Positions 1 to 64,000 of a stretch of 64,000 nt of DNA are shown piece by piece. This DNA comes from a virus, in the IMG/VR virus record IMGVR_UViG_3300027987_000382, positions 32,001 through 96,000 of that record. The stretch is one strand, 5' to 3'. The translations under genes and the position numbers were made by a program. Within the stretch, counting starts at the first letter, position 1, and the number at the start of each line of letters is the position of its first letter. Below the pieces are notes generated by a model, which saw nothing but the letters and a program-made list of their open reading frames with translations, was not told the origin of the DNA and ran no database searches.

Positions 1-441
1 GACGCTGTATGATCGATAGTCGAGATTGGTGGCTGGTGCAGCGATTGTGGCAGCATCGATGATCCGATCACTGGCGACAGCTTCTATCAGTTCATCCAAA
101 TACTTGCTGTCAAGCTCCGGTTCATCACCCTGCAGATTCACGATCACGTCGAATTGCGGAACGCTACCATTCGGTCGATACCAATTGTTAGTAACCCAAG
201 CCACACGCTCCGTGCCCGAATTACATTGCGGCGTAAGCACCGTGCTCACATCGTATTCGAGGTCTTCGATGGCATCAATGATTTCTTGGTCTTCTGTCGC
301 GACTATGACCTCGTTAGCCTTCGATTTCTTCGCACAATCGATAGTATGGCAGATCAACGGCTTGCCAGTGTCGTCTAACAAAAGCTTGTTAGGAAGACGG
401 CTGGATGCCAGCCGAGCTGGTATGATGATTACCGAATTCAT
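1..441 (-). CDS. kdsB: 3-deoxy-manno-octulosonate cytidylyltransferase (CMP-Kdo synthetase)-like, runs off window edge
   Basis: Not in the ORF track. Manual minus-strand translation from ATG 441: MNSVIIIPARLASSRLPNKLL...SGTERV...IVNLQGDEP. ATGA overlap with the stop of 438..1388. Confidence 0.85.
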   Translation of the reverse strand, partial: MNSVIIIPARLASSRLPNKLLLDDTGKPLICHTIDCAKKSKANEVIVATEDQEIIDAIEDLEYDVSTVLTPQCNSGTERVAWVTNNWYRPNGSVPQFDVIVNLQGDEPELDSKYLDELIEAVASDRIIDAATIAAPATNLDYRSYSV

Positions 442-1388
442 TCTCGGACGACCTTCATTTGCTGACCCGGTTTGTTACCACGTTGCGAATATCGCAACAA
501 CCGCAAAATATTAGAGCCGACATCAGCACACCAATCCCACTGAGCAGAACTGCCGACACAGAAAATCCCACGTTGTTCGATCGTATCAAGCTTTGGAATA
601 GGCCCCATCGGAAGGACGTTCTCAATAGACGTGCCATCGAGAATATCAAACTTTGGAATAAAGCTCATGAAATAAATTCCTGGATTAGGAATGTCTTCAT
701 GGCAGTAGATGAGAAACCTCTTCGGGGCAACGTTTGTCGCTTTGTAGAAGCTGAATATTCTGTCCGTCACCATGACTTGGTTCATCCCCTCAAAGTCAAG
801 GTGGTCGGTCTGAATGTGCAGATAATGCACAGTGCGAGCTTTGAGATTCGGCTCCTGTTTCATCAATCGCAGTAATGCGTCGAGCGGGATGGTGCTAACT
901 GCGTTGTCGAAATCTTCACGGACGCCGTTTCTCACGAAGTAGTGGTCGCCAATTTCTGTGACTTGTCCTTTCGCGACTTCACGCTTCAGATCCTCGATGT
1001 ACGTCTCTTGAAGCCGCTCGTAGAGCTGATTCACTCTGATGTCATAGACGAACAGGCTCATCCTGTTCATCATATAAGGTTCTGTTTGTGGCGGTATTTG
1101 CGTTCCGAAGATCTTCTCTGCCCAATCTCTGCAGAGTCCAGCATCCCATTTCCTATAGAGTTCCCCGCCTATGGACCACGCACGCTGGTAGACGAACCGC
1201 TGAAGTTGCTGACCCATCAAATCATTGACAAATGGGTCCAGTTGGTCGTCACAAATGATGAAGTTGTCGTCGAGGGCTGGGTTGAAGCTGAAGAATCTGC
1301 TTCGATAGAACGGGATCACCGTCCAGGAATCACCCAAGATGATTCTGGCGAGGAGCCCAACAATCCCAGAGCCGAAGATGACATTCAT
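438..1388 (-). CDS. FAD-binding Rossmann-fold protein (oxidoreductase/mutase-like)
   Basis: N-terminal VIFGSGIVG dinucleotide-binding motif; C-terminal CVGSSAQW. Confidence 0.5.
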   Translation of the reverse strand: MNVIFGSGIVGLLARIILGDSWTVIPFYRSRFFSFNPALDDNFIICDDQLDPFVNDLMGQQLQRFVYQRAWSIGGELYRKWDAGLCRDWAEKIFGTQIPPQTEPYMMNRMSLFVYDIRVNQLYERLQETYIEDLKREVAKGQVTEIGDHYFVRNGVREDFDNAVSTIPLDALLRLMKQEPNLKARTVHYLHIQTDHLDFEGMNQVMVTDRIFSFYKATNVAPKRFLIYCHEDIPNPGIYFMSFIPKFDILDGTSIENVLPMGPIPKLDTIEQRGIFCVGSSAQWDWCADVGSNILRLLRYSQRGNKPGQQMKVVRE

Positions 1389-2113
1389 TCATTCTCAACC
1401 AAATCGTCGTCGTCGAATTCTTCAGACAAACCCTCCGCAGCTTCCAGCTCTTTCTTGGGAGGTGTTTCTGTGACCAACGAAGGCGTTTCCTTTGGCTCCG
1501 GTTGAGCTTTTTCGGCACTCTGCGACATCGAGGCCCCCTTGATCGGAGAACGTTTTTCCTGGCTCTCCGGGGCCTTCTTCGCGGTTTCCTTCTTGGCGGT
1601 CTTTTTCTTGGTCTTCTTGGTGGCCTTCTTGGTGGCCTTCTTGGCTGTCTTGGTCGGCTTTGGCTCATCATCGTTGGCCAAAAGGGCACTCGTCGTATGC
1701 CCTACAACCGTTTCCTGAATCAGACGATCGGCCACCGTCTCGTCAGGATTGCCTTCGACGACCTGCTCCATCGGATTGTGCAGCAATGGATCAAATTCGT
1801 GTTCGGCAATCCGACCAGCTTCGAGAGGATTCATGAACGCGTTGACCGGCGGTTCCACGCCTGGGCGGCAATGCTGGCAGACCCAATCGATCACCGGGAA
1901 CGGTGGGTCTGGTAGCTGGATGTTCTCGATCATCACTCCCTGGCCGCACTTTGGACACACGGTCGAAATGTGCGTCGGCTTCACATAGTTGCCAAACGAA
2001 TTCTGCATCGTTTGTTGGTTTGCGGGTTCCGAATCGAACTGGTATGGCCGCCCGCCTATCTCTTCACCCTCGATTCGGACAGTGACAAGATCGTATGGAT
2101 TGTAGCTGCTCAT
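1385..2113 (-). CDS. Zn-ribbon protein with Lys-rich histone-like tail
   Basis: CPKC...CQHC; repeated KKAT; acidic C-terminus. Confidence 0.6.
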   Translation of the reverse strand: MSSYNPYDLVTVRIEGEEIGGRPYQFDSEPANQQTMQNSFGNYVKPTHISTVCPKCGQGVMIENIQLPDPPFPVIDWVCQHCRPGVEPPVNAFMNPLEAGRIAEHEFDPLLHNPMEQVVEGNPDETVADRLIQETVVGHTTSALLANDDEPKPTKTAKKATKKATKKTKKKTAKKETAKKAPESQEKRSPIKGASMSQSAEKAQPEPKETPSLVTETPPKKELEAAEGLSEEFDDDDLVENE

Positions 2114-2131
2114 GAAAATCTCCTGGGATAT

Positions 2132-2422
2132 CTACTTTTCTTTGTCGGGCGGTTTTTCGACCAAGGGGCCTCTGTTGCCATCAGGATACAGAATCTCCTT
2201 GTTTCCGTTGCTATACTCTATGATATAGGTACCTTCCGGGGCACCATCAACTGGGATCATTTCAGCGTTGAGGATTGTTCGCCTTTCCGGCATCCTTTTT
2301 GGAGCCGGAGCCGGTTCCCTTTTAGGATCAATCATCCACGAAATCGCGATGAACAGAAATCCGACAAAGATCAGAACGACGTACCGCCAGACGGCAGCTG
2401 TGACTAACTTGTTGTCGCCCAT
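2132..2422 (-). CDS. small single-pass membrane protein
   Basis: hydrophobic segment YVVLIFVGFLFIAISW. Confidence 0.55.
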   Translation of the reverse strand: MGDNKLVTAAVWRYVVLIFVGFLFIAISWMIDPKREPAPAPKRMPERRTILNAEMIPVDGAPEGTYIIEYSNGNKEILYPDGNRGPLVEKPPDKEK

Positions 2423-2970
2423 TCTCCGGCTACCTTTCTTGTCTGTTCGGCACGTTCACGAAGCGTTTGATACGCTTCCTCCGAGATGTTGAGTTCGACA
2501 AACCGCTTGTCCAAATTCATAGCGGCCGGACGGATAAAGTCAGTACCCTTGCATTTTGGGCAGATCTTGTCGGTCTCGAAAGTCCTCTGTTGGCATTTGG
2601 TGCAAATGTTCGGTTGCCCCGTCATTCGCACATTGACTCGTACCACCTCGATATGGTAGTAGTTGTAGGTACCAGTCAGCTTGGTACCACTCAATTCACA
2701 AATCGTGAACAGACCCTTTTTATCCATCCCTTCGCGATAATTCGCGATGATTTGCTGCTTGAACTTCTCAAAGCACGCAGTGCAAATGTCAAGTGAGAAG
2801 CAAGTTTGTGTGCGAAAGATATGGTTTAACGGTGGTCGCTGGCCGTTGATGACCGACACTGGGCGAAAGTCCCAGGAATAGTACAAGAAATCATTCTTGT
2901 ATTGGGTACCACAGTGATCACAAGCTATGCCGTCTCGGTCTTTGAGTTGCATTGGGACTAATCCTCTCAT
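2404..2970 (-). CDS. Cys-rich zinc-finger hypothetical protein
   Basis: CDHC, CTAC, CTKC, CPKC motifs. Confidence 0.65.
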   Translation of the reverse strand: MRGLVPMQLKDRDGIACDHCGTQYKNDFLYYSWDFRPVSVINGQRPPLNHIFRTQTCFSLDICTACFEKFKQQIIANYREGMDKKGLFTICELSGTKLTGTYNYYHIEVVRVNVRMTGQPNICTKCQQRTFETDKICPKCKGTDFIRPAAMNLDKRFVELNISEEAYQTLRERAEQTRKVAGEWATTS

Positions 2971-3012
2971 TATCTACGACGTAAAAATAAGAGTAACTGC
3001 GAGGGACCTTCC

Positions 3013-4740
3013 ATGCGACTCAGCGACATTGCCGAAATCATCATAGAGAACGTGGAGAAACTGCTCCCGTATCTTCGCGATGATGTCAAGCAATATTTGG
3101 CAAAGAGGAAAGAGGCTGGTGTACCAAACCCAACCGAATTTCCCACTCACCTGAACGAAAAATCGCTCAGCAAATGGATCGACATAGCCGTAGAATGGGC
3201 ATTGCGTGCCGATCCTCGCTACATACGTGAAATCAGAAAAGAAAAGCCTCTCAGCAGAATCAAAGCACCATTCGTCAAACAAATCCTCAAATGGTGGCTA
3301 GACCCAGCGGCTGGTGGCGGAATTGACCTACCAGAAGATATTGAAACGACGGCCGAAACGCTTAACCAATTCAATGTCGCCAAGCAACACGGGTTAAATG
3401 CGAACGCCGCCGATTTCACGCGTTGGGACGAGCTGGTTGCAGCTCTGCAACCGTTCCTCACAGAGCCAGAAGAAGCCGACAGCGACATCTACTCGCGAAT
3501 GGGCCTGGACCTCGTCTTCCACGAAGGACCATGGAAGATGTACACGGTCGACAAATGGATCCCTGGCGACCAATCGACCTTACATCCAGGTCAAGTGTGC
3601 CACAGAGCATTTGAAGGCACCCGCTGGTGCGTCAAGTATCAAAGCACATTCGAACGCACCTACAGCGGAGTCTACTACCTCGTTCTCTACAGAGGCAAGA
3701 GATTTGGGCTAATCAACTTCCCAAGCAAACAATTCAAGAATCCGCAAGACCAAGCAATCTCCAAAACAGAGCCAGAACTCGGACTCCAATTCTTGCAGTT
3801 GCTATTCAATAAGCGGCCCGACTTCCTGGCAGAATTGGCTCTAGCAATGCTCGATAGTCGATACTCGAGCTACAGTGACTTCGCCCCATTCATGGAGCAT
3901 TTCACGGCCGAGACAACGGAGATTCTGAACACACCAGAAGCGAGAGAAGGTGCACTTCGCGACCCGATGCAAGTAATCCAGCTGGCCAAATTCATCGGCG
4001 AATGGCCGCACTTTAGAGATTGGCCAGAGGGCTATCAAAAAATCGTGTCGACCGACTTCAGCACAAACACACGACGATCGCAGGCCATCCAAGAGCTTGT
4101 CGAAGCACGAGGCCGCGTCCCAGAAGTCGAAGCTAAAATCGATTCTGTAGAGGCATTCAAGCGATATTGCGTTTGGCTGACCAAGTCTAACATGAAGCCT
4201 GGTGCGGCGACCGATCTGATCGCAAAGGGTCGAGAGATCTCAGAAAACATCGCCAAAGACCCAACCAAAATCAGGGGAGCCATCAGCTGGCTAACCACAG
4301 AACGTGGACTCAGGGGCGGCGAGACTCCTCCACCATGGCCAAATATGGAACAGCAGATTCTGCGATCACAAGATCCACGAGCTGCTTTCGCTTATGCTAA
4401 ACTACTGGGCGAAGCTTGGCCAGAAGGCGAATCTCTCATCGCCTCTGATGACAGATCGGCAGAATCATACTTCAAGCTCACCGGCAAAGACGTTCGTGGC
4501 GGAAAACAGCTGGCAGAGCCGACTGACCCAGATGGCATCGTCAGAAGAGCAATTGCTCGCGGGAAAGAAATTCCTGCCGAGCAAGAAGACTTCATCCTAC
4601 AGGACCTCGATGCATCGATCGATTATGCCGAGCACCTGATCGGTCCGTGGCCAGAACTTGAGGACGAATTGCGTAAGAGAGGGACGTCGGCTCAGAAGAA
4701 AGAGTACTCGAGACGAGTCCTTTACGGCGAATTCCAGTGA
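3013..4740 (+). CDS. hypothetical protein with MRLSDIAE leader, candidate internal virion protein
   Basis: 575 aa; GTRWCV motif; C-terminal WPxxE helical repeats; upstream TAAAAATA. Confidence 0.6.
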   Translation: MRLSDIAEIIIENVEKLLPYLRDDVKQYLAKRKEAGVPNPTEFPTHLNEKSLSKWIDIAVEWALRADPRYIREIRKEKPLSRIKAPFVKQILKWWLDPAAGGGIDLPEDIETTAETLNQFNVAKQHGLNANAADFTRWDELVAALQPFLTEPEEADSDIYSRMGLDLVFHEGPWKMYTVDKWIPGDQSTLHPGQVCHRAFEGTRWCVKYQSTFERTYSGVYYLVLYRGKRFGLINFPSKQFKNPQDQAISKTEPELGLQFLQLLFNKRPDFLAELALAMLDSRYSSYSDFAPFMEHFTAETTEILNTPEAREGALRDPMQVIQLAKFIGEWPHFRDWPEGYQKIVSTDFSTNTRRSQAIQELVEARGRVPEVEAKIDSVEAFKRYCVWLTKSNMKPGAATDLIAKGREISENIAKDPTKIRGAISWLTTERGLRGGETPPPWPNMEQQILRSQDPRAAFAYAKLLGEAWPEGESLIASDDRSAESYFKLTGKDVRGGKQLAEPTDPDGIVRRAIARGKEIPAEQEDFILQDLDASIDYAEHLIGPWPELEDELRKRGTSAQKKEYSRRVLYGEFQ

Positions 4741-5543
4741 TCTGCGGATTGTTCTTCTAGATAAGCCGGAAGCTCTGCAAAGCTCATTGCCCTCGGAATT
4801 ACAGAGCGGCCATCTTGACCTCGCGATTTCCACAACGCCGTCGCCTCTCCGGCCTGTTGATCGAAAGTTAGTCCAAGCAGCTTGACAGCCGAATCGATGC
4901 CCAGATGCTGCGATCTAGCATTGATTGTCACGTTGATGCCTTCAATCAAGCTAGCAAGAATCCTGTCGAAAATGACTGGAGGTGCTCCAAGCTCAAACAA
5001 CATCGCGACTGGATTTCCCGCAAAGTCTCTGTAGCTCTTACCCCGGTAATCAAAGCGGTCAGGTTCTTCATTGAATTTCGCTTCTGATTCATGCCGCCAT
5101 TTGATGTCTTTGATGTTGGTCATGTAGGCTGTCATGATCACTTTGAAGCGGTTATTCCAAATGTACTCCTTATGGGCGTTGTAGCGACCAGTTTCTGGAT
5201 CTGGTTCGGCCCAGCCGGTTTCATCCTGACCGCATCTCTCGCAAGGAATGTATTCGCCAAGAGTGGTGAAGTCTCGCATTCTCCCGATCAGAGATGCTCG
5301 CTGTGCACCAATTCTTTGGTATCGTCCAGCCCAACGCGGATAGACACCGGGTGTAATCCCCATGATGAGAATTTGGGTCCCGGTTTTCGGATGATTGATG
5401 ATCCGGGCGTGGTCTGCTTCGATGACAACGCCACGCCTCGTAAGAATCGTGGCTGGACGCAAACGACCACGGTTGCGAGTCTCGCTGACAATTCGCAACC
5501 TTTTTAGCATTAGCGTGTTGTCGATTTTATCCGATAGGTTCAT
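4722..5543 (-). CDS. RT-locus paralog C (unknown function)
   Basis: Start re-assigned to MNLSDKI (5543). Shares PAxIxxxRGxxIxxxHxR, GxxPG, (L/M)RDF, EYxP and QDETGWxEP with the next two ORFs. Confidence 0.75.
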   Translation of the reverse strand: MNLSDKIDNTLMLKRLRIVSETRNRGRLRPATILTRRGVVIEADHARIINHPKTGTQILIMGITPGVYPRWAGRYQRIGAQRASLIGRMRDFTTLGEYIPCERCGQDETGWAEPDPETGRYNAHKEYIWNNRFKVIMTAYMTNIKDIKWRHESEAKFNEEPDRFDYRGKSYRDFAGNPVAMLFELGAPPVIFDRILASLIEGINVTINARSQHLGIDSAVKLLGLTFDQQAGEATALWKSRGQDGRSVIPRAMSFAELPAYLEEQSADHWNSP

Positions 5544-6201
5544 CTTCAAGCCTGTTGCCAGCCACGCGGCTTTTCCGCCACCAGTTCTTATTATCGTCGT
5601 ACGCTTTATATTCGTACTTGGACGGGTCGGTGCCGGGTTCCAGCAATTCAAGTGTTTTGACGTTCTCGCGATTCATCGTCAAGATTTTGCGGAACCGACG
5701 TGTGATCCTAAGTTCTCTGTCGGCACAATAATGGCCATATTCGTCTGGTTCAGACCAACCTGTTTCGTCTTGGTAGCCATGCTGCACAAGATAGCTGTCC
5801 GGATGGTATTCTCGCGAAAGATAGAAGTCTCTGAGCTTGAAGTACCATGAGTTTGGGAAATGGCCCTTGTAGACTCTTTGCCATCTGCCTGGGTCGATTC
5901 CAGCAATCACCCACATTGTACCGGTGAATGGGTTTCGCACCTCTCGCACGTGATGGACCGGGATTAGAGTGCCACGCTTCATGAGGATGATGGCGGGCTG
6001 CATTCGTCGAGATTCGAGTAGTGGGCCTAAACCGGCTTCACTGAGAGCCAGTCCAAGTTTGTCCTCGATTGACTCAGATTTCTTTTTCTTGACGCGTTCT
6101 GGAAGTTTCTTTCCCTTTGGCGTGTGCTTTTCCCACCGATCAGCCATTTCTGGATGATTAGCGTGCATCCAGCTTCGTTGAGCTTCGCTTTTGAATGGCA
6201 T
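5527..6201 (-). CDS. RT-locus paralog B with N-terminal PFKSEAQR module
   Basis: GGAG SD before ATG 6201; core PAIILMKRGT...LRDFY...QDETGWSEP. Confidence 0.8.
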   Translation of the reverse strand: MPFKSEAQRSWMHANHPEMADRWEKHTPKGKKLPERVKKKKSESIEDKLGLALSEAGLGPLLESRRMQPAIILMKRGTLIPVHHVREVRNPFTGTMWVIAGIDPGRWQRVYKGHFPNSWYFKLRDFYLSREYHPDSYLVQHGYQDETGWSEPDEYGHYCADRELRITRRFRKILTMNRENVKTLELLEPGTDPSKYEYKAYDDNKNWWRKSRVAGNRLEDEPIG

Positions 6202-6216
6202 TAAATGTCTCCAAAA

Positions 6217-6365
6217 GGAGCGGACCACGAGTGAAGGCCGGAGGCCGTAGTACGCTCAAAGCGTTAGCTTTGAGATGGCATTTGTCTCTATACCGTCAGC
6301 ATCCTTCCTCAAGGATTGGCACGACTAACAGCTTCGAGACGTCGAGGAAACCCATGGTCCGCTCC
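6217..6365 (-). ncRNA. structured RNA unit 1 (of 3)
   Basis: Terminal IR ggagcggacca (6217-6227)/tggtccgctcc (6355-6365); internal hairpins 6255-6274 and 6301-6316; core shared with units 2 and 3. Confidence 0.8.
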
Positions 6366-6367
6366 AA

Positions 6368-6521
6368 AAATGGTTGTCACCGGTGGCGGTCCGGAGACCA
6401 AACAAACGGAATATCCGTTAGGCTATTCCTTACATTCGCTCCTGTACCGCCCGCGTCCTTCCCCAAGGACGTACACGACCAAGCAGCTTCAGAGCATCAG
6501 GGAAACCGATTACAACCATTT
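6368..6521 (-). ncRNA. structured RNA unit 2 (of 3)
   Basis: Terminal IR 6368-6384/6505-6521; hairpins 6408-6429 and 6454-6471; C(UCCG)G hairpin on the minus strand near 6387-6399. Confidence 0.8.
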
Positions 6522-6968
6522 GATTCCTAATATGTTCTCCGGATTGATTGTCATGATCTTCTCAAACTTCATCTTCTTGATGTAGTACCGATGGGCCGAA
6601 TATCCGCCCGGCCCACGACCACCGCACGGTCTGCTGTTGTATGCTTCAACAGCATGCCATCCTTCAGGGGTCTCGCCACCAAGTGGCTCATCCCAACCAG
6701 TCTCATCTTGGTATGGGGCTGGGATGTACTCTCCTGGTGCATAGAAATCTCGCAGCCGCCTCACAAATGAACCGTTTTTCGAAAGCGAGGCCGACGCCAT
6801 TTCTGTCTCGTAAAGTCCCGGTTTGACTCCGACTACGAGATATGATCTCCCAGTTGGATATTGAACCATTCTCGCATGATCCGCTTTAATCACCGTCCCC
6901 CGCTTCATTGTAATTATAGCAGGGCGGTGAGTTCTCAGCCGAGCTTCTGCGATATGGTAAAGTTTCAT
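6510..6968 (-). CDS. RT-locus paralog A with MKLYHIAE leader
   Basis: Start re-assigned to ATG 6968; core PAIITMKRGTVIKADHAR...RLRDFY...QDETGWDEP. Confidence 0.8.
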   Translation of the reverse strand: MKLYHIAEARLRTHRPAIITMKRGTVIKADHARMVQYPTGRSYLVVGVKPGLYETEMASASLSKNGSFVRRLRDFYAPGEYIPAPYQDETGWDEPLGGETPEGWHAVEAYNSRPCGGRGPGGYSAHRYYIKKMKFEKIMTINPENILGIKWL

Positions 6969-6974
6969 AGGAAA

Positions 6975-7115
6975 ACCGCAGTTGCGAGTGAAGAACGTCA
7001 AACGCTCGCACCATTAGGTTCGAGATTGCATTCGCCTCTGTACCACCAGCATCCTTTCCCAAGGATGTGCACGTTCCGATAGCTTCAAGGCACCAGGAAA
7101 ACCCGCAACTGCGGT
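6975..7115 (-). ncRNA. structured RNA unit 3 (of 3)
   Basis: Perfect 12-bp terminal IR accgcagttgcg (6975-6986)/cgcaactgcggt (7104-7115); hairpins 7005-7024 and 7050-7067. Confidence 0.8.
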
Positions 7116-7129
7116 ATTGTATTTTTGCA
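7114..7129. promoter_or_regulatory. putative overlapping divergent promoter motifs
   Basis: Minus strand GCAAAAATA 4 nt before RNA unit 3; plus strand TGTATT ~10 nt before RT ATG 7132; both motifs recur in other intergenic regions. Confidence 0.35.
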
Positions 7130-7131
7130 AC

Positions 7132-8511
7132 ATGATCTCAATCGACGACTGCAAACAAGCATACTCGCTCCAGAACGCCGCTTTAGTTATCGCGAACAAA
7201 GTGGCATTCGACAAAGGCAAGGGATTCGCCAGGTCCTGGGAGCCGCCAATCTCGACGCCAGACTACCCAGACTCGAACGTCACCTCACCAACTACCAATT
7301 TAGCCCAACGGCTAAACAGATAAAGTACGTCAAGTGGAAAGAGAGAATTCTATACATATCCACCTGGGAAGACAAAATTGTCGAAACATGGCTCAGCCGA
7401 TCTCTCAATAAATTATTATCCAGCTGGTTCTCAAAACGATCATACGCCTATCGCCTCGAGAAAATCGGAGTCGACACTTGCCAACGCGACGTCATCGACG
7501 TCATCAAATCAAGTCGCTTCATCGCCAGACGCGATATCCGCAATTTCTTCTACACGATTGACCACGAGCTGCTCCTAGACAAGCTCTCTGCAATCCTAGA
7601 TCCGCCACTCCTCGACTTGGTCAGACAGCGAGTCCAATTCGAGTATTATGAGAACGGAGAAATAAAGGAATGCGAGCTGGGTGTACCGTTCGGATCACCG
7701 ATCGCTTGTTTGCTAGCAAACATTTACCTCACAGCGACAGACCACAAACTGGCAGCACAGAATGCTCACTACTTCAGGTACGCAGATGACTTCCTCATTG
7801 CATCAGATTCGGCCGGTCCAGTTTTAGACAGCGTAGAATTACTGCGAGATGAGGTTGAATATCTGCGTCTCGAGTTGCATCCAGACAAAGGTGTGAATTT
7901 GTCGTTTGAAGACCACCCGAACTTCGACATCACCAACAGATTCAAGTATCTCGGCTTAGAATATTGGCACGACGGCGTTGTTCGCCTCCCCATCGAGAAG
8001 AAACGAAAGATCGCGGGCATTTTCAGGCGAGCACTTCGCAGTCAGAAAAAGAGATTGCTGAAGATTGAAGACCTGACTGAGCGGACTAAAGCGGCAGTCG
8101 CCTGTGTCGCAGAAGCGGCATTGAAAAGAATCAGGTACGCCGCCATCATCGACTACTATCTCAAGCATGTAGAGGACGAAGAACAACTCAAGGTCCTCGA
8201 CCGCGAAATTGCCGAGATGGTGATCAGCACAGTCCTTGACAAGCCGTTCAAAGCACGCGACTTCAAAAAGATTCCGTACGGAACACGATTACGGACTTGT
8301 CTCATTGCTGCACAGAAGCAGGTTGCATAGGCACGGGCAGTTGAACGTGCCGTTCCTCTCCATGTACAACAGCATTCTCTTCGAACGATTCGAAGAAGGC
8401 AAACGACGGCGTTCTGAGCGTATCAGCCAGATTCGGCTGGCTCGGAAGCTGAAGAAGATTCGAGCAGACGACCAGCATAATCATCCGCAAGAGCAGCAAG
8501 GTGCGGATTAG
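7132..8511 (+). CDS. reverse transcriptase (group II-like, YADD), apparently frameshifted near 7240 and 8286
   Basis: Core ORF 7125..8330: EDKIVE, SYAYR, DIRNFFYTIDH, GVPFGSPIACLLANIYL, YFRYADD, FKYLG, thumb-like region. Plausible N-terminus (ATG 7132) and C-terminus (to 8511) lie in other frames. Confidence 0.9.
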
Positions 8512-8662
8512 AGAATACCGGCCTCTTGCTATCGCATTCATCGACCTCCATGATCTTCTTGCAGACGACGCCGGTCGGCACCTCATCCCTCATCATCAGA
8601 TAGAGGAATTCCTGCAGCCTTTCTCTGACGCTCACGCCAGTCTCTTGGGAGGAGCTTGACAA
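8423..8662 (-). CDS. small hypothetical protein
   Basis: Protein-like LQEFLYLMMRDEVPTG...FSNPHLAALA; overlaps the dnaE tail and the RT tail; start uncertain. Confidence 0.45.
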   Translation of the reverse strand: MSSSSQETGVSVRERLQEFLYLMMRDEVPTGVVCKKIMEVDECDSKRPVFSNPHLAALADDYAGRLLESSSASEPAESG

Positions 8663-11519
8663 TGATCTGATTCCTTTTCAAAGTGAATGTTCCACGCATG
8701 TCGTCATAGTCAACACATGCCTGGATGCCCGTCCCAACAAGTAGAGTGCTCGCATCTTGCAGTGCCAGTTCATTGCTGAAAAGCAATAGCAAAGCGGTCT
8801 GGACGCCATCGCTGACGATCAGCCTCGCATATTCTTTCTTTGTCTTGGTCTCGGCGAATTGTAGCTCCGTGATCACCACTTCTAGCTTCGGATCACCGCC
8901 ATTCGCGGCGACCTCTTTCGCTTCTTCGATAGTGCAATCACCTTCGATGTCATAGACGTCCAACGGTGAATGCAGATAGTACCCAAGGTACTGTTTCTCG
9001 AACTCGAGCTTCTGCTCGAGGCTGAACGATTCATGGTCGAACAAAGCCATCACCCTCTCACGGGTGTCATCAGGCTTTGGTGTCCAATTCTGAATCTTAT
9101 TCGGGATCTTGCGACGATTGGGGAACTGAGCCTTGTACTCGGCAGTCTGTCGCTTACGTTCCTCTTCGATCGTCTCATCGTTCCAATCGTCCTGGTCAAG
9201 CAGCTTCTGCCGAACCTCTTGGCGGATCTGTGTGATGTCCTTCCCGCTGCAATACTTGTACTGGTACCACATCCAAGTGGCATAGCTATTCTCATGTCCC
9301 GGCACCGAAGAAAAGGCACCAAGCTTGATGAACCGCTCCATCACAGTCTTGCTCTTAGCACCCTTCTTTTCGATGAACTCGTCGATGTCTGTGAATGATC
9401 CGCGACCAACAAACTTATCAGCTGCCGCTTCACCGATCCCTTTGATGCCGATCATCCCCTGGTTGACTTTGTCACCAGTCGCCGTGAAGTTCGTCGTCAA
9501 GTTCGTGATGTTGATTGTGTCGAACACGACTCCCTTAGCCCGTTCTTCTGGTCTGAAAGTTCCACAGTATGTGATGTCTGTCGGTTCCCATTTCTCGGCT
9601 CTAGCGATGCCCATGTAACGGACGAGCTTGTCTGGATGGCAGTCGCTCATCACCGCTGCCCACCACTCTGGTGCGAAGTGAGCCTTCAACCACAAGCATC
9701 TCAGAGCCACCAGACAATAAGACACAGCATGTGACCGGTTGAATGCGTAGCGTCCGAACGTCTCCATCTTCGGCCACCACTCGGCCGCCTCTTTGTCGCC
9801 GATAACACGGGACGCACCAATCAGCCATTGCTCTCTGATCGGTTTCAGTTTGTGTGTCCACTTCTTGGCAACAGCTTTTCTAGCTTCTTGTGCCTGCGGA
9901 GCCGTGAAACCAGCGATCAGCTGCCAAATTGCCTGGAGCTGCTCCTGATAGACGATCACGCCGTACGTCGACTCCAGAACCCGAAGGATGTCTGGGTGCA
10001 GCCGCTTCTTCCAGCTGGCGGTTGGATCATCGCGGTTCTCAACAGCCTCTGGGATCGACGCCATCGGACCAGGGTGCCCCATGGCGTTGAAAAGCATCAA
10101 GTCTTCGAAATTCCTAACGCCATTCGCCAGAATACTCTTGGCCAGATCGGTGTCGAACTGGAACACCCCATCAGTCTTTTGCTCGTTTGCGAGCCTGAGT
10201 GCATGCACGTCATTGAGTTCAATGAACCGTTTCTTCCTATCGGCATCGTAGAAATGCCCGGCCCTATTTTGTGTCGGATCGATGTCGTCCCAACCGCTCA
10301 TAATTGGCGGCAAGTCTTGGCCGTGCTGTGATTGTTCTGCCCTTGGCTTGCCAAACGAGATGCCGCGATTCTGTTCAATGAGTCTGCAGCACTCGAAAAT
10401 ATACTTGAGCGTCTTGAGTCCCAGGATATCCCACTTGATGTAGCCGAACTTGGAGAGCTGCGTGTTGCGGCCTTCGGACCACATGCTCACCCAGTAACCC
10501 TTGCTTCCACTTTTGGCTAACGGGATGTTGCCGAACAGGGTGCGATCGGCGATAATCAGAGCCCCAGCGTGCATACCCATGTTACGCACACGGCCGATGA
10601 TCTGCACGGCGTAGCTGACTTCTTGCGGATATTTCCTAGCGAAGGCACGAAGCTGTTCGTGTTCCTTTAATAATTTGCCAATTGTAGGGCTGTCGGTAGC
10701 AGTACCGCCGCTACTATCCTTCTTCTGTTGCTTCGATCCGCCATGATGTTGTTTATCCTCGTAATCTCCTTCGCCGCCGCCGGGCGGCTGCCGCTGAAGT
10801 GCCAGATATTTCTCTGTTGGAGAGCATTTTGGACAACTCCAATTGGTGTGTACGTGGCCGCACTCTTTCTCTTCGCCTGTTTGTGCGTCCTTGATCCGCT
10901 CTTTGCAGGCCGCAGCTCCGCCGTCCTTCAATTCGTCGACGTCGTCCGGCAGACTTGTCGTTAGTTCGTAAACCTCGGCACGTCGCCGCTTCTTGTCCTC
11001 TTCATCGGCGGCCGTCGCTTGCATCGTGTCAATCAGAGCAGAACGGAACTTGTAAGTCTGCCAAGTACCGACTGAGCACACGGGGCCGTAGCCGTCCGTA
11101 ATGTTCATGCCGTATTTCTTGGCGGCATATTCCTTGATCGGATCACGAGCCTCTGGCAAACAGTCGAGGTCGATGTCTGGCATGTCCGGGTCTTTGACGA
11201 AGTCGCACGGCACGTGGCCTTTGTCGGCCTTGTACTTCATGACTTCGGACGCTCGGACTGTACAGAGCATCTCGTCTTTGCGGTTGGCGATTGGGTCGCC
11301 TTCGACCATCCCTAGCAGCCACGGCAGAACCAAGCAGCCTGGGTTTTTGTCGAATTTCTTGCCGTCGTTGTAGAGATTGATCCAGTAGGTTGTGGCACCT
11401 TGTTTCTCAATCTCTCGTTGCTCGAATGTCAAGCGGTTTTGATAGGTGCCATTCAAGCCACGCTGGTCAAGCTCCTCGTGAGCGAGGGTTTTCAGCTCTT
11501 CCCAAGTGACTTCAGCCAT
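8583..11519 (-). CDS. dnaE: DNA polymerase III alpha, C-terminal (catalytic) part
   Basis: MPDIDLD palm, HAGALII, KWDILGL, GVFQF, VYQEQ, YAFNRSHA, GIKGIG HhH, LEFEKQYLGYY, OB fold. Confidence 0.92.
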   Translation of the reverse strand: MAEVTWEELKTLAHEELDQRGLNGTYQNRLTFEQREIEKQGATTYWINLYNDGKKFDKNPGCLVLPWLLGMVEGDPIANRKDEMLCTVRASEVMKYKADKGHVPCDFVKDPDMPDIDLDCLPEARDPIKEYAAKKYGMNITDGYGPVCSVGTWQTYKFRSALIDTMQATAADEEDKKRRRAEVYELTTSLPDDVDELKDGGAAACKERIKDAQTGEEKECGHVHTNWSCPKCSPTEKYLALQRQPPGGGEGDYEDKQHHGGSKQQKKDSSGGTATDSPTIGKLLKEHEQLRAFARKYPQEVSYAVQIIGRVRNMGMHAGALIIADRTLFGNIPLAKSGSKGYWVSMWSEGRNTQLSKFGYIKWDILGLKTLKYIFECCRLIEQNRGISFGKPRAEQSQHGQDLPPIMSGWDDIDPTQNRAGHFYDADRKKRFIELNDVHALRLANEQKTDGVFQFDTDLAKSILANGVRNFEDLMLFNAMGHPGPMASIPEAVENRDDPTASWKKRLHPDILRVLESTYGVIVYQEQLQAIWQLIAGFTAPQAQEARKAVAKKWTHKLKPIREQWLIGASRVIGDKEAAEWWPKMETFGRYAFNRSHAVSYCLVALRCLWLKAHFAPEWWAAVMSDCHPDKLVRYMGIARAEKWEPTDITYCGTFRPEERAKGVVFDTINITNLTTNFTATGDKVNQGMIGIKGIGEAAADKFVGRGSFTDIDEFIEKKGAKSKTVMERFIKLGAFSSVPGHENSYATWMWYQYKYCSGKDITQIRQEVRQKLLDQDDWNDETIEEERKRQTAEYKAQFPNRRKIPNKIQNWTPKPDDTRERVMALFDHESFSLEQKLEFEKQYLGYYLHSPLDVYDIEGDCTIEEAKEVAANGGDPKLEVVITELQFAETKTKKEYARLIVSDGVQTALLLLFSNELALQDASTLLVGTGIQACVDYDDMRGTFTLKRNQIIVKLLPRDWRERQRKAAGIPLSDDEG

Positions 11520-12115
11520 TCCTGGTATTCCTCAAGCTTCTCTGGATGCTTGCTTTTGACATGCAGTGTTCTACCCGGTGTGCTATTTATCGAATGATCA
11601 CAGTACGGACAAAATAATGATGGTTTGTTGGCCTCCGTGACCTTCTTGTCACGATCTGCTTTGGTCAGCTTTTTCTTGACCGGTTCTGGCTTATCGGTAA
11701 ATTCGACTTTCGGTGTGCCATCTTCGTTGTAAAGTGCGTCGACTGAGTCCCAGTCAATCACCCACGGCTGAATGGCATAATACTTCCCATCGCGGTGTTC
11801 TACGGTCGCGAAGTAGACAAAGCATTGCTTTTCGAAAGCTTTATCCAGGATCTCTTTGTGTTCCTTCCTGTTCCGAACTCGATGTGTTGACACAACACGT
11901 GACGGCGGCTTGACAATGAGCAATGCAATGCTCGAATAATCGATACCCTTGGTTCTCTTCGAACCCGATTCAGAGATGAACTGAGCGGCGTCATCGAGCG
12001 AATACGACTCATCCTCTATCAGGTACTCGTCTCCAGTGCGTGTCACGGTGACTCCACGCACTATCTTGGACTTCCCATTACGGAGTTTCAGAAGTTGGTC
12101 CTGGATGGAGGCCAT
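11492..12115 (-). CDS. hypothetical protein with C-terminal C2H2 zinc finger
   Basis: CPYC-x12-HVKSKH. Confidence 0.65.
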   Translation of the reverse strand: MASIQDQLLKLRNGKSKIVRGVTVTRTGDEYLIEDESYSLDDAAQFISESGSKRTKGIDYSSIALLIVKPPSRVVSTHRVRNRKEHKEILDKAFEKQCFVYFATVEHRDGKYYAIQPWVIDWDSVDALYNEDGTPKVEFTDKPEPVKKKLTKADRDKKVTEANKPSLFCPYCDHSINSTPGRTLHVKSKHPEKLEEYQEWLKSLGKS

Positions 12116-12116
12116 T

Positions 12117-12791
12117 TCAAGCACCGCGAGTCAAACAGTTGATGCCCCAGCGATAATCAAATTCATTCAGTATCTTAGCGATTTTCTGCAGGTACACGTT
12201 CGGGCTTTTGTGCATCCAGCTATGAATCTCCAACAGCAGATACGGTTTGAATTTGGCCAAGATTCCTCTGGCACCCTCTAGAATCATTGCTTCCGCACCT
12301 TCTGTGTCGATCTTGATAAAATCGACGCGGTCGAAATTGTAGCTGTCCAAACAACGAGACAGAGCACCGCCAGCAGCAACATAACACGAGTTGTTGCCTT
12401 GGTTGTCCGGATTATACTTCACCTCGAGCGATACGCCATCTCTGTCCCACAAAGGAACATTGTAAACTTCGACGTTCTTGTACCCGTTCAAGGCGACATT
12501 ATGTTGCAGCATCGCAGCTGTTCTTGGTGCCGCTTCAAAAGCGTGAATCTTAGCAACAAATGGAGACAAAAACATTGAATAAATGCCGATGTGGGCACCA
12601 CAGTCTAGCACCACGGAATCCGGCGTCAAGATGTTTCTGGCCATTCTGAGCATTGAAGCTTCTGGCCACCATCCGTTTCGAAGTTGATCGCTGACGTTAT
12701 CGGTCTCAAATATCATCATCCAGTGCGGCACGCGTTTTCCATCTCTGTCCATATAGACGATCGGAACATTGTTGATTTCATGGTGCAGCAT
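12117..12791 (-). CDS. FkbM-family methyltransferase
   Basis: VLDCGAHIG, IHAFEA, FIKIDTEGAE. Confidence 0.88.
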   Translation of the reverse strand: MLHHEINNVPIVYMDRDGKRVPHWMMIFETDNVSDQLRNGWWPEASMLRMARNILTPDSVVLDCGAHIGIYSMFLSPFVAKIHAFEAAPRTAAMLQHNVALNGYKNVEVYNVPLWDRDGVSLEVKYNPDNQGNNSCYVAAGGALSRCLDSYNFDRVDFIKIDTEGAEAMILEGARGILAKFKPYLLLEIHSWMHKSPNVYLQKIAKILNEFDYRWGINCLTRGA

Positions 12792-13284
12792 CGTTTAATC
12801 CAGTTGTTCCAGAGTCGAAATGTTCCTGCGATTCCAACGCTCGATTGGCAAGTTCCTTGGCTCGCACGATGCATTCAGCAAGAACCCCGACATCAGATCG
12901 GTCAGTGTATCGATTGTAACGATATACCGCAATGTCTTTGTAGTATCCATACCATCTTCTCAGCTCTTCAACCTCCTGCTTGTTTTTAGACGGGCTGACA
13001 ACAAAATGCTGGCCATCCATCTTCAGCAGATCATCAACGTATCTGCTGGAAATGAAGAGTCTGGCAGTGTAGCCTCGAAACTGTGGCAACACACTGCTCA
13101 GAGCAAGCCTTGCGGCCATTATTTCGGCAAGATTAGCCGTAGATCCGCCTAGAGCCCACCCGAATTCTCTAGTTTGCACCCGCTTATGGCTGTCGGTCAG
13201 TCTGACAATCACACCACATCCAGCCAACTGAGTTGGCTTGCCGTTGTCACGACTCGCCGCAGCACAAACTAGATCGAGCCTCAT
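12778..13284 (-). CDS. RNase HI-fold protein, catalytically degenerate
   Basis: AGCGVI, TANLAEIMA, ISSRYV, RAKELANRA; three of four acidic residues absent. Confidence 0.6.
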   Translation of the reverse strand: MRLDLVCAAASRDNGKPTQLAGCGVIVRLTDSHKRVQTREFGWALGGSTANLAEIMAARLALSSVLPQFRGYTARLFISSRYVDDLLKMDGQHFVVSPSKNKQEVEELRRWYGYYKDIAVYRYNRYTDRSDVGVLAECIVRAKELANRALESQEHFDSGTTGLNDAAP

Positions 13285-13826
13285 AGCACATTGCCACGTG
13301 CATCCCGAATATCAGGATATTTCGCTTTAGTAACAGACGCAAGGGCACGGAGAGCATCGGCCATCGATTTGAGGACCGTATTTTTCGCAGCGATTTGGTC
13401 ATCAGTGCTGCGATTCTTGCCGAGCACCACTAGGATCTCATCGCCCTTCTGGCGAACACTGAGCGGGAATCTCTCACCACGCTGGACAGCACGGGCGGCC
13501 CTGTCATCAACGGACCGCTGGATATGCATCGCAATCGCCTCGACGATACTGAAAGCAAGAATTTTCAGCTCACCGTCGATATTCTGCAGAGCTTCCGGCG
13601 TGTAGATGAGTTCCTTGTCCGGATCGTCGTAGTCAGGAACAAAATCGAGTACCTTCGCCAAGAAGACAGCCAACTGTTGAGTGGGGCCGTTCATGATCAT
13701 CATGTGCAGATGCACCGAATGACGAAGTTCGTCCCTGGCTGTTGGTTTCTCTTTGTACACAAGCGGTGAGGTCGGCATACCGCCGACTGGTGTTGGTTCT
13801 TGCTCTTGGATTTCTGCTTCACTCAT
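13281..13826 (-). CDS. hypothetical protein
   Basis: ORF packed in operon; likely start MSEAEIQ with GGAG SD. Confidence 0.55.
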   Translation of the reverse strand: MSEAEIQEQEPTPVGGMPTSPLVYKEKPTARDELRHSVHLHMMIMNGPTQQLAVFLAKVLDFVPDYDDPDKELIYTPEALQNIDGELKILAFSIVEAIAMHIQRSVDDRAARAVQRGERFPLSVRQKGDEILVVLGKNRSTDDQIAAKNTVLKSMADALRALASVTKAKYPDIRDARGNVL

Positions 13827-14118
13827 TAAACAACTCCGGTGAGCATCGTGGACAATCGAAATCGTGAAGGCACCCGCCACCCGGTCTGCACTGTAACGGA
13901 CCACCGCAATCAGAGCAGGTTGGTTCTGGATAGCGATCAAAGATCAGCCAGTCAGACGGCACAGTCTCATCGAAGCCAGTGACGGCTTTTTCTGGGCTGT
14001 CAACCTGCTCGTTCCAAATGACCCTGGCCTCTTTCCCGTCATTGCTCATGACCATGACGTTGCGGACCTGACCATCAGGCCACTTACAGAGTGCTTCACA
14101 ATCGTATTTATTCGTCAA
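13819..14118 (-). CDS. hypothetical protein with C-terminal Zn ribbon
   Basis: CSDC...CPRC; overlaps neighbours by a few nt. Confidence 0.55.
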   Translation of the reverse strand: MTNKYDCEALCKWPDGQVRNVMVMSNDGKEARVIWNEQVDSPEKAVTGFDETVPSDWLIFDRYPEPTCSDCGGPLQCRPGGGCLHDFDCPRCSPELFNE

Positions 14119-15539
14119 TTGATCGGCTCCGGCATTTTGACATTCAACATGTACCCGCCACGGCTCGGCGACAGGAATCTGTCAAATGAAAGTTCCCACA
14201 ACATGGGATCTAACACATGGATACCAAGCAAGAAACAAACCAACGAACCTCCAGCACTACCGCGAGGGCTAAATGGCCAGCCTCGCTTCTTCCCGTACCC
14301 CACCAAATCGCGAGTGATCAAGAAGTAACTGGCAAATCCTTTGTCGATGAACCGATTCAATTCGATTTTGGCCTGATCGACGTAAGTGACCTCGTTGCCG
14401 TCGATAATAAACCTCTTATCGACCTTTGTCAAGCCACGACTGTGCAATTCAGCCGCGACCAGCTTCTTGAGTTCATCGTCGGCATTCTGAATGTCCGGAA
14501 TTTTGGGCGATGTGTCGACGTCGAAAGGTTGGCACTTTTCTGCCACCATTAAAGTGTTGTCGCACATTCGCTCGAAGACGCCGTCGTCGAGGCCCCTGTC
14601 GTATCCGCCATTCTTGAATCTAGCCCACAACTCAGCACGCGACTTCATGTACTGCTCATCGCTGTTCACATGGAACAGATCAGGCGAATCGATCGTCGTA
14701 TCTTGTGCTACAGCCATCATGATCTTCTGCAGGATGAAATCCTTGCGGCGGAGATAATGGCAGTCGTTCGCCAGCACGATAGGGATTTTATACTGGTCGG
14801 CAATCATCACCAACCAGCGGAATACCTTCTCGTCTTCCGGGATGCCCGGCATCTGAAGTTCGATATAGTAGTCGTCTCCGAAAGCCGCTTTGAATTTCTT
14901 GACCCAATCGACAGCCGACTGGAATCGTTCCTCCTTAGTCCTCTCGCTGATCACGTTTCCTTCACGGTCCGTCAATTCCTTGTATCGAAGCTCGTGACAC
15001 ACCGGTCCGTTAAGGCAGCCGGATAGGATGATCAGACCCTCTTTGTATTCGCACAGTTTATCGAACCAAATGCGGTTGAACTGCATTCGGCCGAGACCGA
15101 ACAAACCAGTTTCGTACGCCTGAGTCGTCAACTTGACCAGATTGTGGAATCCAGTCTCATTCTTGCAGAGGACAGTGAGATGACGATTGCGGAACATTCG
15201 TGCCGCTAGTTCTTGGTTTTGCTGCCGCCATTCGAACGATCGGATCTTGATGCCTCGAGAGATGAGGTCTTTCCTGGCAGGCTCGTAGTCGTTGAAGTAA
15301 ATCTCGCATCCGGGGATGTACTTAACCCCAGCTTTCTTGAAGGCGAGATACATATCTGGCACGCTTGCCATGTGGCCGTGCTCTGTGGCACTCATTGCCG
15401 GATAGCCGCGTGCGACGCATTGCTCAGCATACTGTTCTGGTGTCGCTACTCCATCGAGAGCCGAAAAGACCGTATGGTTGTGAAGATGGACGAATTCCTT
15501 CGGTCCTTTATAGTTTTCCGGCTTGAATGTCATCAACAT
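14115..15539 (-). CDS. dnaE: DNA polymerase III alpha, N-terminal part (PHP domain)
   Basis: FVHLHNHTVFSALDG, TEHG, GCEIY, LSGCLNG, NDCHY, RGSAGGSLV, FDRFL. Confidence 0.92.
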   Translation of the reverse strand: MLMTFKPENYKGPKEFVHLHNHTVFSALDGVATPEQYAEQCVARGYPAMSATEHGHMASVPDMYLAFKKAGVKYIPGCEIYFNDYEPARKDLISRGIKIRSFEWRQQNQELAARMFRNRHLTVLCKNETGFHNLVKLTTQAYETGLFGLGRMQFNRIWFDKLCEYKEGLIILSGCLNGPVCHELRYKELTDREGNVISERTKEERFQSAVDWVKKFKAAFGDDYYIELQMPGIPEDEKVFRWLVMIADQYKIPIVLANDCHYLRRKDFILQKIMMAVAQDTTIDSPDLFHVNSDEQYMKSRAELWARFKNGGYDRGLDDGVFERMCDNTLMVAEKCQPFDVDTSPKIPDIQNADDELKKLVAAELHSRGLTKVDKRFIIDGNEVTYVDQAKIELNRFIDKGFASYFLITRDLVGYGKKRGWPFSPRGSAGGSLVCFLLGIHVLDPMLWELSFDRFLSPSRGGYMLNVKMPEPIN

Positions 15540-16188
15540 TCCTCATGATGTCTACTGGCACATTTTGGTATGGCGGAATGTCGCTCCTCAGAAGACCCCC
15601 AACGACACGTTGACAGAGAAGCTGGTCTGTTTCTGGCACTTCTGGGTAATGGGGATCTATGGCAGTTCTCCCCATCCTCGCGATTAGTCGTTCAAATACA
15701 GCCGCTTCACTCGGGTTCTGGAGGCTGCAGACCTTCCACAAACGGCACAAATGATTGTAGAAAACTTCGTCACCAAGTTTTTCTCGCAGCCGATCGAAAT
15801 TTTCTCTGATCGATTGTGCCTGTATCGGCAATTTAGATGGATCGAGCATTTCAATCCAATAATTCCGTCTGTACTCGCCCGCTATCTCCGTCTCAAAAAC
15901 GTGCTTGATCGTCTGGCGGCAGGCTTGAGCACAAATACGTACGACATCCTGGGCACGGTAGGAGCAATTCAGACCAGTTGCAAAAGCGACAGCCATATCG
16001 CACACGGTACGATACGAATAGCGATGACCAGTTTTGGCCTGGAACCAGCTGTCGAGATTCGGAACGGTTTGCCTATGCAATCGCTCATCGTAAAGAGCCG
16101 GAAGTCCAGGTCCCATTCGCAGGTACCACAACTCGGTCCTTAACTGAAATGCAACCGTATCACCGTTTGCATACTTGATGGTGAGCAT
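15508..16188 (-). CDS. hypothetical protein
   Basis: long ORF coupled to dnaE-N; start uncertain. Confidence 0.55.
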   Translation of the reverse strand: MLTIKYANGDTVAFQLRTELWYLRMGPGLPALYDERLHRQTVPNLDSWFQAKTGHRYSYRTVCDMAVAFATGLNCSYRAQDVVRICAQACRQTIKHVFETEIAGEYRRNYWIEMLDPSKLPIQAQSIRENFDRLREKLGDEVFYNHLCRLWKVCSLQNPSEAAVFERLIARMGRTAIDPHYPEVPETDQLLCQRVVGGLLRSDIPPYQNVPVDIMRNVDDIQAGKL

Positions 16189-17155
16189 GTTTTTACAAGA
16201 CCGCAAAGACGTGGCCGTCATTGTGACGAACCACAATTATCTGCATTTCCTGGCTGATGCTTTATCTAGCATCAGAGACCAAATTCTGGCACCGACAGAA
16301 GTCGTCGTCGTCGATGACGCATCCGACGAGAGCTGCGAAGACCTTGTTCAACACTACGGATACCAATATATCAAGACTGAGTACGCCAACCCGCTTCTAG
16401 CAAGGCGAGCAGGATTCGAAGCAACCAAATCCGAATATGTCTGTTTCCTGGATGCCGACGATCGCCTACCATCATCTTATCTTGCACAAGCGATTCTGGC
16501 AGTCAACAATGGCATCGACATCGCCTTCTCCGACATCCAGCACTTTGGCGACAGAGACGACCGGATCAGATACCGTGAAGATATCCCGGCTAGAAGATTA
16601 TGGCAGGTGAACTTCCTTCACATCGGATGCGTTGTCAGCAGAATCGCTGTCGAACTTAGCGAAGCATTCTTAGGCCACCCCAACAGACAGAATTATCACG
16701 AAGACTGGCTGTTCTGGCGGAAAGTCGTCAGATACGGCTTCAAGTACGCCAAGCACAGCGTTCCATACGAAGTGCGAGTGCATAGCGGGAACCGGTCTGC
16801 ATCAATCAGAGAAGGTGGATACATCGCCGAAAGAGCTGTCCGCGACCTCGAGGAAATATGGCATTTCCACACAAACAAAAACTCACTCGACTTCCTCAAA
16901 TTCTTGAATGCGGCAGCCAAGAAGTCAACCGGCGACTATGTCTGTTTGAGCAAGCACAGGAGTCCGATGGAATTCCCAACGTACGACTGGCACGCCATGG
17001 CGATGCATTTGGACCATGATGTCGCGGTGGTACATGACAGTAAGTATGAGTTGTTCGATCACACATTGATCGTGGGGCCGGTATTTCGCGACTACGTCTA
17101 CACCAGCCTCAAGCTTCCGTTCGATGCGAAAACAGAGAGAGTAGTCATAATATGA
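16187..17155 (+). CDS. glycosyltransferase family 2
   Basis: VVVDDASD, FLDADD, EDW. Confidence 0.85.
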   Translation: MFLQDRKDVAVIVTNHNYLHFLADALSSIRDQILAPTEVVVVDDASDESCEDLVQHYGYQYIKTEYANPLLARRAGFEATKSEYVCFLDADDRLPSSYLAQAILAVNNGIDIAFSDIQHFGDRDDRIRYREDIPARRLWQVNFLHIGCVVSRIAVELSEAFLGHPNRQNYHEDWLFWRKVVRYGFKYAKHSVPYEVRVHSGNRSASIREGGYIAERAVRDLEEIWHFHTNKNSLDFLKFLNAAAKKSTGDYVCLSKHRSPMEFPTYDWHAMAMHLDHDVAVVHDSKYELFDHTLIVGPVFRDYVYTSLKLPFDAKTERVVII

Positions 17156-18099
17156 ATCACATGGCGACCGTCATCACCCATAATCACATCGATCAAGCAT
17201 TGGCACTCCAGGCGTCGATGCATCGGCACGCCGACACCACAATGCATGTGCTGATCACCAATCCACATAGACAGAAACTACCAGCACTGCGAAAAGAACT
17301 CGGTAGTAACGTCGTCCTACACACGACAGAAGAATTGACTCAGGACCCAAATGTCGGAATCATCGCACGATTCATCGTGTCGAAATATTCATTCCTGTCG
17401 CTCGACGCGGTGCCAGAGCACATCAACCCAAACGACTACCTAAGATGGTCTCTCAAATCCGTATTTCTGCGGATGCTTTTCAATTCTGGCATAGAGAATA
17501 TCTTGTACTGTGACTGCGATCTTTTCTTCTACGAGGACTACACTTTCGTCGTAGACATTTTCAAAGAGAGCAGGATCATCTTATCACCACACTGGCGAGT
17601 AATCAGGCCGATCATCGACAATGATTTCAAGTTTAATTTCATACACGGCCTCTACAACGCCGGTTTTGTTGGGGTGAGGAGGGACGCCAGTGACATGCTC
17701 GAATGGTGGGGCGAAATGTGTGCCCATGAGTGCAGTGCTGACACTTCGATGCACGGCACATATGTCGACCAGAAATACCTCGACATCGTGCCTTTATACT
17801 TCGACGGCGTTCACATTCTCAAACACAAAGGCTGCAACGTAGCCGGGTGGAATCTGAAGCAATTGGAACGCAAGACTGTCGACAACAAAACGACGGTCAA
17901 CGGTGACCCTCTGATTTTCGTTCACTTCTCACCGGTCACAATCGCAAACATCGAAGGCGGTTTTGATCCAATGCTCCATGACGCATACAAGGCATACCAG
18001 GATGAACTGAAGACTCAACGGCTTTGGCTTATGAGAAAGCAAATGCCAGAATGCATTTCGCAACGGCAAGCCGAGGATGACAAGAAAACTGTGATTTAA
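17152..18099 (+). CDS. GT-A glycosyltransferase
   Basis: YCDCDL, GLYNAGF, DQKYLD, NVAGWN, FVHFS. Confidence 0.75.
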   Translation: MNHMATVITHNHIDQALALQASMHRHADTTMHVLITNPHRQKLPALRKELGSNVVLHTTEELTQDPNVGIIARFIVSKYSFLSLDAVPEHINPNDYLRWSLKSVFLRMLFNSGIENILYCDCDLFFYEDYTFVVDIFKESRIILSPHWRVIRPIIDNDFKFNFIHGLYNAGFVGVRRDASDMLEWWGEMCAHECSADTSMHGTYVDQKYLDIVPLYFDGVHILKHKGCNVAGWNLKQLERKTVDNKTTVNGDPLIFVHFSPVTIANIEGGFDPMLHDAYKAYQDELKTQRLWLMRKQMPECISQRQAEDDKKTVI

Positions 18100-19226
18100 T
18101 GTTCAGGACAAGAGAAGAATTCCAAGTTCTGCAAGAAAAGTCTAAGGGCAGACCGAAAATCAAACTGCTCTACGACGGCTCATGTGCTCATTTCTCTAAT
18201 GGGGCCACGCAATTCTTCCTATCTCAGGCCGGATTTCTTGCTGAGTTTTACAACGTCCACCTTCTAGAACCCGGTGACGAACCAGATCTGATTTGGGTGG
18301 CAAGCGATAAATTCAGGCAGGACCACCTCAATTTTGGCGTACCAATCATAGTAGAAGATGTCTTCCAAGGGCCTGATATCTTCGAAGATTGCAGAAAGAT
18401 CATCAAGCACGAACAGGTCGTGATCTTTCTGAAGGCCATGATGGTTCGCGACCACACTATCCACAACAAAGAGCTGTGGAATCATTCGATCCATCAAGAC
18501 AAAATCGGCGAGCTGGCGAATCTCACAACAACTCGAGGATTCAGAACACCCGAGTTAACAGAAGCCGACTATCAGAAAGTGCGGCTCTCTTGGAACTATA
18601 TCGCCTGGCCGCATTTCAGGCACGGCTTCAATAACGACCACCGTCCGCTCAGGGAATTTTATCTTGACACTACCATTCAGTATTGTTATCCGCTTTACGA
18701 ATTACCTGAGTCAGGGAGCTTTCTTACCTGCGAACGCGAATACGACGTAAACTTCATTGGCAACATCCACAAATGGCCCGATTCAGTCCCGCTGATTCAG
18801 TACCACCGTGAAGCCGCATTTCAAGCTCTCCAAGAATGTCCAGGCAATAATCTGCTAATTGACAAGAACGACATTGGCTGGCATGAATATTGGCACAAAC
18901 TCAGACAATCCAAGATTGTCGTCTCGCCATGGGGATGGGAACCTGTCACTATCAGAGACATCGAGGCAGTTCTTGCTGGTTGCGTCCTCGTCAAACCAGA
19001 AACCGGTTTCGTTCAGACTTACCCGCATATACCATCAATCAATTGTAAGATCGACTTCTCTAACCTGCAAGAAGTCGTACAGATGATCTTGGACAGATGG
19101 CCATCGACCGAAGATTTCAGGAAGACCGCCTATAATCAATTGCTTTCGGACTCGAAAACCCTAATCCAGCGGCTATACAGCATCATTCGTGATGCCCTGC
19201 CTCATCTACAGGATTCGTCCGGATAA
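18099..19226 (+). CDS. GT-B glycosyltransferase-like
   Basis: C-terminal SKIVVSPWGW...RDIEAVLAGCVLVKP. Confidence 0.7.
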   Translation: MFRTREEFQVLQEKSKGRPKIKLLYDGSCAHFSNGATQFFLSQAGFLAEFYNVHLLEPGDEPDLIWVASDKFRQDHLNFGVPIIVEDVFQGPDIFEDCRKIIKHEQVVIFLKAMMVRDHTIHNKELWNHSIHQDKIGELANLTTTRGFRTPELTEADYQKVRLSWNYIAWPHFRHGFNNDHRPLREFYLDTTIQYCYPLYELPESGSFLTCEREYDVNFIGNIHKWPDSVPLIQYHREAAFQALQECPGNNLLIDKNDIGWHEYWHKLRQSKIVVSPWGWEPVTIRDIEAVLAGCVLVKPETGFVQTYPHIPSINCKIDFSNLQEVVQMILDRWPSTEDFRKTAYNQLLSDSKTLIQRLYSIIRDALPHLQDSSG

Positions 19227-19861
19227 GCGGTCACTTCCGCAAAATGATGGACGTAGTATTGGTCCATGTGGGCAACCAGGAAGCCCATGTTCTTGTAGGT
19301 CGTTGAGAACGTCCATTCGTGTAATCTAACGATTGGATACTCACCTGCAGCCTTGATGGCAGACACGTCATGAAGGGCCGGATTCAAAGTGAAACCTGGC
19401 CACCCGGTCTCCGGAACAAAATAGGGCGTCCCTCTCGATGTCCGCCCTTCAAGGGCAGTGTCTTGTGGTTCGCGGCCGTGCGAATAAGGTGTCAGGATGG
19501 CCGTCTTCAGTGAGCGATCGTGCCACAAAACATCGAGCAGCATTTCTATCAATCGAGCTGGCCGGACAATCTCCCAATCGTCCTCCCAATGGAGCATATA
19601 GTCGCTCGTGACAGCTGCGAAGAGCCGTCTCAACGAAGCGGCGTGGCCGCCTTCTCCCCACAGAAACTCGAAATTGGGGAAAGCTGATTCCATCCGATTG
19701 CGATCAGCATCAGATGAAGAATCATCACTGCAGAGATATCTCGTTATGAGATGTGAATCGAGACAATTCTTCTTTAGCGATTCAATTGTCCGCAGGAAAC
19801 AATCGAGCCTGCGGGAAGTAGTGATCGTGAACGTTATCGATATCGGTTCATTGAACATCAA
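19202..19861 (-). CDS. glycosyltransferase family 2-like
   Basis: SDDSS, HWEDDW, GFTLNP. Confidence 0.75.
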   Translation of the reverse strand: MMFNEPISITFTITTSRRLDCFLRTIESLKKNCLDSHLITRYLCSDDSSSDADRNRMESAFPNFEFLWGEGGHAASLRRLFAAVTSDYMLHWEDDWEIVRPARLIEMLLDVLWHDRSLKTAILTPYSHGREPQDTALEGRTSRGTPYFVPETGWPGFTLNPALHDVSAIKAAGEYPIVRLHEWTFSTTYKNMGFLVAHMDQYYVHHFAEVTAYPDESCR

Positions 19862-20982
19862 AACATTTCAGCTGCCTTGAGGCACCCAGTCGCAACACTG
19901 TAGAGCGGTTTGTCTGATCTGAAGATCTGCCCAATTTCGAAAGGCAAAGTCTTCTCATCAAACTTGGCCGCAACACGTTCAATGAAGCCCTGTGGAGAGC
20001 TAGTGCCGCCCGCCATATAGACGTTGACCGCTCCGTCGATCCTGGCACGATCCTCGTTCTCAACAAATCCAGCAACAATGCCGTCGATCACCTTCGAGAT
20101 GAGAACGTCATAGTGAAGGACGATATCGAGCCCAACACGATCTTCCGGCTCAACGCCGGGCGTCAAGTCGACTGATTCCTTCCGTTTGGCAACCGTTGTC
20201 GGTGTCTCCTTCGATTTCCTCACGAGAGAACCGGCGTCGGGATCGTAACCGTGCCTTTTGGCTACTTCCGTATCAATCCAGTCGCCAGCACCGACATAGC
20301 AGAACGAGTAGATTTCCTCGCCCCACTTCACATAGCTGACGGTAACAGTGCCTGCTCCCCAGGAGATACCAATACCCGTGCCTTCACTGCCGTGCTCTTC
20401 GTCCATATCGAGGACAATGGCATGCGATTCTTTGATAGCACCTTTTCGGTCGTCGTAGGGACCGACAAGTTCGATTGTCGCGTCTGTCTCATAGCCTTCA
20501 ATGATGAGATTGACGACGCGTTCGTGGTACTCGATGTTGCTGGTTCGTTTGTTGATGGCCGGGGCCGTTGTGCAGTAGCAGATTTTCAGTTCTTTGCCGA
20601 ATGTGCCGATCTCATGTTCGGCCATCTCCATCAAGCCTTGAACGATACTCGCGAGGATCGTCATCGCCTCTTCGTCTTGCGAGATACCGCCTTCTGCCAT
20701 TGGCCTACGTAAGGTGTCATTTTTGGCATACGCGAATTCTTCTGCGTCTTTGCCAAGCACGACGATTTGGCCGCTGTCTGGCATTTTGATCCAGCGGGCT
20801 GGCCGCTTGGTGCCGTCTGACCGGACCTTGTTCGGATCTGCGAGAAGTTTCTCAATGAACGTGGTGGCTCGTTCGAATGGCCACCAGCCATTTATCTCGG
20901 AGATATAATGCACCTTACCATCATCGTCGCGGAATGCAACGACGACGGTTTTGGTCCCAATATCGATACCCAACTGGCTCAT
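19858..20982 (-). CDS. actin/MreB-superfamily ATPase
   Basis: GIDIGTK (phosphate 1), ISWGAGT (phosphate 2), AGD, MAGGTS (adenosine); AGGAG SD before ATG 20982; frame stays open upstream. Confidence 0.8.
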   Translation of the reverse strand: MSQLGIDIGTKTVVVAFRDDDGKVHYISEINGWWPFERATTFIEKLLADPNKVRSDGTKRPARWIKMPDSGQIVVLGKDAEEFAYAKNDTLRRPMAEGGISQDEEAMTILASIVQGLMEMAEHEIGTFGKELKICYCTTAPAINKRTSNIEYHERVVNLIIEGYETDATIELVGPYDDRKGAIKESHAIVLDMDEEHGSEGTGIGISWGAGTVTVSYVKWGEEIYSFCYVGAGDWIDTEVAKRHGYDPDAGSLVRKSKETPTTVAKRKESVDLTPGVEPEDRVGLDIVLHYDVLISKVIDGIVAGFVENEDRARIDGAVNVYMAGGTSSPQGFIERVAAKFDEKTLPFEIGQIFRSDKPLYSVATGCLKAAEMF

Positions 20983-21304
20983 CAGCACTCTCCTACCGGT
21001 GAAGACGTCACCGAGGCTATATACTTGGTAGTTCGGTGCAGCCGAAACTCGGCTACCTTCTGCGGGGGCGTCAACCGCCTTTGGTTCTGCGGGTGAAGAT
21101 TCCTGGAGAGGTTTGCTTTCTTGGTACTCCTGATACCCCACAGCAGCTTCCGGAATCGACTCCGGCTTCGGTGGCTCCGGCTGCGGCGGACTCGGCTTCG
21201 CAACAGGTTTCTTCTGCTGCGGCAGCGTCTTGACTCTCTTCTCCACAACAGGAGGGGTGGATTGGGTCAAGCGGGTATTTTGACATTGGACTACTTTCGT
21301 TTCC

Positions 21305-21655
21305 TCAGCCTGGATCGTTATCTCTTTTGTGAAGTTGTGAACCGCCATCATCTTTACCGACACGAGAGCCGAAACCACCTTCTGGCCTTGGCGGTTTTTT
21401 GAGGTTGGGGGCGACAATTTCCGGCGGGAGTTCTTGGACTGATGTTGTTCCTCCGTCGAAGCCCTTGCTCTTGCTAGGTCCAGTTGATTCTGAATCGACT
21501 GGAGCAACTCGTCGTTCGCTCCAGGCATTTAGTAACTCTCTCAATAAGGTTGGTGGAAGGTGAAGCTTGCCAAGAGCACGCCACACAATCACAAGGAAGG
21601 CGATCTCGCATGCCAACGTTCCCATCAGAAAAATTGACAGCACGACCTCAATCAT
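21305..21655 (-). CDS. membrane-anchored hypothetical protein
   Basis: N-terminal hydrophobic helix; ATGA coupling to upstream gene. Confidence 0.55.
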   Translation of the reverse strand: MIEVVLSIFLMGTLACEIAFLVIVWRALGKLHLPPTLLRELLNAWSERRVAPVDSESTGPSKSKGFDGGTTSVQELPPEIVAPNLKKPPRPEGGFGSRVGKDDGGSQLHKRDNDPG

Positions 21656-23076
21656 ACGTGATTGACTCTGATTAGCGGAATACCAAGTGAAACGGCAAGC
21701 TTCCCAAGCTGATCAAGACCAAACTCGGAAAACGTGAACTTCCTCCGAGAACCCTCGGAATCAGGCCACAACTTACCTCCATCATAGTATTCTATTTTCG
21801 CTGAATGACTCTTCCCACCCACAATCTTATTGTCGCACCCGAACAATGATATTGTTCGCGGTCCAAGAAACAACGCGAAATTCACAGCCGCATGCAACGA
21901 CTGCTCGAAATTGCAGAAAGGAAGCGACTCAGAGATCACCTTCCCAACAACACCCGCCAACTCAAACTGGTAGCAATCAGCCACCACTTCGCCAGCAGGA
22001 ATATACTCTGCCAAAGTCCGATCGATCAAAGCCATCGGCAGAACAAACTGCTTGTCCTCGTACCTCTCCCGAAGCTTAATTGCAACATGCGACGAGTCAG
22101 TGACGACCATGTCTGCATCGAACGCCAAGCCCATGTAATCGACAGCGATGATAATATCGTGACGATATACCAAGCCAGGATCAACCAAATCGACAGAAGG
22201 ACCAGGACCGACAACAGCAATTGACTTACCAGCCGCAGTGCCGTAGAGGTCATAAATACCACCAAGTTCCGGCTGCGTTCGCTGCAACAGCCAATCGATC
22301 TTATGAACCTGACGATCCTGCACCTTCATCAGATTAACAAGACGGCCAGTGTTCAACTCACTCGGCTTCACACCCCTGGCAGAATAGAACCTACTCGAAT
22401 GCTCTGGCATCCAAATCTCAACAATCCGCGACAAATTGTTGACGGTGTTCTTGCTTGAATCAATGGTATGTCTGGTCGCAATATAACTGTCGTCATCGAT
22501 CTCGACAGAGCCACCAAACAACCACGCTCGAATCGATAGCTCCAGGTCCTCGCCAGCACCACGGACCATCCCCTCATCAAACCCACCAAGATGCTCAAAG
22601 AAGGCCGCTGACACGACAATGCAATTTGATGAAACAGCGGGCGACTCAGCGGTCTGGAAAGCGGGACGGCTATAAAGAGACAGATCCCATCTCCAACCGA
22701 ATCGCTTCCACGAATTATTCTCGGTGGACCAAAAGTCGGTGTTGAGAGTATGAATTACCGGACTCACCAACTTATTCGCGTCGTTACTGACGCGGGACAC
22801 GAGGGGCTGCAACCAGTCACGCCCGACTTTGACGGTGTCTCGCAAGAAGACGAGTTCTTTTGAAGTGGCGACTTTAGCTGCTGCGTTCCAACATTTGGAT
22901 CGCCCTTCGTGGTTTGTGTCTAGGATGACGGTCGCACGCGGGTTCTCGTACTTCTCACCCGTGTCGTTGCAGATGATGATATCTTCTAGCAGGTAGGACG
23001 GAGTTTTGTCGACAATTTCATCAAGCGTCTTGTCGATATACTTCGTGTCCGCTAAGTAGAGAATGACGGAAGCCAT
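21652..23076 (-). CDS. GT2 (GalNAc-T-like) fused to MptE/DUF115-like domain
   Basis: LGGFDEGM...EDLELSIRAWLFGG; C-terminal VVGPGPS, LFGCD. Confidence 0.7.
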   Translation of the reverse strand: MASVILYLADTKYIDKTLDEIVDKTPSYLLEDIIICNDTGEKYENPRATVILDTNHEGRSKCWNAAAKVATSKELVFLRDTVKVGRDWLQPLVSRVSNDANKLVSPVIHTLNTDFWSTENNSWKRFGWRWDLSLYSRPAFQTAESPAVSSNCIVVSAAFFEHLGGFDEGMVRGAGEDLELSIRAWLFGGSVEIDDDSYIATRHTIDSSKNTVNNLSRIVEIWMPEHSSRFYSARGVKPSELNTGRLVNLMKVQDRQVHKIDWLLQRTQPELGGIYDLYGTAAGKSIAVVGPGPSVDLVDPGLVYRHDIIIAVDYMGLAFDADMVVTDSSHVAIKLRERYEDKQFVLPMALIDRTLAEYIPAGEVVADCYQFELAGVVGKVISESLPFCNFEQSLHAAVNFALFLGPRTISLFGCDNKIVGGKSHSAKIEYYDGGKLWPDSEGSRRKFTFSEFGLDQLGKLAVSLGIPLIRVNHV

Positions 23077-23095
23077 GGGTACCTCATTATTCCGT

Positions 23096-24883
23096 CTACG
23101 TACGCACTTTCCACTTACGCGTACCCATTTGGAGCTGAGGCGATGCCTGTTGACCTCCCAATTGAATGTCTTCTACTCCGGCCTTCCGTGCTGCCGCCGC
23201 TGTTGGTGATGGCGGTGGCGGTGGAGGTGGCGGAGGTGGGGGTGGGGGAGGCGGAGGCGGAGGCGGGGGAGGAGGGTCGCCGGTACAGGGTGCATCCTGT
23301 ACCTTGGGACAATAAAAGAAGTCATCTTGGCAGCACTTGTCCTCTTCAGGCTCCGGAGCCATGACGATAGGGTATGGATATTTCCCAGGACGAACTGAAT
23401 CTGGGCCGAACCATTTGACCGTCGAATCGCACGCTGGGACGTCGGTGTCCGGAATCCAATTGAACTTGTGCCTGTCATAATGCCTCCTGGTAAAACAGCC
23501 TGGCTGCGGGTCCCAATGAAGCAGATTGAGTTCCGGCAATTCGTCGGCCTCAAGTTCTACTTCAAAACGATTGACTCGTTTGCACTCTTCCAGAGTCATC
23601 TCAGCCGCAGCAAAGACGCTCTTTAGAGCATTGGTGTTCGCTAGTGTGCCAGAATCAGGAAGCAGACTTACCTTATCAACGCATACCTCAGAGAACAATT
23701 CAGAACACAGTGTGAAAATGATTTCACGATCGCAATCAAGCCTCGCATTGACGATCGGGCAAGTAGCCACAATGTTGGTATCGTCGATGAGGCACTCGAC
23801 GACCTTGACCTTGCACTCACCCGGTTCGCCCTTCAGACCATTCGGACCTTTCTGGCGAGATTTGATACACCAGTCATCGACACTTAAGTCAGACCACTGA
23901 TTCCCAGGCTCGAGAATAATCGAGCCGCACACAATATTCGTCACAGGATCGAACTCAATCGTATTCGCCGTGCGAACAGTATCAACTGCGACGCCGGTGC
24001 CCGACACAGTCACCTTAGTCGGATCAGATGGATTCACTTCAACAACAACACTAGGAGTGGTCGCTACAGTCGATCCAGTTGGAAAGACAGAGACCAAACT
24101 CAACGGAATATCACACAAGCTATTTTGAGCCAAAATGCCCATGCTCCGCTGAGTCAAAAGCTCTCTAGTCCGCTGGAGCTTTGGCATCACCTCGTCACGA
24201 GGGTCCCGGCCTGTGTAATAGACCGCCAGATTGTGCATCTGCTCCTTCTGAGCAGCCGTGCTACCAATCGGCAGACTGACTTCAAATAGCCGGATAGAAA
24301 TATTCGGAACAACATCGCCCGGAAGAGGTACCGGGCCGTCCTTCACCAACGGAGTCGGCGTAAAGATGGCAAAATCCATTTGATCGCCATTGACAGCGGA
24401 CGGAGAAAAGCACACCTCCGCCGCACCAACTATACCAGGCAGACCAGTATCACCTTTGTCTCCCTTCGGCCCTCTGGTACCAGGGCATACTTCCTTCATC
24501 AAGATCTGGAAGAACCGACCCTTATCGACCTCGATACGAAGACAGTCTTCCCCTTCCTGACGAAATCGGAAGAGTTTGTCACTCGATCGGAAATAATACC
24601 AATACGCATCCCGACCAGGGAGCAACTTCAGGGTAGAGAGATTCGGATCAAGATCAACGTAGGATTGCAGCTTGCGAAGAATCGAGAAAATGTCTGAGGT
24701 GATCAGACCATTATTCTGTTCCGTGACCAAAGGGGCCGCAGCGATCGTTCCTGCTGAAATCCAACCATTACTGTCCGGGTCGTATCGCCACCTATTACCG
24801 TAGCGATCGCATATCTCATCTCCCTCGACCCCTTTTCGAGGCAAGCGTGGTTTGGTTATGCAAGTATCAGTCGCCATACTCAT
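23096..24883 (-). CDS. putative virion protein with short collagen-like repeats and polyproline tail
   Basis: GPKGDKGDTGLPG, GPNGLKGEPG, Cys-rich, 22 consecutive Pro. Confidence 0.6.
   Translation of the reverse strand: MSMATDTCITKPRLPRKGVEGDEICDRYGNRWRYDPDSNGWISAGTIAAAPLVTEQNNGLITSDIFSILRKLQSYVDLDPNLSTLKLLPGRDAYWYYFRSSDKLFRFRQEGEDCLRIEVDKGRFFQILMKEVCPGTRGPKGDKGDTGLPGIVGAAEVCFSPSAVNGDQMDFAIFTPTPLVKDGPVPLPGDVVPNISIRLFEVSLPIGSTAAQKEQMHNLAVYYTGRDPRDEVMPKLQRTRELLTQRSMGILAQNSLCDIPLSLVSVFPTGSTVATTPSVVVEVNPSDPTKVTVSGTGVAVDTVRTANTIEFDPVTNIVCGSIILEPGNQWSDLSVDDWCIKSRQKGPNGLKGEPGECKVKVVECLIDDTNIVATCPIVNARLDCDREIIFTLCSELFSEVCVDKVSLLPDSGTLANTNALKSVFAAAEMTLEECKRVNRFEVELEADELPELNLLHWDPQPGCFTRRHYDRHKFNWIPDTDVPACDSTVKWFGPDSVRPGKYPYPIVMAPEPEEDKCCQDDFFYCPKVQDAPCTGDPPPPPPPPPPPPPPPPPPPPPPSPTAAAARKAGVEDIQLGGQQASPQLQMGTRKWKVRT
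23210..23275. repeat. (NGG)22 low-complexity tract encoding poly-Pro
   Basis: G-rich plus-strand tract; CCN codons on the minus strand. Confidence 0.85.
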
Positions 24884-24886
24884 TTC

Positions 24887-25360
24887 TCAAGAGGACTTGA
24901 ATTCTTCCAGAATAGCACGTATCTCGCTGTCCTCTGATTTATTTTTCGCCAGATTGACCCATTTGCAAACCAATTGCACATTCTCTTTAGAGTACGGTCC
25001 GGAATTCTGGATACGGTCAAGACTCACCCGTTTCAAACAATGCCTGGCGATCGTCATCCCCATCCCAGTAATCGCACATTTCCCATCTTGTCTGTCCCAC
25101 AGCTCTTGTAAGAACTGTGAATCAATTGATACTTCGATCGTTCGAAGCCCACGGCTTTTACGGGATTTGGCCGCATTCAACAAAGTGTAAAGAGCACCCG
25201 ACAGGGTTTCGTCTTTCCACTTCTTTATAGATTTCTTCTGAGATTCGGCGAATTTCTCAGGATTCCGTTCTCGCCATGATTCGTTATATCCCTGGACCTT
25301 GTCTTTATTGCGTTGCCGCCAGTCTCGGTCATATTGTTTCTGTGCTTCGGTTTTAGCCAT
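24887..25360 (-). CDS. free-standing HNH-like homing endonuclease
   Basis: QDGKCAITG...SLDRIQNSGPYSKENVQLVCKWVNLAK; GGAG SD before ATG 25360. Confidence 0.75.
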   Translation of the reverse strand: MAKTEAQKQYDRDWRQRNKDKVQGYNESWRERNPEKFAESQKKSIKKWKDETLSGALYTLLNAAKSRKSRGLRTIEVSIDSQFLQELWDRQDGKCAITGMGMTIARHCLKRVSLDRIQNSGPYSKENVQLVCKWVNLAKNKSEDSEIRAILEEFKSS

Positions 25361-25427
25361 GATTGCTCCTATCTTTACTCTATGTTTGCAAAAGATAGAG
25401 ATCAGCACATCAAAACAAAATTAGAGT

Positions 25428-25856
25428 ATGAAACTCCGGCAAATCACCGAAAACGACGAGTACGAAGGACTCGAAGACGACGACGAGTTCATGGAAGGCT
25501 GCATCTACTGCGGCATGACCCCAGACGTCACCGACATCATTCAATTCGACGGCGAAGACGTCTGCGTCGATTGCATCGAAGAACGCCCTATGTACGAATG
25601 GCTGCGAGACAATCCAGAGAAAGCCAAAGAACACCTCTGGAAGCTCACCGAGAACGAACTAGCCAAAGACGGCGAGGCATACGGACTTGGCAACATCGAA
25701 GTCGAAGAAGTGTCACGTCATAAAGGCAAGATCAAACTAGACTTCACAGTGACAGCCCACTCTGGCTACTACAACAACCCACAATCCACCGCCGAAATCC
25801 TGGCTGCCAGAGTCAAAGCGGCTCGTAACGCATCATCAACAGCTCGGGGGTGGTAG
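25428..25856 (+). CDS. small acidic protein with MKLRQITE leader and YEGLEDDDEF tag
   Basis: leader, tag and CxxC...CxxC. Confidence 0.7.
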   Translation: MKLRQITENDEYEGLEDDDEFMEGCIYCGMTPDVTDIIQFDGEDVCVDCIEERPMYEWLRDNPEKAKEHLWKLTENELAKDGEAYGLGNIEVEEVSRHKGKIKLDFTVTAHSGYYNNPQSTAEILAARVKAARNASSTARGW

Positions 25857-26363
25857 ACTGGACGGATAGACGAACGGGATTCCACTGTCCGGGAAATCCC
25901 GCAGCAGGTGTCTGAAGTAATCTTTCACCTTGTCATGCACCTGATTATGCTCCAAGATCTCCCTGGAGTCAAGCCACACATGCTCAGAGTGTTGGCTGTC
26001 CGTAGTAATGTCGTCTTGCAGTATCCGCAAGAGATAAGCTGACACGACGTAGTGAGTCGAGATTCCTTCGACCTCCAGGAAATTGTCGTGATAGATGTGA
26101 TCCCAGGTACCGATCGACTCGGCTTCGGCAATATCGAGTCTGACTCCAAGCTCTGTTTCAGTTATCCTTGCGTAGGCATCACCCATCTTCTCGCCTTTGA
26201 GAATCACGCCACCAAAGGTGAACAACCAGCCTTTAGCTGGCCGGTTGACGCGAAGGCCAAGAAGGAATTTACCGTCTCTCCTCTGCACAAGCAGATCAAT
26301 CGATGGTAGTGGTGCGAGTGTGAGGACTTTGAAATAGTCCTCTTGTGATAATTTCTGCGTCAT
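25836..26363 (-). CDS. gmm: GDP-mannose mannosyl hydrolase (Nudix)
   Basis: LLGLRVNRPAKGWLF, ARITETELG, HIYHDNF, STHYVV, QHSE. Confidence 0.85.
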   Translation of the reverse strand: MTQKLSQEDYFKVLTLAPLPSIDLLVQRRDGKFLLGLRVNRPAKGWLFTFGGVILKGEKMGDAYARITETELGVRLDIAEAESIGTWDHIYHDNFLEVEGISTHYVVSAYLLRILQDDITTDSQHSEHVWLDSREILEHNQVHDKVKDYFRHLLRDFPDSGIPFVYPSSLPPPSC

Positions 26364-26548
26364 GATACTGTCGCCGGGCAGATTTCCTTGTTATTCATAC
26401 CTCTGTTATGTAACTCAGTGACGAATCTCCTGAATTTTTCGACAGCTTCAGGATAGCTGTCTGCTTCGAGCGTCGCCTTGATTCCGAATTCTTCACAGGT
26501 GATTTCCCATGTTCGGATTTTGACGAATCTCACGAGGATTGCATTCAT
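26360..26548 (-). CDS. small hypothetical protein
   Basis: GGAG SD; ATGA coupling with gmm. Confidence 0.5.
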   Translation of the reverse strand: MNAILVRFVKIRTWEITCEEFGIKATLEADSYPEAVEKFRRFVTELHNRGMNNKEICPATVS

Positions 26549-26599
26549 AGTTCGATTCTCCCCCCGTCCTAATCGCAAAAAACCTTTTTGGGTTTCTTT

Positions 26600-27170
26600 T
26601 TGACCAGAACGGGATAGCGGACTTGCCGCTCTTAGATCTCAGGAAAGCTCCAACACTACGTATCGAATGGGGGGAAGATCGTGTTGGTCGAACCCTGGTC
26701 TGTTATCCTGCCGTCGTCAACTCCCGCCAAGGAGTCCGAACGCTCTATCAGTTTTGGCGTTCTCAGGATATTCGAGTTACTTGGTGAAACATTACAGCTG
26801 CCGATGCTTCCAGGCTTTACACTCGAGATCAACATTTTCGGATAAGTGCCAATGGCTCTGTTTTGATTAGACCACTCGAGACTGCCTGATGGTACACCGG
26901 ATAACCCCAACTCGTTTTCACCAAGCCTGTAGTCATCCCAGTCACGAGCACCGCGATGTCTCCCATCGGGTCGGCTCAGTGTTACTTTTAAGCACTGCTT
27001 CATGCAGCGTGGTTGAAGCGGGTGACCCGACTTTGCCGAAACCCGGACTCCAAAGAGTCGCAAGAACACCCTAAGAACCCTATTGCTTCAACCGACTGGA
27101 ACTAACAGACGTCAGCACGGCAAACAACGCCGCTATGTCAACGGTAGTTGGGCTAACCGTCAGCCGTTAA
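26600..27170 (+). ncRNA. candidate large structured ncRNA (or structured cis element)
   Basis: ORF-poor intergenic stretch with many helices, e.g. 26610-26622/26698-26710, 26780-26790/26914-26925, 26967-26972/27024-27029, 27011-27019/27085-27093; G-U pairs favour the plus strand. Confidence 0.55.
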
Positions 27171-27219
27171 ATACCGAAACCCTGGAAGCGAAGATAGAAT
27201 GAAATTCCAGGAGACCACA

Positions 27220-28536
27220 GTGAAACTCTGCAAGATCGTCAACGAAGAATCCAAACCCGTCGTAGGATGGCGGGAATGGATCGGCTTGCCAGATCTTGGA
27301 ATCGAATCAATCCCCTCCAAAATCGACTCAGGTGCTCGCACAAGTGCCCTTCACGCCTCCGACATCCACGAATTCGAAGAAGATGGCATACTCTGGGTCA
27401 AATTCAGCACAACAGACGGCCAAACAACCTACGACATCGTCGCTGAAGTAGTCGACCACCGCGACGTCAGAAGCTCCAACGGAGATGCCGAACGACGTCC
27501 CGTAATCGTCACAGACATCGAAATGTTCGGACAGAGATGGCCCATCGACATCACACTCGCCAATCGAAACAAGATGGGTTACCCGATGTTGCTCGGCCGA
27601 CAAGCAATCTCAGGCCACATGCAAGTCGACACATCAGATTCATTCGTCACAAAAGAATCGTACGAAGGACTTGAAGACGCCGACGAGTTCGAGTATGAGG
27701 AGATGGTCTCGTGCGACAATTGTGGTGTCGAATACTTCGCACCAACGGCTAATCTCACTCTTTGTGAATGCGGTAGTGCATTCTGTGACAGATGTTCGCC
27801 AGGAATTGACGGCGAGAATGAGGAAGCGTTTGATCGTCAGCCTGAAGAATACCGAAAATCATTCTCCGTCGATCAATACGGGGATATACTTAAATGCCCT
27901 GTTTGCACTGGTTATTACAAACAACAACTCGGTGAATCGTACGAAGGACTTGAAGACGCGGACGAGTTCGACGCTGATGATGATGAGGTCGAAGTCCTCA
28001 ATGTGATGGGTTTTACGCCTGATTCACTTGGTATCCCACCAGAGCTGCAGGAGAACGGGCTTGAGTTGAGTGATGGCAATAGTGCTTTGTGGGACGCTTC
28101 TGAGGAGCGTTGGTATCATGAGCATGATCCTCATTGGACTCTCAATGAGAGCGAATATTGGGGATTGGAAGATGAGGACGAATTCGACGATGGCTCGGAT
28201 CAGCAGGAGATCGAGGAGGTAGATCTCTGGTTTCATGCTAATGACGTGCGTGTTGTCGAGAATGGCGGTATTGTTGATATCGTCGACAGCCATGGCGTTC
28301 TTGAGGGTCTTCCTGATGGTCGTAGGTTCGGTGATGATATTCCGATAGATCGGATCGTCACTGACACGAATCCACATATGACGCATCTGCCGCCGGGTCA
28401 TGAAGCGAGAACGTATCCGCAGGAGTGGCTCGTACTCCATATCAATGATACGTATGTCCTTGCTTGGGAGATTGGCAAGGATGATGGGTGGCAGACTCTT
28501 ACTACCGAGCAGGTAGATGAGATGAATGGCATGTAG
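27220..28536 (+). CDS. RimB-like (retropepsin-fold) protease domain fused to tag-delimited acidic modules
   Basis: VGWREW...KIDSGARTSALHA...RSSNG...RPVI...MLLGR; AGGAG SD before GTG 27220 (MKLCKIVNEE); three YxGLEDxDEF repeats. Confidence 0.8.
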   Translation: MKLCKIVNEESKPVVGWREWIGLPDLGIESIPSKIDSGARTSALHASDIHEFEEDGILWVKFSTTDGQTTYDIVAEVVDHRDVRSSNGDAERRPVIVTDIEMFGQRWPIDITLANRNKMGYPMLLGRQAISGHMQVDTSDSFVTKESYEGLEDADEFEYEEMVSCDNCGVEYFAPTANLTLCECGSAFCDRCSPGIDGENEEAFDRQPEEYRKSFSVDQYGDILKCPVCTGYYKQQLGESYEGLEDADEFDADDDEVEVLNVMGFTPDSLGIPPELQENGLELSDGNSALWDASEERWYHEHDPHWTLNESEYWGLEDEDEFDDGSDQQEIEEVDLWFHANDVRVVENGGIVDIVDSHGVLEGLPDGRRFGDDIPIDRIVTDTNPHMTHLPPGHEARTYPQEWLVLHINDTYVLAWEIGKDDGWQTLTTEQVDEMNGM

Positions 28537-28545
28537 TTCAACGAG

Positions 28546-28779
28546 TTAGTACTCGGAACTTTGTTCTGAGAACACCTTCCTGAAGTCTAATGGTTCAGTG
28601 AGGTTTTTGCGAAAGTGATGAGCATCAATTAGGTCATCAATTCGCCGCCACATCTCTGTTAGCGTTATCTCACCTCGTGCGAACTCGTCGACAAGGTTCT
28701 TGATCACGTTTTGATCCTTTTGCTGCCCGGTAGCCTCCTTGCTGTTTACATTCTCATTGTATATTTGATCTTTGGTCAT
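28546..28779 (-). CDS. small hypothetical protein
   Basis: fills gap downstream of the nuclease gene. Confidence 0.5.
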   Translation of the reverse strand: MTKDQIYNENVNSKEATGQQKDQNVIKNLVDEFARGEITLTEMWRRIDDLIDAHHFRKNLTEPLDFRKVFSEQSSEY

Positions 28780-28785
28780 TTCGAC

Positions 28786-29886
28786 CTACACTTCTGCCTC
28801 TTCTAGAGCATATTCTTGATCGCCTTCGTGCACTACTTCAGCGTGCCTTTTGAGCAGAATATCACGATCAAGATCTCGGGCACCTTTCTGGTCTGCTGAC
28901 AAGAACGCTGTAAACAGATTACTGTGTTTGGACGTGTCCACCCCTTTGGTGATTTGTGATTTCTCTTCCTTCTTCGTGAACATGTCCCACCACCGCACGG
29001 AGCGGGCTCCGAGTTCTATTAAGAACTTACGCATCTCGTGCTTTTCATCCTGGGTGTATTCCCGCTGCAGACCAACGCGAATCATGTTGTTGGCAACTTC
29101 CGCCTTTGTCTTTTGGGGCAGAAGCTCATCGAGGAAAGTGTGGAATTGAGGCGGCGGTGTCTCATCAGGAAAGAACTTCTCTCCGGCTTTCCAGATGTTG
29201 ATGAATTTGTGTGAATCAGCCTCAAGATCATAAACGTAAAATCCGTGTGCGACGTCTCCCTCGTCGAATTTGAACGGAATTGGCGATCCTGGGTACCAGC
29301 AGTTTTCGCCAATTTGTTGTTTGCTGTGGAAATGGCCTGTATAGATCCGATGAAACGGAGTGTGTTCGAAGTTGACTACGGACCAGTCCTGTAGCAAGAA
29401 GCATGTGTTGTAAAGGGCACCACGAACACCGATGTGTGTCAGTAAGCTATCACCTTCCTGGACTTGTTTCTCGATTTCGTGCACTACTTGCATGAACGAT
29501 TTCTCGTACTGGATGAATGGCAGGACCCAAAATCGTCGATCGTCCAGTTGCAGCAGTTTGACATCATCGATGACTGTGAGGTGTCGCCTCATCGCGTCGA
29601 GACTGTTGGTATCCCACGAGTGCCGCAGGAACATGTCGTGATTTCCTGGGAATACGATCCATTGTTGCCCATATTTCGTTACTGTTTCCTCGAAGAAAAG
29701 AGCTGATTTTGACAGCACATCGATCCCGATCGACGTCCGATCGTGATAGAGGTCGCCGAGGACCAGTACGGTGTCAATTCCCGCCGCGTGGCAATACTCA
29801 CGGATCACACGGGTGGCGTAAATTGTATCGTTCAATTTGTCCGGAACGCCGAAGTGGATATCCGCTGTGATGGCTACTTTTGACAT
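28786..29886 (-). CDS. Mre11/SbcD (gp47-like) metallophosphoesterase nuclease
   Basis: ADIHFG, LGDLYH, PGNHD, TGHFH, YPGSP. Confidence 0.88.
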   Translation of the reverse strand: MSKVAITADIHFGVPDKLNDTIYATRVIREYCHAAGIDTVLVLGDLYHDRTSIGIDVLSKSALFFEETVTKYGQQWIVFPGNHDMFLRHSWDTNSLDAMRRHLTVIDDVKLLQLDDRRFWVLPFIQYEKSFMQVVHEIEKQVQEGDSLLTHIGVRGALYNTCFLLQDWSVVNFEHTPFHRIYTGHFHSKQQIGENCWYPGSPIPFKFDEGDVAHGFYVYDLEADSHKFINIWKAGEKFFPDETPPPQFHTFLDELLPQKTKAEVANNMIRVGLQREYTQDEKHEMRKFLIELGARSVRWWDMFTKKEEKSQITKGVDTSKHSNLFTAFLSADQKGARDLDRDILLKRHAEVVHEGDQEYALEEAEV

Positions 29887-29973
29887 TTCAGGCTCTTTTA
29901 CGTGGATGGCTCGCTTGCAACATTATTTACGGGCAATACATCTCAACGAACCGAATCCAATTGGCTGGTGTCT

Positions 29974-30291
29974 ATGTTGTACCTGACAATGCTCGACAAT
30001 TACGAAACTACCAGCTCGGAAGCTGGAAACGAGCACTTGGAAGGTATGATCCATGTCAGACCGGAGCCACCAAAGAACCTTGAAGATCCTGAGGTTCCTG
30101 ATCATGTATTAACGATCGACCTAGTTACAGTCGATATTAGTCCTGATCCCAAGCCGCGAGGTATGAAAGGCTGGAATCGGTTAAAGGGCAAAACGGCCCA
30201 TTGGGATAATGCTGATTGGAAAATCGCTGAAGTCCAACCAATTGAAAACGGAGATTCTTGCTTTGTCTGGATTGAAAGATTGTCGCCATGA
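29974..30291 (+). CDS. hypothetical protein
   Basis: ATGA overlap with next gene; start uncertain. Confidence 0.45.
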   Translation: MLYLTMLDNYETTSSEAGNEHLEGMIHVRPEPPKNLEDPEVPDHVLTIDLVTVDISPDPKPRGMKGWNRLKGKTAHWDNADWKIAEVQPIENGDSCFVWIERLSP

Positions 30292-31214
30292 AACGCAACA
30301 AAGGCTTCCCCTACCGGGAGAAGAAAAAGCAAAAATCGAAGCTGCCTGAGGACCGGCGTCCTCATATCTCCGTCCGTATGCCCTTGCGTGGGTGGGTCCG
30401 AAGAGAAGAACTTGAAGAGGCAACTGGCGATGTAGGCTTCTATATCCCAAGCCTGAAATACATCGAAGACAGTGGCAGACCGAATTGGACTCGTCAAGAA
30501 GCCCATACTCTCATCGATTCCTACGCCAATATCGCCTGGAAGGACAACCAGGAATTTCGCCGCAATATGGCAAAACTCGCCGGGCACTTCATGAGCTTGT
30601 TCGACAAACAGAAAGGACTCTGTGCTCTCACCGATCTCCCACTACTCGGTGCACCGGGCATGAAGCATTACGGAATTGGGATCGACTTGCTGCATAAAAA
30701 GCGTGGGCCAGTGAAGGGCAATATTCGCCTTGTATCATGCCCACTCGCAGTCATGCGATACCGCTATCCGCAATATGCGACACAATCCGTGGCTTTGCCG
30801 AATCGCAAGCACTACCCGAACTTCGACATCACGTATGCGATCGCCCACACCATTTATTGGTACATCGACCGTAAGGTGCCGTTCAAGAACTTGCCAATCA
30901 GAGTCGAATTCCCGCCAGAAAGCGATCAACGGCCGTCGTCACGCTACGACACCAGCAAGGGAATGATCAAATTCCTGTGGGTCTACGCCGATCCGTCGTT
31001 ATCGACGTATAATGACCTGAAAATCTCGCAGGATTCATTTTTCAGAGTCTATCTTGATGGAGCAGACCTACGACTCGAAGGCACCGACAAGATCGTGGAG
31101 CGGCATATTCCGTTGACAGATCCAAGCTTTGACATCGAGAAAGAGATTTGTGACGCTGTGAAATTATGCTTCAGGCGAGGGCTGCACATCAAATTCCGCA
31201 AATCTTCATACTAA
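30288..31214 (+). CDS. hypothetical protein with degenerate HNH-like segment
   Basis: KQKGLCALTD...GIDLL...GNIRLV resembles the 24887 ORF core. Confidence 0.55.
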   Translation: MKRNKGFPYREKKKQKSKLPEDRRPHISVRMPLRGWVRREELEEATGDVGFYIPSLKYIEDSGRPNWTRQEAHTLIDSYANIAWKDNQEFRRNMAKLAGHFMSLFDKQKGLCALTDLPLLGAPGMKHYGIGIDLLHKKRGPVKGNIRLVSCPLAVMRYRYPQYATQSVALPNRKHYPNFDITYAIAHTIYWYIDRKVPFKNLPIRVEFPPESDQRPSSRYDTSKGMIKFLWVYADPSLSTYNDLKISQDSFFRVYLDGADLRLEGTDKIVERHIPLTDPSFDIEKEICDAVKLCFRRGLHIKFRKSSY

Positions 31215-31246
31215 TCCCCAGCAAAAGATACGCTGGAGGATTCGAA

Positions 31247-31795
31247 ATGTTCAACGCCGTACTTCTTTCACTCAGCGATGGTCAGTCGTATGAGAATGTC
31301 CAGGTCTGTGAAGACGGAGACATGGACAAATACGGTATTCCGAAGATTTTCGAAGAATGGACCGGCTGTTTCTTCGCTGACGGAAAATGCATCGTAGTGC
31401 ACCACTGGAAGATCAAAGTCATCCAGATCGACAAGCTACAGCGGAGCGGGAAGGGTTCTTTGTACACAGAACGTCTCGTGCTTGATGGCGACATTCTGTA
31501 TGCTCCGGCTACGATTATCTCGCACGAGGTCTGTCATACGTTAGGAGTCCCACACTTCTTCGTAAAGCGTGGTGGAATTGCCGGACAACTGACGTGGTCA
31601 TGCCCGCACGGCACATTCATCACTCACGACACGAACGTTGTGAGTATCATTGTCAATGATCCAAGACCAAAAGGCATCACAAGAGCACACCAGCCAGGAG
31701 TCGATTCTATCACACCGACTCAGGTAATTCGAGCTGCAAATGCTCCAGAGACTGTTCATGGGAAATTGGCTCCTCGAAAATCGAGATTCTCATGA
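31247..31795 (+). CDS. hypothetical protein
   Basis: GGAGG SD before ATG 31247; CAAAAGATA upstream. Confidence 0.6.
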   Translation: MFNAVLLSLSDGQSYENVQVCEDGDMDKYGIPKIFEEWTGCFFADGKCIVVHHWKIKVIQIDKLQRSGKGSLYTERLVLDGDILYAPATIISHEVCHTLGVPHFFVKRGGIAGQLTWSCPHGTFITHDTNVVSIIVNDPRPKGITRAHQPGVDSITPTQVIRAANAPETVHGKLAPRKSRFS

Positions 31796-32139
31796 AACTT
31801 GGCCAAATAGCCGAGAACTACGAAGGTCTCGAGGACGCTGATGAATTTGGCGATACCGGATTCCCTGATGTATGGGAATTGGACGAGACACTGAAGGCCG
31901 TTATTAGAAGCGGCAAGATGGTTTCTGCGGAGCCGGTTGGTGATTCTTGGAGCGACGATCATATCCCTTGTATTCAAGCTCGTATCAACATGGTCGACGA
32001 GTATGGTGAGACATGGGAAATTGAAGTGACGTTGATGTGGTGCGGCCAAAACATCGTTGGTGGCCTACACTATTGTCCGAACAATCCAAAACTTCTATCG
32101 GACATTCACGACCATCTCATGTATTCAGTCAACGACTGA
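31792..32139 (+). CDS. small acidic protein with MKLGQIAE leader and YEGLEDADEF tag
   Basis: leader and tag. Confidence 0.7.
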   Translation: MKLGQIAENYEGLEDADEFGDTGFPDVWELDETLKAVIRSGKMVSAEPVGDSWSDDHIPCIQARINMVDEYGETWEIEVTLMWCGQNIVGGLHYCPNNPKLLSDIHDHLMYSVND

Positions 32140-32218
32140 TTTGCGGTTGAGTGCGAAGGCTGCAGCTGTATTGTAGTCGCGGAGACTCCGCCCGCAGCCC
32201 TGGCACGGAAGAGACGGA

Positions 32219-34042
32219 ATGGCAACAGAACTTGAACAGGCTCCTGTACTGCGACCGCCAGTACGCTTCAATCCAGACAAAATCGATGATCATTTCCCAA
32301 TGCTCTCGTACCGAGAGGGCCAGCGGGCGGCAATCGAATTCGCCGTCAACGCCTTCAATTCTGGGAAAAGAATCGTAATCATCGAAGCCCCGACCGGCAG
32401 TGGCAAGTCTGCTGTAGCCATGACCCTTGCCGATATGGTAAATGACGCTTACTATCTAACGATCACCAAAATCCTTCAAGACCAGTTGAGCGGCGATTTT
32501 GGCGAAGAGTCAAGCTACCACGACCCGGTGATCGAGTTGAAAGGCCGAAACGCCTACCCGTGCACTTTCTGGAGCAGATACGGTAAGAGTTACGTCACCA
32601 AGAAGTTGTGGTCACAATCCGAGCTTGACGACATGATCGACAAGCACGGTAATTGTGCTGACGGATTCTGCCGAACGAAATGGAATCAAGAACCTGGCAA
32701 GAAGAAAATCCGGAAGCACAAATGTGACAAGTGCTTTCAGACTCGCGAGGAAGACCAAGCTCAATCTTGGAAGGTGAAACTCCCGGCGGGTTCATTGGAT
32801 CATCTGCCGCCTGGGTTCGAGTACAGCACATGCCCGTACTATGAGCAGGTCTTCAAGGCGATCGCTAATCGCAAATGCGTAATGAATTTCTCAAGCTTTC
32901 TGTTCCAGACTTCATTGACACCGCGATTTGACGTTCCTCGTAATCTGATGGTGATCGACGAGTGTCACAACGTCGAGCCAATTCTTCTCGATTTCGTTTC
33001 GTTGACAATCAACGATATGCAGTTGCAGGAACACGGGATTTTTATCCCAGAACTCGATTCGGCCGACGCGTATGCGATTTTCTTTCAAGATGCGAAGATC
33101 GAGCAGACTATCATGGAGGTTATCAAGCAGGCCCAGGTCGATGAGAAGAATAAGCTTGTGGACGAATTGTCTCGAACTCTGAAGAAGTACGAGATGTTCA
33201 TGAAGCATGTCACCACGACGGGAGCTGAATGGGTCGTCGAGTATGAGGAGAAGAATGATGGGAAAGGTGGGATTTCTCACCGATCCGTTACTTTGCGGCC
33301 TGTCTATGCGATGAGCTTCCCAGAGGAGCTTCTGTTCAAGTATGCCGACAAGGTTCTGATGTTGAGTGCGACCGTGCTCGATGTTGGCGTTATGTGTCGA
33401 TCGTTGGGTATCGATCGAGACGAGGTCGCGGCATTCAGAATGAAGAACAGGTTCCCGGTTGAAAACAGGCCGATTTATCTAGATCGTGTCGCCAAGATGA
33501 CTGGTGGCAAGGATAAGATGGGCGAGTGGATGCCAAAGGTCATCAAACGTGTCGACGAAATCGTGTCTGCTCATCCTGACGAGAAGGGGATCATTCACAC
33601 GCACAATTTCGCGATTATGGACAACATTCTGACGAAGTGTAGTCCGTCTACGAAGGCGAGATTATGCAACCAGCGTGACTTCCGCGACAAGGCTGAGATG
33701 CTTGAGTTTCATTCGCGGAATCCTGGTAATGTACTTATTGCCCCTGCGATGCATGAGGGTATTGACCTTGTTGGTGATCTGAGTCGATTTCAGATTATTT
33801 GCAAGGTTCCGTATCCGAATTGCTTTGATAATGAGCAGTTGGCTCGGCGAGTTGAGATCGACCGAAAATACTATGATTGGTTGACGGCTCTCAAACTCGT
33901 TCAGTCGTACGGACGCAGCATCCGTAGCGTTGATGATTACGCCGTCACTTACATTCTAGATGAAGCGATTGACCGCTTTCTCAAGGTGACGAAAAAGATG
34001 CTGCCGGATTGGTTCTTGGAAGCTATTCAGGATGGCGACTAA
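32219..34042 (+). CDS. DinG/Rad3-like SF2 helicase
   Basis: EAPTGSGKS, KGRNAYPC, DECH, LSAT, EGIDL, QSYGRSIRS. Confidence 0.88.
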   Translation: MATELEQAPVLRPPVRFNPDKIDDHFPMLSYREGQRAAIEFAVNAFNSGKRIVIIEAPTGSGKSAVAMTLADMVNDAYYLTITKILQDQLSGDFGEESSYHDPVIELKGRNAYPCTFWSRYGKSYVTKKLWSQSELDDMIDKHGNCADGFCRTKWNQEPGKKKIRKHKCDKCFQTREEDQAQSWKVKLPAGSLDHLPPGFEYSTCPYYEQVFKAIANRKCVMNFSSFLFQTSLTPRFDVPRNLMVIDECHNVEPILLDFVSLTINDMQLQEHGIFIPELDSADAYAIFFQDAKIEQTIMEVIKQAQVDEKNKLVDELSRTLKKYEMFMKHVTTTGAEWVVEYEEKNDGKGGISHRSVTLRPVYAMSFPEELLFKYADKVLMLSATVLDVGVMCRSLGIDRDEVAAFRMKNRFPVENRPIYLDRVAKMTGGKDKMGEWMPKVIKRVDEIVSAHPDEKGIIHTHNFAIMDNILTKCSPSTKARLCNQRDFRDKAEMLEFHSRNPGNVLIAPAMHEGIDLVGDLSRFQIICKVPYPNCFDNEQLARRVEIDRKYYDWLTALKLVQSYGRSIRSVDDYAVTYILDEAIDRFLKVTKKMLPDWFLEAIQDGD

Positions 34043-34541
34043 TCTTCACATCCATGGTCTAATTCCTGGCTGTAGAGTCGCTCTTTTCGAAATAGCTGGC
34101 GAAGAGATAAAGTCCGAAATCTTCAACGAACGGGTCTTCTGGTGGACTATCACCAAGCAGATCGAATTCAAGGGTGACGCCCTGTTGCGTGTTCGCTGTG
34201 GTAGCGTCGCCCCTTTCTTGCCGTTCGAAAGCACGCTGGTAATCGACAACGACGAAATCTCCGTCTCTGCCGTGATGGTTCGAGACAGCGTCGTTATCAC
34301 CGACGAAGCTTTACCAGCGGCGTCGAATGAATTTTGTGCCGCAATGGTAATGTGGGCCAAAGAAGCGTTCCACTCCAAGGTCCATCTACAGCACAACGAC
34401 GTCGTGATAGACGGCGTTGGTATTATAAGGTGTCAGCTTGGCGTGGTGCTAGCCATTAATCAGGCCGGTGCTCAAGTACGATACCTGTGGGAAGACCCAG
34501 CCCTCTTCGATTTGATACTGGAAGCTTTCAATGTCTCGTGA
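34032..34541 (+). CDS. hypothetical protein
   Basis: coupled ORF in operon. Confidence 0.55.
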   Translation: MATNLHIHGLIPGCRVALFEIAGEEIKSEIFNERVFWWTITKQIEFKGDALLRVRCGSVAPFLPFESTLVIDNDEISVSAVMVRDSVVITDEALPAASNEFCAAMVMWAKEAFHSKVHLQHNDVVIDGVGIIRCQLGVVLAINQAGAQVRYLWEDPALFDLILEAFNVS

Positions 34542-35004
34542 ATGTGGTGAATGCCAACTCTGCTGCGTACTCATCGGAGTTGAAGAACTCGGGAAGTATC
34601 CACACCAAGCGTGTCAACATCAGTGCGAGACCGGCTGTGCGATCCACGAATCACGGCCGCGTGAGTGCCGTACGTATCAATGCCACTGGCGTTCAGACGA
34701 GACAATCCCAGAAGAATTGCGTCCCGATAAGCTGGGATGCATCGTCGACATCCATGACACGCCGATCGGGCTCGCTGTGGTCATTCATCAGCAGCGTCCG
34801 AACCAGTGGCAAGACAGACACATCGCAGAACTACTACAGCGTTTGGCCCATCACAACAAGTGTTGGATCTATGCTATATATGGCAACGACAGGCAAGCGA
34901 TCTTCCCAGAATGGGCCAAGCAGCAGCAGCGGAAATTTGACACGATGGCAGAATCTGGGTCGATACCCGAGATGTACGGACATATTGCACATCCAGACGA
35001 GTAA
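34531..35004 (+). CDS. YkgJ-like CxxCxxCC Zn/Fe-chelating protein
   Basis: CGECQLCC...GCAIHESRPRECRTYQC. Confidence 0.75.
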   Translation: MSRECGECQLCCVLIGVEELGKYPHQACQHQCETGCAIHESRPRECRTYQCHWRSDETIPEELRPDKLGCIVDIHDTPIGLAVVIHQQRPNQWQDRHIAELLQRLAHHNKCWIYAIYGNDRQAIFPEWAKQQQRKFDTMAESGSIPEMYGHIAHPDE

Positions 35005-35009
35005 AGGTA

Positions 35010-36839
35010 ATGCTTGAACTGAAATCAGTCGCCTGGCGAAATTTCATGTCGTACGGCGACTACGAAACAGCTCTACCACTCGATTCACTTGGTCAGTGCT
35101 TAATCACTGGTGAGGTCGTCGACAACGATAAGTCCATATTCGATACAAGCTCCGATTTCCAGATTGCCAAATCAAACGGTGCTGGAAAATCGACCATCGT
35201 CAACGTGATTCAGTGGGTCTTATTCGGCAGGACAATGCATTCAGGCAGTCCTGGGGACAAAGTCGTCAATTACTTCACAGGGAAGGACTGTGTCGCCACC
35301 CTTGAATTCAAGAACGGCGATTTCATTACCAGAACCAGGAAGTCCGGCGGCCACAACGAGCTACACTTCGTCAAGGACGGTAACGAATTCAACCTGACGA
35401 GCGATACTCTGTCGACGCAGAAGAATCAGCAGAAGCAGCTCAACCGCGAGTTTGGTCTCGATTGGGAGCTTTTCTGCGGCTCCGTTTTCTTCAACCAGTA
35501 CGGCAAGCCATGGATGGAAATGGCTGAGCCAACCAGGAAGAAGGCAATCGAACGAGCACTTCACGTCGATCGATTCACCTATTACGCCAAGAACGCGAAG
35601 GGCAAATGCGAGGCACTGGACCGAAGCGTTGAAACTAAGCGGGAGCGTATTAGCACACTCTCGAGCAACATCACTCGTTACGAGGCTGATATCGAGAGAC
35701 TTATCGCGGCATCACAGAATTACGGAGCCGATCGTGACAGACGGATCACGGAAGCACTCCAGCAAGCAGTCGAGGAGAAGAAAAAGCGGGACGAGATCGA
35801 AAAGCCTGACCTTACGCAGCTGCAGGCGAAGTGGGACGTGGTCAAGAAAGTCGAACAGCAAATCGCGGCCAAAAGGGAAGCCCTCAACTCACTGACCAGA
35901 GTGATCGCCGAACTCGATGGTACAGTTAGTTCGCTCAAGAAGAAAATCAAGACTTGGGAAGACAAGACAGGTGAGATGTGCAATACCTGCGAACAGGAAG
36001 TTCCAGCAACTCATACAGCCGCCAAGATCGATCCAATCCAGAATCAACTGACTGAAGAAACTGAGAAGATAGAGGCCCAGCGGGCGGAGCTGGAGAAACT
36101 TCGCAACACCATCAAGACGGCCGAAACTCAGCTGGAACAACGTAAACCGAAGATGACAATGCGGGCTGCCAAGGACCTACATGAATCGTGGAATCGACAT
36201 GATAAAGCAATGAAGCGTCTGAAATCAGACGCTGAGAAGATTCAAAACGAAAAGAATCCTCACGAAGTGTCGATTAACAATACCCGCGAGACGATTTCGA
36301 AGGCAAGAAAGGAGATCGACAAGGTCGATAAGGAGATCGAACAAGAGACCTTCCTAAATCGCCACTATGCCTACATCTACAAAGCGTACAATGACCGCAC
36401 CAAGATCAAGAGTTTCGTTTTCCAGGATCACGTCCCGTTCATCAACAGTAGGCTCCGCCATTACCTCGACGTATTTGGACTTGATGTTCAGATAGAATTA
36501 ACTCCTGCACTCGGAATTTCGAGCAACATGTGGGGGTATGAGTTCGAGTCTGGTGGTGAGCGGAAGCGAACAGACGTCGCTTTCATGCTCGCGATGTTCG
36601 ATTTCCACGAGCAGATGTACGGTCGCCAGTGCAATCTACTTGTCCTGGATGAAGTGGATGGCCGCCTTGATGATGACGGCATCGATTCGCTGATCAACAT
36701 CATCAAGAACGATCTGGCACCGAAGGTCGAGACGATCCTTATCATCTCGCACCGAAACCTAATGCACGACACTTTCCCAAGAGAGCTGAAAGTGATCAGG
36801 ACCGATCGGTTCTCACAAATCCTCATGGATGCAGCGTGA
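35010..36839 (+). CDS. Rad50/SbcC (gp46-like) ATPase
   Basis: NFMSYG, NGAGKST, coiled coil with CNTC hook, SGGE signature, LVLDE, IISH. Confidence 0.9.
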   Translation: MLELKSVAWRNFMSYGDYETALPLDSLGQCLITGEVVDNDKSIFDTSSDFQIAKSNGAGKSTIVNVIQWVLFGRTMHSGSPGDKVVNYFTGKDCVATLEFKNGDFITRTRKSGGHNELHFVKDGNEFNLTSDTLSTQKNQQKQLNREFGLDWELFCGSVFFNQYGKPWMEMAEPTRKKAIERALHVDRFTYYAKNAKGKCEALDRSVETKRERISTLSSNITRYEADIERLIAASQNYGADRDRRITEALQQAVEEKKKRDEIEKPDLTQLQAKWDVVKKVEQQIAAKREALNSLTRVIAELDGTVSSLKKKIKTWEDKTGEMCNTCEQEVPATHTAAKIDPIQNQLTEETEKIEAQRAELEKLRNTIKTAETQLEQRKPKMTMRAAKDLHESWNRHDKAMKRLKSDAEKIQNEKNPHEVSINNTRETISKARKEIDKVDKEIEQETFLNRHYAYIYKAYNDRTKIKSFVFQDHVPFINSRLRHYLDVFGLDVQIELTPALGISSNMWGYEFESGGERKRTDVAFMLAMFDFHEQMYGRQCNLLVLDEVDGRLDDDGIDSLINIIKNDLAPKVETILIISHRNLMHDTFPRELKVIRTDRFSQILMDAA

Positions 36840-37600
36840 AGGTTCTTGTTGCGTCAGCCCACCTTCGCACTTCTCGCGGAAAGCTTTGGCGTGATCTTCA
36901 GTGGAAGTTCCTGAGCGAGAATGCCGACGTCGATTTCGATTACGCCGTCGTAGCCAATGGGACGAGTCCTCAGCTTTATGAGAACGCCAAGTTCGTTCTC
37001 CCTATGACGGACGCGACTCATCTTGCTTGTATCCGCGAAATCCTCGGTTTGTTCAGGGAGCATGAACGGTATACTCACCTGCTCTTGTTGGACAGTGACG
37101 CGTGGCCGGTTCGCCCGTGGTTTGAGATTTTGGACAGCCTGTTAGCGAGGTTCGATAATGTCTACGCGGCTCCCATGCGGGCGGAGAACTATGATGATTT
37201 CCCTCATCCTTCGGCTGTTCTCATGGCACGCAACGTTGTGGAGTGGGCTGATTTTGGTGGCAGTAATAAGTACTATAATTTATTGGGTCAGTCTGTCAAT
37301 GATGTCGGTTGTGGGATGGATCAAGGGAAGAGGTCGGGCCGTCTTTGGCTTCCTCTGATGAAAACTAACATGTGGTCGCCACACCCGTTGTTCGCATCAA
37401 TCTACGGCGATTTGTTCTATCATCATGGGGCTGGGTCGAGAGAGCCTGGGATTCGGTTGGCAGGGCTTGGAGTTTACGACCACATTCTGAAGCGGCAGGA
37501 CCACAGGAAAATATACAATAGAGTTACCAGAGAGCTGAAGCGAGACCCTGATGGCTTCATTGGAAGATTGCGTGGTCTAGATGGATTCCAGAACAGTTGA
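36836..37600 (+). CDS. GT-A-like protein
   Basis: LLLDSDAWP, PHPS, FYHHGAGSR. Confidence 0.55.
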   Translation: MKVLVASAHLRTSRGKLWRDLQWKFLSENADVDFDYAVVANGTSPQLYENAKFVLPMTDATHLACIREILGLFREHERYTHLLLLDSDAWPVRPWFEILDSLLARFDNVYAAPMRAENYDDFPHPSAVLMARNVVEWADFGGSNKYYNLLGQSVNDVGCGMDQGKRSGRLWLPLMKTNMWSPHPLFASIYGDLFYHHGAGSREPGIRLAGLGVYDHILKRQDHRKIYNRVTRELKRDPDGFIGRLRGLDGFQNS

Positions 37601-38129
37601 CACTCTGAAGCATGTGTCGAACACCGAAGTGATTCGGCGTTTGCTGATTAAGTATTTTGTCGACAAGGGATTCTTCGAGAGCTTCGACCGTCAACTCTAT
37701 CCTGCCGCTATGCAGGACCTCCCGTTCGTGGTTCCGGCTCTGGCCAGCAAAATTGAGGTTGTCCCCCACGCAGAAAACATCGATACGGCACTCGGCAAGG
37801 CCGTGATTGGATGGAACCTGTTCTGCCTTGGTAATCAGAGGATGTATCTCGGCGAGACACATCACAACAATCTGCAGGATTTGGCGAGGCAGATTAAGAG
37901 CGGCATGATTATGCCGGAAGGGACACAATCGTCAGCACGTCGCCAAACGACTCCGCGAAGAGTGGTTGCTTTCTTGACGCGGGTGCTTGGCGACCATCAG
38001 GCTGGCTACGTGGATCTTGCTCCGATCACTAGGCCGGTTTCCCAGCCGGGCGATGTCTACGGTGCCCGTCGCAATGCGATGAGTGGTATGCCGCAGCAGT
38101 TCTTCACCCGGTCTGGTTACGGCACCTAG
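37581..38129 (+). CDS. hypothetical protein
   Basis: 182-aa ORF. Confidence 0.6.
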   Translation: MDSRTVDTLKHVSNTEVIRRLLIKYFVDKGFFESFDRQLYPAAMQDLPFVVPALASKIEVVPHAENIDTALGKAVIGWNLFCLGNQRMYLGETHHNNLQDLARQIKSGMIMPEGTQSSARRQTTPRRVVAFLTRVLGDHQAGYVDLAPITRPVSQPGDVYGARRNAMSGMPQQFFTRSGYGT

Positions 38130-39484
38130 TTCTTGGGCACCAGTCCGTGGGCGAGGCACACGGTCCTGATGTTCTCCATGTAGATGTTCACTGACCGGGT
38201 CGTAATCCCGAGAAACATCGCGATGTGATTCTTCTTCGGTCGGTCGTCACCAAATCGTTCTGAAAACTCGTCGTAGACATCGCCGATGCCGCATTGGATG
38301 TCGAAGATCTTTTGACAGTCACCTTCTGGCAGCGACTCTCGTACAGCGATCATCACGTCCGTGGCATCGATTGTTGCGATGTGATCGTCCTGGTCCATTT
38401 TCTGTGCTCCAACGGTCCTGAACGAGAGCTGGCTGATCGTGAAGCTGTCACTTTCATCATCGCTCCCGCTCTTGGTGTGGTTATCGAGAACCAGGACGTG
38501 TTCCGGCTTGGAGACGTACGCTTCTAGGTCTCCGGCATCCGCGTTTTCAACGACCTGAATCTCTGACGGATTGCAGAGGACTTCAATCCCAAGTCCTGTT
38601 GCTTTCTTCCGCAATACGGCAAGCTCGGCCGTGAGTTCAGGCGGTGTGAGGAGACCGACAACGTTGATGGTGTATCGTCCATTGGACGGGTTGTCAACGT
38701 GCGAGTAGTTGAAGTCACATTTGAGGCGTGACAGCTGACCGATGATCTCTTCCGTGATCACCTTGTCGGCACGTCCGACGATTTTCTGTGGCTCCTTGCG
38801 GTGCTCTTTTCGGACGTTCTCTGCAAGTTGCTGGCGGAAGTAGTTCCAGACGAATTCGCCGAAGAATTTGACGAGCTGGGTGTCGTCATTGATGATGTCG
38901 TTCGGGTTTTCGTACTTCTTCTCGCCTGGAATCCAGTCGATGGGCGATTCGCACTTTGGTGCTCGCTTCGTCTGGTCGAAGTATTTGTAGCTGTCCTGGA
39001 AGACGTCGAAGGTGACGTAGCTGCCGACTTCGAGGTCGGTGTCACCGGCGTCTGTCACGCGGACTTGCTTACAGTTGGGGCATTTGTCCGCTTGGCGGTT
39101 GATCTCGCGTGGGACGCCCTGTTGCGTGATCCAGGTGTCGGAGCCGCAAGCTCGGCAGTGGAAGGTGTACTTGCGGTGGTAGAATAGCTCGACGGTCCCC
39201 TTCCAGACCGCGATTTGGTACTCGATGTCGCCGCACTTCTTGTCGCTGGCGTAGTCGGCACCGATTGTGTTACCAAGCTCTTCGATGACACCTGCTCGGT
39301 GTCTGGCCATTCCAGGATGGGTGGCGACGTACTCCACGATGCTTTCGACGTGGAGCTTTTCATCTTCGGTCAGGTTCGCCATCGTTACATTGGCGAGTGA
39401 ACCCCTGAGATAGAGTTCGGGCATTTGGCGTACGAGGGCCATGAATTCCTCCGGTTGGGATAGTACGTCCTTGAAACGTTGCAC
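38126..39484 (-). CDS. Zn-ribbon protein with C-terminal sigma-region-4-like HTH
   Basis: CRAC...CPNC; SLPEGDCQKIF...HIAMFLGITTRSVNIY. Confidence 0.5.
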   Translation of the reverse strand: MQRFKDVLSQPEEFMALVRQMPELYLRGSLANVTMANLTEDEKLHVESIVEYVATHPGMARHRAGVIEELGNTIGADYASDKKCGDIEYQIAVWKGTVELFYHRKYTFHCRACGSDTWITQQGVPREINRQADKCPNCKQVRVTDAGDTDLEVGSYVTFDVFQDSYKYFDQTKRAPKCESPIDWIPGEKKYENPNDIINDDTQLVKFFGEFVWNYFRQQLAENVRKEHRKEPQKIVGRADKVITEEIIGQLSRLKCDFNYSHVDNPSNGRYTINVVGLLTPPELTAELAVLRKKATGLGIEVLCNPSEIQVVENADAGDLEAYVSKPEHVLVLDNHTKSGSDDESDSFTISQLSFRTVGAQKMDQDDHIATIDATDVMIAVRESLPEGDCQKIFDIQCGIGDVYDEFSERFGDDRPKKNHIAMFLGITTRSVNIYMENIRTVCLAHGLVPKN

Positions 39485-39570
39485 ATGTTGTAGTAATTAG
39501 TAGCACGTCCCGCGAATACATCCGTATTTGGGGGAGTACCTTCCGGTCGTCTTGTTACAAGGGGAACACG

Positions 39571-40350
39571 ATGAGTCAATATTGCGACAGCAAGGTTTTG
39601 GAACAGAACTGGTTCAACTGGCTGCTGTCTTCGTCCGTTCCGGAACTCGAGCCGTTCCGTAAGGCGGGAGTTTTGTGGACGAAAGTCGTGGGCACTGTTA
39701 GGCGGGATGACGGGACGGAAATCCTCCGTCACGGAGTGCCCTTGGCAGATCCATCGTACCCTACCAGAGCCCATTGCATTGCTTTGGGGCATCCGGTGTA
39801 CTTGAACAGTTACAATGGTGTTCCGCAGTCTGCTGGTACTGTCTTCATCGCCGGGGAGCCGACCCCCGTTACCTTGTTCGATCTCGTCAGCGAGCTGCAT
39901 CTCCTTTCGGACGCGTGGTTTCACAACCTCGGGAATCCACTGAGTCAACATGAGACCCTCCCGCACATCGAGGTCAATGGGTATATTCGGGAGGTGCCAG
40001 AAGAGGTATCTTGGCACGCGATCCTGGGCGACATCGACAAGATCTGCCAGGGGATCGCGATGAAGTTCAAGCAGCCGTCAGAAGAGGAGAGATTGGACTT
40101 GGCGAATGAAGCCCTACTCCAGGTCACCAACAAGCTTGTCAATCGCAAGCTTGTGTACACTCCGGGTAAGGCACCAGTCTTCAATCTTCTCACAACGACG
40201 ATCCACCGCTGTATGTATTCGATTATGAATCGGCGGACCAACAGAAGGCAGGGTCAAGCCAAGCTGCTAGAAGATGCCCAAGCAGGCATCCTGCCAGACT
40301 CACAACGGTCATTACGCACGCCGACGCGACGAACCATTAGATCACACTGA
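39571..40350 (+). CDS. phage sigma-factor-like (region 2, gp55-like) protein
   Basis: C-terminal DLANEALLQV...YTPGKAPVFNLLTTTIHRC resembles sigma region 2. Confidence 0.45.
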   Translation: MSQYCDSKVLEQNWFNWLLSSSVPELEPFRKAGVLWTKVVGTVRRDDGTEILRHGVPLADPSYPTRAHCIALGHPVYLNSYNGVPQSAGTVFIAGEPTPVTLFDLVSELHLLSDAWFHNLGNPLSQHETLPHIEVNGYIREVPEEVSWHAILGDIDKICQGIAMKFKQPSEEERLDLANEALLQVTNKLVNRKLVYTPGKAPVFNLLTTTIHRCMYSIMNRRTNRRQGQAKLLEDAQAGILPDSQRSLRTPTRRTIRSH

Positions 40351-40497
40351 AGGTTTCGTGTCAATACCGGATACAGAGCGTGCCATCTCCTTCAAATACA
40401 TCCGGAGTGTTTCTCTCGAACAACGTTGATCCCCTCTCGATGCTAGCACGTATTTGTACGTTAGGGAGCGAGATCACAAGTAAGCGAGATTCCTCCA

Positions 40498-40755
40498 ATG
40501 ACAGATCGAGCACCCACGGAGGGACAGCCACCAGCTGCGGTGAAAGAACTTCTGGCAGACCACCAGGAAGTCTTGGTCGTATTGCTTGACCCAGACACTA
40601 CCACTGAAGGCGAATCTACAATAGCATGTTTCATGAAGCTCGAAGAGAAAAGCCGATTGTCAGCTTACCTCCAAAAGCTTCTGCAGCAGTTATTGAAGAC
40701 AAGCAGTGCCAAATCAGGTGGTCACATCGCGACTCAAACCACAATTAGTCCGTAA
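40498..40755 (+). CDS. small hypothetical protein
   Basis: ATG ORF in operon. Confidence 0.45.
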   Translation: MTDRAPTEGQPPAAVKELLADHQEVLVVLLDPDTTTEGESTIACFMKLEEKSRLSAYLQKLLQQLLKTSSAKSGGHIATQTTISP

Positions 40756-41689
40756 AAGGACTATCGTTCGAGTCCCCCCGACAGTTAAAGTTGTTGTCAA
40801 GAGCGTCGCCGGGGAGCCAAAAGTCGCAAGACCGGATCAGATCAAGCAATTGAAGCAGATCCGTATCCGCTCCAACAGTGCACAACAGCAAGCCTCCCCA
40901 CCGCCACAACAACGAGCAGTCCCACCACCGTCGAACGCCGTAGTTCAAGGCAGAAACAGACGAGGTATCAGGCGTGCGACTAAGGTCAAGTACATCACAC
41001 GTGGTGTCTCGCCAGAGTCAATCGCCAAAATAAACGCTCTCAGGAACGCCGGACGCGGGAAAATCCTGATCATAGTCGGAAACGGACCATCCATTAGCGA
41101 AGCACCTCTAGATAAGCTCCGCAATATCCGTAACATCGACACTCTTTCTATCAACAAGCCCGACGACCGGCTTTGGCCGACTTCTCACTGGGCATTCTTC
41201 GACGGTTCGCAAATGCGGAGACACGAAGCATTGTGGACCAGCTACGGTGGCTACATCTTTAATAGCACGGCCATCAAAAGGCAAAAAGAGAAGTCGATGC
41301 AATTCAAGAATCTTGGCGGGCACGGCTTCAGTCGCGACATGTCAAAGGGGCTTCACATCGGACGTTCCTCGGTTTACGCCTCTATGCAGATTGCTCTTTG
41401 GATGGCATACGAGCACATCTACATTTTCGGTTGCGACATGAACCCAGCAGGGCTGAACGGCAAACTACACTTCTACGGAGTGAATCCTGACGTCGATCCA
41501 CACAATCGTGCTGAACGATTCCAAAAGGAAGCTGAACACTACGATACGGCTGCCAAAGCACTTTCTCCAGAAGAGCGTGCGAAATTCACGTTCTGCACGG
41601 AGTACAACCCTTGGCAGTTCGTCGATTCGTTCAACAAGATGAGCCACAAGGATGTCAGTAAGATTCTGGAACACGCTGCGAAGCTGTAG
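40706..41689 (+). CDS. MptE/DUF115-like (glycosyltransferase-related) protein
   Basis: IVGNGPS, SSVYASMQIALWM, IYIFGCDM, HFYG. Confidence 0.7.
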   Translation: MPNQVVTSRLKPQLVRKRTIVRVPPTVKVVVKSVAGEPKVARPDQIKQLKQIRIRSNSAQQQASPPPQQRAVPPPSNAVVQGRNRRGIRRATKVKYITRGVSPESIAKINALRNAGRGKILIIVGNGPSISEAPLDKLRNIRNIDTLSINKPDDRLWPTSHWAFFDGSQMRRHEALWTSYGGYIFNSTAIKRQKEKSMQFKNLGGHGFSRDMSKGLHIGRSSVYASMQIALWMAYEHIYIFGCDMNPAGLNGKLHFYGVNPDVDPHNRAERFQKEAEHYDTAAKALSPEERAKFTFCTEYNPWQFVDSFNKMSHKDVSKILEHAAKL

Positions 41690-41733
41690 AACTACAGTCG
41701 CAACAATGCTCCGAGTTGTTGTATTGAAGTAGC

Positions 41734-42162
41734 ATGCGTGGTAGAATATATGTGGGCACTAGCCTTCGCAACGCGAAGAGAGCAAATGAGCTTCAACAGC
41801 GTTTCAGAGACGCTGGTTGCGAGATAACGTACGATTGGACTACGCACGGACAAGTATATACTGATGCGGAGCTAGAGGAGTTTGGAGTCGAAGAAGAACG
41901 CGGGGTTGAATCAGCCGACGTGTTCTTTATGGTGTTCCCGGCTCGTAACGGCTCGCATTGTGAGCTTGGTTTGGCACGAGGTTTTGGGGTAAAAATCGTC
42001 TTGTTGATCGAAGAAGAGCACGAGAAGAAGACGTTCTACTACTTACCGAAAATCGCGAACAGACCAGAGGTTTCGCGTTTCACCAACGAGGACGAAGCCG
42101 TTCAATTTACTCTTGATTTCCTGGATACCAAATATGAGCGGTGCAATTCTCAACCGGCTTGA
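41734..42162 (+). CDS. nucleoside 2-deoxyribosyltransferase-like
   Basis: IYVGTS, ITYDWT, GVESAD, GSHCELGLA. Confidence 0.75.
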   Translation: MRGRIYVGTSLRNAKRANELQQRFRDAGCEITYDWTTHGQVYTDAELEEFGVEEERGVESADVFFMVFPARNGSHCELGLARGFGVKIVLLIEEEHEKKTFYYLPKIANRPEVSRFTNEDEAVQFTLDFLDTKYERCNSQPA

Positions 42163-42844
42163 AATCGATGTCATGCAAGCAAACGAGCTTGTCGAAGCTT
42201 CCGAGCTTGCCTCAAAATACAAAATGCCAGCCCTCATAGTTCACCCGGATCTTGCCTCAGAGGCTCAGATCTATCGCGGTCGGACGAGAGGGAGGTACGC
42301 ACTGATCACGCCAATCGATTGGCCGAAAGGTGAGACGTTCGGGCAGAACAAACTTCGCGGCCTTTCAACTGACGCCCTCGACGCCGATGGTTTCGAGATT
42401 CTGTTGACTGGCGGCAAATCGGTGACAGATACCAGGAACGAGGCCAAATACCTCACAGAATTCCTGAAGCAGCATTTGTCAGAGACAATCGAGGTCAGGT
42501 TCGTCCTCGGCTCTAATATGCGTGATCACCAGAACGTCTTGCAGATGTGTGAAGCACTGCGTGGCGTCAGAACCCCAGCGTATGTCAGAAATGACACACA
42601 GCTCAAGTTGCAGGTTAGCAAGGCTAACCCAGACACTCACAATGCCTTGATGGAAGAAATCCGAAAGATAATCAAGGTTCCGATCAAGCTGAGTGGCAAC
42701 ATCACAGGCGTCAGGGCCATTACTTCATGCAATGATGCATCACGTTTTGCTGTCAATCTTCTGCAGGCCAAAAATGTGGTGAAAGAACTCCAACAGCAGC
42801 CTGAAGAATTACGGCAGCTGTTGGAGAGTCAAGATGCAACATGA
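42134..42844 (+). CDS. DeoC-like TIM-barrel protein (divergent)
   Basis: LIVHP, PIDWPKG, PIKLSGNI resemble DeoC motifs. Confidence 0.45.
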   Translation: MSGAILNRLEIDVMQANELVEASELASKYKMPALIVHPDLASEAQIYRGRTRGRYALITPIDWPKGETFGQNKLRGLSTDALDADGFEILLTGGKSVTDTRNEAKYLTEFLKQHLSETIEVRFVLGSNMRDHQNVLQMCEALRGVRTPAYVRNDTQLKLQVSKANPDTHNALMEEIRKIIKVPIKLSGNITGVRAITSCNDASRFAVNLLQAKNVVKELQQQPEELRQLLESQDAT

Positions 42845-43217
42845 GCATGTGATCTGTCCACATTGCGGTGGCAACATTGGATGGGAATTCGTCCGGGCGG
42901 ACATCGAAACACGATTGTCCGAAGGAATACCGGATGGTCCGTACCATTGTTATCATTGCGACAGGTCATTCACTCTTGTTTCAGACGGGAATTTGACGGT
43001 CGAAAATACTGGTAGAGTTAATCTGAAAGAAAGTCTCCCAGTATTAGAAAAAGGAACGACGGTACTACTAAACAATGAAGAACACCCTTGGCACAACGAA
43101 ATCGCTCTGATCTGTGATCGGAAGCACAAGTTCTACCGTCTGGAAATTCGTGGGAAGAGGCTTTGGGTACCGGAAGAATGGGTAAAAACCGATGAATCAC
43201 TTGCTGACTCAGATTAG
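42834..43217 (+). CDS. Zn-ribbon + SH3-like hypothetical protein
   Basis: CPHC...CYHC. Confidence 0.55.
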   Translation: MQHEHVICPHCGGNIGWEFVRADIETRLSEGIPDGPYHCYHCDRSFTLVSDGNLTVENTGRVNLKESLPVLEKGTTVLLNNEEHPWHNEIALICDRKHKFYRLEIRGKRLWVPEEWVKTDESLADSD

Positions 43218-43578
43218 TGAGTTAGGCGAGGATGCTGATCTGCTCACAAGACATGATGATTGGCTTGAGACGCAACGGAATGCCCTACAAGGTGATCTTG
43301 AACAAAAGGCGACTGAACTAAGAGCCGTCCTTCTTGCTCAACGTATCAAAAGACTTCTGCAGCAAAAGAATCTGGTCGCTGTTCAGCACCTGATTCGCAG
43401 CAGCGAAGGCAAGGTCATCGACATCGTCATACGGATCATGAACCTGCCTGACGCACTTCAACATCTCCTCGAGAAGCCAGTCGACACCCTCGACGAAGTC
43501 AATGCCGCAGCTCAAGTCCACGGATGGGACCGAGACGGCTATGACATCCCCGGCTCGCAAGCTCTCCGCTCCGCATAA
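43192..43578 (+). CDS. hypothetical coiled-coil protein
   Basis: coupled ORF. Confidence 0.55.
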   Translation: MNHLLTQISELGEDADLLTRHDDWLETQRNALQGDLEQKATELRAVLLAQRIKRLLQQKNLVAVQHLIRSSEGKVIDIVIRIMNLPDALQHLLEKPVDTLDEVNAAAQVHGWDRDGYDIPGSQALRSA

Positions 43579-43656
43579 TTGCGTGTCATCTCCAGCTTCT
43601 GTTCCAGTATTGAACTGGCAGTCGTAGGAGAACCATCACGCCAAAGGAGAGCAGAG

Positions 43657-44826
43657 ATGCAAAGTCGTCGATTCAACGTCGTAACAGACGGCCAATGGGG
43701 TAGCTGTGGCAAGGGCCTCATCACCACCGCCCTCGCCGCTCGATACCGCCCCGAGATCATCTCGACGACAAACATGGCGAACGCCGGGCACACCGCCGTG
43801 CACGAGAACGGCGAAGACAAATTCGTCGCCAAAGCACTCCCATCAGCTGCGATTCTCCGCCAATGGATAGCCGGATACGACCCACACATCGTCGTCGGCT
43901 GCAGTGCGGCATTCACGATCGAGCAAATGCACGACGAAATCCAACTGACCGGATCAAACTACCAGCTCACGATCCACGAAAGAGCTGGTGTCATTACCGA
44001 AGCACACAAGGCCGCAGAAGGTAGCCTCGAGACCGGTACAAAGCACGTTGCCAGCACCATGCAAGGCTGTGGAGCATTCCTTGCCGACAAGATCATGCGA
44101 CGCAAAGATCTCAAGCTCGCTCGAGACTACCCAGAACTCAACAGCCACATGCCAGAGCATCTCGGCAAAAAGATCGACAACATCAACCCGGCAATCAGGG
44201 ACGCGGTCGCCGGAATGAGCCTACCACGTGCTCTCGCCACGCTGATGCACCTGTTCGACATCACAATTCTGCACGAAGGAGCCCAAGGATTCTCGCTGGA
44301 CATCAATCACGGCTCGCACTACCCACAGTGCACAAGTCGTAGCACCACGGCAATGCAGAACTTGGCTGACATGGGATTGAACCACACCCATGTCGGCGAC
44401 ATCTATCTTGTCATCAGACCGTTTCCGATCAGAGTGGGGAACGTCATCGAAGAAGGCAAGACTGTCGGCTACTCTGGTGATTGCTACGACGATCACGAAG
44501 AGACCACCTGGACCGAAGTTGCACAACAATGCAACGCACCGCCAGAAGTGATGCAGGGCGAACTGACCACGGTGACAAAGCGTCTACGACGCGTCTTCAC
44601 CTTCTCTGAAAAACAATTGCGAGAAGCTGTTGCCATCAATGGTGCAACAAAGATCGCCCTCAACTTCGCCAACTACATCGACTGGGCCTGCTACGGCACG
44701 AGTGAATATCGCGAGCTGCCGACGAAGGTCGTAGATTTCATCACTCGCATTGAGGATATCGCCGGTATTCCAGTCACCGTGGTTGGAACCGGTCCACACA
44801 ACGATCACGTCTGCTTCCTGAGTTAA
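43657..44826 (+). CDS. purZ: PurZ-like adenylosuccinate synthetase homologue
   Basis: DGQWGSCGKG (Ser where PurA has Asp), NAGHT, EGAQG, YPQCTSR, PIRVGN, TTVTKR, LNFANY, GTGP; AGGAG SD. Confidence 0.7.
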   Translation: MQSRRFNVVTDGQWGSCGKGLITTALAARYRPEIISTTNMANAGHTAVHENGEDKFVAKALPSAAILRQWIAGYDPHIVVGCSAAFTIEQMHDEIQLTGSNYQLTIHERAGVITEAHKAAEGSLETGTKHVASTMQGCGAFLADKIMRRKDLKLARDYPELNSHMPEHLGKKIDNINPAIRDAVAGMSLPRALATLMHLFDITILHEGAQGFSLDINHGSHYPQCTSRSTTAMQNLADMGLNHTHVGDIYLVIRPFPIRVGNVIEEGKTVGYSGDCYDDHEETTWTEVAQQCNAPPEVMQGELTTVTKRLRRVFTFSEKQLREAVAINGATKIALNFANYIDWACYGTSEYRELPTKVVDFITRIEDIAGIPVTVVGTGPHNDHVCFLS

Positions 44827-44828
44827 CA

Positions 44829-45026
44829 ATGGCTACTTCCATTGTATATAGTGCGTGTTGGGCTGGCAAAATCCTCACGCATATCGAAACTCCGGGAGTA
44901 TTCGAGGTAGAATGGGTGGAGAAACAGTACAATCTAGAAGTGGGCGAACGAGAGATACGCTCCGAGTCGCCGCTTATCTTGAAGAGGTTGGAGAAGACCC
45001 AGCAACCTCTTGTGGAAACCTATTAG
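44829..45026 (+). CDS. small hypothetical protein
   Basis: ATG 2 nt after purZ stop; overlaps next ORF. Confidence 0.4.
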   Translation: MATSIVYSACWAGKILTHIETPGVFEVEWVEKQYNLEVGEREIRSESPLILKRLEKTQQPLVETY

Positions 45027-45742
45027 AATTCAGGATTCCGTACGTTGCGTTGAAGCATGTCTGGACCGGGAACGTAGATTCTCTTCCCGACAACGCTTAC
45101 CAGCGGCTCCGCAAAACCATCTCAGAGCATGAGATGACGGTGGTTCTGATCGCTAGCGATCTCGGCAGCGATCCAGCCGATTCCCTCAGTAAAATCGGTG
45201 AATCACGGATCGATCACGTCTTCAATCTCGCCTCCTATTTCAAATCCCCGTTTGTCAGAATTGGTATTGGCACCGAATGTAGCCAGAAATGTGCCACTGC
45301 TATTGACGAATGGATGGCGAAGATCTCCACGAAGGCTATCAAGGCCAACGTGACGCCACTGCTCGAAATCACACACAACACTTATATCAACACGCCAAGT
45401 GGCGTCGCCAATCTACTGCTAAAACACAAGCGGTGGAAAATTCTCTACGATCCTGTCCAATTCATTCTACGACAGAATCAAGATCCGTTTGTGAAATACT
45501 GGACTCTGCTGAAGAACAGCGTTTCGGCTATCGATGTTCGCGATCTGAAGATAGGTAAAGGATTCAAGCCGTCTGGGTTTGGTAATTCCAGGATCGACTT
45601 AACGATTAAGGACGCTATCGGCAGCGGCTACCAGGGCTGGTACATAATGGAGCCGTCCCTCGGAAGGCGTCATGGCGACGCTCTGACGAAAAAGGACACG
45701 TTTAAAATGGCTCTCGACGCCTTTGATGCTATCATAGAATAG
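44912..45742 (+). CDS. xylose-isomerase-like TIM barrel
   Basis: VAAYLEEVGED, LLEI, YDPVQF, DVRD, GYQGWYIMEP; start uncertain. Confidence 0.65.
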   Translation: MGGETVQSRSGRTRDTLRVAAYLEEVGEDPATSCGNLLEFRIPYVALKHVWTGNVDSLPDNAYQRLRKTISEHEMTVVLIASDLGSDPADSLSKIGESRIDHVFNLASYFKSPFVRIGIGTECSQKCATAIDEWMAKISTKAIKANVTPLLEITHNTYINTPSGVANLLLKHKRWKILYDPVQFILRQNQDPFVKYWTLLKNSVSAIDVRDLKIGKGFKPSGFGNSRIDLTIKDAIGSGYQGWYIMEPSLGRRHGDALTKKDTFKMALDAFDAIIE

Positions 45743-45783
45743 TAATCAAAGTTATGGCGGGACATAGTACCCTGGAGTGACCC

Positions 45784-45999
45784 ATGGCTGTCAATGTCAA
45801 CGAGGCAATCGTAAAGATCAAAGAGGCCGGTTCATCAAACGTCCGAACCGTGCCGATGCCAGGCCAGAATGTCAATTCTGGCCAATACCAGATCGAAATC
45901 AATCAGGCTGGAACGTGGGTTCCAGTCGCAACGGGGATCAGCAAGAAAATCGCAGAGGACATTATCAGCCAGGCGACCAACAGGGTCATATTGGGATGA
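45784..45999 (+). CDS. small hypothetical protein
   Basis: GGAG SD before ATG. Confidence 0.6.
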   Translation: MAVNVNEAIVKIKEAGSSNVRTVPMPGQNVNSGQYQIEINQAGTWVPVATGISKKIAEDIISQATNRVILG

Positions 46000-46009
46000 G
46001 GTACCCAAA

Positions 46010-46459
46010 ATGGCTCGACGAAACAAAGAACGCATTTCGTCGGTCTTGGAGCTTTCCCGCTACAAGGTCGGCGAAACAGTCTGGTGGGTGATCCTTCGGA
46101 ACACAGAACCAGTTCCGGACATCTCTGAAGAAGACCGTTGGATGGAAAGCCACCATCCAAAGGCTCTCTACGAACGTGGTCCATACCAACGCTTGTGGAC
46201 CAGCAAAGCCATGCTTCCGAAGCTGCAGCATATGGACTTCGGGATGATGGTGTCGCTCCTCACCGCAGAATTCAAAGTTGAACCGTTCACCATCGTAGAA
46301 GTCGTTCGCAGCAGAGACACAGCCGAATTCTTCTACTCGAACGCCGATGACGAATGGATGCCAGAATCAAGCCTCTTCTGCACCGACATCGCGGCCCGTC
46401 GTGAACGAAATCGCATTATGAGGCTCATTAAAAAGTGGGCAACCAGCCAGTCCACTTAG
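46010..46459 (+). CDS. hypothetical protein
   Basis: GAGG SD before ATG 46010. Confidence 0.55.
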   Translation: MARRNKERISSVLELSRYKVGETVWWVILRNTEPVPDISEEDRWMESHHPKALYERGPYQRLWTSKAMLPKLQHMDFGMMVSLLTAEFKVEPFTIVEVVRSRDTAEFFYSNADDEWMPESSLFCTDIAARRERNRIMRLIKKWATSQST

Positions 46460-46464
46460 GCGGC

Positions 46465-47154
46465 ATGATGAAGATATACGCCGATGGATCAGATCCAGAC
46501 GAAATGGTGGCATTGACCGAAAACCGCACAATCTCCGGTTTCACCACCAACCCTACCCTCATGCGGAAAGCAGGAATCACCGATTACGAACAATTCGCCA
46601 AACAAGTCCTACAGCGAATCCCGCACCACCCAATCTCATTCGAAGTTTTCGCCGACGACCATTCAGAAATGGAACGGCAAGCACATAAGCTAGCCTCCTT
46701 CGGCGATAACGTGTTCGTTAAAATCCCAATCACCAACACAAAAGGCGAGACGACCACCCACTTGATCAAACGGCTCCTGGACTCAGGAATCAAAGTCAAC
46801 GTCACAGCAGTTCTAAGCAGCCGACAAATTAACGAAGTGACGCACTTCCTAGCGAGCGAAACCAGAGCCATTCTCTCTGTCTTCGCAGGACGAATCGCCG
46901 ATTCAGGTGTCGACCCAAAGCCCCTCATCAAAGAAGCTCTTGGACTAGCAGCTCCCAACGTCGAAGTTCTTTGGGCGAGCTGCAGAGAGATCTACAACGT
47001 GTACGAAGCCGATTCTATCGGTTGTCACATCATCACCGTCCCCAACAATCTGATTCCAAAATTGGCGTTACGTGATAAAGATCTGGATGAATTCTCTCTC
47101 GAGACTGTCAAGATGTTCTACGACGACGCCGAGAGCAGCGGATTCGTTTTATGA
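46465..47154 (+). CDS. tal: transaldolase (TalC-type)
   Basis: GFTTNPTLM, ISFEV, FVKIP, VNVT, SVFAGRIAD, LWAS. Confidence 0.9.
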   Translation: MMKIYADGSDPDEMVALTENRTISGFTTNPTLMRKAGITDYEQFAKQVLQRIPHHPISFEVFADDHSEMERQAHKLASFGDNVFVKIPITNTKGETTTHLIKRLLDSGIKVNVTAVLSSRQINEVTHFLASETRAILSVFAGRIADSGVDPKPLIKEALGLAAPNVEVLWASCREIYNVYEADSIGCHIITVPNNLIPKLALRDKDLDEFSLETVKMFYDDAESSGFVL

Positions 47155-48116
47155 TCCTGACCAGAACGCCATTTCGCATCACCCTTGGTGGCGGCGGCAC
47201 AGACATACCCTCATATTACCAGCACAACGGTGGGCTGGTATTGTCGATGGCGATCGACAAATACGTCTACATCACCCTCAAGCCAGATGCCTTTGAACAT
47301 CTCTGCAAAGTCCGATACTCGGAAATCGAGATCGTCGACAACCTCTCTGATCTGAAAAACACAAGAGCCAGAGAAGCACTCATAGCTCATGATCTCCTAG
47401 CAGTCGAGATCAATACTTGTGCCGATCTCAACCACAGATCTGGCCTCGGCTCATCCGGCTCTTTCCTGGTCGGCCTATTGAAAGCGATCAGAGAGTACAA
47501 GCAACTTGATAGCTCTCCACACACAATAGCCGACGAAGCTTGCACAATTGAAATCGAAAGACTCAATGAACCGGTCGGCAAACAGGATCAATATATTGCT
47601 GCCTTTGGCGGCGTCAAGATTTTGAAGATCTCCAAAAGTGGTTCCGTCGAAGTAAGTCCGCTCGAGATTGATCATGCTGCTCTAATCCAGAACATGCACA
47701 TCTACTCGTTGGGCGTCTACCGCGATGCGTCCAGTGTTCTGGCAACTCAACAGAAGATGGGCGGCACCACCAAACAAACGCTCGACACGATCATGGAGTT
47801 TGGAGAGAGGACGATCGAACTTCTGTCGTCTTCAGAATTCGACGAATATGGCCGTCTACTTGATGCTTATTGGACCGAAAAGAAAAAGCTTTCCAACAAG
47901 GTGTCGATCCCTATCGTAGACAAGATCTACGAAGAGGTAAAGGGATTCGGTGTCCTTGGTGGCAAAATAATTGGTGCTGGCGGAGGAGGGTTCTTGCTGT
48001 TATATATAAATCGAAGGCACGCTGAACTTGAACAATTCATGGCGAGCCGGGGTCTGCGGAGACTGCGGTACGAAGCAGACTTCACAGGCAGCAAGATCCT
48101 AGGAAATTTCTTATGA
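47151..48116 (+). CDS. GHMP sugar kinase, HddA-like heptose-7-phosphate kinase
   Basis: TPFRITLGGGGTD, SGLGSSG, GKQDQY, GKIIGAGGGG. Confidence 0.85.
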   Translation: MILTRTPFRITLGGGGTDIPSYYQHNGGLVLSMAIDKYVYITLKPDAFEHLCKVRYSEIEIVDNLSDLKNTRAREALIAHDLLAVEINTCADLNHRSGLGSSGSFLVGLLKAIREYKQLDSSPHTIADEACTIEIERLNEPVGKQDQYIAAFGGVKILKISKSGSVEVSPLEIDHAALIQNMHIYSLGVYRDASSVLATQQKMGGTTKQTLDTIMEFGERTIELLSSSEFDEYGRLLDAYWTEKKKLSNKVSIPIVDKIYEEVKGFGVLGGKIIGAGGGGFLLLYINRRHAELEQFMASRGLRRLRYEADFTGSKILGNFL

Positions 48117-48997
48117 AGATTCTCGTGACAGGCGGCCGTGGTTTTATCGGCACCCACTTGGTACGAAGATTGACGCAGCAACACTCCGTGCGAGTCATCG
48201 ACAATCTCTCATCAGCCAGCCTACCAAAGGTGCGAGACGTCGAATATCATTGCTACGACATCCGAAATTTCGATGATATCGAACCCTTGTTCGCCGGTGT
48301 CGACGGCGTCTTTCACCTCGCGGCAGAGGCAAGAATCCAAGCAGCAATCGACGATCCAAGAAACACCGCCGAAATTAATATCCTCGGCACCGTCAACGTT
48401 CTGGAAGCGTGCAGGATCAACAATGTCCCAAGAATTATCAATTCAAGCACCTCGGCGATTTACGGTCTAACCGATCAATTTCCAACTTCTGAAGACGTGA
48501 AACCTGATTGCCTCAACCCGTACGCCTCTAGCAAGCTCGCCGCAGAGGAGATGGTGCGATGTTACTCAAGTCTTTACGGCATCAAGTCTCTCAACCTCAG
48601 ATACTTCAACGTCTTTGGGGAAGAATGTCCCGTCACTGGCCCATACTCGCTCGTCGTCGGTCTGTTCTTACAACAACGTAGCAATGGCGAAAGCTTAACC
48701 ATTGTCGGAACCGGCGAGAGCAGGCGTGATTTCGTCCATGTTGGCGATGTTGTCGACGCCAACATCAGAGCAATGAGCTGCAAACTAGAAAAGAGTGGGG
48801 AGCAGGTCAATATTGGCTCTGGGAGTAATATATCGGTTCTGGACGTAGCAAAAGCGATATCGGACAATATGGTCTTCGTCGAACCACGGCCAGGGGAAGC
48901 CAAAGAGACCTTAGCGGACGTATCACGAGCAAAAGAATGGCTAGGCTGGGAGCCGAAAGTCAACCTTTTGGACTGGCTTCAAAGAAGCAGTCATTGA
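48113..48997 (+). CDS. NAD-dependent epimerase/dehydratase
   Basis: GGRGFIG, HLAA, YASSK, LRYFNVFG, RDFVHV. Confidence 0.9.
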   Translation: MKILVTGGRGFIGTHLVRRLTQQHSVRVIDNLSSASLPKVRDVEYHCYDIRNFDDIEPLFAGVDGVFHLAAEARIQAAIDDPRNTAEINILGTVNVLEACRINNVPRIINSSTSAIYGLTDQFPTSEDVKPDCLNPYASSKLAAEEMVRCYSSLYGIKSLNLRYFNVFGEECPVTGPYSLVVGLFLQQRSNGESLTIVGTGESRRDFVHVGDVVDANIRAMSCKLEKSGEQVNIGSGSNISVLDVAKAISDNMVFVEPRPGEAKETLADVSRAKEWLGWEPKVNLLDWLQRSSH

Positions 48998-49586
48998 TGT
49001 TGGCCATTCCAATAAAGCGATAGCCCTTCTCAGCCATATACTCGATCATCCTCTTCTTGCGGTAATCGAGTGATGAAGTCTCAACTCTGATGAATCTTGG
49101 CGGATTCTTAGCGAAGTCGAGCCCATTCATGGCTTCGTATTCATAGCCTTCCACGTCCAGGGACAAAAGGTCGATACGATCAATACCGTGCTGGTCGATA
49201 ATCGACTGCAGAGTTCTAGCCGGTACGTGAACGACAGTCGGCTTCACCGCTTTCTCCTCAGCGGCCGTCCTCTGATGGACATCGTAATAATCGAGCGGAA
49301 TTGTGATCTGCCCGACAAGACTGTCATCGATCCCTATTTCTGCGAAATTCCCCGGAATTGTTGCTTCGCTATAATCGAAAGCCACTAATGCACAGTGTTC
49401 GAAGATATTCTTGGATGAGCGATTGGCTTGACATTCTGAGAGCCGTTGTTTGTTTGGTTCAATCAGCAATCCATGCCAACCCATCATTTCTAAACGAATA
49501 GTGTTAGATTGGGCGAGGCCGTTATTCGCACCGGCCTCGATGTAGAAACCATTGTTGAAGTCCAGAAATTCATCCATGTAATTCAC
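48960..49586 (-). CDS. FkbM-family methyltransferase
   Basis: YIEAGANNG, GWHGLLIEP, LSLDVEGYE. Confidence 0.85.
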   Translation of the reverse strand: MNYMDEFLDFNNGFYIEAGANNGLAQSNTIRLEMMGWHGLLIEPNKQRLSECQANRSSKNIFEHCALVAFDYSEATIPGNFAEIGIDDSLVGQITIPLDYYDVHQRTAAEEKAVKPTVVHVPARTLQSIIDQHGIDRIDLLSLDVEGYEYEAMNGLDFAKNPPRFIRVETSSLDYRKKRMIEYMAEKGYRFIGMANINDCFFEASPKG

Positions 49587-50136
49587 ACAACCAGTTAACT
49601 ACGAGATGCCACACGATTCCTTGCCACTCCTCCGCGTGAGGCGTAATTCTTTTTTTCTCAACAATAGGAATCAGAACGCATGTGTCGCCATGGAATCTAG
49701 CATAACCACCATCTCGCGAAACGATCGATAGGATTTTGGCTCGTTGCGATTTCGCATAGTCGATCGCCTCAACGATGTTGTGCGATGTTGTCAACGAGCC
49801 ACCGCCGACAGATAGAACGAACAGAGCGTCGCGTTCATTCATCGACGACGTCTTGAGCCATTGCGAAAAGCTCGTGCTCCAACCATCGTCGTTGATCCTC
49901 GCCGTTAATTCAGCCACATTATCTGTGACGGCGTAGCATTCGATACCGGCGATTTTGCGGAAATCATTAACGGCATGAGAACAGTTAGCAGCACTGCCAC
50001 CGACACCAACAAAGAAAATTCTGCCTTTGTTGTTGCGAATTTCAGCGATTGATGTGACGAGATCACTGATCTGAGAGCGGTCTATCTTTTTGGCGATCTC
50101 GATCACCTCAGATAGATATTGGTCAACGTAAGTCAT
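49570..50136 (-). CDS. gmhA: SIS-domain phosphoheptose isomerase (GmhA-like)
   Basis: GVGGSAANCSH, TARINDDG, LSVGG, HAEEWQ. Confidence 0.8.
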   Translation of the reverse strand: MTYVDQYLSEVIEIAKKIDRSQISDLVTSIAEIRNNKGRIFFVGVGGSAANCSHAVNDFRKIAGIECYAVTDNVAELTARINDDGWSTSFSQWLKTSSMNERDALFVLSVGGGSLTTSHNIVEAIDYAKSQRAKILSIVSRDGGYARFHGDTCVLIPIVEKKRITPHAEEWQGIVWHLVVNWLCELHG

Positions 50137-50756
50137 TTTTTCAACATCACATGGAAACTGTCGCCATACCGAACTTTATTCTTGAACGGCAGGTCGGTTA
50201 TTACGGAAAAGTGCTCTGGGAGTAGGACATTGAACCAGACATCCTTCGGATATACCGACTGATGCAGAACATGGCCTTCGACCACGTCTGGGATCGGGGC
50301 GATACTGGCACAAAAGATCGCGTCGTCCGCCATGTGCTTTTTGATATTGTCGAAGAACGGTCGCAAATCGTGCGAGGCGATGTGTTCCACGACCTCCCAG
50401 GAAGTGACCAGATCGAAAAGAATCTGGTTTCCTTCGTCATCAACGATCTGGTATGGCTTGGTGGCGTCACACGTGAAAAGGCAAACGTTGTGGAACTGCG
50501 GCCAATTGGCACGAGCATGTTTCACGCTGTAGTCGCTTCCTTCGATTCCAACGGCCATGTGGCCTCTATTGTTGAAGTCGATGGTCAGTTGCCCGCCAGA
50601 ACACCCAACATCCAACGTCTTGATCTTCCTGCCGCCGAACCATTCCTCGATCTCACGGATGAAACCGGGGTCCGTGGTGTTGTCGCGTTTCGTTCCCCAA
50701 GGGAAGATGTGGTCCGGTGAATCATAAGCTACCGGATGATCTGTAATGACTTTCAT
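50133..50756 (-). CDS. class I SAM methyltransferase
   Basis: LDVGCSGG, WEVVEHI. Confidence 0.8.
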   Translation of the reverse strand: MKVITDHPVAYDSPDHIFPWGTKRDNTTDPGFIREIEEWFGGRKIKTLDVGCSGGQLTIDFNNRGHMAVGIEGSDYSVKHARANWPQFHNVCLFTCDATKPYQIVDDEGNQILFDLVTSWEVVEHIASHDLRPFFDNIKKHMADDAIFCASIAPIPDVVEGHVLHQSVYPKDVWFNVLLPEHFSVITDLPFKNKVRYGDSFHVMLKK

Positions 50757-51424
50757 TGGATCAGGAACCCTACTTGAGAATAATGTTCGTGAATTTGATA
50801 TGAAAGAGGCTTCGCCTTTAATCCGGTTTCAATCAAGAACTCGGCGAAAGCTTTCACCTCATGTTCTCGATCTCTGTTATGAGGATAACCGCACCAATCA
50901 TCAAAGCACATTACCGTGCCAGGTACGATCTTGTCGAAAAAGGCCCCAAGGATCGTCTTACAAGAGCTGTAAAGATCCGAGTCGATGTGCATAAATGCCA
51001 CAAGCTCAGAATGTTCTTTCACGAACTGAGGAAGCGTATCCTCAAACCAGCCCTTGACGAACCTGACATTCTTCGGCCAGTCTTCCCACACTTTGCCGTG
51101 GATCACGTTCTCACCTCGGAAGATTCGTTCTGGAATCTTGCCACCAAGCGAGAACGTTCCCTTCGGATTTGTCGGAGTCCAATCCTCTGGTAGCCCTTCG
51201 AAACTGTCAAATCCGTAAATCGTCTTGTCGGGATTGCAGTTGGCGATCGTCCCCAGTGATTTACCCTGGAAAACCCCGAATTCCATCCACAAGCCGTTCA
51301 ACTTGACGTGCTTGAAGCAGTGGCTGAAATGAGTCCTGTTGCAATCGCCGTGGATATGCGGGAATTTCGGTTCCGATTTCTCCAAATCGGCCAGTAATTC
51401 GTCTATTTTCTCATTGATGTCCAT
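50753..51424 (-). CDS. TylF/MycF-like methyltransferase
   Basis: EFGVFQGKS, GFDSFEGLP, GWFEDTL, HIDSDLYSS, FDD. Confidence 0.8.
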   Translation of the reverse strand: MDINEKIDELLADLEKSEPKFPHIHGDCNRTHFSHCFKHVKLNGLWMEFGVFQGKSLGTIANCNPDKTIYGFDSFEGLPEDWTPTNPKGTFSLGGKIPERIFRGENVIHGKVWEDWPKNVRFVKGWFEDTLPQFVKEHSELVAFMHIDSDLYSSCKTILGAFFDKIVPGTVMCFDDWCGYPHNRDREHEVKAFAEFLIETGLKAKPLSYQIHEHYSQVGFLIQ

Positions 51425-52115
51425 CAAGTATCCTCTGTCGTAATTCTGATGACGAGTAATTGTGCGATCGATCGTGGAAGTAGAGAACCCCGCAGTATTC
51501 CTTGCCTGTGATCTCACCCTGGTTATCAGAGCCAAGGAATCGAATATCCGGCCGGATATCCTTGAGCAGAGTTGTCAAGTCCGCTTCTGTGTCGTACTGA
51601 ACTATCTCGTCAACGTACTTACAACCTTCAAGTTGAATGCGACGCTCTTCAAGCGATTGAATTGGTTGATTTTTACTCGGCCGATCGATAGTTGGATCTG
51701 TCTGCAAGGCCGCTATCACGTGGTCACATCGTTCTTTGGCTTCTTTCAGAATCAAACAGTGACCGGCGTGAAGAAGGTCGAAGCAACTCGCCAAGAAGCC
51801 AACTAATCTGATATTTTGTTCCATCCTCCATGCAGCCGTGCTGATCGCTTTGTCATCAACCAGACGATCGAACGAATGTTTCCCGGTCAAGAAGTAGTGA
51901 TACTTGACGCCCCATTCGTTCAACTGGAAAATGCTCAGTGGTCCGTAATCTATCCCAGACGTTCCGCCACGCGATGTGTGGATCGTGATTTCGTGTCCCT
52001 CATCGTACAGCTGATTCACACGCTGGATCACTTTGAGAAGCGGAACCGCCTCTGAATAGTCCCTAGACGCTGGAGTTAAGCAGAGCGTCTCATCTAGGTC
52101 GAAATAGTATCTCAT
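51411..52115 (-). CDS. HAD phosphatase + cytidylyltransferase-family fusion
   Basis: FDLDETL...VDDKA, then FDLLHAGH...RFLGSD...YSSS. Confidence 0.85.
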   Translation of the reverse strand: MRYYFDLDETLCLTPASRDYSEAVPLLKVIQRVNQLYDEGHEITIHTSRGGTSGIDYGPLSIFQLNEWGVKYHYFLTGKHSFDRLVDDKAISTAAWRMEQNIRLVGFLASCFDLLHAGHCLILKEAKERCDHVIAALQTDPTIDRPSKNQPIQSLEERRIQLEGCKYVDEIVQYDTEADLTTLLKDIRPDIRFLGSDNQGEITGKEYCGVLYFHDRSHNYSSSELRQRILDGHQ

Positions 52116-53179
52116 AGAAGTCCACGAAATCTGCTCGCGACCAAGCTGTATTCGTACACGGATAGGTACCTCTCATAGGTCATTTTGGCCAGTTCAGCAC
52201 GATATCCAGTATCGAAGAATTTGCTCATCTCGGCAGCATATTCACCTACCGAGTCCGTAACAGCACCGATCCCTCGCACCTGCTCCAAATGGCCAAGGTT
52301 AGTCCCATCGCCGTAATGGCTAACGATCGGTTTGCCATGGGCCATTGCTTCAATGAGGCTAGCAGAACAGACCTCACCGTCGCGACGACAATGTGCATAG
52401 ACGTCGATCGATTCAAGGAAGGCGTGAACCGTCTCTACACCGGAGACTGGCAGAAAGATGACGTTCTTGATTCCCTGACTTTGGACGAACTGACGATGTT
52501 GTTGATCGCCACCAAGGATGACATAATAAGTGTTATTGCGTACTATTTGAGAAAAGGCGTTCAAGGAGACGAGCGATGGAACCCCAGGTGCTTGGTGTAA
52601 TCCAAACACAAGAGCGTCGGCCGGAACACCAATTGATTCTCTGAAGCCCGTACCATCGACTCGTGGGATTGGAATTAGAGACGGGATTACCTCGAGCTTT
52701 GACGTATCACCACCATTCGCTTTCCATTGATTCGCTTGCCAATTGCACAAGAGCACCGACTTGCGAATGTTGGGGGCATTGTAGACATGCCACCCATGGA
52801 TCGTGTGAATAATCGGGACTCGCCCCAATTTGGTGTATGGAAATTCTGGCCTTCCGTCACCGGCTGTTACTAACCGATCGTACTTCGACTCATCGAACAG
52901 ATCAAAGAAATTGGTGTCAACCCAACCAGCTCCATCTGCCGCACTTCTGCGTCTACTTAACTGCACCAATTTGGTGTTGATCCCGGCGGATTCGACAAGC
53001 TCTTTCCTGGCAGGACATGTATCTGGATGTTGCCAGTTCGTTCCCTCGATTGGTGTCGCATTGGTGTAAAAGTAATCGACTTCGTGACCGGCTTCTTTGT
53101 ACAATAATGCAAGACTTTGGAGGTACTTTTCAGTGCCACCGGCCGCCAAACCACCGTACTTGCAAAAAGCGATTTTCAT
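52112..53179 (-). CDS. glycosyltransferase family 4
   Basis: GGTEK, GEVCSASLIEAM. Confidence 0.8.
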   Translation of the reverse strand: MKIAFCKYGGLAAGGTEKYLQSLALLYKEAGHEVDYFYTNATPIEGTNWQHPDTCPARKELVESAGINTKLVQLSRRRSAADGAGWVDTNFFDLFDESKYDRLVTAGDGRPEFPYTKLGRVPIIHTIHGWHVYNAPNIRKSVLLCNWQANQWKANGGDTSKLEVIPSLIPIPRVDGTGFRESIGVPADALVFGLHQAPGVPSLVSLNAFSQIVRNNTYYVILGGDQQHRQFVQSQGIKNVIFLPVSGVETVHAFLESIDVYAHCRRDGEVCSASLIEAMAHGKPIVSHYGDGTNLGHLEQVRGIGAVTDSVGEYAAEMSKFFDTGYRAELAKMTYERYLSVYEYSLVASRFRGLL

Positions 53180-53199
53180 ACGCTGGAAAACCTATCTTT

Positions 53200-54738
53200 A
53201 TGGAAACAACAAAAGTATCCGGTCTAACGATCGTCCGTAACGCCATTTCGAACGGCTACATGATCGCCGAAGTTATCGACACTTTGGCGGCAGTGGCAGA
53301 GCATCAGATAGTTGTATGTGACGGCCACTCTGACGACGGCACGTACGAGTATCTACAGACACGAAACGACATCGAATTATTCCAAGACCGGTGGGATCTC
53401 GAATCCGAAAACGGCCTGGAATTCGCCAAGATTACCAACCTTGGATTGAAACGATGCACCGGAGACTATATATTCTATCTTCAAGCCGACGAGCTGATCC
53501 ATGAAGACCAGATCGAACAGCTCAAAGAATTGATCCAATCTGGCAAGTATAACTCTATTTCTTGCAAATTCAACCATATCAGATACGATTTGGAATTTGC
53601 ATTGACAGAAGGCTACCAAAGAGCCGCCAGAGTGATCAAGAACAATGTCGGCATCAGCTCTGCTTACGACGGCTATGATTTCCAGGGCAGCGGTATGCAC
53701 CCACAGTGCATTTCAGGGGTCAACATCTACCACTACGGCTACGTCTTCCTCGAGAACATCATGAGGAAGATGATCAATCACTCCGACAATTTCTACAACA
53801 GAGCACCGAATTACGCGAACAGGAAACGCCTCGCCCAAGATTTCCTGAAGAGGATAGAGGCAGGTGAGGTTCTAAACGCTCTCGACCTACAGAAGACTCT
53901 GGAACCAGAGTACACGATACAAAAGCATGGTTTGCCGCTACCAGCCTGCATGGAAAGGTTACGGATCACAACAATCACCTACAGCACTGTTACCAAGTAT
54001 ACCTTACCACCGATTCCAGAGCCACCGGAGCCTAAAGAGCCAGAAGGTCCCGTGCGTACCATCGAGGATCTCGCCGTACATATCCCATTCTGGGATATCG
54101 CTGGTATCAAATTCACACGATCACACAGAGGCAACGCGTGGGTGAATCATAGGCTAAAAATAGCGTGCCTCGGGATACCAAAATGTGCTAGCACATCGTT
54201 GAGAAATCAGTTCAAAATGTCGGAACTGATGTTGGTTGAAGATATCCCAGACGATTATTTTCTATTCAGTGTGATAAGAAACCCGATCGGCAGAATTATC
54301 TCTGCATACATCGAGGTAGTCGAGAAGTGCCGGGCTTATCCAAATGGCAGATATAACACAGATCTTGAACTTTCTGAGGATCAAGTCTCGTTACTCGATG
54401 ATTTGATGGCTGACTACGACGATTGTGGCCGTTTCTCAGTCTATCTCAGCAAAATCCAAGATGAACTTGGTTTCTTCGAGCTTCACTGCGTTCCGCAGAT
54501 CATCTATCTCACGAACGAAAACAATCAGTTAATACCACGCATAGAGATCTTCAGGATCGATCGGCTCGAAGCCTTAGAGAAACGGCTCGGCACCAAAATC
54601 CAAAAAGAGAACCAGTCAGAGAACCCTGGTCTGAAGAATAAACTGGGGCACTTCGTGATGGCAAATTCCACTATCAGAAAACAGATCGCCCAGCTTTACA
54701 ACTACGACGCAAGAATCTGGGAAGAGTACGGCTTGTAA
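53200..54738 (+). CDS. GT2 + sulfotransferase fusion
   Basis: DGHSDDGT, QADE, HYGY; Pro-rich linker; IPKCASTS, RNPIGRIISAY, HCVPQ. Confidence 0.8.
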   Translation: METTKVSGLTIVRNAISNGYMIAEVIDTLAAVAEHQIVVCDGHSDDGTYEYLQTRNDIELFQDRWDLESENGLEFAKITNLGLKRCTGDYIFYLQADELIHEDQIEQLKELIQSGKYNSISCKFNHIRYDLEFALTEGYQRAARVIKNNVGISSAYDGYDFQGSGMHPQCISGVNIYHYGYVFLENIMRKMINHSDNFYNRAPNYANRKRLAQDFLKRIEAGEVLNALDLQKTLEPEYTIQKHGLPLPACMERLRITTITYSTVTKYTLPPIPEPPEPKEPEGPVRTIEDLAVHIPFWDIAGIKFTRSHRGNAWVNHRLKIACLGIPKCASTSLRNQFKMSELMLVEDIPDDYFLFSVIRNPIGRIISAYIEVVEKCRAYPNGRYNTDLELSEDQVSLLDDLMADYDDCGRFSVYLSKIQDELGFFELHCVPQIIYLTNENNQLIPRIEIFRIDRLEALEKRLGTKIQKENQSENPGLKNKLGHFVMANSTIRKQIAQLYNYDARIWEEYGL

Positions 54739-55656
54739 TTACGCGTCAATTACGTTTAAGACTCGCTCTGGGGCGAACTCGTCCAAGACGGTCCTTTTCA
54801 GGGGTGGCTCACTGACCATTGACAAATATTCGCTATCGTTGGTCAGGATTTTCTTAACTCGCTTGATTACGGCTGGCCAATCATCTCGGCCGCCAACTGG
54901 AATGAAGTTCCGTTCGTTGAAGTATTCAAATATCTTGTCCGCTCCCCAATAGATTGGCACACATCTGGTGCAAACCCCATGAAGTGCCTTCTCTGTAAGG
55001 TATCCGGGATGCTTGCTGTTTTCAAAAGCGATGATTGATCGGTATCGATTGATGAAGTCGATCTTTTGTTTCTGATCCCCACGTCCACCAATTTCTGGGC
55101 AATTATTCAGAACCGGCCCAGCACAGTCTACTTTGAGGTGTTTCTGCATTTCTCTGCAGAATTGATTCCTCTCTGTTGCGGTTGGGTTCTTTGCTAAGAA
55201 GCAACAACCGTCCGTCTTTTGGCGAAGAAGAACATTACTATCTGTGATCGGCTCGAACAGGCTGTCCATACTCGCCAGGAACGCCATGTCGCGGTTGTGA
55301 TCGTACGGAACATTGAACCAGTTCATGAACAGCACGAATAGAGGCAGGTAGGTGTTCCTTCCCTCGGTCTTGTCGAATGTCAAAGTGACGTCGTAATCAA
55401 GCTTTATATCGGTCCAGTGCCCATTATGCACAGACCAAAGTCCTCTGTTTTCACCGCTGAAAAACACCTTCTTGCAGCGGTGCTTTTCGTACCGAAGCTT
55501 ATCCATGCTGTAGCACGACATGAAGACGATGTCAGGGTCTGACTCGTCGATGAGTACGTCGTACTTCTGCGAGAGGAGATGGAAGAAATAATTGTCTCGT
55601 TTTGGTAGGGCTGGCCAGAAATCAACGAAGTCGATTTTTATCGTTGGTGACTGCAT
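54739..55656 (-). CDS. GT10 alpha-1,3-fucosyltransferase-like
   Basis: FSGEN, IAFENS...GYLTEK, PIYWG. Confidence 0.85.
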   Translation of the reverse strand: MQSPTIKIDFVDFWPALPKRDNYFFHLLSQKYDVLIDESDPDIVFMSCYSMDKLRYEKHRCKKVFFSGENRGLWSVHNGHWTDIKLDYDVTLTFDKTEGRNTYLPLFVLFMNWFNVPYDHNRDMAFLASMDSLFEPITDSNVLLRQKTDGCCFLAKNPTATERNQFCREMQKHLKVDCAGPVLNNCPEIGGRGDQKQKIDFINRYRSIIAFENSKHPGYLTEKALHGVCTRCVPIYWGADKIFEYFNERNFIPVGGRDDWPAVIKRVKKILTNDSEYLSMVSEPPLKRTVLDEFAPERVLNVIDA

Positions 55657-56267
55657 TGGTAAGTTCCGTTTTCTGATCCTTGGACAACGATCCCCGGCTC
55701 GTACCAGTACACGTTGAGGTTATGCTTCAGAAATCGATAATTCAGATCCCAGTCAATTGCGGCATAGACTCTGTCGCTAACGAGATCGTCGTAGACTGTT
55801 TTAGCTGCTCGGTGATGGATGAGCATGCTGTCTGCACATTTCGATTTCAGTCTCCCGGTGTGTTTGACAAATCCTTTGCCAGGTATCGTTAGGTTTAAAC
55901 CAGTGCCAAAGAAGCACCAATCCAGATCGCCAGGCATTGTAGCACATTCGCGGACAAATTCGTCAAATTTCTTCGGGTCGAAGATGGCATCGTCTTCGAG
56001 TATGATTGCTGGCTCGCCACCGCGTGCGATCTTTCCGAACGCTCGGAAATGTTTGTGGTAAACCGATCTTTCCAGTTTGGTGGTTGCATGCATCGGCCAC
56101 CCATCAGGAAGCGTCGCCTTGTTTTCCTCAGGTGTGGAGAATTTTACTGCACTTGTTTCAGAGGTGATTAGTTCGATGTCTTCGACAGTCTCACAGGCGA
56201 GCAATCGCTCAAACATCGGAGAAATCCTCTCCTTCAGTGCTTTGTAGTGGAGCAGATAAACTTTCAT
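55638..56267 (-). CDS. GT25-like glycosyltransferase
   Basis: YHKH, IILEDD, AIDW, QGS. Confidence 0.7.
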   Translation of the reverse strand: MKVYLLHYKALKERISPMFERLLACETVEDIELITSETSAVKFSTPEENKATLPDGWPMHATTKLERSVYHKHFRAFGKIARGGEPAIILEDDAIFDPKKFDEFVRECATMPGDLDWCFFGTGLNLTIPGKGFVKHTGRLKSKCADSMLIHHRAAKTVYDDLVSDRVYAAIDWDLNYRFLKHNLNVYWYEPGIVVQGSENGTYQCSHQR

Positions 56268-56315
56268 CTGAATCCTCACGGTACATACGACAACCTTTAA
56301 TAATTACGGTGACCA

Positions 56316-56753
56316 ATGGCGAAACGACGCAAGCAACCAACATTTTTCGTGCTCGAAGGAACAATCCTTTGCTATGAGGACGGAAGTATGTTGGAGTTGC
56401 ACGGACAAGTCCAACCAGCTGAATGGGAACAGATTGTCGAGGAGACAGTCAAGTATCTGGTCTTTGTCGAATGCCTCAAATCTACTGGCATTCCGCTCCT
56501 GGAAGAACGTTGGACCGAAGACGACGACTACTTTAGGATTCAACTCGAAGTTGCCGTATCTAGGATGAGGAATATCGATCCTCTCCTGGTGGCAAAATTC
56601 AAGCAGGACGAAATCGCCGAAGAGTACAAGAAGCAAATGAAAAGTGGGGCCATCGAAGTTAAAGAGGTGGTCACCCAAGTCCGGGAAGCCAACAAGCAGG
56701 CAATCCTGGATCGTTTCGGCGATGGTAATGCTACGCAGGTGTCGGATCTTTAG
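56316..56753 (+). CDS. hypothetical protein
   Basis: 145-aa ORF. Confidence 0.6.
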   Translation: MAKRRKQPTFFVLEGTILCYEDGSMLELHGQVQPAEWEQIVEETVKYLVFVECLKSTGIPLLEERWTEDDDYFRIQLEVAVSRMRNIDPLLVAKFKQDEIAEEYKKQMKSGAIEVKEVVTQVREANKQAILDRFGDGNATQVSDL

Positions 56754-56798
56754 CCTCGAATCTACACAAATCTACTGTAGATTCTTGAGAGCGAGGAT

Positions 56799-59700
56799 AT
56801 GGCCACTGGCACCGTAAAAGACCCGTTCGAAGACTACAAACGCCCCATTTGTGGCGAGTTCGTCGAGATCGGGCAACCAACATTCGCTGAACTTATCTGG
56901 GCTCGAGAAGTTCTAACACGAGCCACAAGCGGCCCCGACCCAGACGTCGCGACGGCCCTCAGGATTATTGCATATAGCAAAGGCCCTGTCGAACTGCCGG
57001 AAATGCGGAAGAAAAAATCCTTCCACGCAATTCCACCGCCAGTAGCATCAGAGGCTGCAGCCGCCAAATACGCAGTCAACGCCAGAAATAACGCCAAAGC
57101 ATACAAGCAGAAAGTCAAGGGCCTCGGCATCGCTAAGACGAGCGTTGAATTTCGCAAACTCGTCGCCAACGACCCAGAAATCCTCTCCGGTGATCCAGAA
57201 CTACTCAACCCATTAGGTCTGGAAGATTGCGTTATGCTTTCTGGTGGCGGGTTCGGTGGAATCACTCCCATCATCACGCCGACAGGATGCCCACCTAGCG
57301 AATGCGTCGTTGACGCTGTTTTCAGCATCGACAATAGCGGCAGTATGGGCCAATCCATTACTAATGTCAAGAACGGTGCGAATCAGATGGCATCTCTGAT
57401 TTCCACCGTTGCCAATGGCAGCTACCGATTCGCTCTAACAAGATTCGGTCAAGGACAAAACAACGGCAACCTTGACGTCCTGTTGGACATGACAAACCGC
57501 AATTGCGGTAATATTACTGAGTTCCAGACTGCCGTCAACACGATGAATGCCTCTGGTAGTACGGAACCGTGGCACCAGCAATTGCTTCAAGTTCAGGGTA
57601 ACGCAGGTCTTCGCTGGACATTCAGAGAAGAGTCGAACGCAAGGATCATCTTCACAATCACAGATGAGTCCGGCAATGTCACCACCGCTGACACATTGGC
57701 AGCCGCATCCAAACTAGGCAGTTGCAACATTCGTTGGGTTCTGATCTGGACCGGACTGATAAACCCTTACAACCAGACATTCCCAAATCGAACTGCTGAT
57801 GGATTCTCGAACGAAGGACAATTTTTCGACGCAATCGCAAAAAGGACTGGTGGCACCTGGGTGTGGGCTCCAAGAGGCACAGATATCGTGCCACTCATGA
57901 CGAGCTTCATCTTCAGCGTCTGTGCCTCAGCTGGTGAACTGGCCGAATGCCCAGGCGGTGTTGACAAAATCCTGAACGGAAGATTCGAAACGAGCATCGC
58001 CAACTGGAATAATCTTTCGACGCTTCCCCGTACGATCAGCTGGAACAGCGGGTTTCAATCACTCGAATTAAATGGGGCCGCTGGTCAAAAGGTCACTGGT
58101 CTTACTCCAGGTGACATCGCTATCATGAGTTTCGACGTCTGGGTCGAAACCACTCCGAGTGCTGCGAAAGCGGACGCCCCACTTGTTCCGCTTTCTGGTC
58201 CTGCGTGCCCAGCTGGGTATTCGCTACTAGACGAGGATGATTGGACTGGTGGCAACACCTCTCTCCAAGGTTGGGATGGCAGTGGGGCAATAGTCGAAAC
58301 AGGTGCTATGAAGTTCGCTACCATCAACGAAGGTGGCGGAACTGGCTCCTTGACAGACAAGTTGATCTTGACGGCCTCAGATAAGATCAAGACTTCGAAT
58401 CCAGATGGCACCGGTCTCACCGATTTGCTAACTGGATCTGGGAATGCACGCGATCTTGATGTTGACACCGTCCAAAAGCACATTTATTGGATGGAAATCA
58501 ACCAAGCGGGCGGCACCGAGAACGCCATTTATCGTGCGAATTTTGATGGCAGTGGTATAACAAAGATCAAGGACGTCGTGTATTCGCTCGGATTGTTTGT
58601 CGAGAGCACCACTCCATCCTACATCTACTACGGCGAAGCATCTGGGTCGTTCAGAATCAGAAGAATGGATCTCGATGGCACGAACGAAATAACTATCGCC
58701 ACCAGCCCACGCCGAGTAGTCAGATTACAAGTAGACAAAGACAACGGCTACATCTATTGGGTTGGATCGTCATCGGCCAGCAACGGCAGCGTCTATCGAT
58801 GCAATCTTGACGGAAGCAATCTGATTGTCATCATCGACGAAACATCTCAGCCAAAGATGGCGAATGCCAGAGGTATCGCCGTCGATAAGGCTAACGGCAA
58901 GATCTACGTCGCAACAGCCACCGACTTGTTATGGATGAATCTGGATGGTTCTGGATTTGCCGACATCGGAGACACAGGCGGTGCTGGCGATGATGTCTGG
59001 ATTGATCCAGTGGCAGGCCGTCTCTACGTTGCAGATGGTGGTACGGACACAGTTTTCAAGTATCGACTCGATGGCAGCAACCGACAACAACTATTCCCAA
59101 CCAGCACAGCCAATTTCAGTGGTGTAACCAGGCTCGCCGCCAATGCTGGATATGTCACCAAAACAAGCACCGGACTCACACCAGGAGATGATTTCAGATT
59201 TGCTGTTGATTTTCAAGCGATTGGTGGGTCCGGAACAGTTGCGATACAATTGTTTGACGGAGCGGTTCTGCTGGCTGAGAAAACCGGTATCACGATCGCC
59301 GCGATCGAGAACATCTCAGCAACTGTCCCAGCAAGCGGACAGATCACTGCAGTCATCAGAGCCATTCCGAATCCAACATTCAGCATGTCCATCAGAGTTT
59401 CTTCCACTTCATTCTGCGTCTCTGGTGCGGTCGGTGGCAGCGGTGGATTGCTGAAGTATAAGCTGCGGAACAATTCTGGCATAGTCTTAACCGAAGACTC
59501 TGTGACCGACTCTGATCTTCAACCTCCAGGCGTGGCTAACGCACAAAGATTCGACCTCTTTACCACAATTGGTATAGATGGGACAATCGAAGTCTTCTTC
59601 ACAGCGGAAGATGGCGACGACGTCGATTTTTATATCGACAACTGTCTGCTGTGCATTCTGAAAGAAGACGACTGCGGCCCAGGAACCAGAAACCTCGTCC

Positions 59701-62700
59701 TCAATCCGAACTTCGAAAGTGGCGTCGAATTCTGGGACGACAGCACGAACACCCCGATTTCGCCAACAGACGACCCAAACGTCTGGGACGACTTGCTCAA
59801 CGCCATCATCGTCAGCATCACCGGTGAGCGGGAAGTCAGAACAACAATCAACGACCTGAAGCCCGGTGCGAACTACAGCGTTAATTTCGAGTTGACATCA
59901 TTCGAACCGGAAGTAATCGGCACTCTCGAATTCATCTACGGTGTTCTGGACTCCAGCGATGTCGTGATCATTCAAGCGACGAAACTCCGTAGCGAGGTCA
60001 ATCCGCCAGAGAGACTGCAAATCGATTTCGTGGCACCAGCCAATGGAATCGCACGAATCTTCTTCAAAGGCGGCATCACTAGTGGTGTGGCCAAAATTCG
60101 CAACGTCCTGTGCTGCGAAAGATCCGGAGAATGTGAGCCGGGATACACAAAACTGTCGTTCAACGACTTTTCGACTGGTCGTGGTGCGTGGGCAGGTGGC
60201 ACATACGACGCAGTCAACCAATTGATGACGTTGGGAGCGACTGGCGGTGGCAATGATATTCTCAGCCAGACGTTTGCAGCACTCGACCCAGGCTCAACGA
60301 TTCAGATCAGCCTCAATGTTCTGAACAGTCCAGGTGGAGTGGGGGTATTCCAAGTTGAATTCCACTCCGATGGTATCATTGACCAATTCAACACCGGCGG
60401 AACACCCGGCATAAAAAGCTTCTCGTCGATCGTCCAAGACAGCGGCCTCGTGCTGATCAGAATCAAGAATCTATCAGCATTTGCCGCCAATCTCGACGAT
60501 ATCCTCGTTTGTGTCCAGAACGCACCGCCTTGCGACGGCAGCATCACGAATCTTGAAGTGCTGGTTGAATGGGACGGGATTCCGCGTAAACCAACCAATC
60601 TGTTCAATGCCATTGTCAGGTACACGATTAGAGATCCGAACGACCCATTCTCCATCTCGACGGTGACGCACATTCCAACGGACGAAGGTGCCCTTGGCCT
60701 GGCTTCTTGCGACCTTTGGAAGCAACAGGGTCAAGGCGGTGCTCCGCAGAATGGAATTTTGGCCTTTGGAATGACTCCATCGTTGGCCGCCACTATCGAT
60801 AATGGCGATTTCGCTAGTGTCGCCACAAGGACAAACTGGGTTTGGTCGATTCCGGACACAGGCGGCATTCAAGACACGCTCTCGATCGCGTTCCCAGATC
60901 CACCAGAGGGTCTGATCGAAAGTGTAGAAGTGTTCTTGCTGATGAATCACGTGACTCCAAGCGGGTCTGATTCGTCGCCGGTTCACCCAGCACCATTGCT
61001 ATGCACACCGGACCTTGCTTCTGAATTGACAGTTTCGATTCGTTACATCAATAGCCAGAATCTGCAGCGTGAGTTCACCAAGAAGATCAACAAGAACGAT
61101 GTCTGGCAGCAAAATGCAGATTTCACTGTCGGTCTCCCGTGGGATACCGATACGCCTCTCGGTAACGGATTAAAGGGTTCCTCCGCACGATGGGAGTCGT
61201 GGGAATTCGTACTAGACGATGTTGATGGCAAGGGCCTAGACCAGTGCACCACGGCTTTGTTCTTTACAGCAACAGGCCAAGGTGTACTCACTTTCCCAGA
61301 ATTCGGTTTTAAGAACTCGAAGGCACGATTTGTCGATGCTTGTTTAGCCGAAATTCTCATCACCGGTCTATCAGCTGGCTCGGCGGTCAATGAAGTCCAG
61401 TCAATCGTTCTGCCGAACCCATCTGGTGGAACTTGGACATTAACTTTCGATTTCGGTACGGTCGAAACGACGGCCACAATCCCGTGGAATGCGTCGGCGA
61501 CGATGGTTCGAAATAAACTCGCGGCGTTGCCGAACATCGGTTCAAACAACAATGTATCAGTCACTGGAACTGGAACTCAGGCCGATCCGTTCCTCGTGAC
61601 ATTCAAGGGAACTCTCGGTGCGACTGACCACAAACTATTGGTGGCAAATGGGTCTGGTCTAACTGGTGCGTCGACCGCATTCGTTACAACAATCACAGAT
61701 GGAACAATCAACGAACGTCAGACGATCACTCGCAACAGTAGCACAGTAACAGCCGACTTGTTGATCACATTCGGCGGACAAACCACTGTTCCTCTTGCAT
61801 ACAACCGCAGCTTGAACGAAGCTCAATCAGCCCTAGAGGGTCTCTCGAGTATCGGTGCTGGAAACGTCACAGTCAGTGGCGACGTGACCGATCGCGACGC
61901 TCCTTACACCGGCCCACTACGAGTCGATTTCATCAACGCTCTTGGCGGCCAGAATGTGTCGCTGATGACCGTATCGCCAGCGTCGCTCTACACCGTCACG
62001 CAGGATTGGATGGGTGGTGTGCCGCCAGCTGGTGGCGTCAATGAGAAACAAGAAGTTACTGTCGAAGCATTTGGCGGCACATTCGTGCTCCGCGTCTTCG
62101 ACATCGGTGGTACGGCCCCAGATATCATAGTCAACACGGTACAAGATGGTGGTAATACCAACGTTGACATTTATGATATTGAATTTGGTGGAACCCTAGC
62201 CGGACAAGATATCACCGCATGTAGAGGATTGTTCTTTTCCCCAAGTGGTGCCTGGAATGCTGAGGTTTCAACTGTCAGAAACGGTGCGGCTGGTACTGAT
62301 CCGATCACCGAAATCCAAAGGTATTCTCTCATCTGGAGTAGCGGGTTCACTACAGGTTCGTGGGACATCCGAAACATCAGCGGTGAATGCAACATCGACC
62401 CGATTTTCTCCTCTATCCAGGGTTTATTGCTAACAGATCTCACGAAGGGTGTTAATCAATCCTCAATCATCAAAGGCGATCTGGAAACAGCATCAGCTAT
62501 CACTGTCGGCGACCTCACTGTGACGAATGTCCAGCTCGCTGGTTCTCTGAATGAGATCCAGACAATCACAATCACAGGCAATCCAACCAGTGGGACATTC
62601 ACCCTTACAATCGCCGGGGAAACAACAGCCCCAATTCCATACAATGCAACCGCGACCCAGGTCCAAAATGCACTCAATTCGCTGATGGCACTTGCTGGAG

Positions 62701-63890
62701 TCACAGTTACCAAATCCGGAAGTCTACCAGGCGATGTCATTTACACCGTCACATTTGGCGGTGCGTCTGGTGGCCAGGATTGGGAAGAATTGGTTCCTGA
62801 CACAACCAATTTGGTTGGTGGTTCGAACTACGCAGACACCGCCGGTATTGCCTACAATGCCGCCGCTGCAGCAGTCAAGTCCGCAATCGTGACCGCAGCT
62901 TCTTGGCTTTCTGACACCGACATCAATGTAACATCAATTCCGGATTTGCCAGAAGGGATGTTCCAATGGATCGTCGAGTGGACCGGTGCATACAAGAGGA
63001 TGGATATTCCTCGTATGCAAGCCGATCCTAGCGGCTCGCAGCTGACAGGTGCACCGATCATTATCGAAGAAGAGGTGAAAGGATCTGGCTCCAACGAGCG
63101 TCAGCGTCTACAGATTCTCCGTGCCACTGGCGGATCGTTCAGAATCACCATCACAATCGGCGGTAAATCGGATACGACCACGCCAATTCCGTGGAATACG
63201 ACAGCCGCAGGTCTCGAAGCTCAACTTCTACAGCTGATGTTCTTCGATACTCCTGGCCAGTTGTCAGTCGTCGATGAATACCCATCGAGTCTACCACCGT
63301 CTCCAATCAATTCGTCTTATATCGTTGTCTTCCAGAAGATCTTCGGCGATGTCCCGCCCATGGTCGCCGATTTCCAAGAGACATTGCTCTGCAACCCAAT
63401 AATTCTGCCGATCGTCGATCCAGGCCCGTACCCGTACCCACTACCAGAATGCGATGATTTGAGCGACATTTCTTGCCAATCTGGACCGCTCCTTTGCAAG
63501 CCGGGTGAAGGAGACGAGCCGATCCCAGAGATCGATTGCTGCGACAACGAGACAATCACGTCTTCCGCCAATTTCTCCAGACGGATTCAAATCGAACGAG
63601 ACCTATTCGATCCGAACAGAAAAGTCAACGGCAAACGATTGACACTCCGAGATCTAGCATTGATCAAGGGGTTGAAGATCAGCGAATATACACCATACGT
63701 GAGGAATTGGAATCTCGGCACTCTGAAAGAAACTTCTTGGACGACCGAGATCTATACGAAACAGAGTTTTGTGTTGATCGAGAATAATCTCGATACGACG
63801 AGAGGACGGCAGAGGATTCTCGGCCATCTCGCCGGTCATCGAGAGATTCTACCAGCACGATTCGTCTGGCCAGAAGGAAATTTCACATAG
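56799..63890 (+). CDS. giant modular putative virion/adhesin protein (vWA, YWTD-like propeller, CBM-like and NExQ repeats)
   Basis: IDNSGSM MIDAS, ITDE; IYW...IYRANFDGS repeats; NGRFET/NPNFES modules; repeated NE(V/I/K/R)Q...GG(T/S)(F/W)xL...IPWNA(T/S)A units; GAGG SD. Confidence 0.8.
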   Translation: MATGTVKDPFEDYKRPICGEFVEIGQPTFAELIWAREVLTRATSGPDPDVATALRIIAYSKGPVELPEMRKKKSFHAIPPPVASEAAAAKYAVNARNNAKAYKQKVKGLGIAKTSVEFRKLVANDPEILSGDPELLNPLGLEDCVMLSGGGFGGITPIITPTGCPPSECVVDAVFSIDNSGSMGQSITNVKNGANQMASLISTVANGSYRFALTRFGQGQNNGNLDVLLDMTNRNCGNITEFQTAVNTMNASGSTEPWHQQLLQVQGNAGLRWTFREESNARIIFTITDESGNVTTADTLAAASKLGSCNIRWVLIWTGLINPYNQTFPNRTADGFSNEGQFFDAIAKRTGGTWVWAPRGTDIVPLMTSFIFSVCASAGELAECPGGVDKILNGRFETSIANWNNLSTLPRTISWNSGFQSLELNGAAGQKVTGLTPGDIAIMSFDVWVETTPSAAKADAPLVPLSGPACPAGYSLLDEDDWTGGNTSLQGWDGSGAIVETGAMKFATINEGGGTGSLTDKLILTASDKIKTSNPDGTGLTDLLTGSGNARDLDVDTVQKHIYWMEINQAGGTENAIYRANFDGSGITKIKDVVYSLGLFVESTTPSYIYYGEASGSFRIRRMDLDGTNEITIATSPRRVVRLQVDKDNGYIYWVGSSSASNGSVYRCNLDGSNLIVIIDETSQPKMANARGIAVDKANGKIYVATATDLLWMNLDGSGFADIGDTGGAGDDVWIDPVAGRLYVADGGTDTVFKYRLDGSNRQQLFPTSTANFSGVTRLAANAGYVTKTSTGLTPGDDFRFAVDFQAIGGSGTVAIQLFDGAVLLAEKTGITIAAIENISATVPASGQITAVIRAIPNPTFSMSIRVSSTSFCVSGAVGGSGGLLKYKLRNNSGIVLTEDSVTDSDLQPPGVANAQRFDLFTTIGIDGTIEVFFTAEDGDDVDFYIDNCLLCILKEDDCGPGTRNLVLNPNFESGVEFWDDSTNTPISPTDDPNVWDDLLNAIIVSITGEREVRTTINDLKPGANYSVNFELTSFEPEVIGTLEFIYGVLDSSDVVIIQATKLRSEVNPPERLQIDFVAPANGIARIFFKGGITSGVAKIRNVLCCERSGECEPGYTKLSFNDFSTGRGAWAGGTYDAVNQLMTLGATGGGNDILSQTFAALDPGSTIQISLNVLNSPGGVGVFQVEFHSDGIIDQFNTGGTPGIKSFSSIVQDSGLVLIRIKNLSAFAANLDDILVCVQNAPPCDGSITNLEVLVEWDGIPRKPTNLFNAIVRYTIRDPNDPFSISTVTHIPTDEGALGLASCDLWKQQGQGGAPQNGILAFGMTPSLAATIDNGDFASVATRTNWVWSIPDTGGIQDTLSIAFPDPPEGLIESVEVFLLMNHVTPSGSDSSPVHPAPLLCTPDLASELTVSIRYINSQNLQREFTKKINKNDVWQQNADFTVGLPWDTDTPLGNGLKGSSARWESWEFVLDDVDGKGLDQCTTALFFTATGQGVLTFPEFGFKNSKARFVDACLAEILITGLSAGSAVNEVQSIVLPNPSGGTWTLTFDFGTVETTATIPWNASATMVRNKLAALPNIGSNNNVSVTGTGTQADPFLVTFKGTLGATDHKLLVANGSGLTGASTAFVTTITDGTINERQTITRNSSTVTADLLITFGGQTTVPLAYNRSLNEAQSALEGLSSIGAGNVTVSGDVTDRDAPYTGPLRVDFINALGGQNVSLMTVSPASLYTVTQDWMGGVPPAGGVNEKQEVTVEAFGGTFVLRVFDIGGTAPDIIVNTVQDGGNTNVDIYDIEFGGTLAGQDITACRGLFFSPSGAWNAEVSTVRNGAAGTDPITEIQRYSLIWSSGFTTGSWDIRNISGECNIDPIFSSIQGLLLTDLTKGVNQSSIIKGDLETASAITVGDLTVTNVQLAGSLNEIQTITITGNPTSGTFTLTIAGETTAPIPYNATATQVQNALNSLMALAGVTVTKSGSLPGDVIYTVTFGGASGGQDWEELVPDTTNLVGGSNYADTAGIAYNAAAAAVKSAIVTAASWLSDTDINVTSIPDLPEGMFQWIVEWTGAYKRMDIPRMQADPSGSQLTGAPIIIEEEVKGSGSNERQRLQILRATGGSFRITITIGGKSDTTTPIPWNTTAAGLEAQLLQLMFFDTPGQLSVVDEYPSSLPPSPINSSYIVVFQKIFGDVPPMVADFQETLLCNPIILPIVDPGPYPYPLPECDDLSDISCQSGPLLCKPGEGDEPIPEIDCCDNETITSSANFSRRIQIERDLFDPNRKVNGKRLTLRDLALIKGLKISEYTPYVRNWNLGTLKETSWTTEIYTKQSFVLIENNLDTTRGRQRILGHLAGHREILPARFVWPEGNFT

Positions 63891-63899
63891 AGGCCACCC

Positions 63900-64000
63900 A
63901 TGTCATTTCAAGACATCAAAATTCACCGCGATTTTCAGGTCATCAATGACTTCGTGCAGATCCCTCCCAACAATGAGACGGATAAGACGCGAGTCACACC
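63900..64000 (+). CDS. partial ORF running off the window
   Basis: GAGG SD, ATG 63900, MSFQDIKIHRDFQVINDFVQIP... Confidence 0.55.
   Translation, partial: MSFQDIKIHRDFQVINDFVQIPPNNETDKTRVT

Follow-up and report, generated by a model that had tools for sequence, protein, structure and literature searches.

A structured non-coding RNA (ncRNA) of about 145 nt, carried in three diverged copies by a phage genome fragment, is linked near-obligately and specifically to one family of reverse transcriptases (RTs), and the linkage is kept across three different gene orders. The fold of this RNA is conserved and covaries among its homologues. On balance, we think it probable that each of the three units is a separate folded ncRNA of about 145 nt that acts as the cognate, and probably templating, partner of the adjacent RT. 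The stretch of DNA analysed here (the window) comprises 64,000 nt and forms part of a 146.8-kb IMG/VR virus record (IMGVR_UViG_3300027987_000382); because that record is estimated to be only 41% complete, its source is taken to be a huge phage. Related loci were drawn from viral contigs of 125–364 kb. The initial annotation of the window described the RNA and did not mention that it belongs with the adjacent RT, an association that the comparative data support; since these data show linkage to the RT, a partnership with it is favoured here over a riboswitch or ribozyme function.

All three units lie on the minus strand, and every element listed by the initial annotation, which had reported three copies of a motif of about 145 nt, is present at its position. 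Unit 1 spans 6975–7115 (core 7103–7002), unit 2 spans 6368–6521 (core 6507–6406) and unit 3 spans 6217–6365 (core 6352–6252). A covariance model built from the three window cores (R1) scores them at 113.6, 114.3 and 111.5 bits, respectively. The same copies emerge from a repeat search as three 72-nt repeats starting at window positions 6252, 6406 and 7002, and from a gapped pattern of 21 bases that has exactly three sites in the 64 kb, with 0 expected from 100 shuffles. The 102-nt cores align with a single 1-nt gap at a mean identity of 83%, and no further copy beyond the three units was found across the whole 146.8-kb record.

The architecture of the RNA consists of a long closing stem (P1) around a junction, from which a coaxial arm extends through P2, a conserved 3×3 internal loop, P3 and P4. 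As had been proposed, P1 is unit-specific in sequence and is followed in each unit by a run of U (UUUU or UUUUU). It comprises 15 bp in unit 1 (7115–7101 with 6989–6975, with the U-run at 6974–6971), 10 bp in unit 2 (6521–6512 with 6377–6368, and longer with inner pairs across an internal loop) and 16 bp in unit 3. Single-sequence folds recover P1–P5 in all three units, in agreement with RNAalifold on the homologues, and the P2–P5 fold drawn from the three copies stands. In these folds, the 5 bp of P2 lead into a GAA/ANA internal loop and then into an 8-bp, G-U-rich P3, which a linker of about 8 nt separates from P4; the folding Z-scores of the three units are −5.9, −1.0 and −4.9. The GAA after P2 had been called invariant, which is true of the window units and becomes (G/A)AA in some relatives. 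The GGUUU segment reported on the 5′ side is likewise present, although part of it forms the inner end of P1. Hairpin P5 has a conserved C-UAAY-G loop, and its stem continues into an AUG:CGU helix; a further hairpin on the periphery, P6, adjoins a conserved YCA motif.

The loop of P4 is complementary to a pyrimidine tract that follows P1, which gives a pseudoknot of 6–8 bp per unit. The segments pair as the initial annotation had claimed, and the pairing is longer than it noted: on a generous count, it amounts to 8 bp in unit 1 (7100–7093 with 7062–7055; UUUCCUGG:UUGGGAAA), in unit 2 (6504–6497 with 6466–6459; UUCCCUGA:UUGGGGAA) and in unit 3 (6349–6342 with 6312–6305; UUCCUCGA:UUGAGGAA). At this length, the pseudoknot competes with the two innermost U-A pairs of the 6-bp P4.

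The compensatory base changes seen between the three copies extend to strong covariation in homologues. The covariation set consists of 55 hits aligned to the model; such an alignment is fitted to the model, so plain MAFFT alignments with flanks were also tested. Across the 55 sequences, 94.5% of cells are standard pairs, compared with 67% after shuffling and 32–42% when the partner is slid, and 27 of the 30 pairs vary on both sides. P3 opens with two pairs, G-U and C-G, that are invariant in this set. The first is G-U in 55/55 homologues and would become C-A on the opposite strand; this invariant pair, together with many other G-U pairs, fixes the transcribed strand as the minus-strand reading previously assigned. 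On plain MAFFT alignments, RNAalifold recovers P1, P2, P3, P4 and P5 in 18 phage-clade units, and a 19-bp P1, an extra hairpin and P2–P5 in 16 bacterial sequences. With brackets for the pseudoknot included, the MAFFT alignment has 89% of its cells paired, compared with 71% after shuffling; the pseudoknot helix itself is 85% paired, with CG/UA exchanges at three positions. Covarying pairs across the clades include UUCCUC/GAGGAA, UCUCUC/GAGAGA, AUCCCU/GGGGAU, ACUCCC/GGGAGU, UCUCUA/UAGAGA and UUUCCC/GGGAAA, and the mean complementarity of a tract to its own loop (6.9 bp) exceeds that in all 2000 permutations of the loops among pseudoknot types (6.07 ± 0.14).

Searches of Rfam 15 are in keeping with the view that the RNA is no known riboswitch or ribozyme class: the window yields no match at gathering-score level, positions 5900–7500 yield none even at E ≤ 10, and eight related loci yield none at E ≤ 1. 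The compactness of the fold, its pseudoknot and the invariance of several unpaired nucleotides would suit a self-cleaving ribozyme, or another autonomous catalytic RNA, that happens to be repeated here by chance. This is very improbable: no Rfam ribozyme family matches even at E ≤ 10, no conserved cleavage-site context is seen, and strict linkage to a single RT lineage would not be expected of an autonomous ribozyme. The Rfam searches also returned no intron match (for example to domains V and VI) in the window or related loci, and a group II intron was rejected as an explanation of the repeats. A diversity-generating retroelement was rejected as well, given that the differences between copies involve all four bases and include compensatory changes within helices, and that all three copies are intergenic. 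A tRNA/tmRNA scan found none.

The linkage to the RT becomes apparent when relatives of the RT are collected. Locus searches with single sequences (the RT or the adjacent paralogue A, described below) gave no match, nor did an exact-pattern scan of viral contigs with the window motif; a profile of RT homologues was needed. Model R1 finds two copies of the RNA in L007 and three in L008, the closest relatives of the window, in the same divergent position and at 71–95 bits; with copies in five more huge-phage contigs (L009–L013), the RNA is present in all 7 huge-phage relatives. It also finds copies in many of 80 metagenome loci, which were retrieved with an RT profile. A second model (R2), built from the 55 hits, has 89 matches and detects the RNA in 79 of the 88 family loci from huge phages and metagenomes. 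Among loci of named bacterial genomes, the RNA accompanies the RT in 74 of 80, always as a single copy that shares the strand of the RT and sits at the 3′ end of its gene; the hosts are mostly Acidobacteriota/Terriglobia, with Verrucomicrobiota, Planctomycetota, Elusimicrobia and others also represented. Around unrelated RTs, R2 matches nothing at E ≤ 1 in 75 loci (about 560 kb). Nine of the 88 family loci have no R2 match. Four of them (L105, L122, L131 and L137) are cut by contig ends on the relevant side; the other five (L094, L095, L096, L098 and L099) have RT homologues at 40–46% identity and enough flanking sequence, and may carry a diverged RNA or none.

Three arrangements of RNA and RT can be distinguished. 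In huge phages, the RNA is divergent from the RT and upstream of it, in 1–4 copies per locus; L012 and L091–L093 have it immediately upstream of the RT, both on one strand; and in bacteria, the RNA and the 3′ end of the RT gene overlap. Each of the window RNAs has a recognisable orthologue in L008, which indicates that the RNA paralogues are old and individually maintained.

The proteins encoded beside the RNA differ between phages and bacteria. In the window, they form a family named here after its QDETGW motif, whose members share the core motifs MKRGTVI, DHAR, RDFY and QDETGW, differ in their N- and C-terminal extensions and are 43–47% identical to one another. All three paralogues are encoded on the minus strand: paralogue A (132 aa; 6510–6908) lies between units 1 and 2, and its stop codon falls within the 5′ arm of unit 2 P1; paralogue B (224 aa; 5527–6201) directly follows unit 3, with its ribosome-binding site and ATG immediately past the RNA; and paralogue C (up to 309 aa, its start codon being uncertain) occupies 4722–5651. 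In the phage clade, one to three QDETGW paralogues are interspersed among the RNAs, although not in a one-to-one ratio: there are three RNAs and three proteins in the window and in L008, and two and three in L007. The family matches no Pfam, PADLOC or NCBIfam family and has no usable Atlas match; its AlphaFold model (pLDDT 69.5) has no Foldseek match at E ≤ 0.001 and no VIA-align match above Z 2.8.

In the bacterial cassette, the RT is followed by the RNA, which overlaps the end of the RT ORF, and then by a protein of about 173 aa, with an N-terminal zinc ribbon and a small beta-barrel, whose ORF starts just after the RNA. This ORF is found in 48 of 51 full-length bacterial loci, and the other neighbours vary. 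The model of the zinc-ribbon protein (pLDDT 82) has weak matches to small beta-barrels (SH3, Tudor and PafBC; E ~0.05). A profile comparison of the two partner families gives a probability of 0.2, with a short HxxxxxxP-TG stretch alone aligning, and a common origin is not demonstrable from their sequences. The phage form is set apart by its divergence from the RT, its 1–4 RNA copies per locus and a different family of protein paralogues.

The position of the RNA relative to these genes also bears on whether it acts in cis. As a leader or attenuator, the RNA would sense a ligand or protein, P1 and the U-run would terminate transcription before the partner gene, and the link to the RT would reflect operon context. 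Such a role would account for units 1 and 3 lying immediately 5′ of paralogues A and B, for the zinc-ribbon ORF that begins just after nearly all full-length bacterial RNAs, and for the terminator-like combination of P1 and U-run in most phage-clade units. It is nevertheless quite unlikely. Units 2 and 3 stand in tandem without an intervening ORF; L090 has four tandem RNA units upstream of the RT, with its QDETGW genes on the other side of the RT; in L012 and L091–L093, the gene that follows the RNA is the RT itself, with no partner ORF detected; the U-run after P1 is absent from bacterial copies; and the partner family switches between clades, while RNA and RT remain together. Because the position of the RNA varies and its adjacency to the RT is kept, a trans-acting partner fits better than a cis element; that RNA and RT stay together across three gene orders, in phages as well as in six or more bacterial phyla, even as the partner protein is exchanged, is what would be expected of an RNA that acts in trans and is specific to the RT.

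An AT-rich box (AAAAATACAAT; 7116–7131, minus strand) immediately precedes the 5′ arm of unit 1 P1, inside or next to the RT start. It has been conserved in L008, and L007, L009, L010 and L090 have similar −10-like boxes ahead of their first units. The box may be a promoter for the RNA; since a scan of positions 5400–7500 for sigma-70 promoters and terminators did no better than shuffles, it is recorded as an observation and nothing more.

The peripheral parts of the RNA differ between clades around a common core. In phage-clade units, P5 is separated from the 3′ arm of P1 by the variable hairpin P6 and, after it, YCCAC or CCAAAC; in unit 2, P6 is followed by GCCAC and the U-run, and in unit 3 by UUCAC and the U-run at 6216–6213. 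P6 is missing from unit 1 and from its orthologue in L008. The intermediate and bacterial clades have a comparable hairpin, with UGCCAG before it, between the 5′ arm of P1 and the pseudoknot strand, and their linker between P5 and P1 is short and U-rich, with YCA at its end. A hairpin with a CCA-containing motif is therefore located on the 5′ side in L093, L012, L013, L091, L092 and the bacterial loci, and on the 3′ side in the phage forms (window units 2 and 3), which looks like a natural permutation of one peripheral element around a single junction. One bacterial subclade (L157, L146, L123, L128, L140, L135, L114, L112 and many loci of Acidobacteriota genomes) has an extra hairpin of 12 nt just before P4, and its core matches span 120 nt with a lower R2 score. 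The full-length bacterial form is about 190 nt long, and the phage form about 145 nt.

The RT gene (7132–8511, plus strand; RVT_1 E 2e-22) is arranged head to head with unit 1, and its ATG lies 16 nt from the 5′ end of unit 1 P1. Intact homologues encode 458–459 aa (~460 aa), and by comparison the window RT falls into three pieces: 7132–7242, 7242–8282 in another frame, and from 8287 in the first frame again. Residues 1–37 are thus in one frame, the core is in another and the C-terminal ~60 residues return to the first; all three pieces are 70–76% identical to intact homologues. The frame changes, at ~7242 and ~8285, may be assembly indels, recent decay or recoding, and given both of them the local system may be inactive.

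Profile comparisons relate the RT to several groups already named and do not assign it to one of them. The PADLOC models for UG26, UG17, UG4 and generic RTs score 80–140 bits against six family members. UG26 is the best or near-best PADLOC group model for most members, at 91–126 bits over ~330 profile positions; UG17 scores 86–115 bits, similar to UG26, UG4 and the generic RT model and with no curated cut-off in PADLOC; and Drt9 scores 84–106 bits. The affinity of the family to these enzymes is read from UG26 and UG17 scores of 103–125 bits, together with those of Drt9. Membership of UG27 was rejected, since RT_UG27 reaches 38.4 bits (E 1.7e-10), far below the other groups, as were Drt2 and Drt3a, with scores far below their cut-offs. 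The family is not a group II intron maturase at the equivalog level (TIGR04416, 139 bits against a cut-off of 300), nor is it part of the retron clade (NF038233, 48.7 bits against a cut-off of 235). In a profile search of the PDB, group II intron RTs (7uim and 5hhl) match best, in the fingers and palm, with retron RTs far below them; the longest alignment, which includes the thumb region, is to chain 9ioa ('RNA-dependent DNA polymerase'). [quoted passage not shown]

The affinity of fingers and palm to group II intron RTs raises the possibility that the RNA binds the RT without a role as template, serving as scaffold or chaperone, as a site of autoregulation much like the domain IVa site to which group II intron RTs bind, or as the remnant of a lost intron. 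The core is almost wholly base-paired, with little free single strand, and in bacteria it overlaps the RT's own 3′ end, both of which would suit such a role. We regard it as unlikely: there are no group II intron RNA domains and no Rfam match, the multiple diverged and separately conserved copies per phage are hard to square with autoregulation, and the characterised systems DRT2, DRT9 and DRT10 all use their RNA as template.

It is this last group of systems that makes a templating ncRNA the likeliest function. In class 2 DRTs, the ncRNA serves as a template, according to PMC13174585, and in the characterised systems DRT2, DRT9 and DRT10 the RNA is described as both scaffold and template (PMC13174585; bioRxiv 10.1101/2025.10.16.682844; 10.64898/2026.04.29.721553). 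DRT10 consists of a UG17 RT, an ncRNA and a SLATT protein, and its ncRNA, of 137–143 nt, depends on a basal stem for its stability (bioRxiv 10.1101/2025.10.16.682844; 10.64898/2026.04.29.721553). The RNA described here is similar in size and likewise has a basal stem. The two systems share a stand-alone RT, a separate structured ncRNA of ~140 nt closed by that stem and a small partner protein, and the PADLOC UG17 model is among the best matches to the window RT family. They differ in several respects. There is no SLATT(-5) partner here, the neighbouring phage ORFs having no Pfam or PADLOC family and the bacterial partner being the zinc-ribbon/beta-barrel protein; the RNA has a pseudoknot and a P2-P3-P4 arm, whereas that of DRT10 has a central stem with four or five stem-loops; it does not precede an effector-RT operon but takes a downstream, an upstream or a divergent position relative to the RT; and the phage form has 1–4 copies per locus.

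By analogy with DRT2, DRT9 and DRT10, the RT would bind the RNA and reverse-transcribe a short single-stranded segment of it. The best candidate for the copied segment, as a guess from its position, would be the linker between P5 and the 3′ arm of P1, which is U-rich in the bacterial clade and interrupted by P6 in the phage clade. P1 and the U-run would set the 3′ end and give the RNA stability, a part played in the DRT10 ncRNA by its basal stem, and the cDNA would act together with the small partner protein, namely the QDETGW paralogues in phages and the zinc-ribbon/small beta-barrel protein in bacteria. The three paralogous RNAs of the window could then provide one RT with three distinct ribonucleoproteins (RNPs) or products. 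Repeats seen by eye in the segment between P3 and P4 (J3/4) and in the P5-P1 linker are short and compatible with chance, and no conserved template-like repeat of the A-B-A′ (DRT10) or poly-U (DRT9) kind was identified with confidence. DRT9, which combines a UG28 RT with an ncRNA, resembles the present system as a class 2 RT with a highly conserved ncRNA; that ncRNA lies upstream of its RT and is reported to have a universally conserved poly-U template, whereas here a U-rich linker occurs in the bacterial clade only.

Retrons offer a further comparison, in which P1 would correspond to the a1/a2 repeats, synthesis would be primed from the 2′-OH of a conserved G located where P1 ends on its inner side, and P5/P6 would be copied into branched multicopy ssDNA in the manner of msr/msd. 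Several features are shared: the ncRNA is closed by flanking inverted repeats (P1, which measures 10–19 bp, covaries and is unit-specific in sequence in all clades), the order of msr and then msd is matched by a structured 5′ half and a 3′ half with hairpins, P1 of phage-clade units has a conserved GGGU:ACCC as its inner end, and the RT has a small effector-like gene adjacent to it. A retron-like mechanism is rather improbable even so, because the RT falls outside the retron clade on the model score and PDB search given above, the position and strand of the ncRNA are variable and not consistently upstream of the RT on the same strand, and the loop and stem of P5 are conserved in the manner of a recognition element, not a free template. 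A templating ncRNA of the DRT kind remains the preferred reading.

Two further groups bear comparison. UG27 is a gut-phage RT with a conserved non-coding RNA region and two uncharacterised partner proteins (Mestre et al. 2022, PMC9226505); as here, it is a phage-borne RT of the UG/Abi world with a conserved ncRNA, and it differs in its partner proteins, in its RNA fold, in the low score of its RT model against the present family and in its hosts, which are crAss-like/gut phages and not, as here, huge phages from environmental samples. UG26, a class 2 UG/Abi group, is covered over nearly the full length of its profile, although at the scores obtained the present RT is a distant relative and not a member; Mestre et al. 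2022 (PMC9226505) report no ncRNA for UG26, and the YcjD-like partner mentioned for it is not seen here.

RT-ncRNA systems are a known kind; what is new are the fold of the RNA, the multi-copy phage form and the partners with the QDETGW motif. Literature searches that covered few subscription journals turned up no account of this family of RT and RNA. More tentatively, the whole may be seen as an undescribed RT-ncRNA system with a fold of its own, widespread in Acidobacteriota, Verrucomicrobiota, Planctomycetota and other bacteria, which could have been captured by huge phages, its RNA multiplied to 1–4 diverged but conserved copies and paired with a new protein family, such that one RT might generate several cDNAs or RNPs for counter-defence or host take-over.

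Among RT-ncRNA systems, retrons, DRT2, DRT9 and DRT10 each revealed an unexpected route of making DNA, including the synthesis of genes, of homopolymers and of telomerase-like repeats, and several have become tools. The RNA described here is common in poorly studied soil phyla; the presence of several diverged RNAs per RT in huge phages amounts to a natural experiment on where in the RNA its specificity resides; and with ~240 covarying sequences now in hand, the fold is directly testable.

Two neighbouring genes are recorded as separate observations. By the RT, positions 8583–11519 (minus strand) encode a 978-aa ORF with DNA polymerase III alpha finger, NTPase and HhH domains, which is short for DnaE. 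In the phage contig L007, a CsrA-family gene (7288–7476, minus strand) is located 350 nt downstream of the RT.
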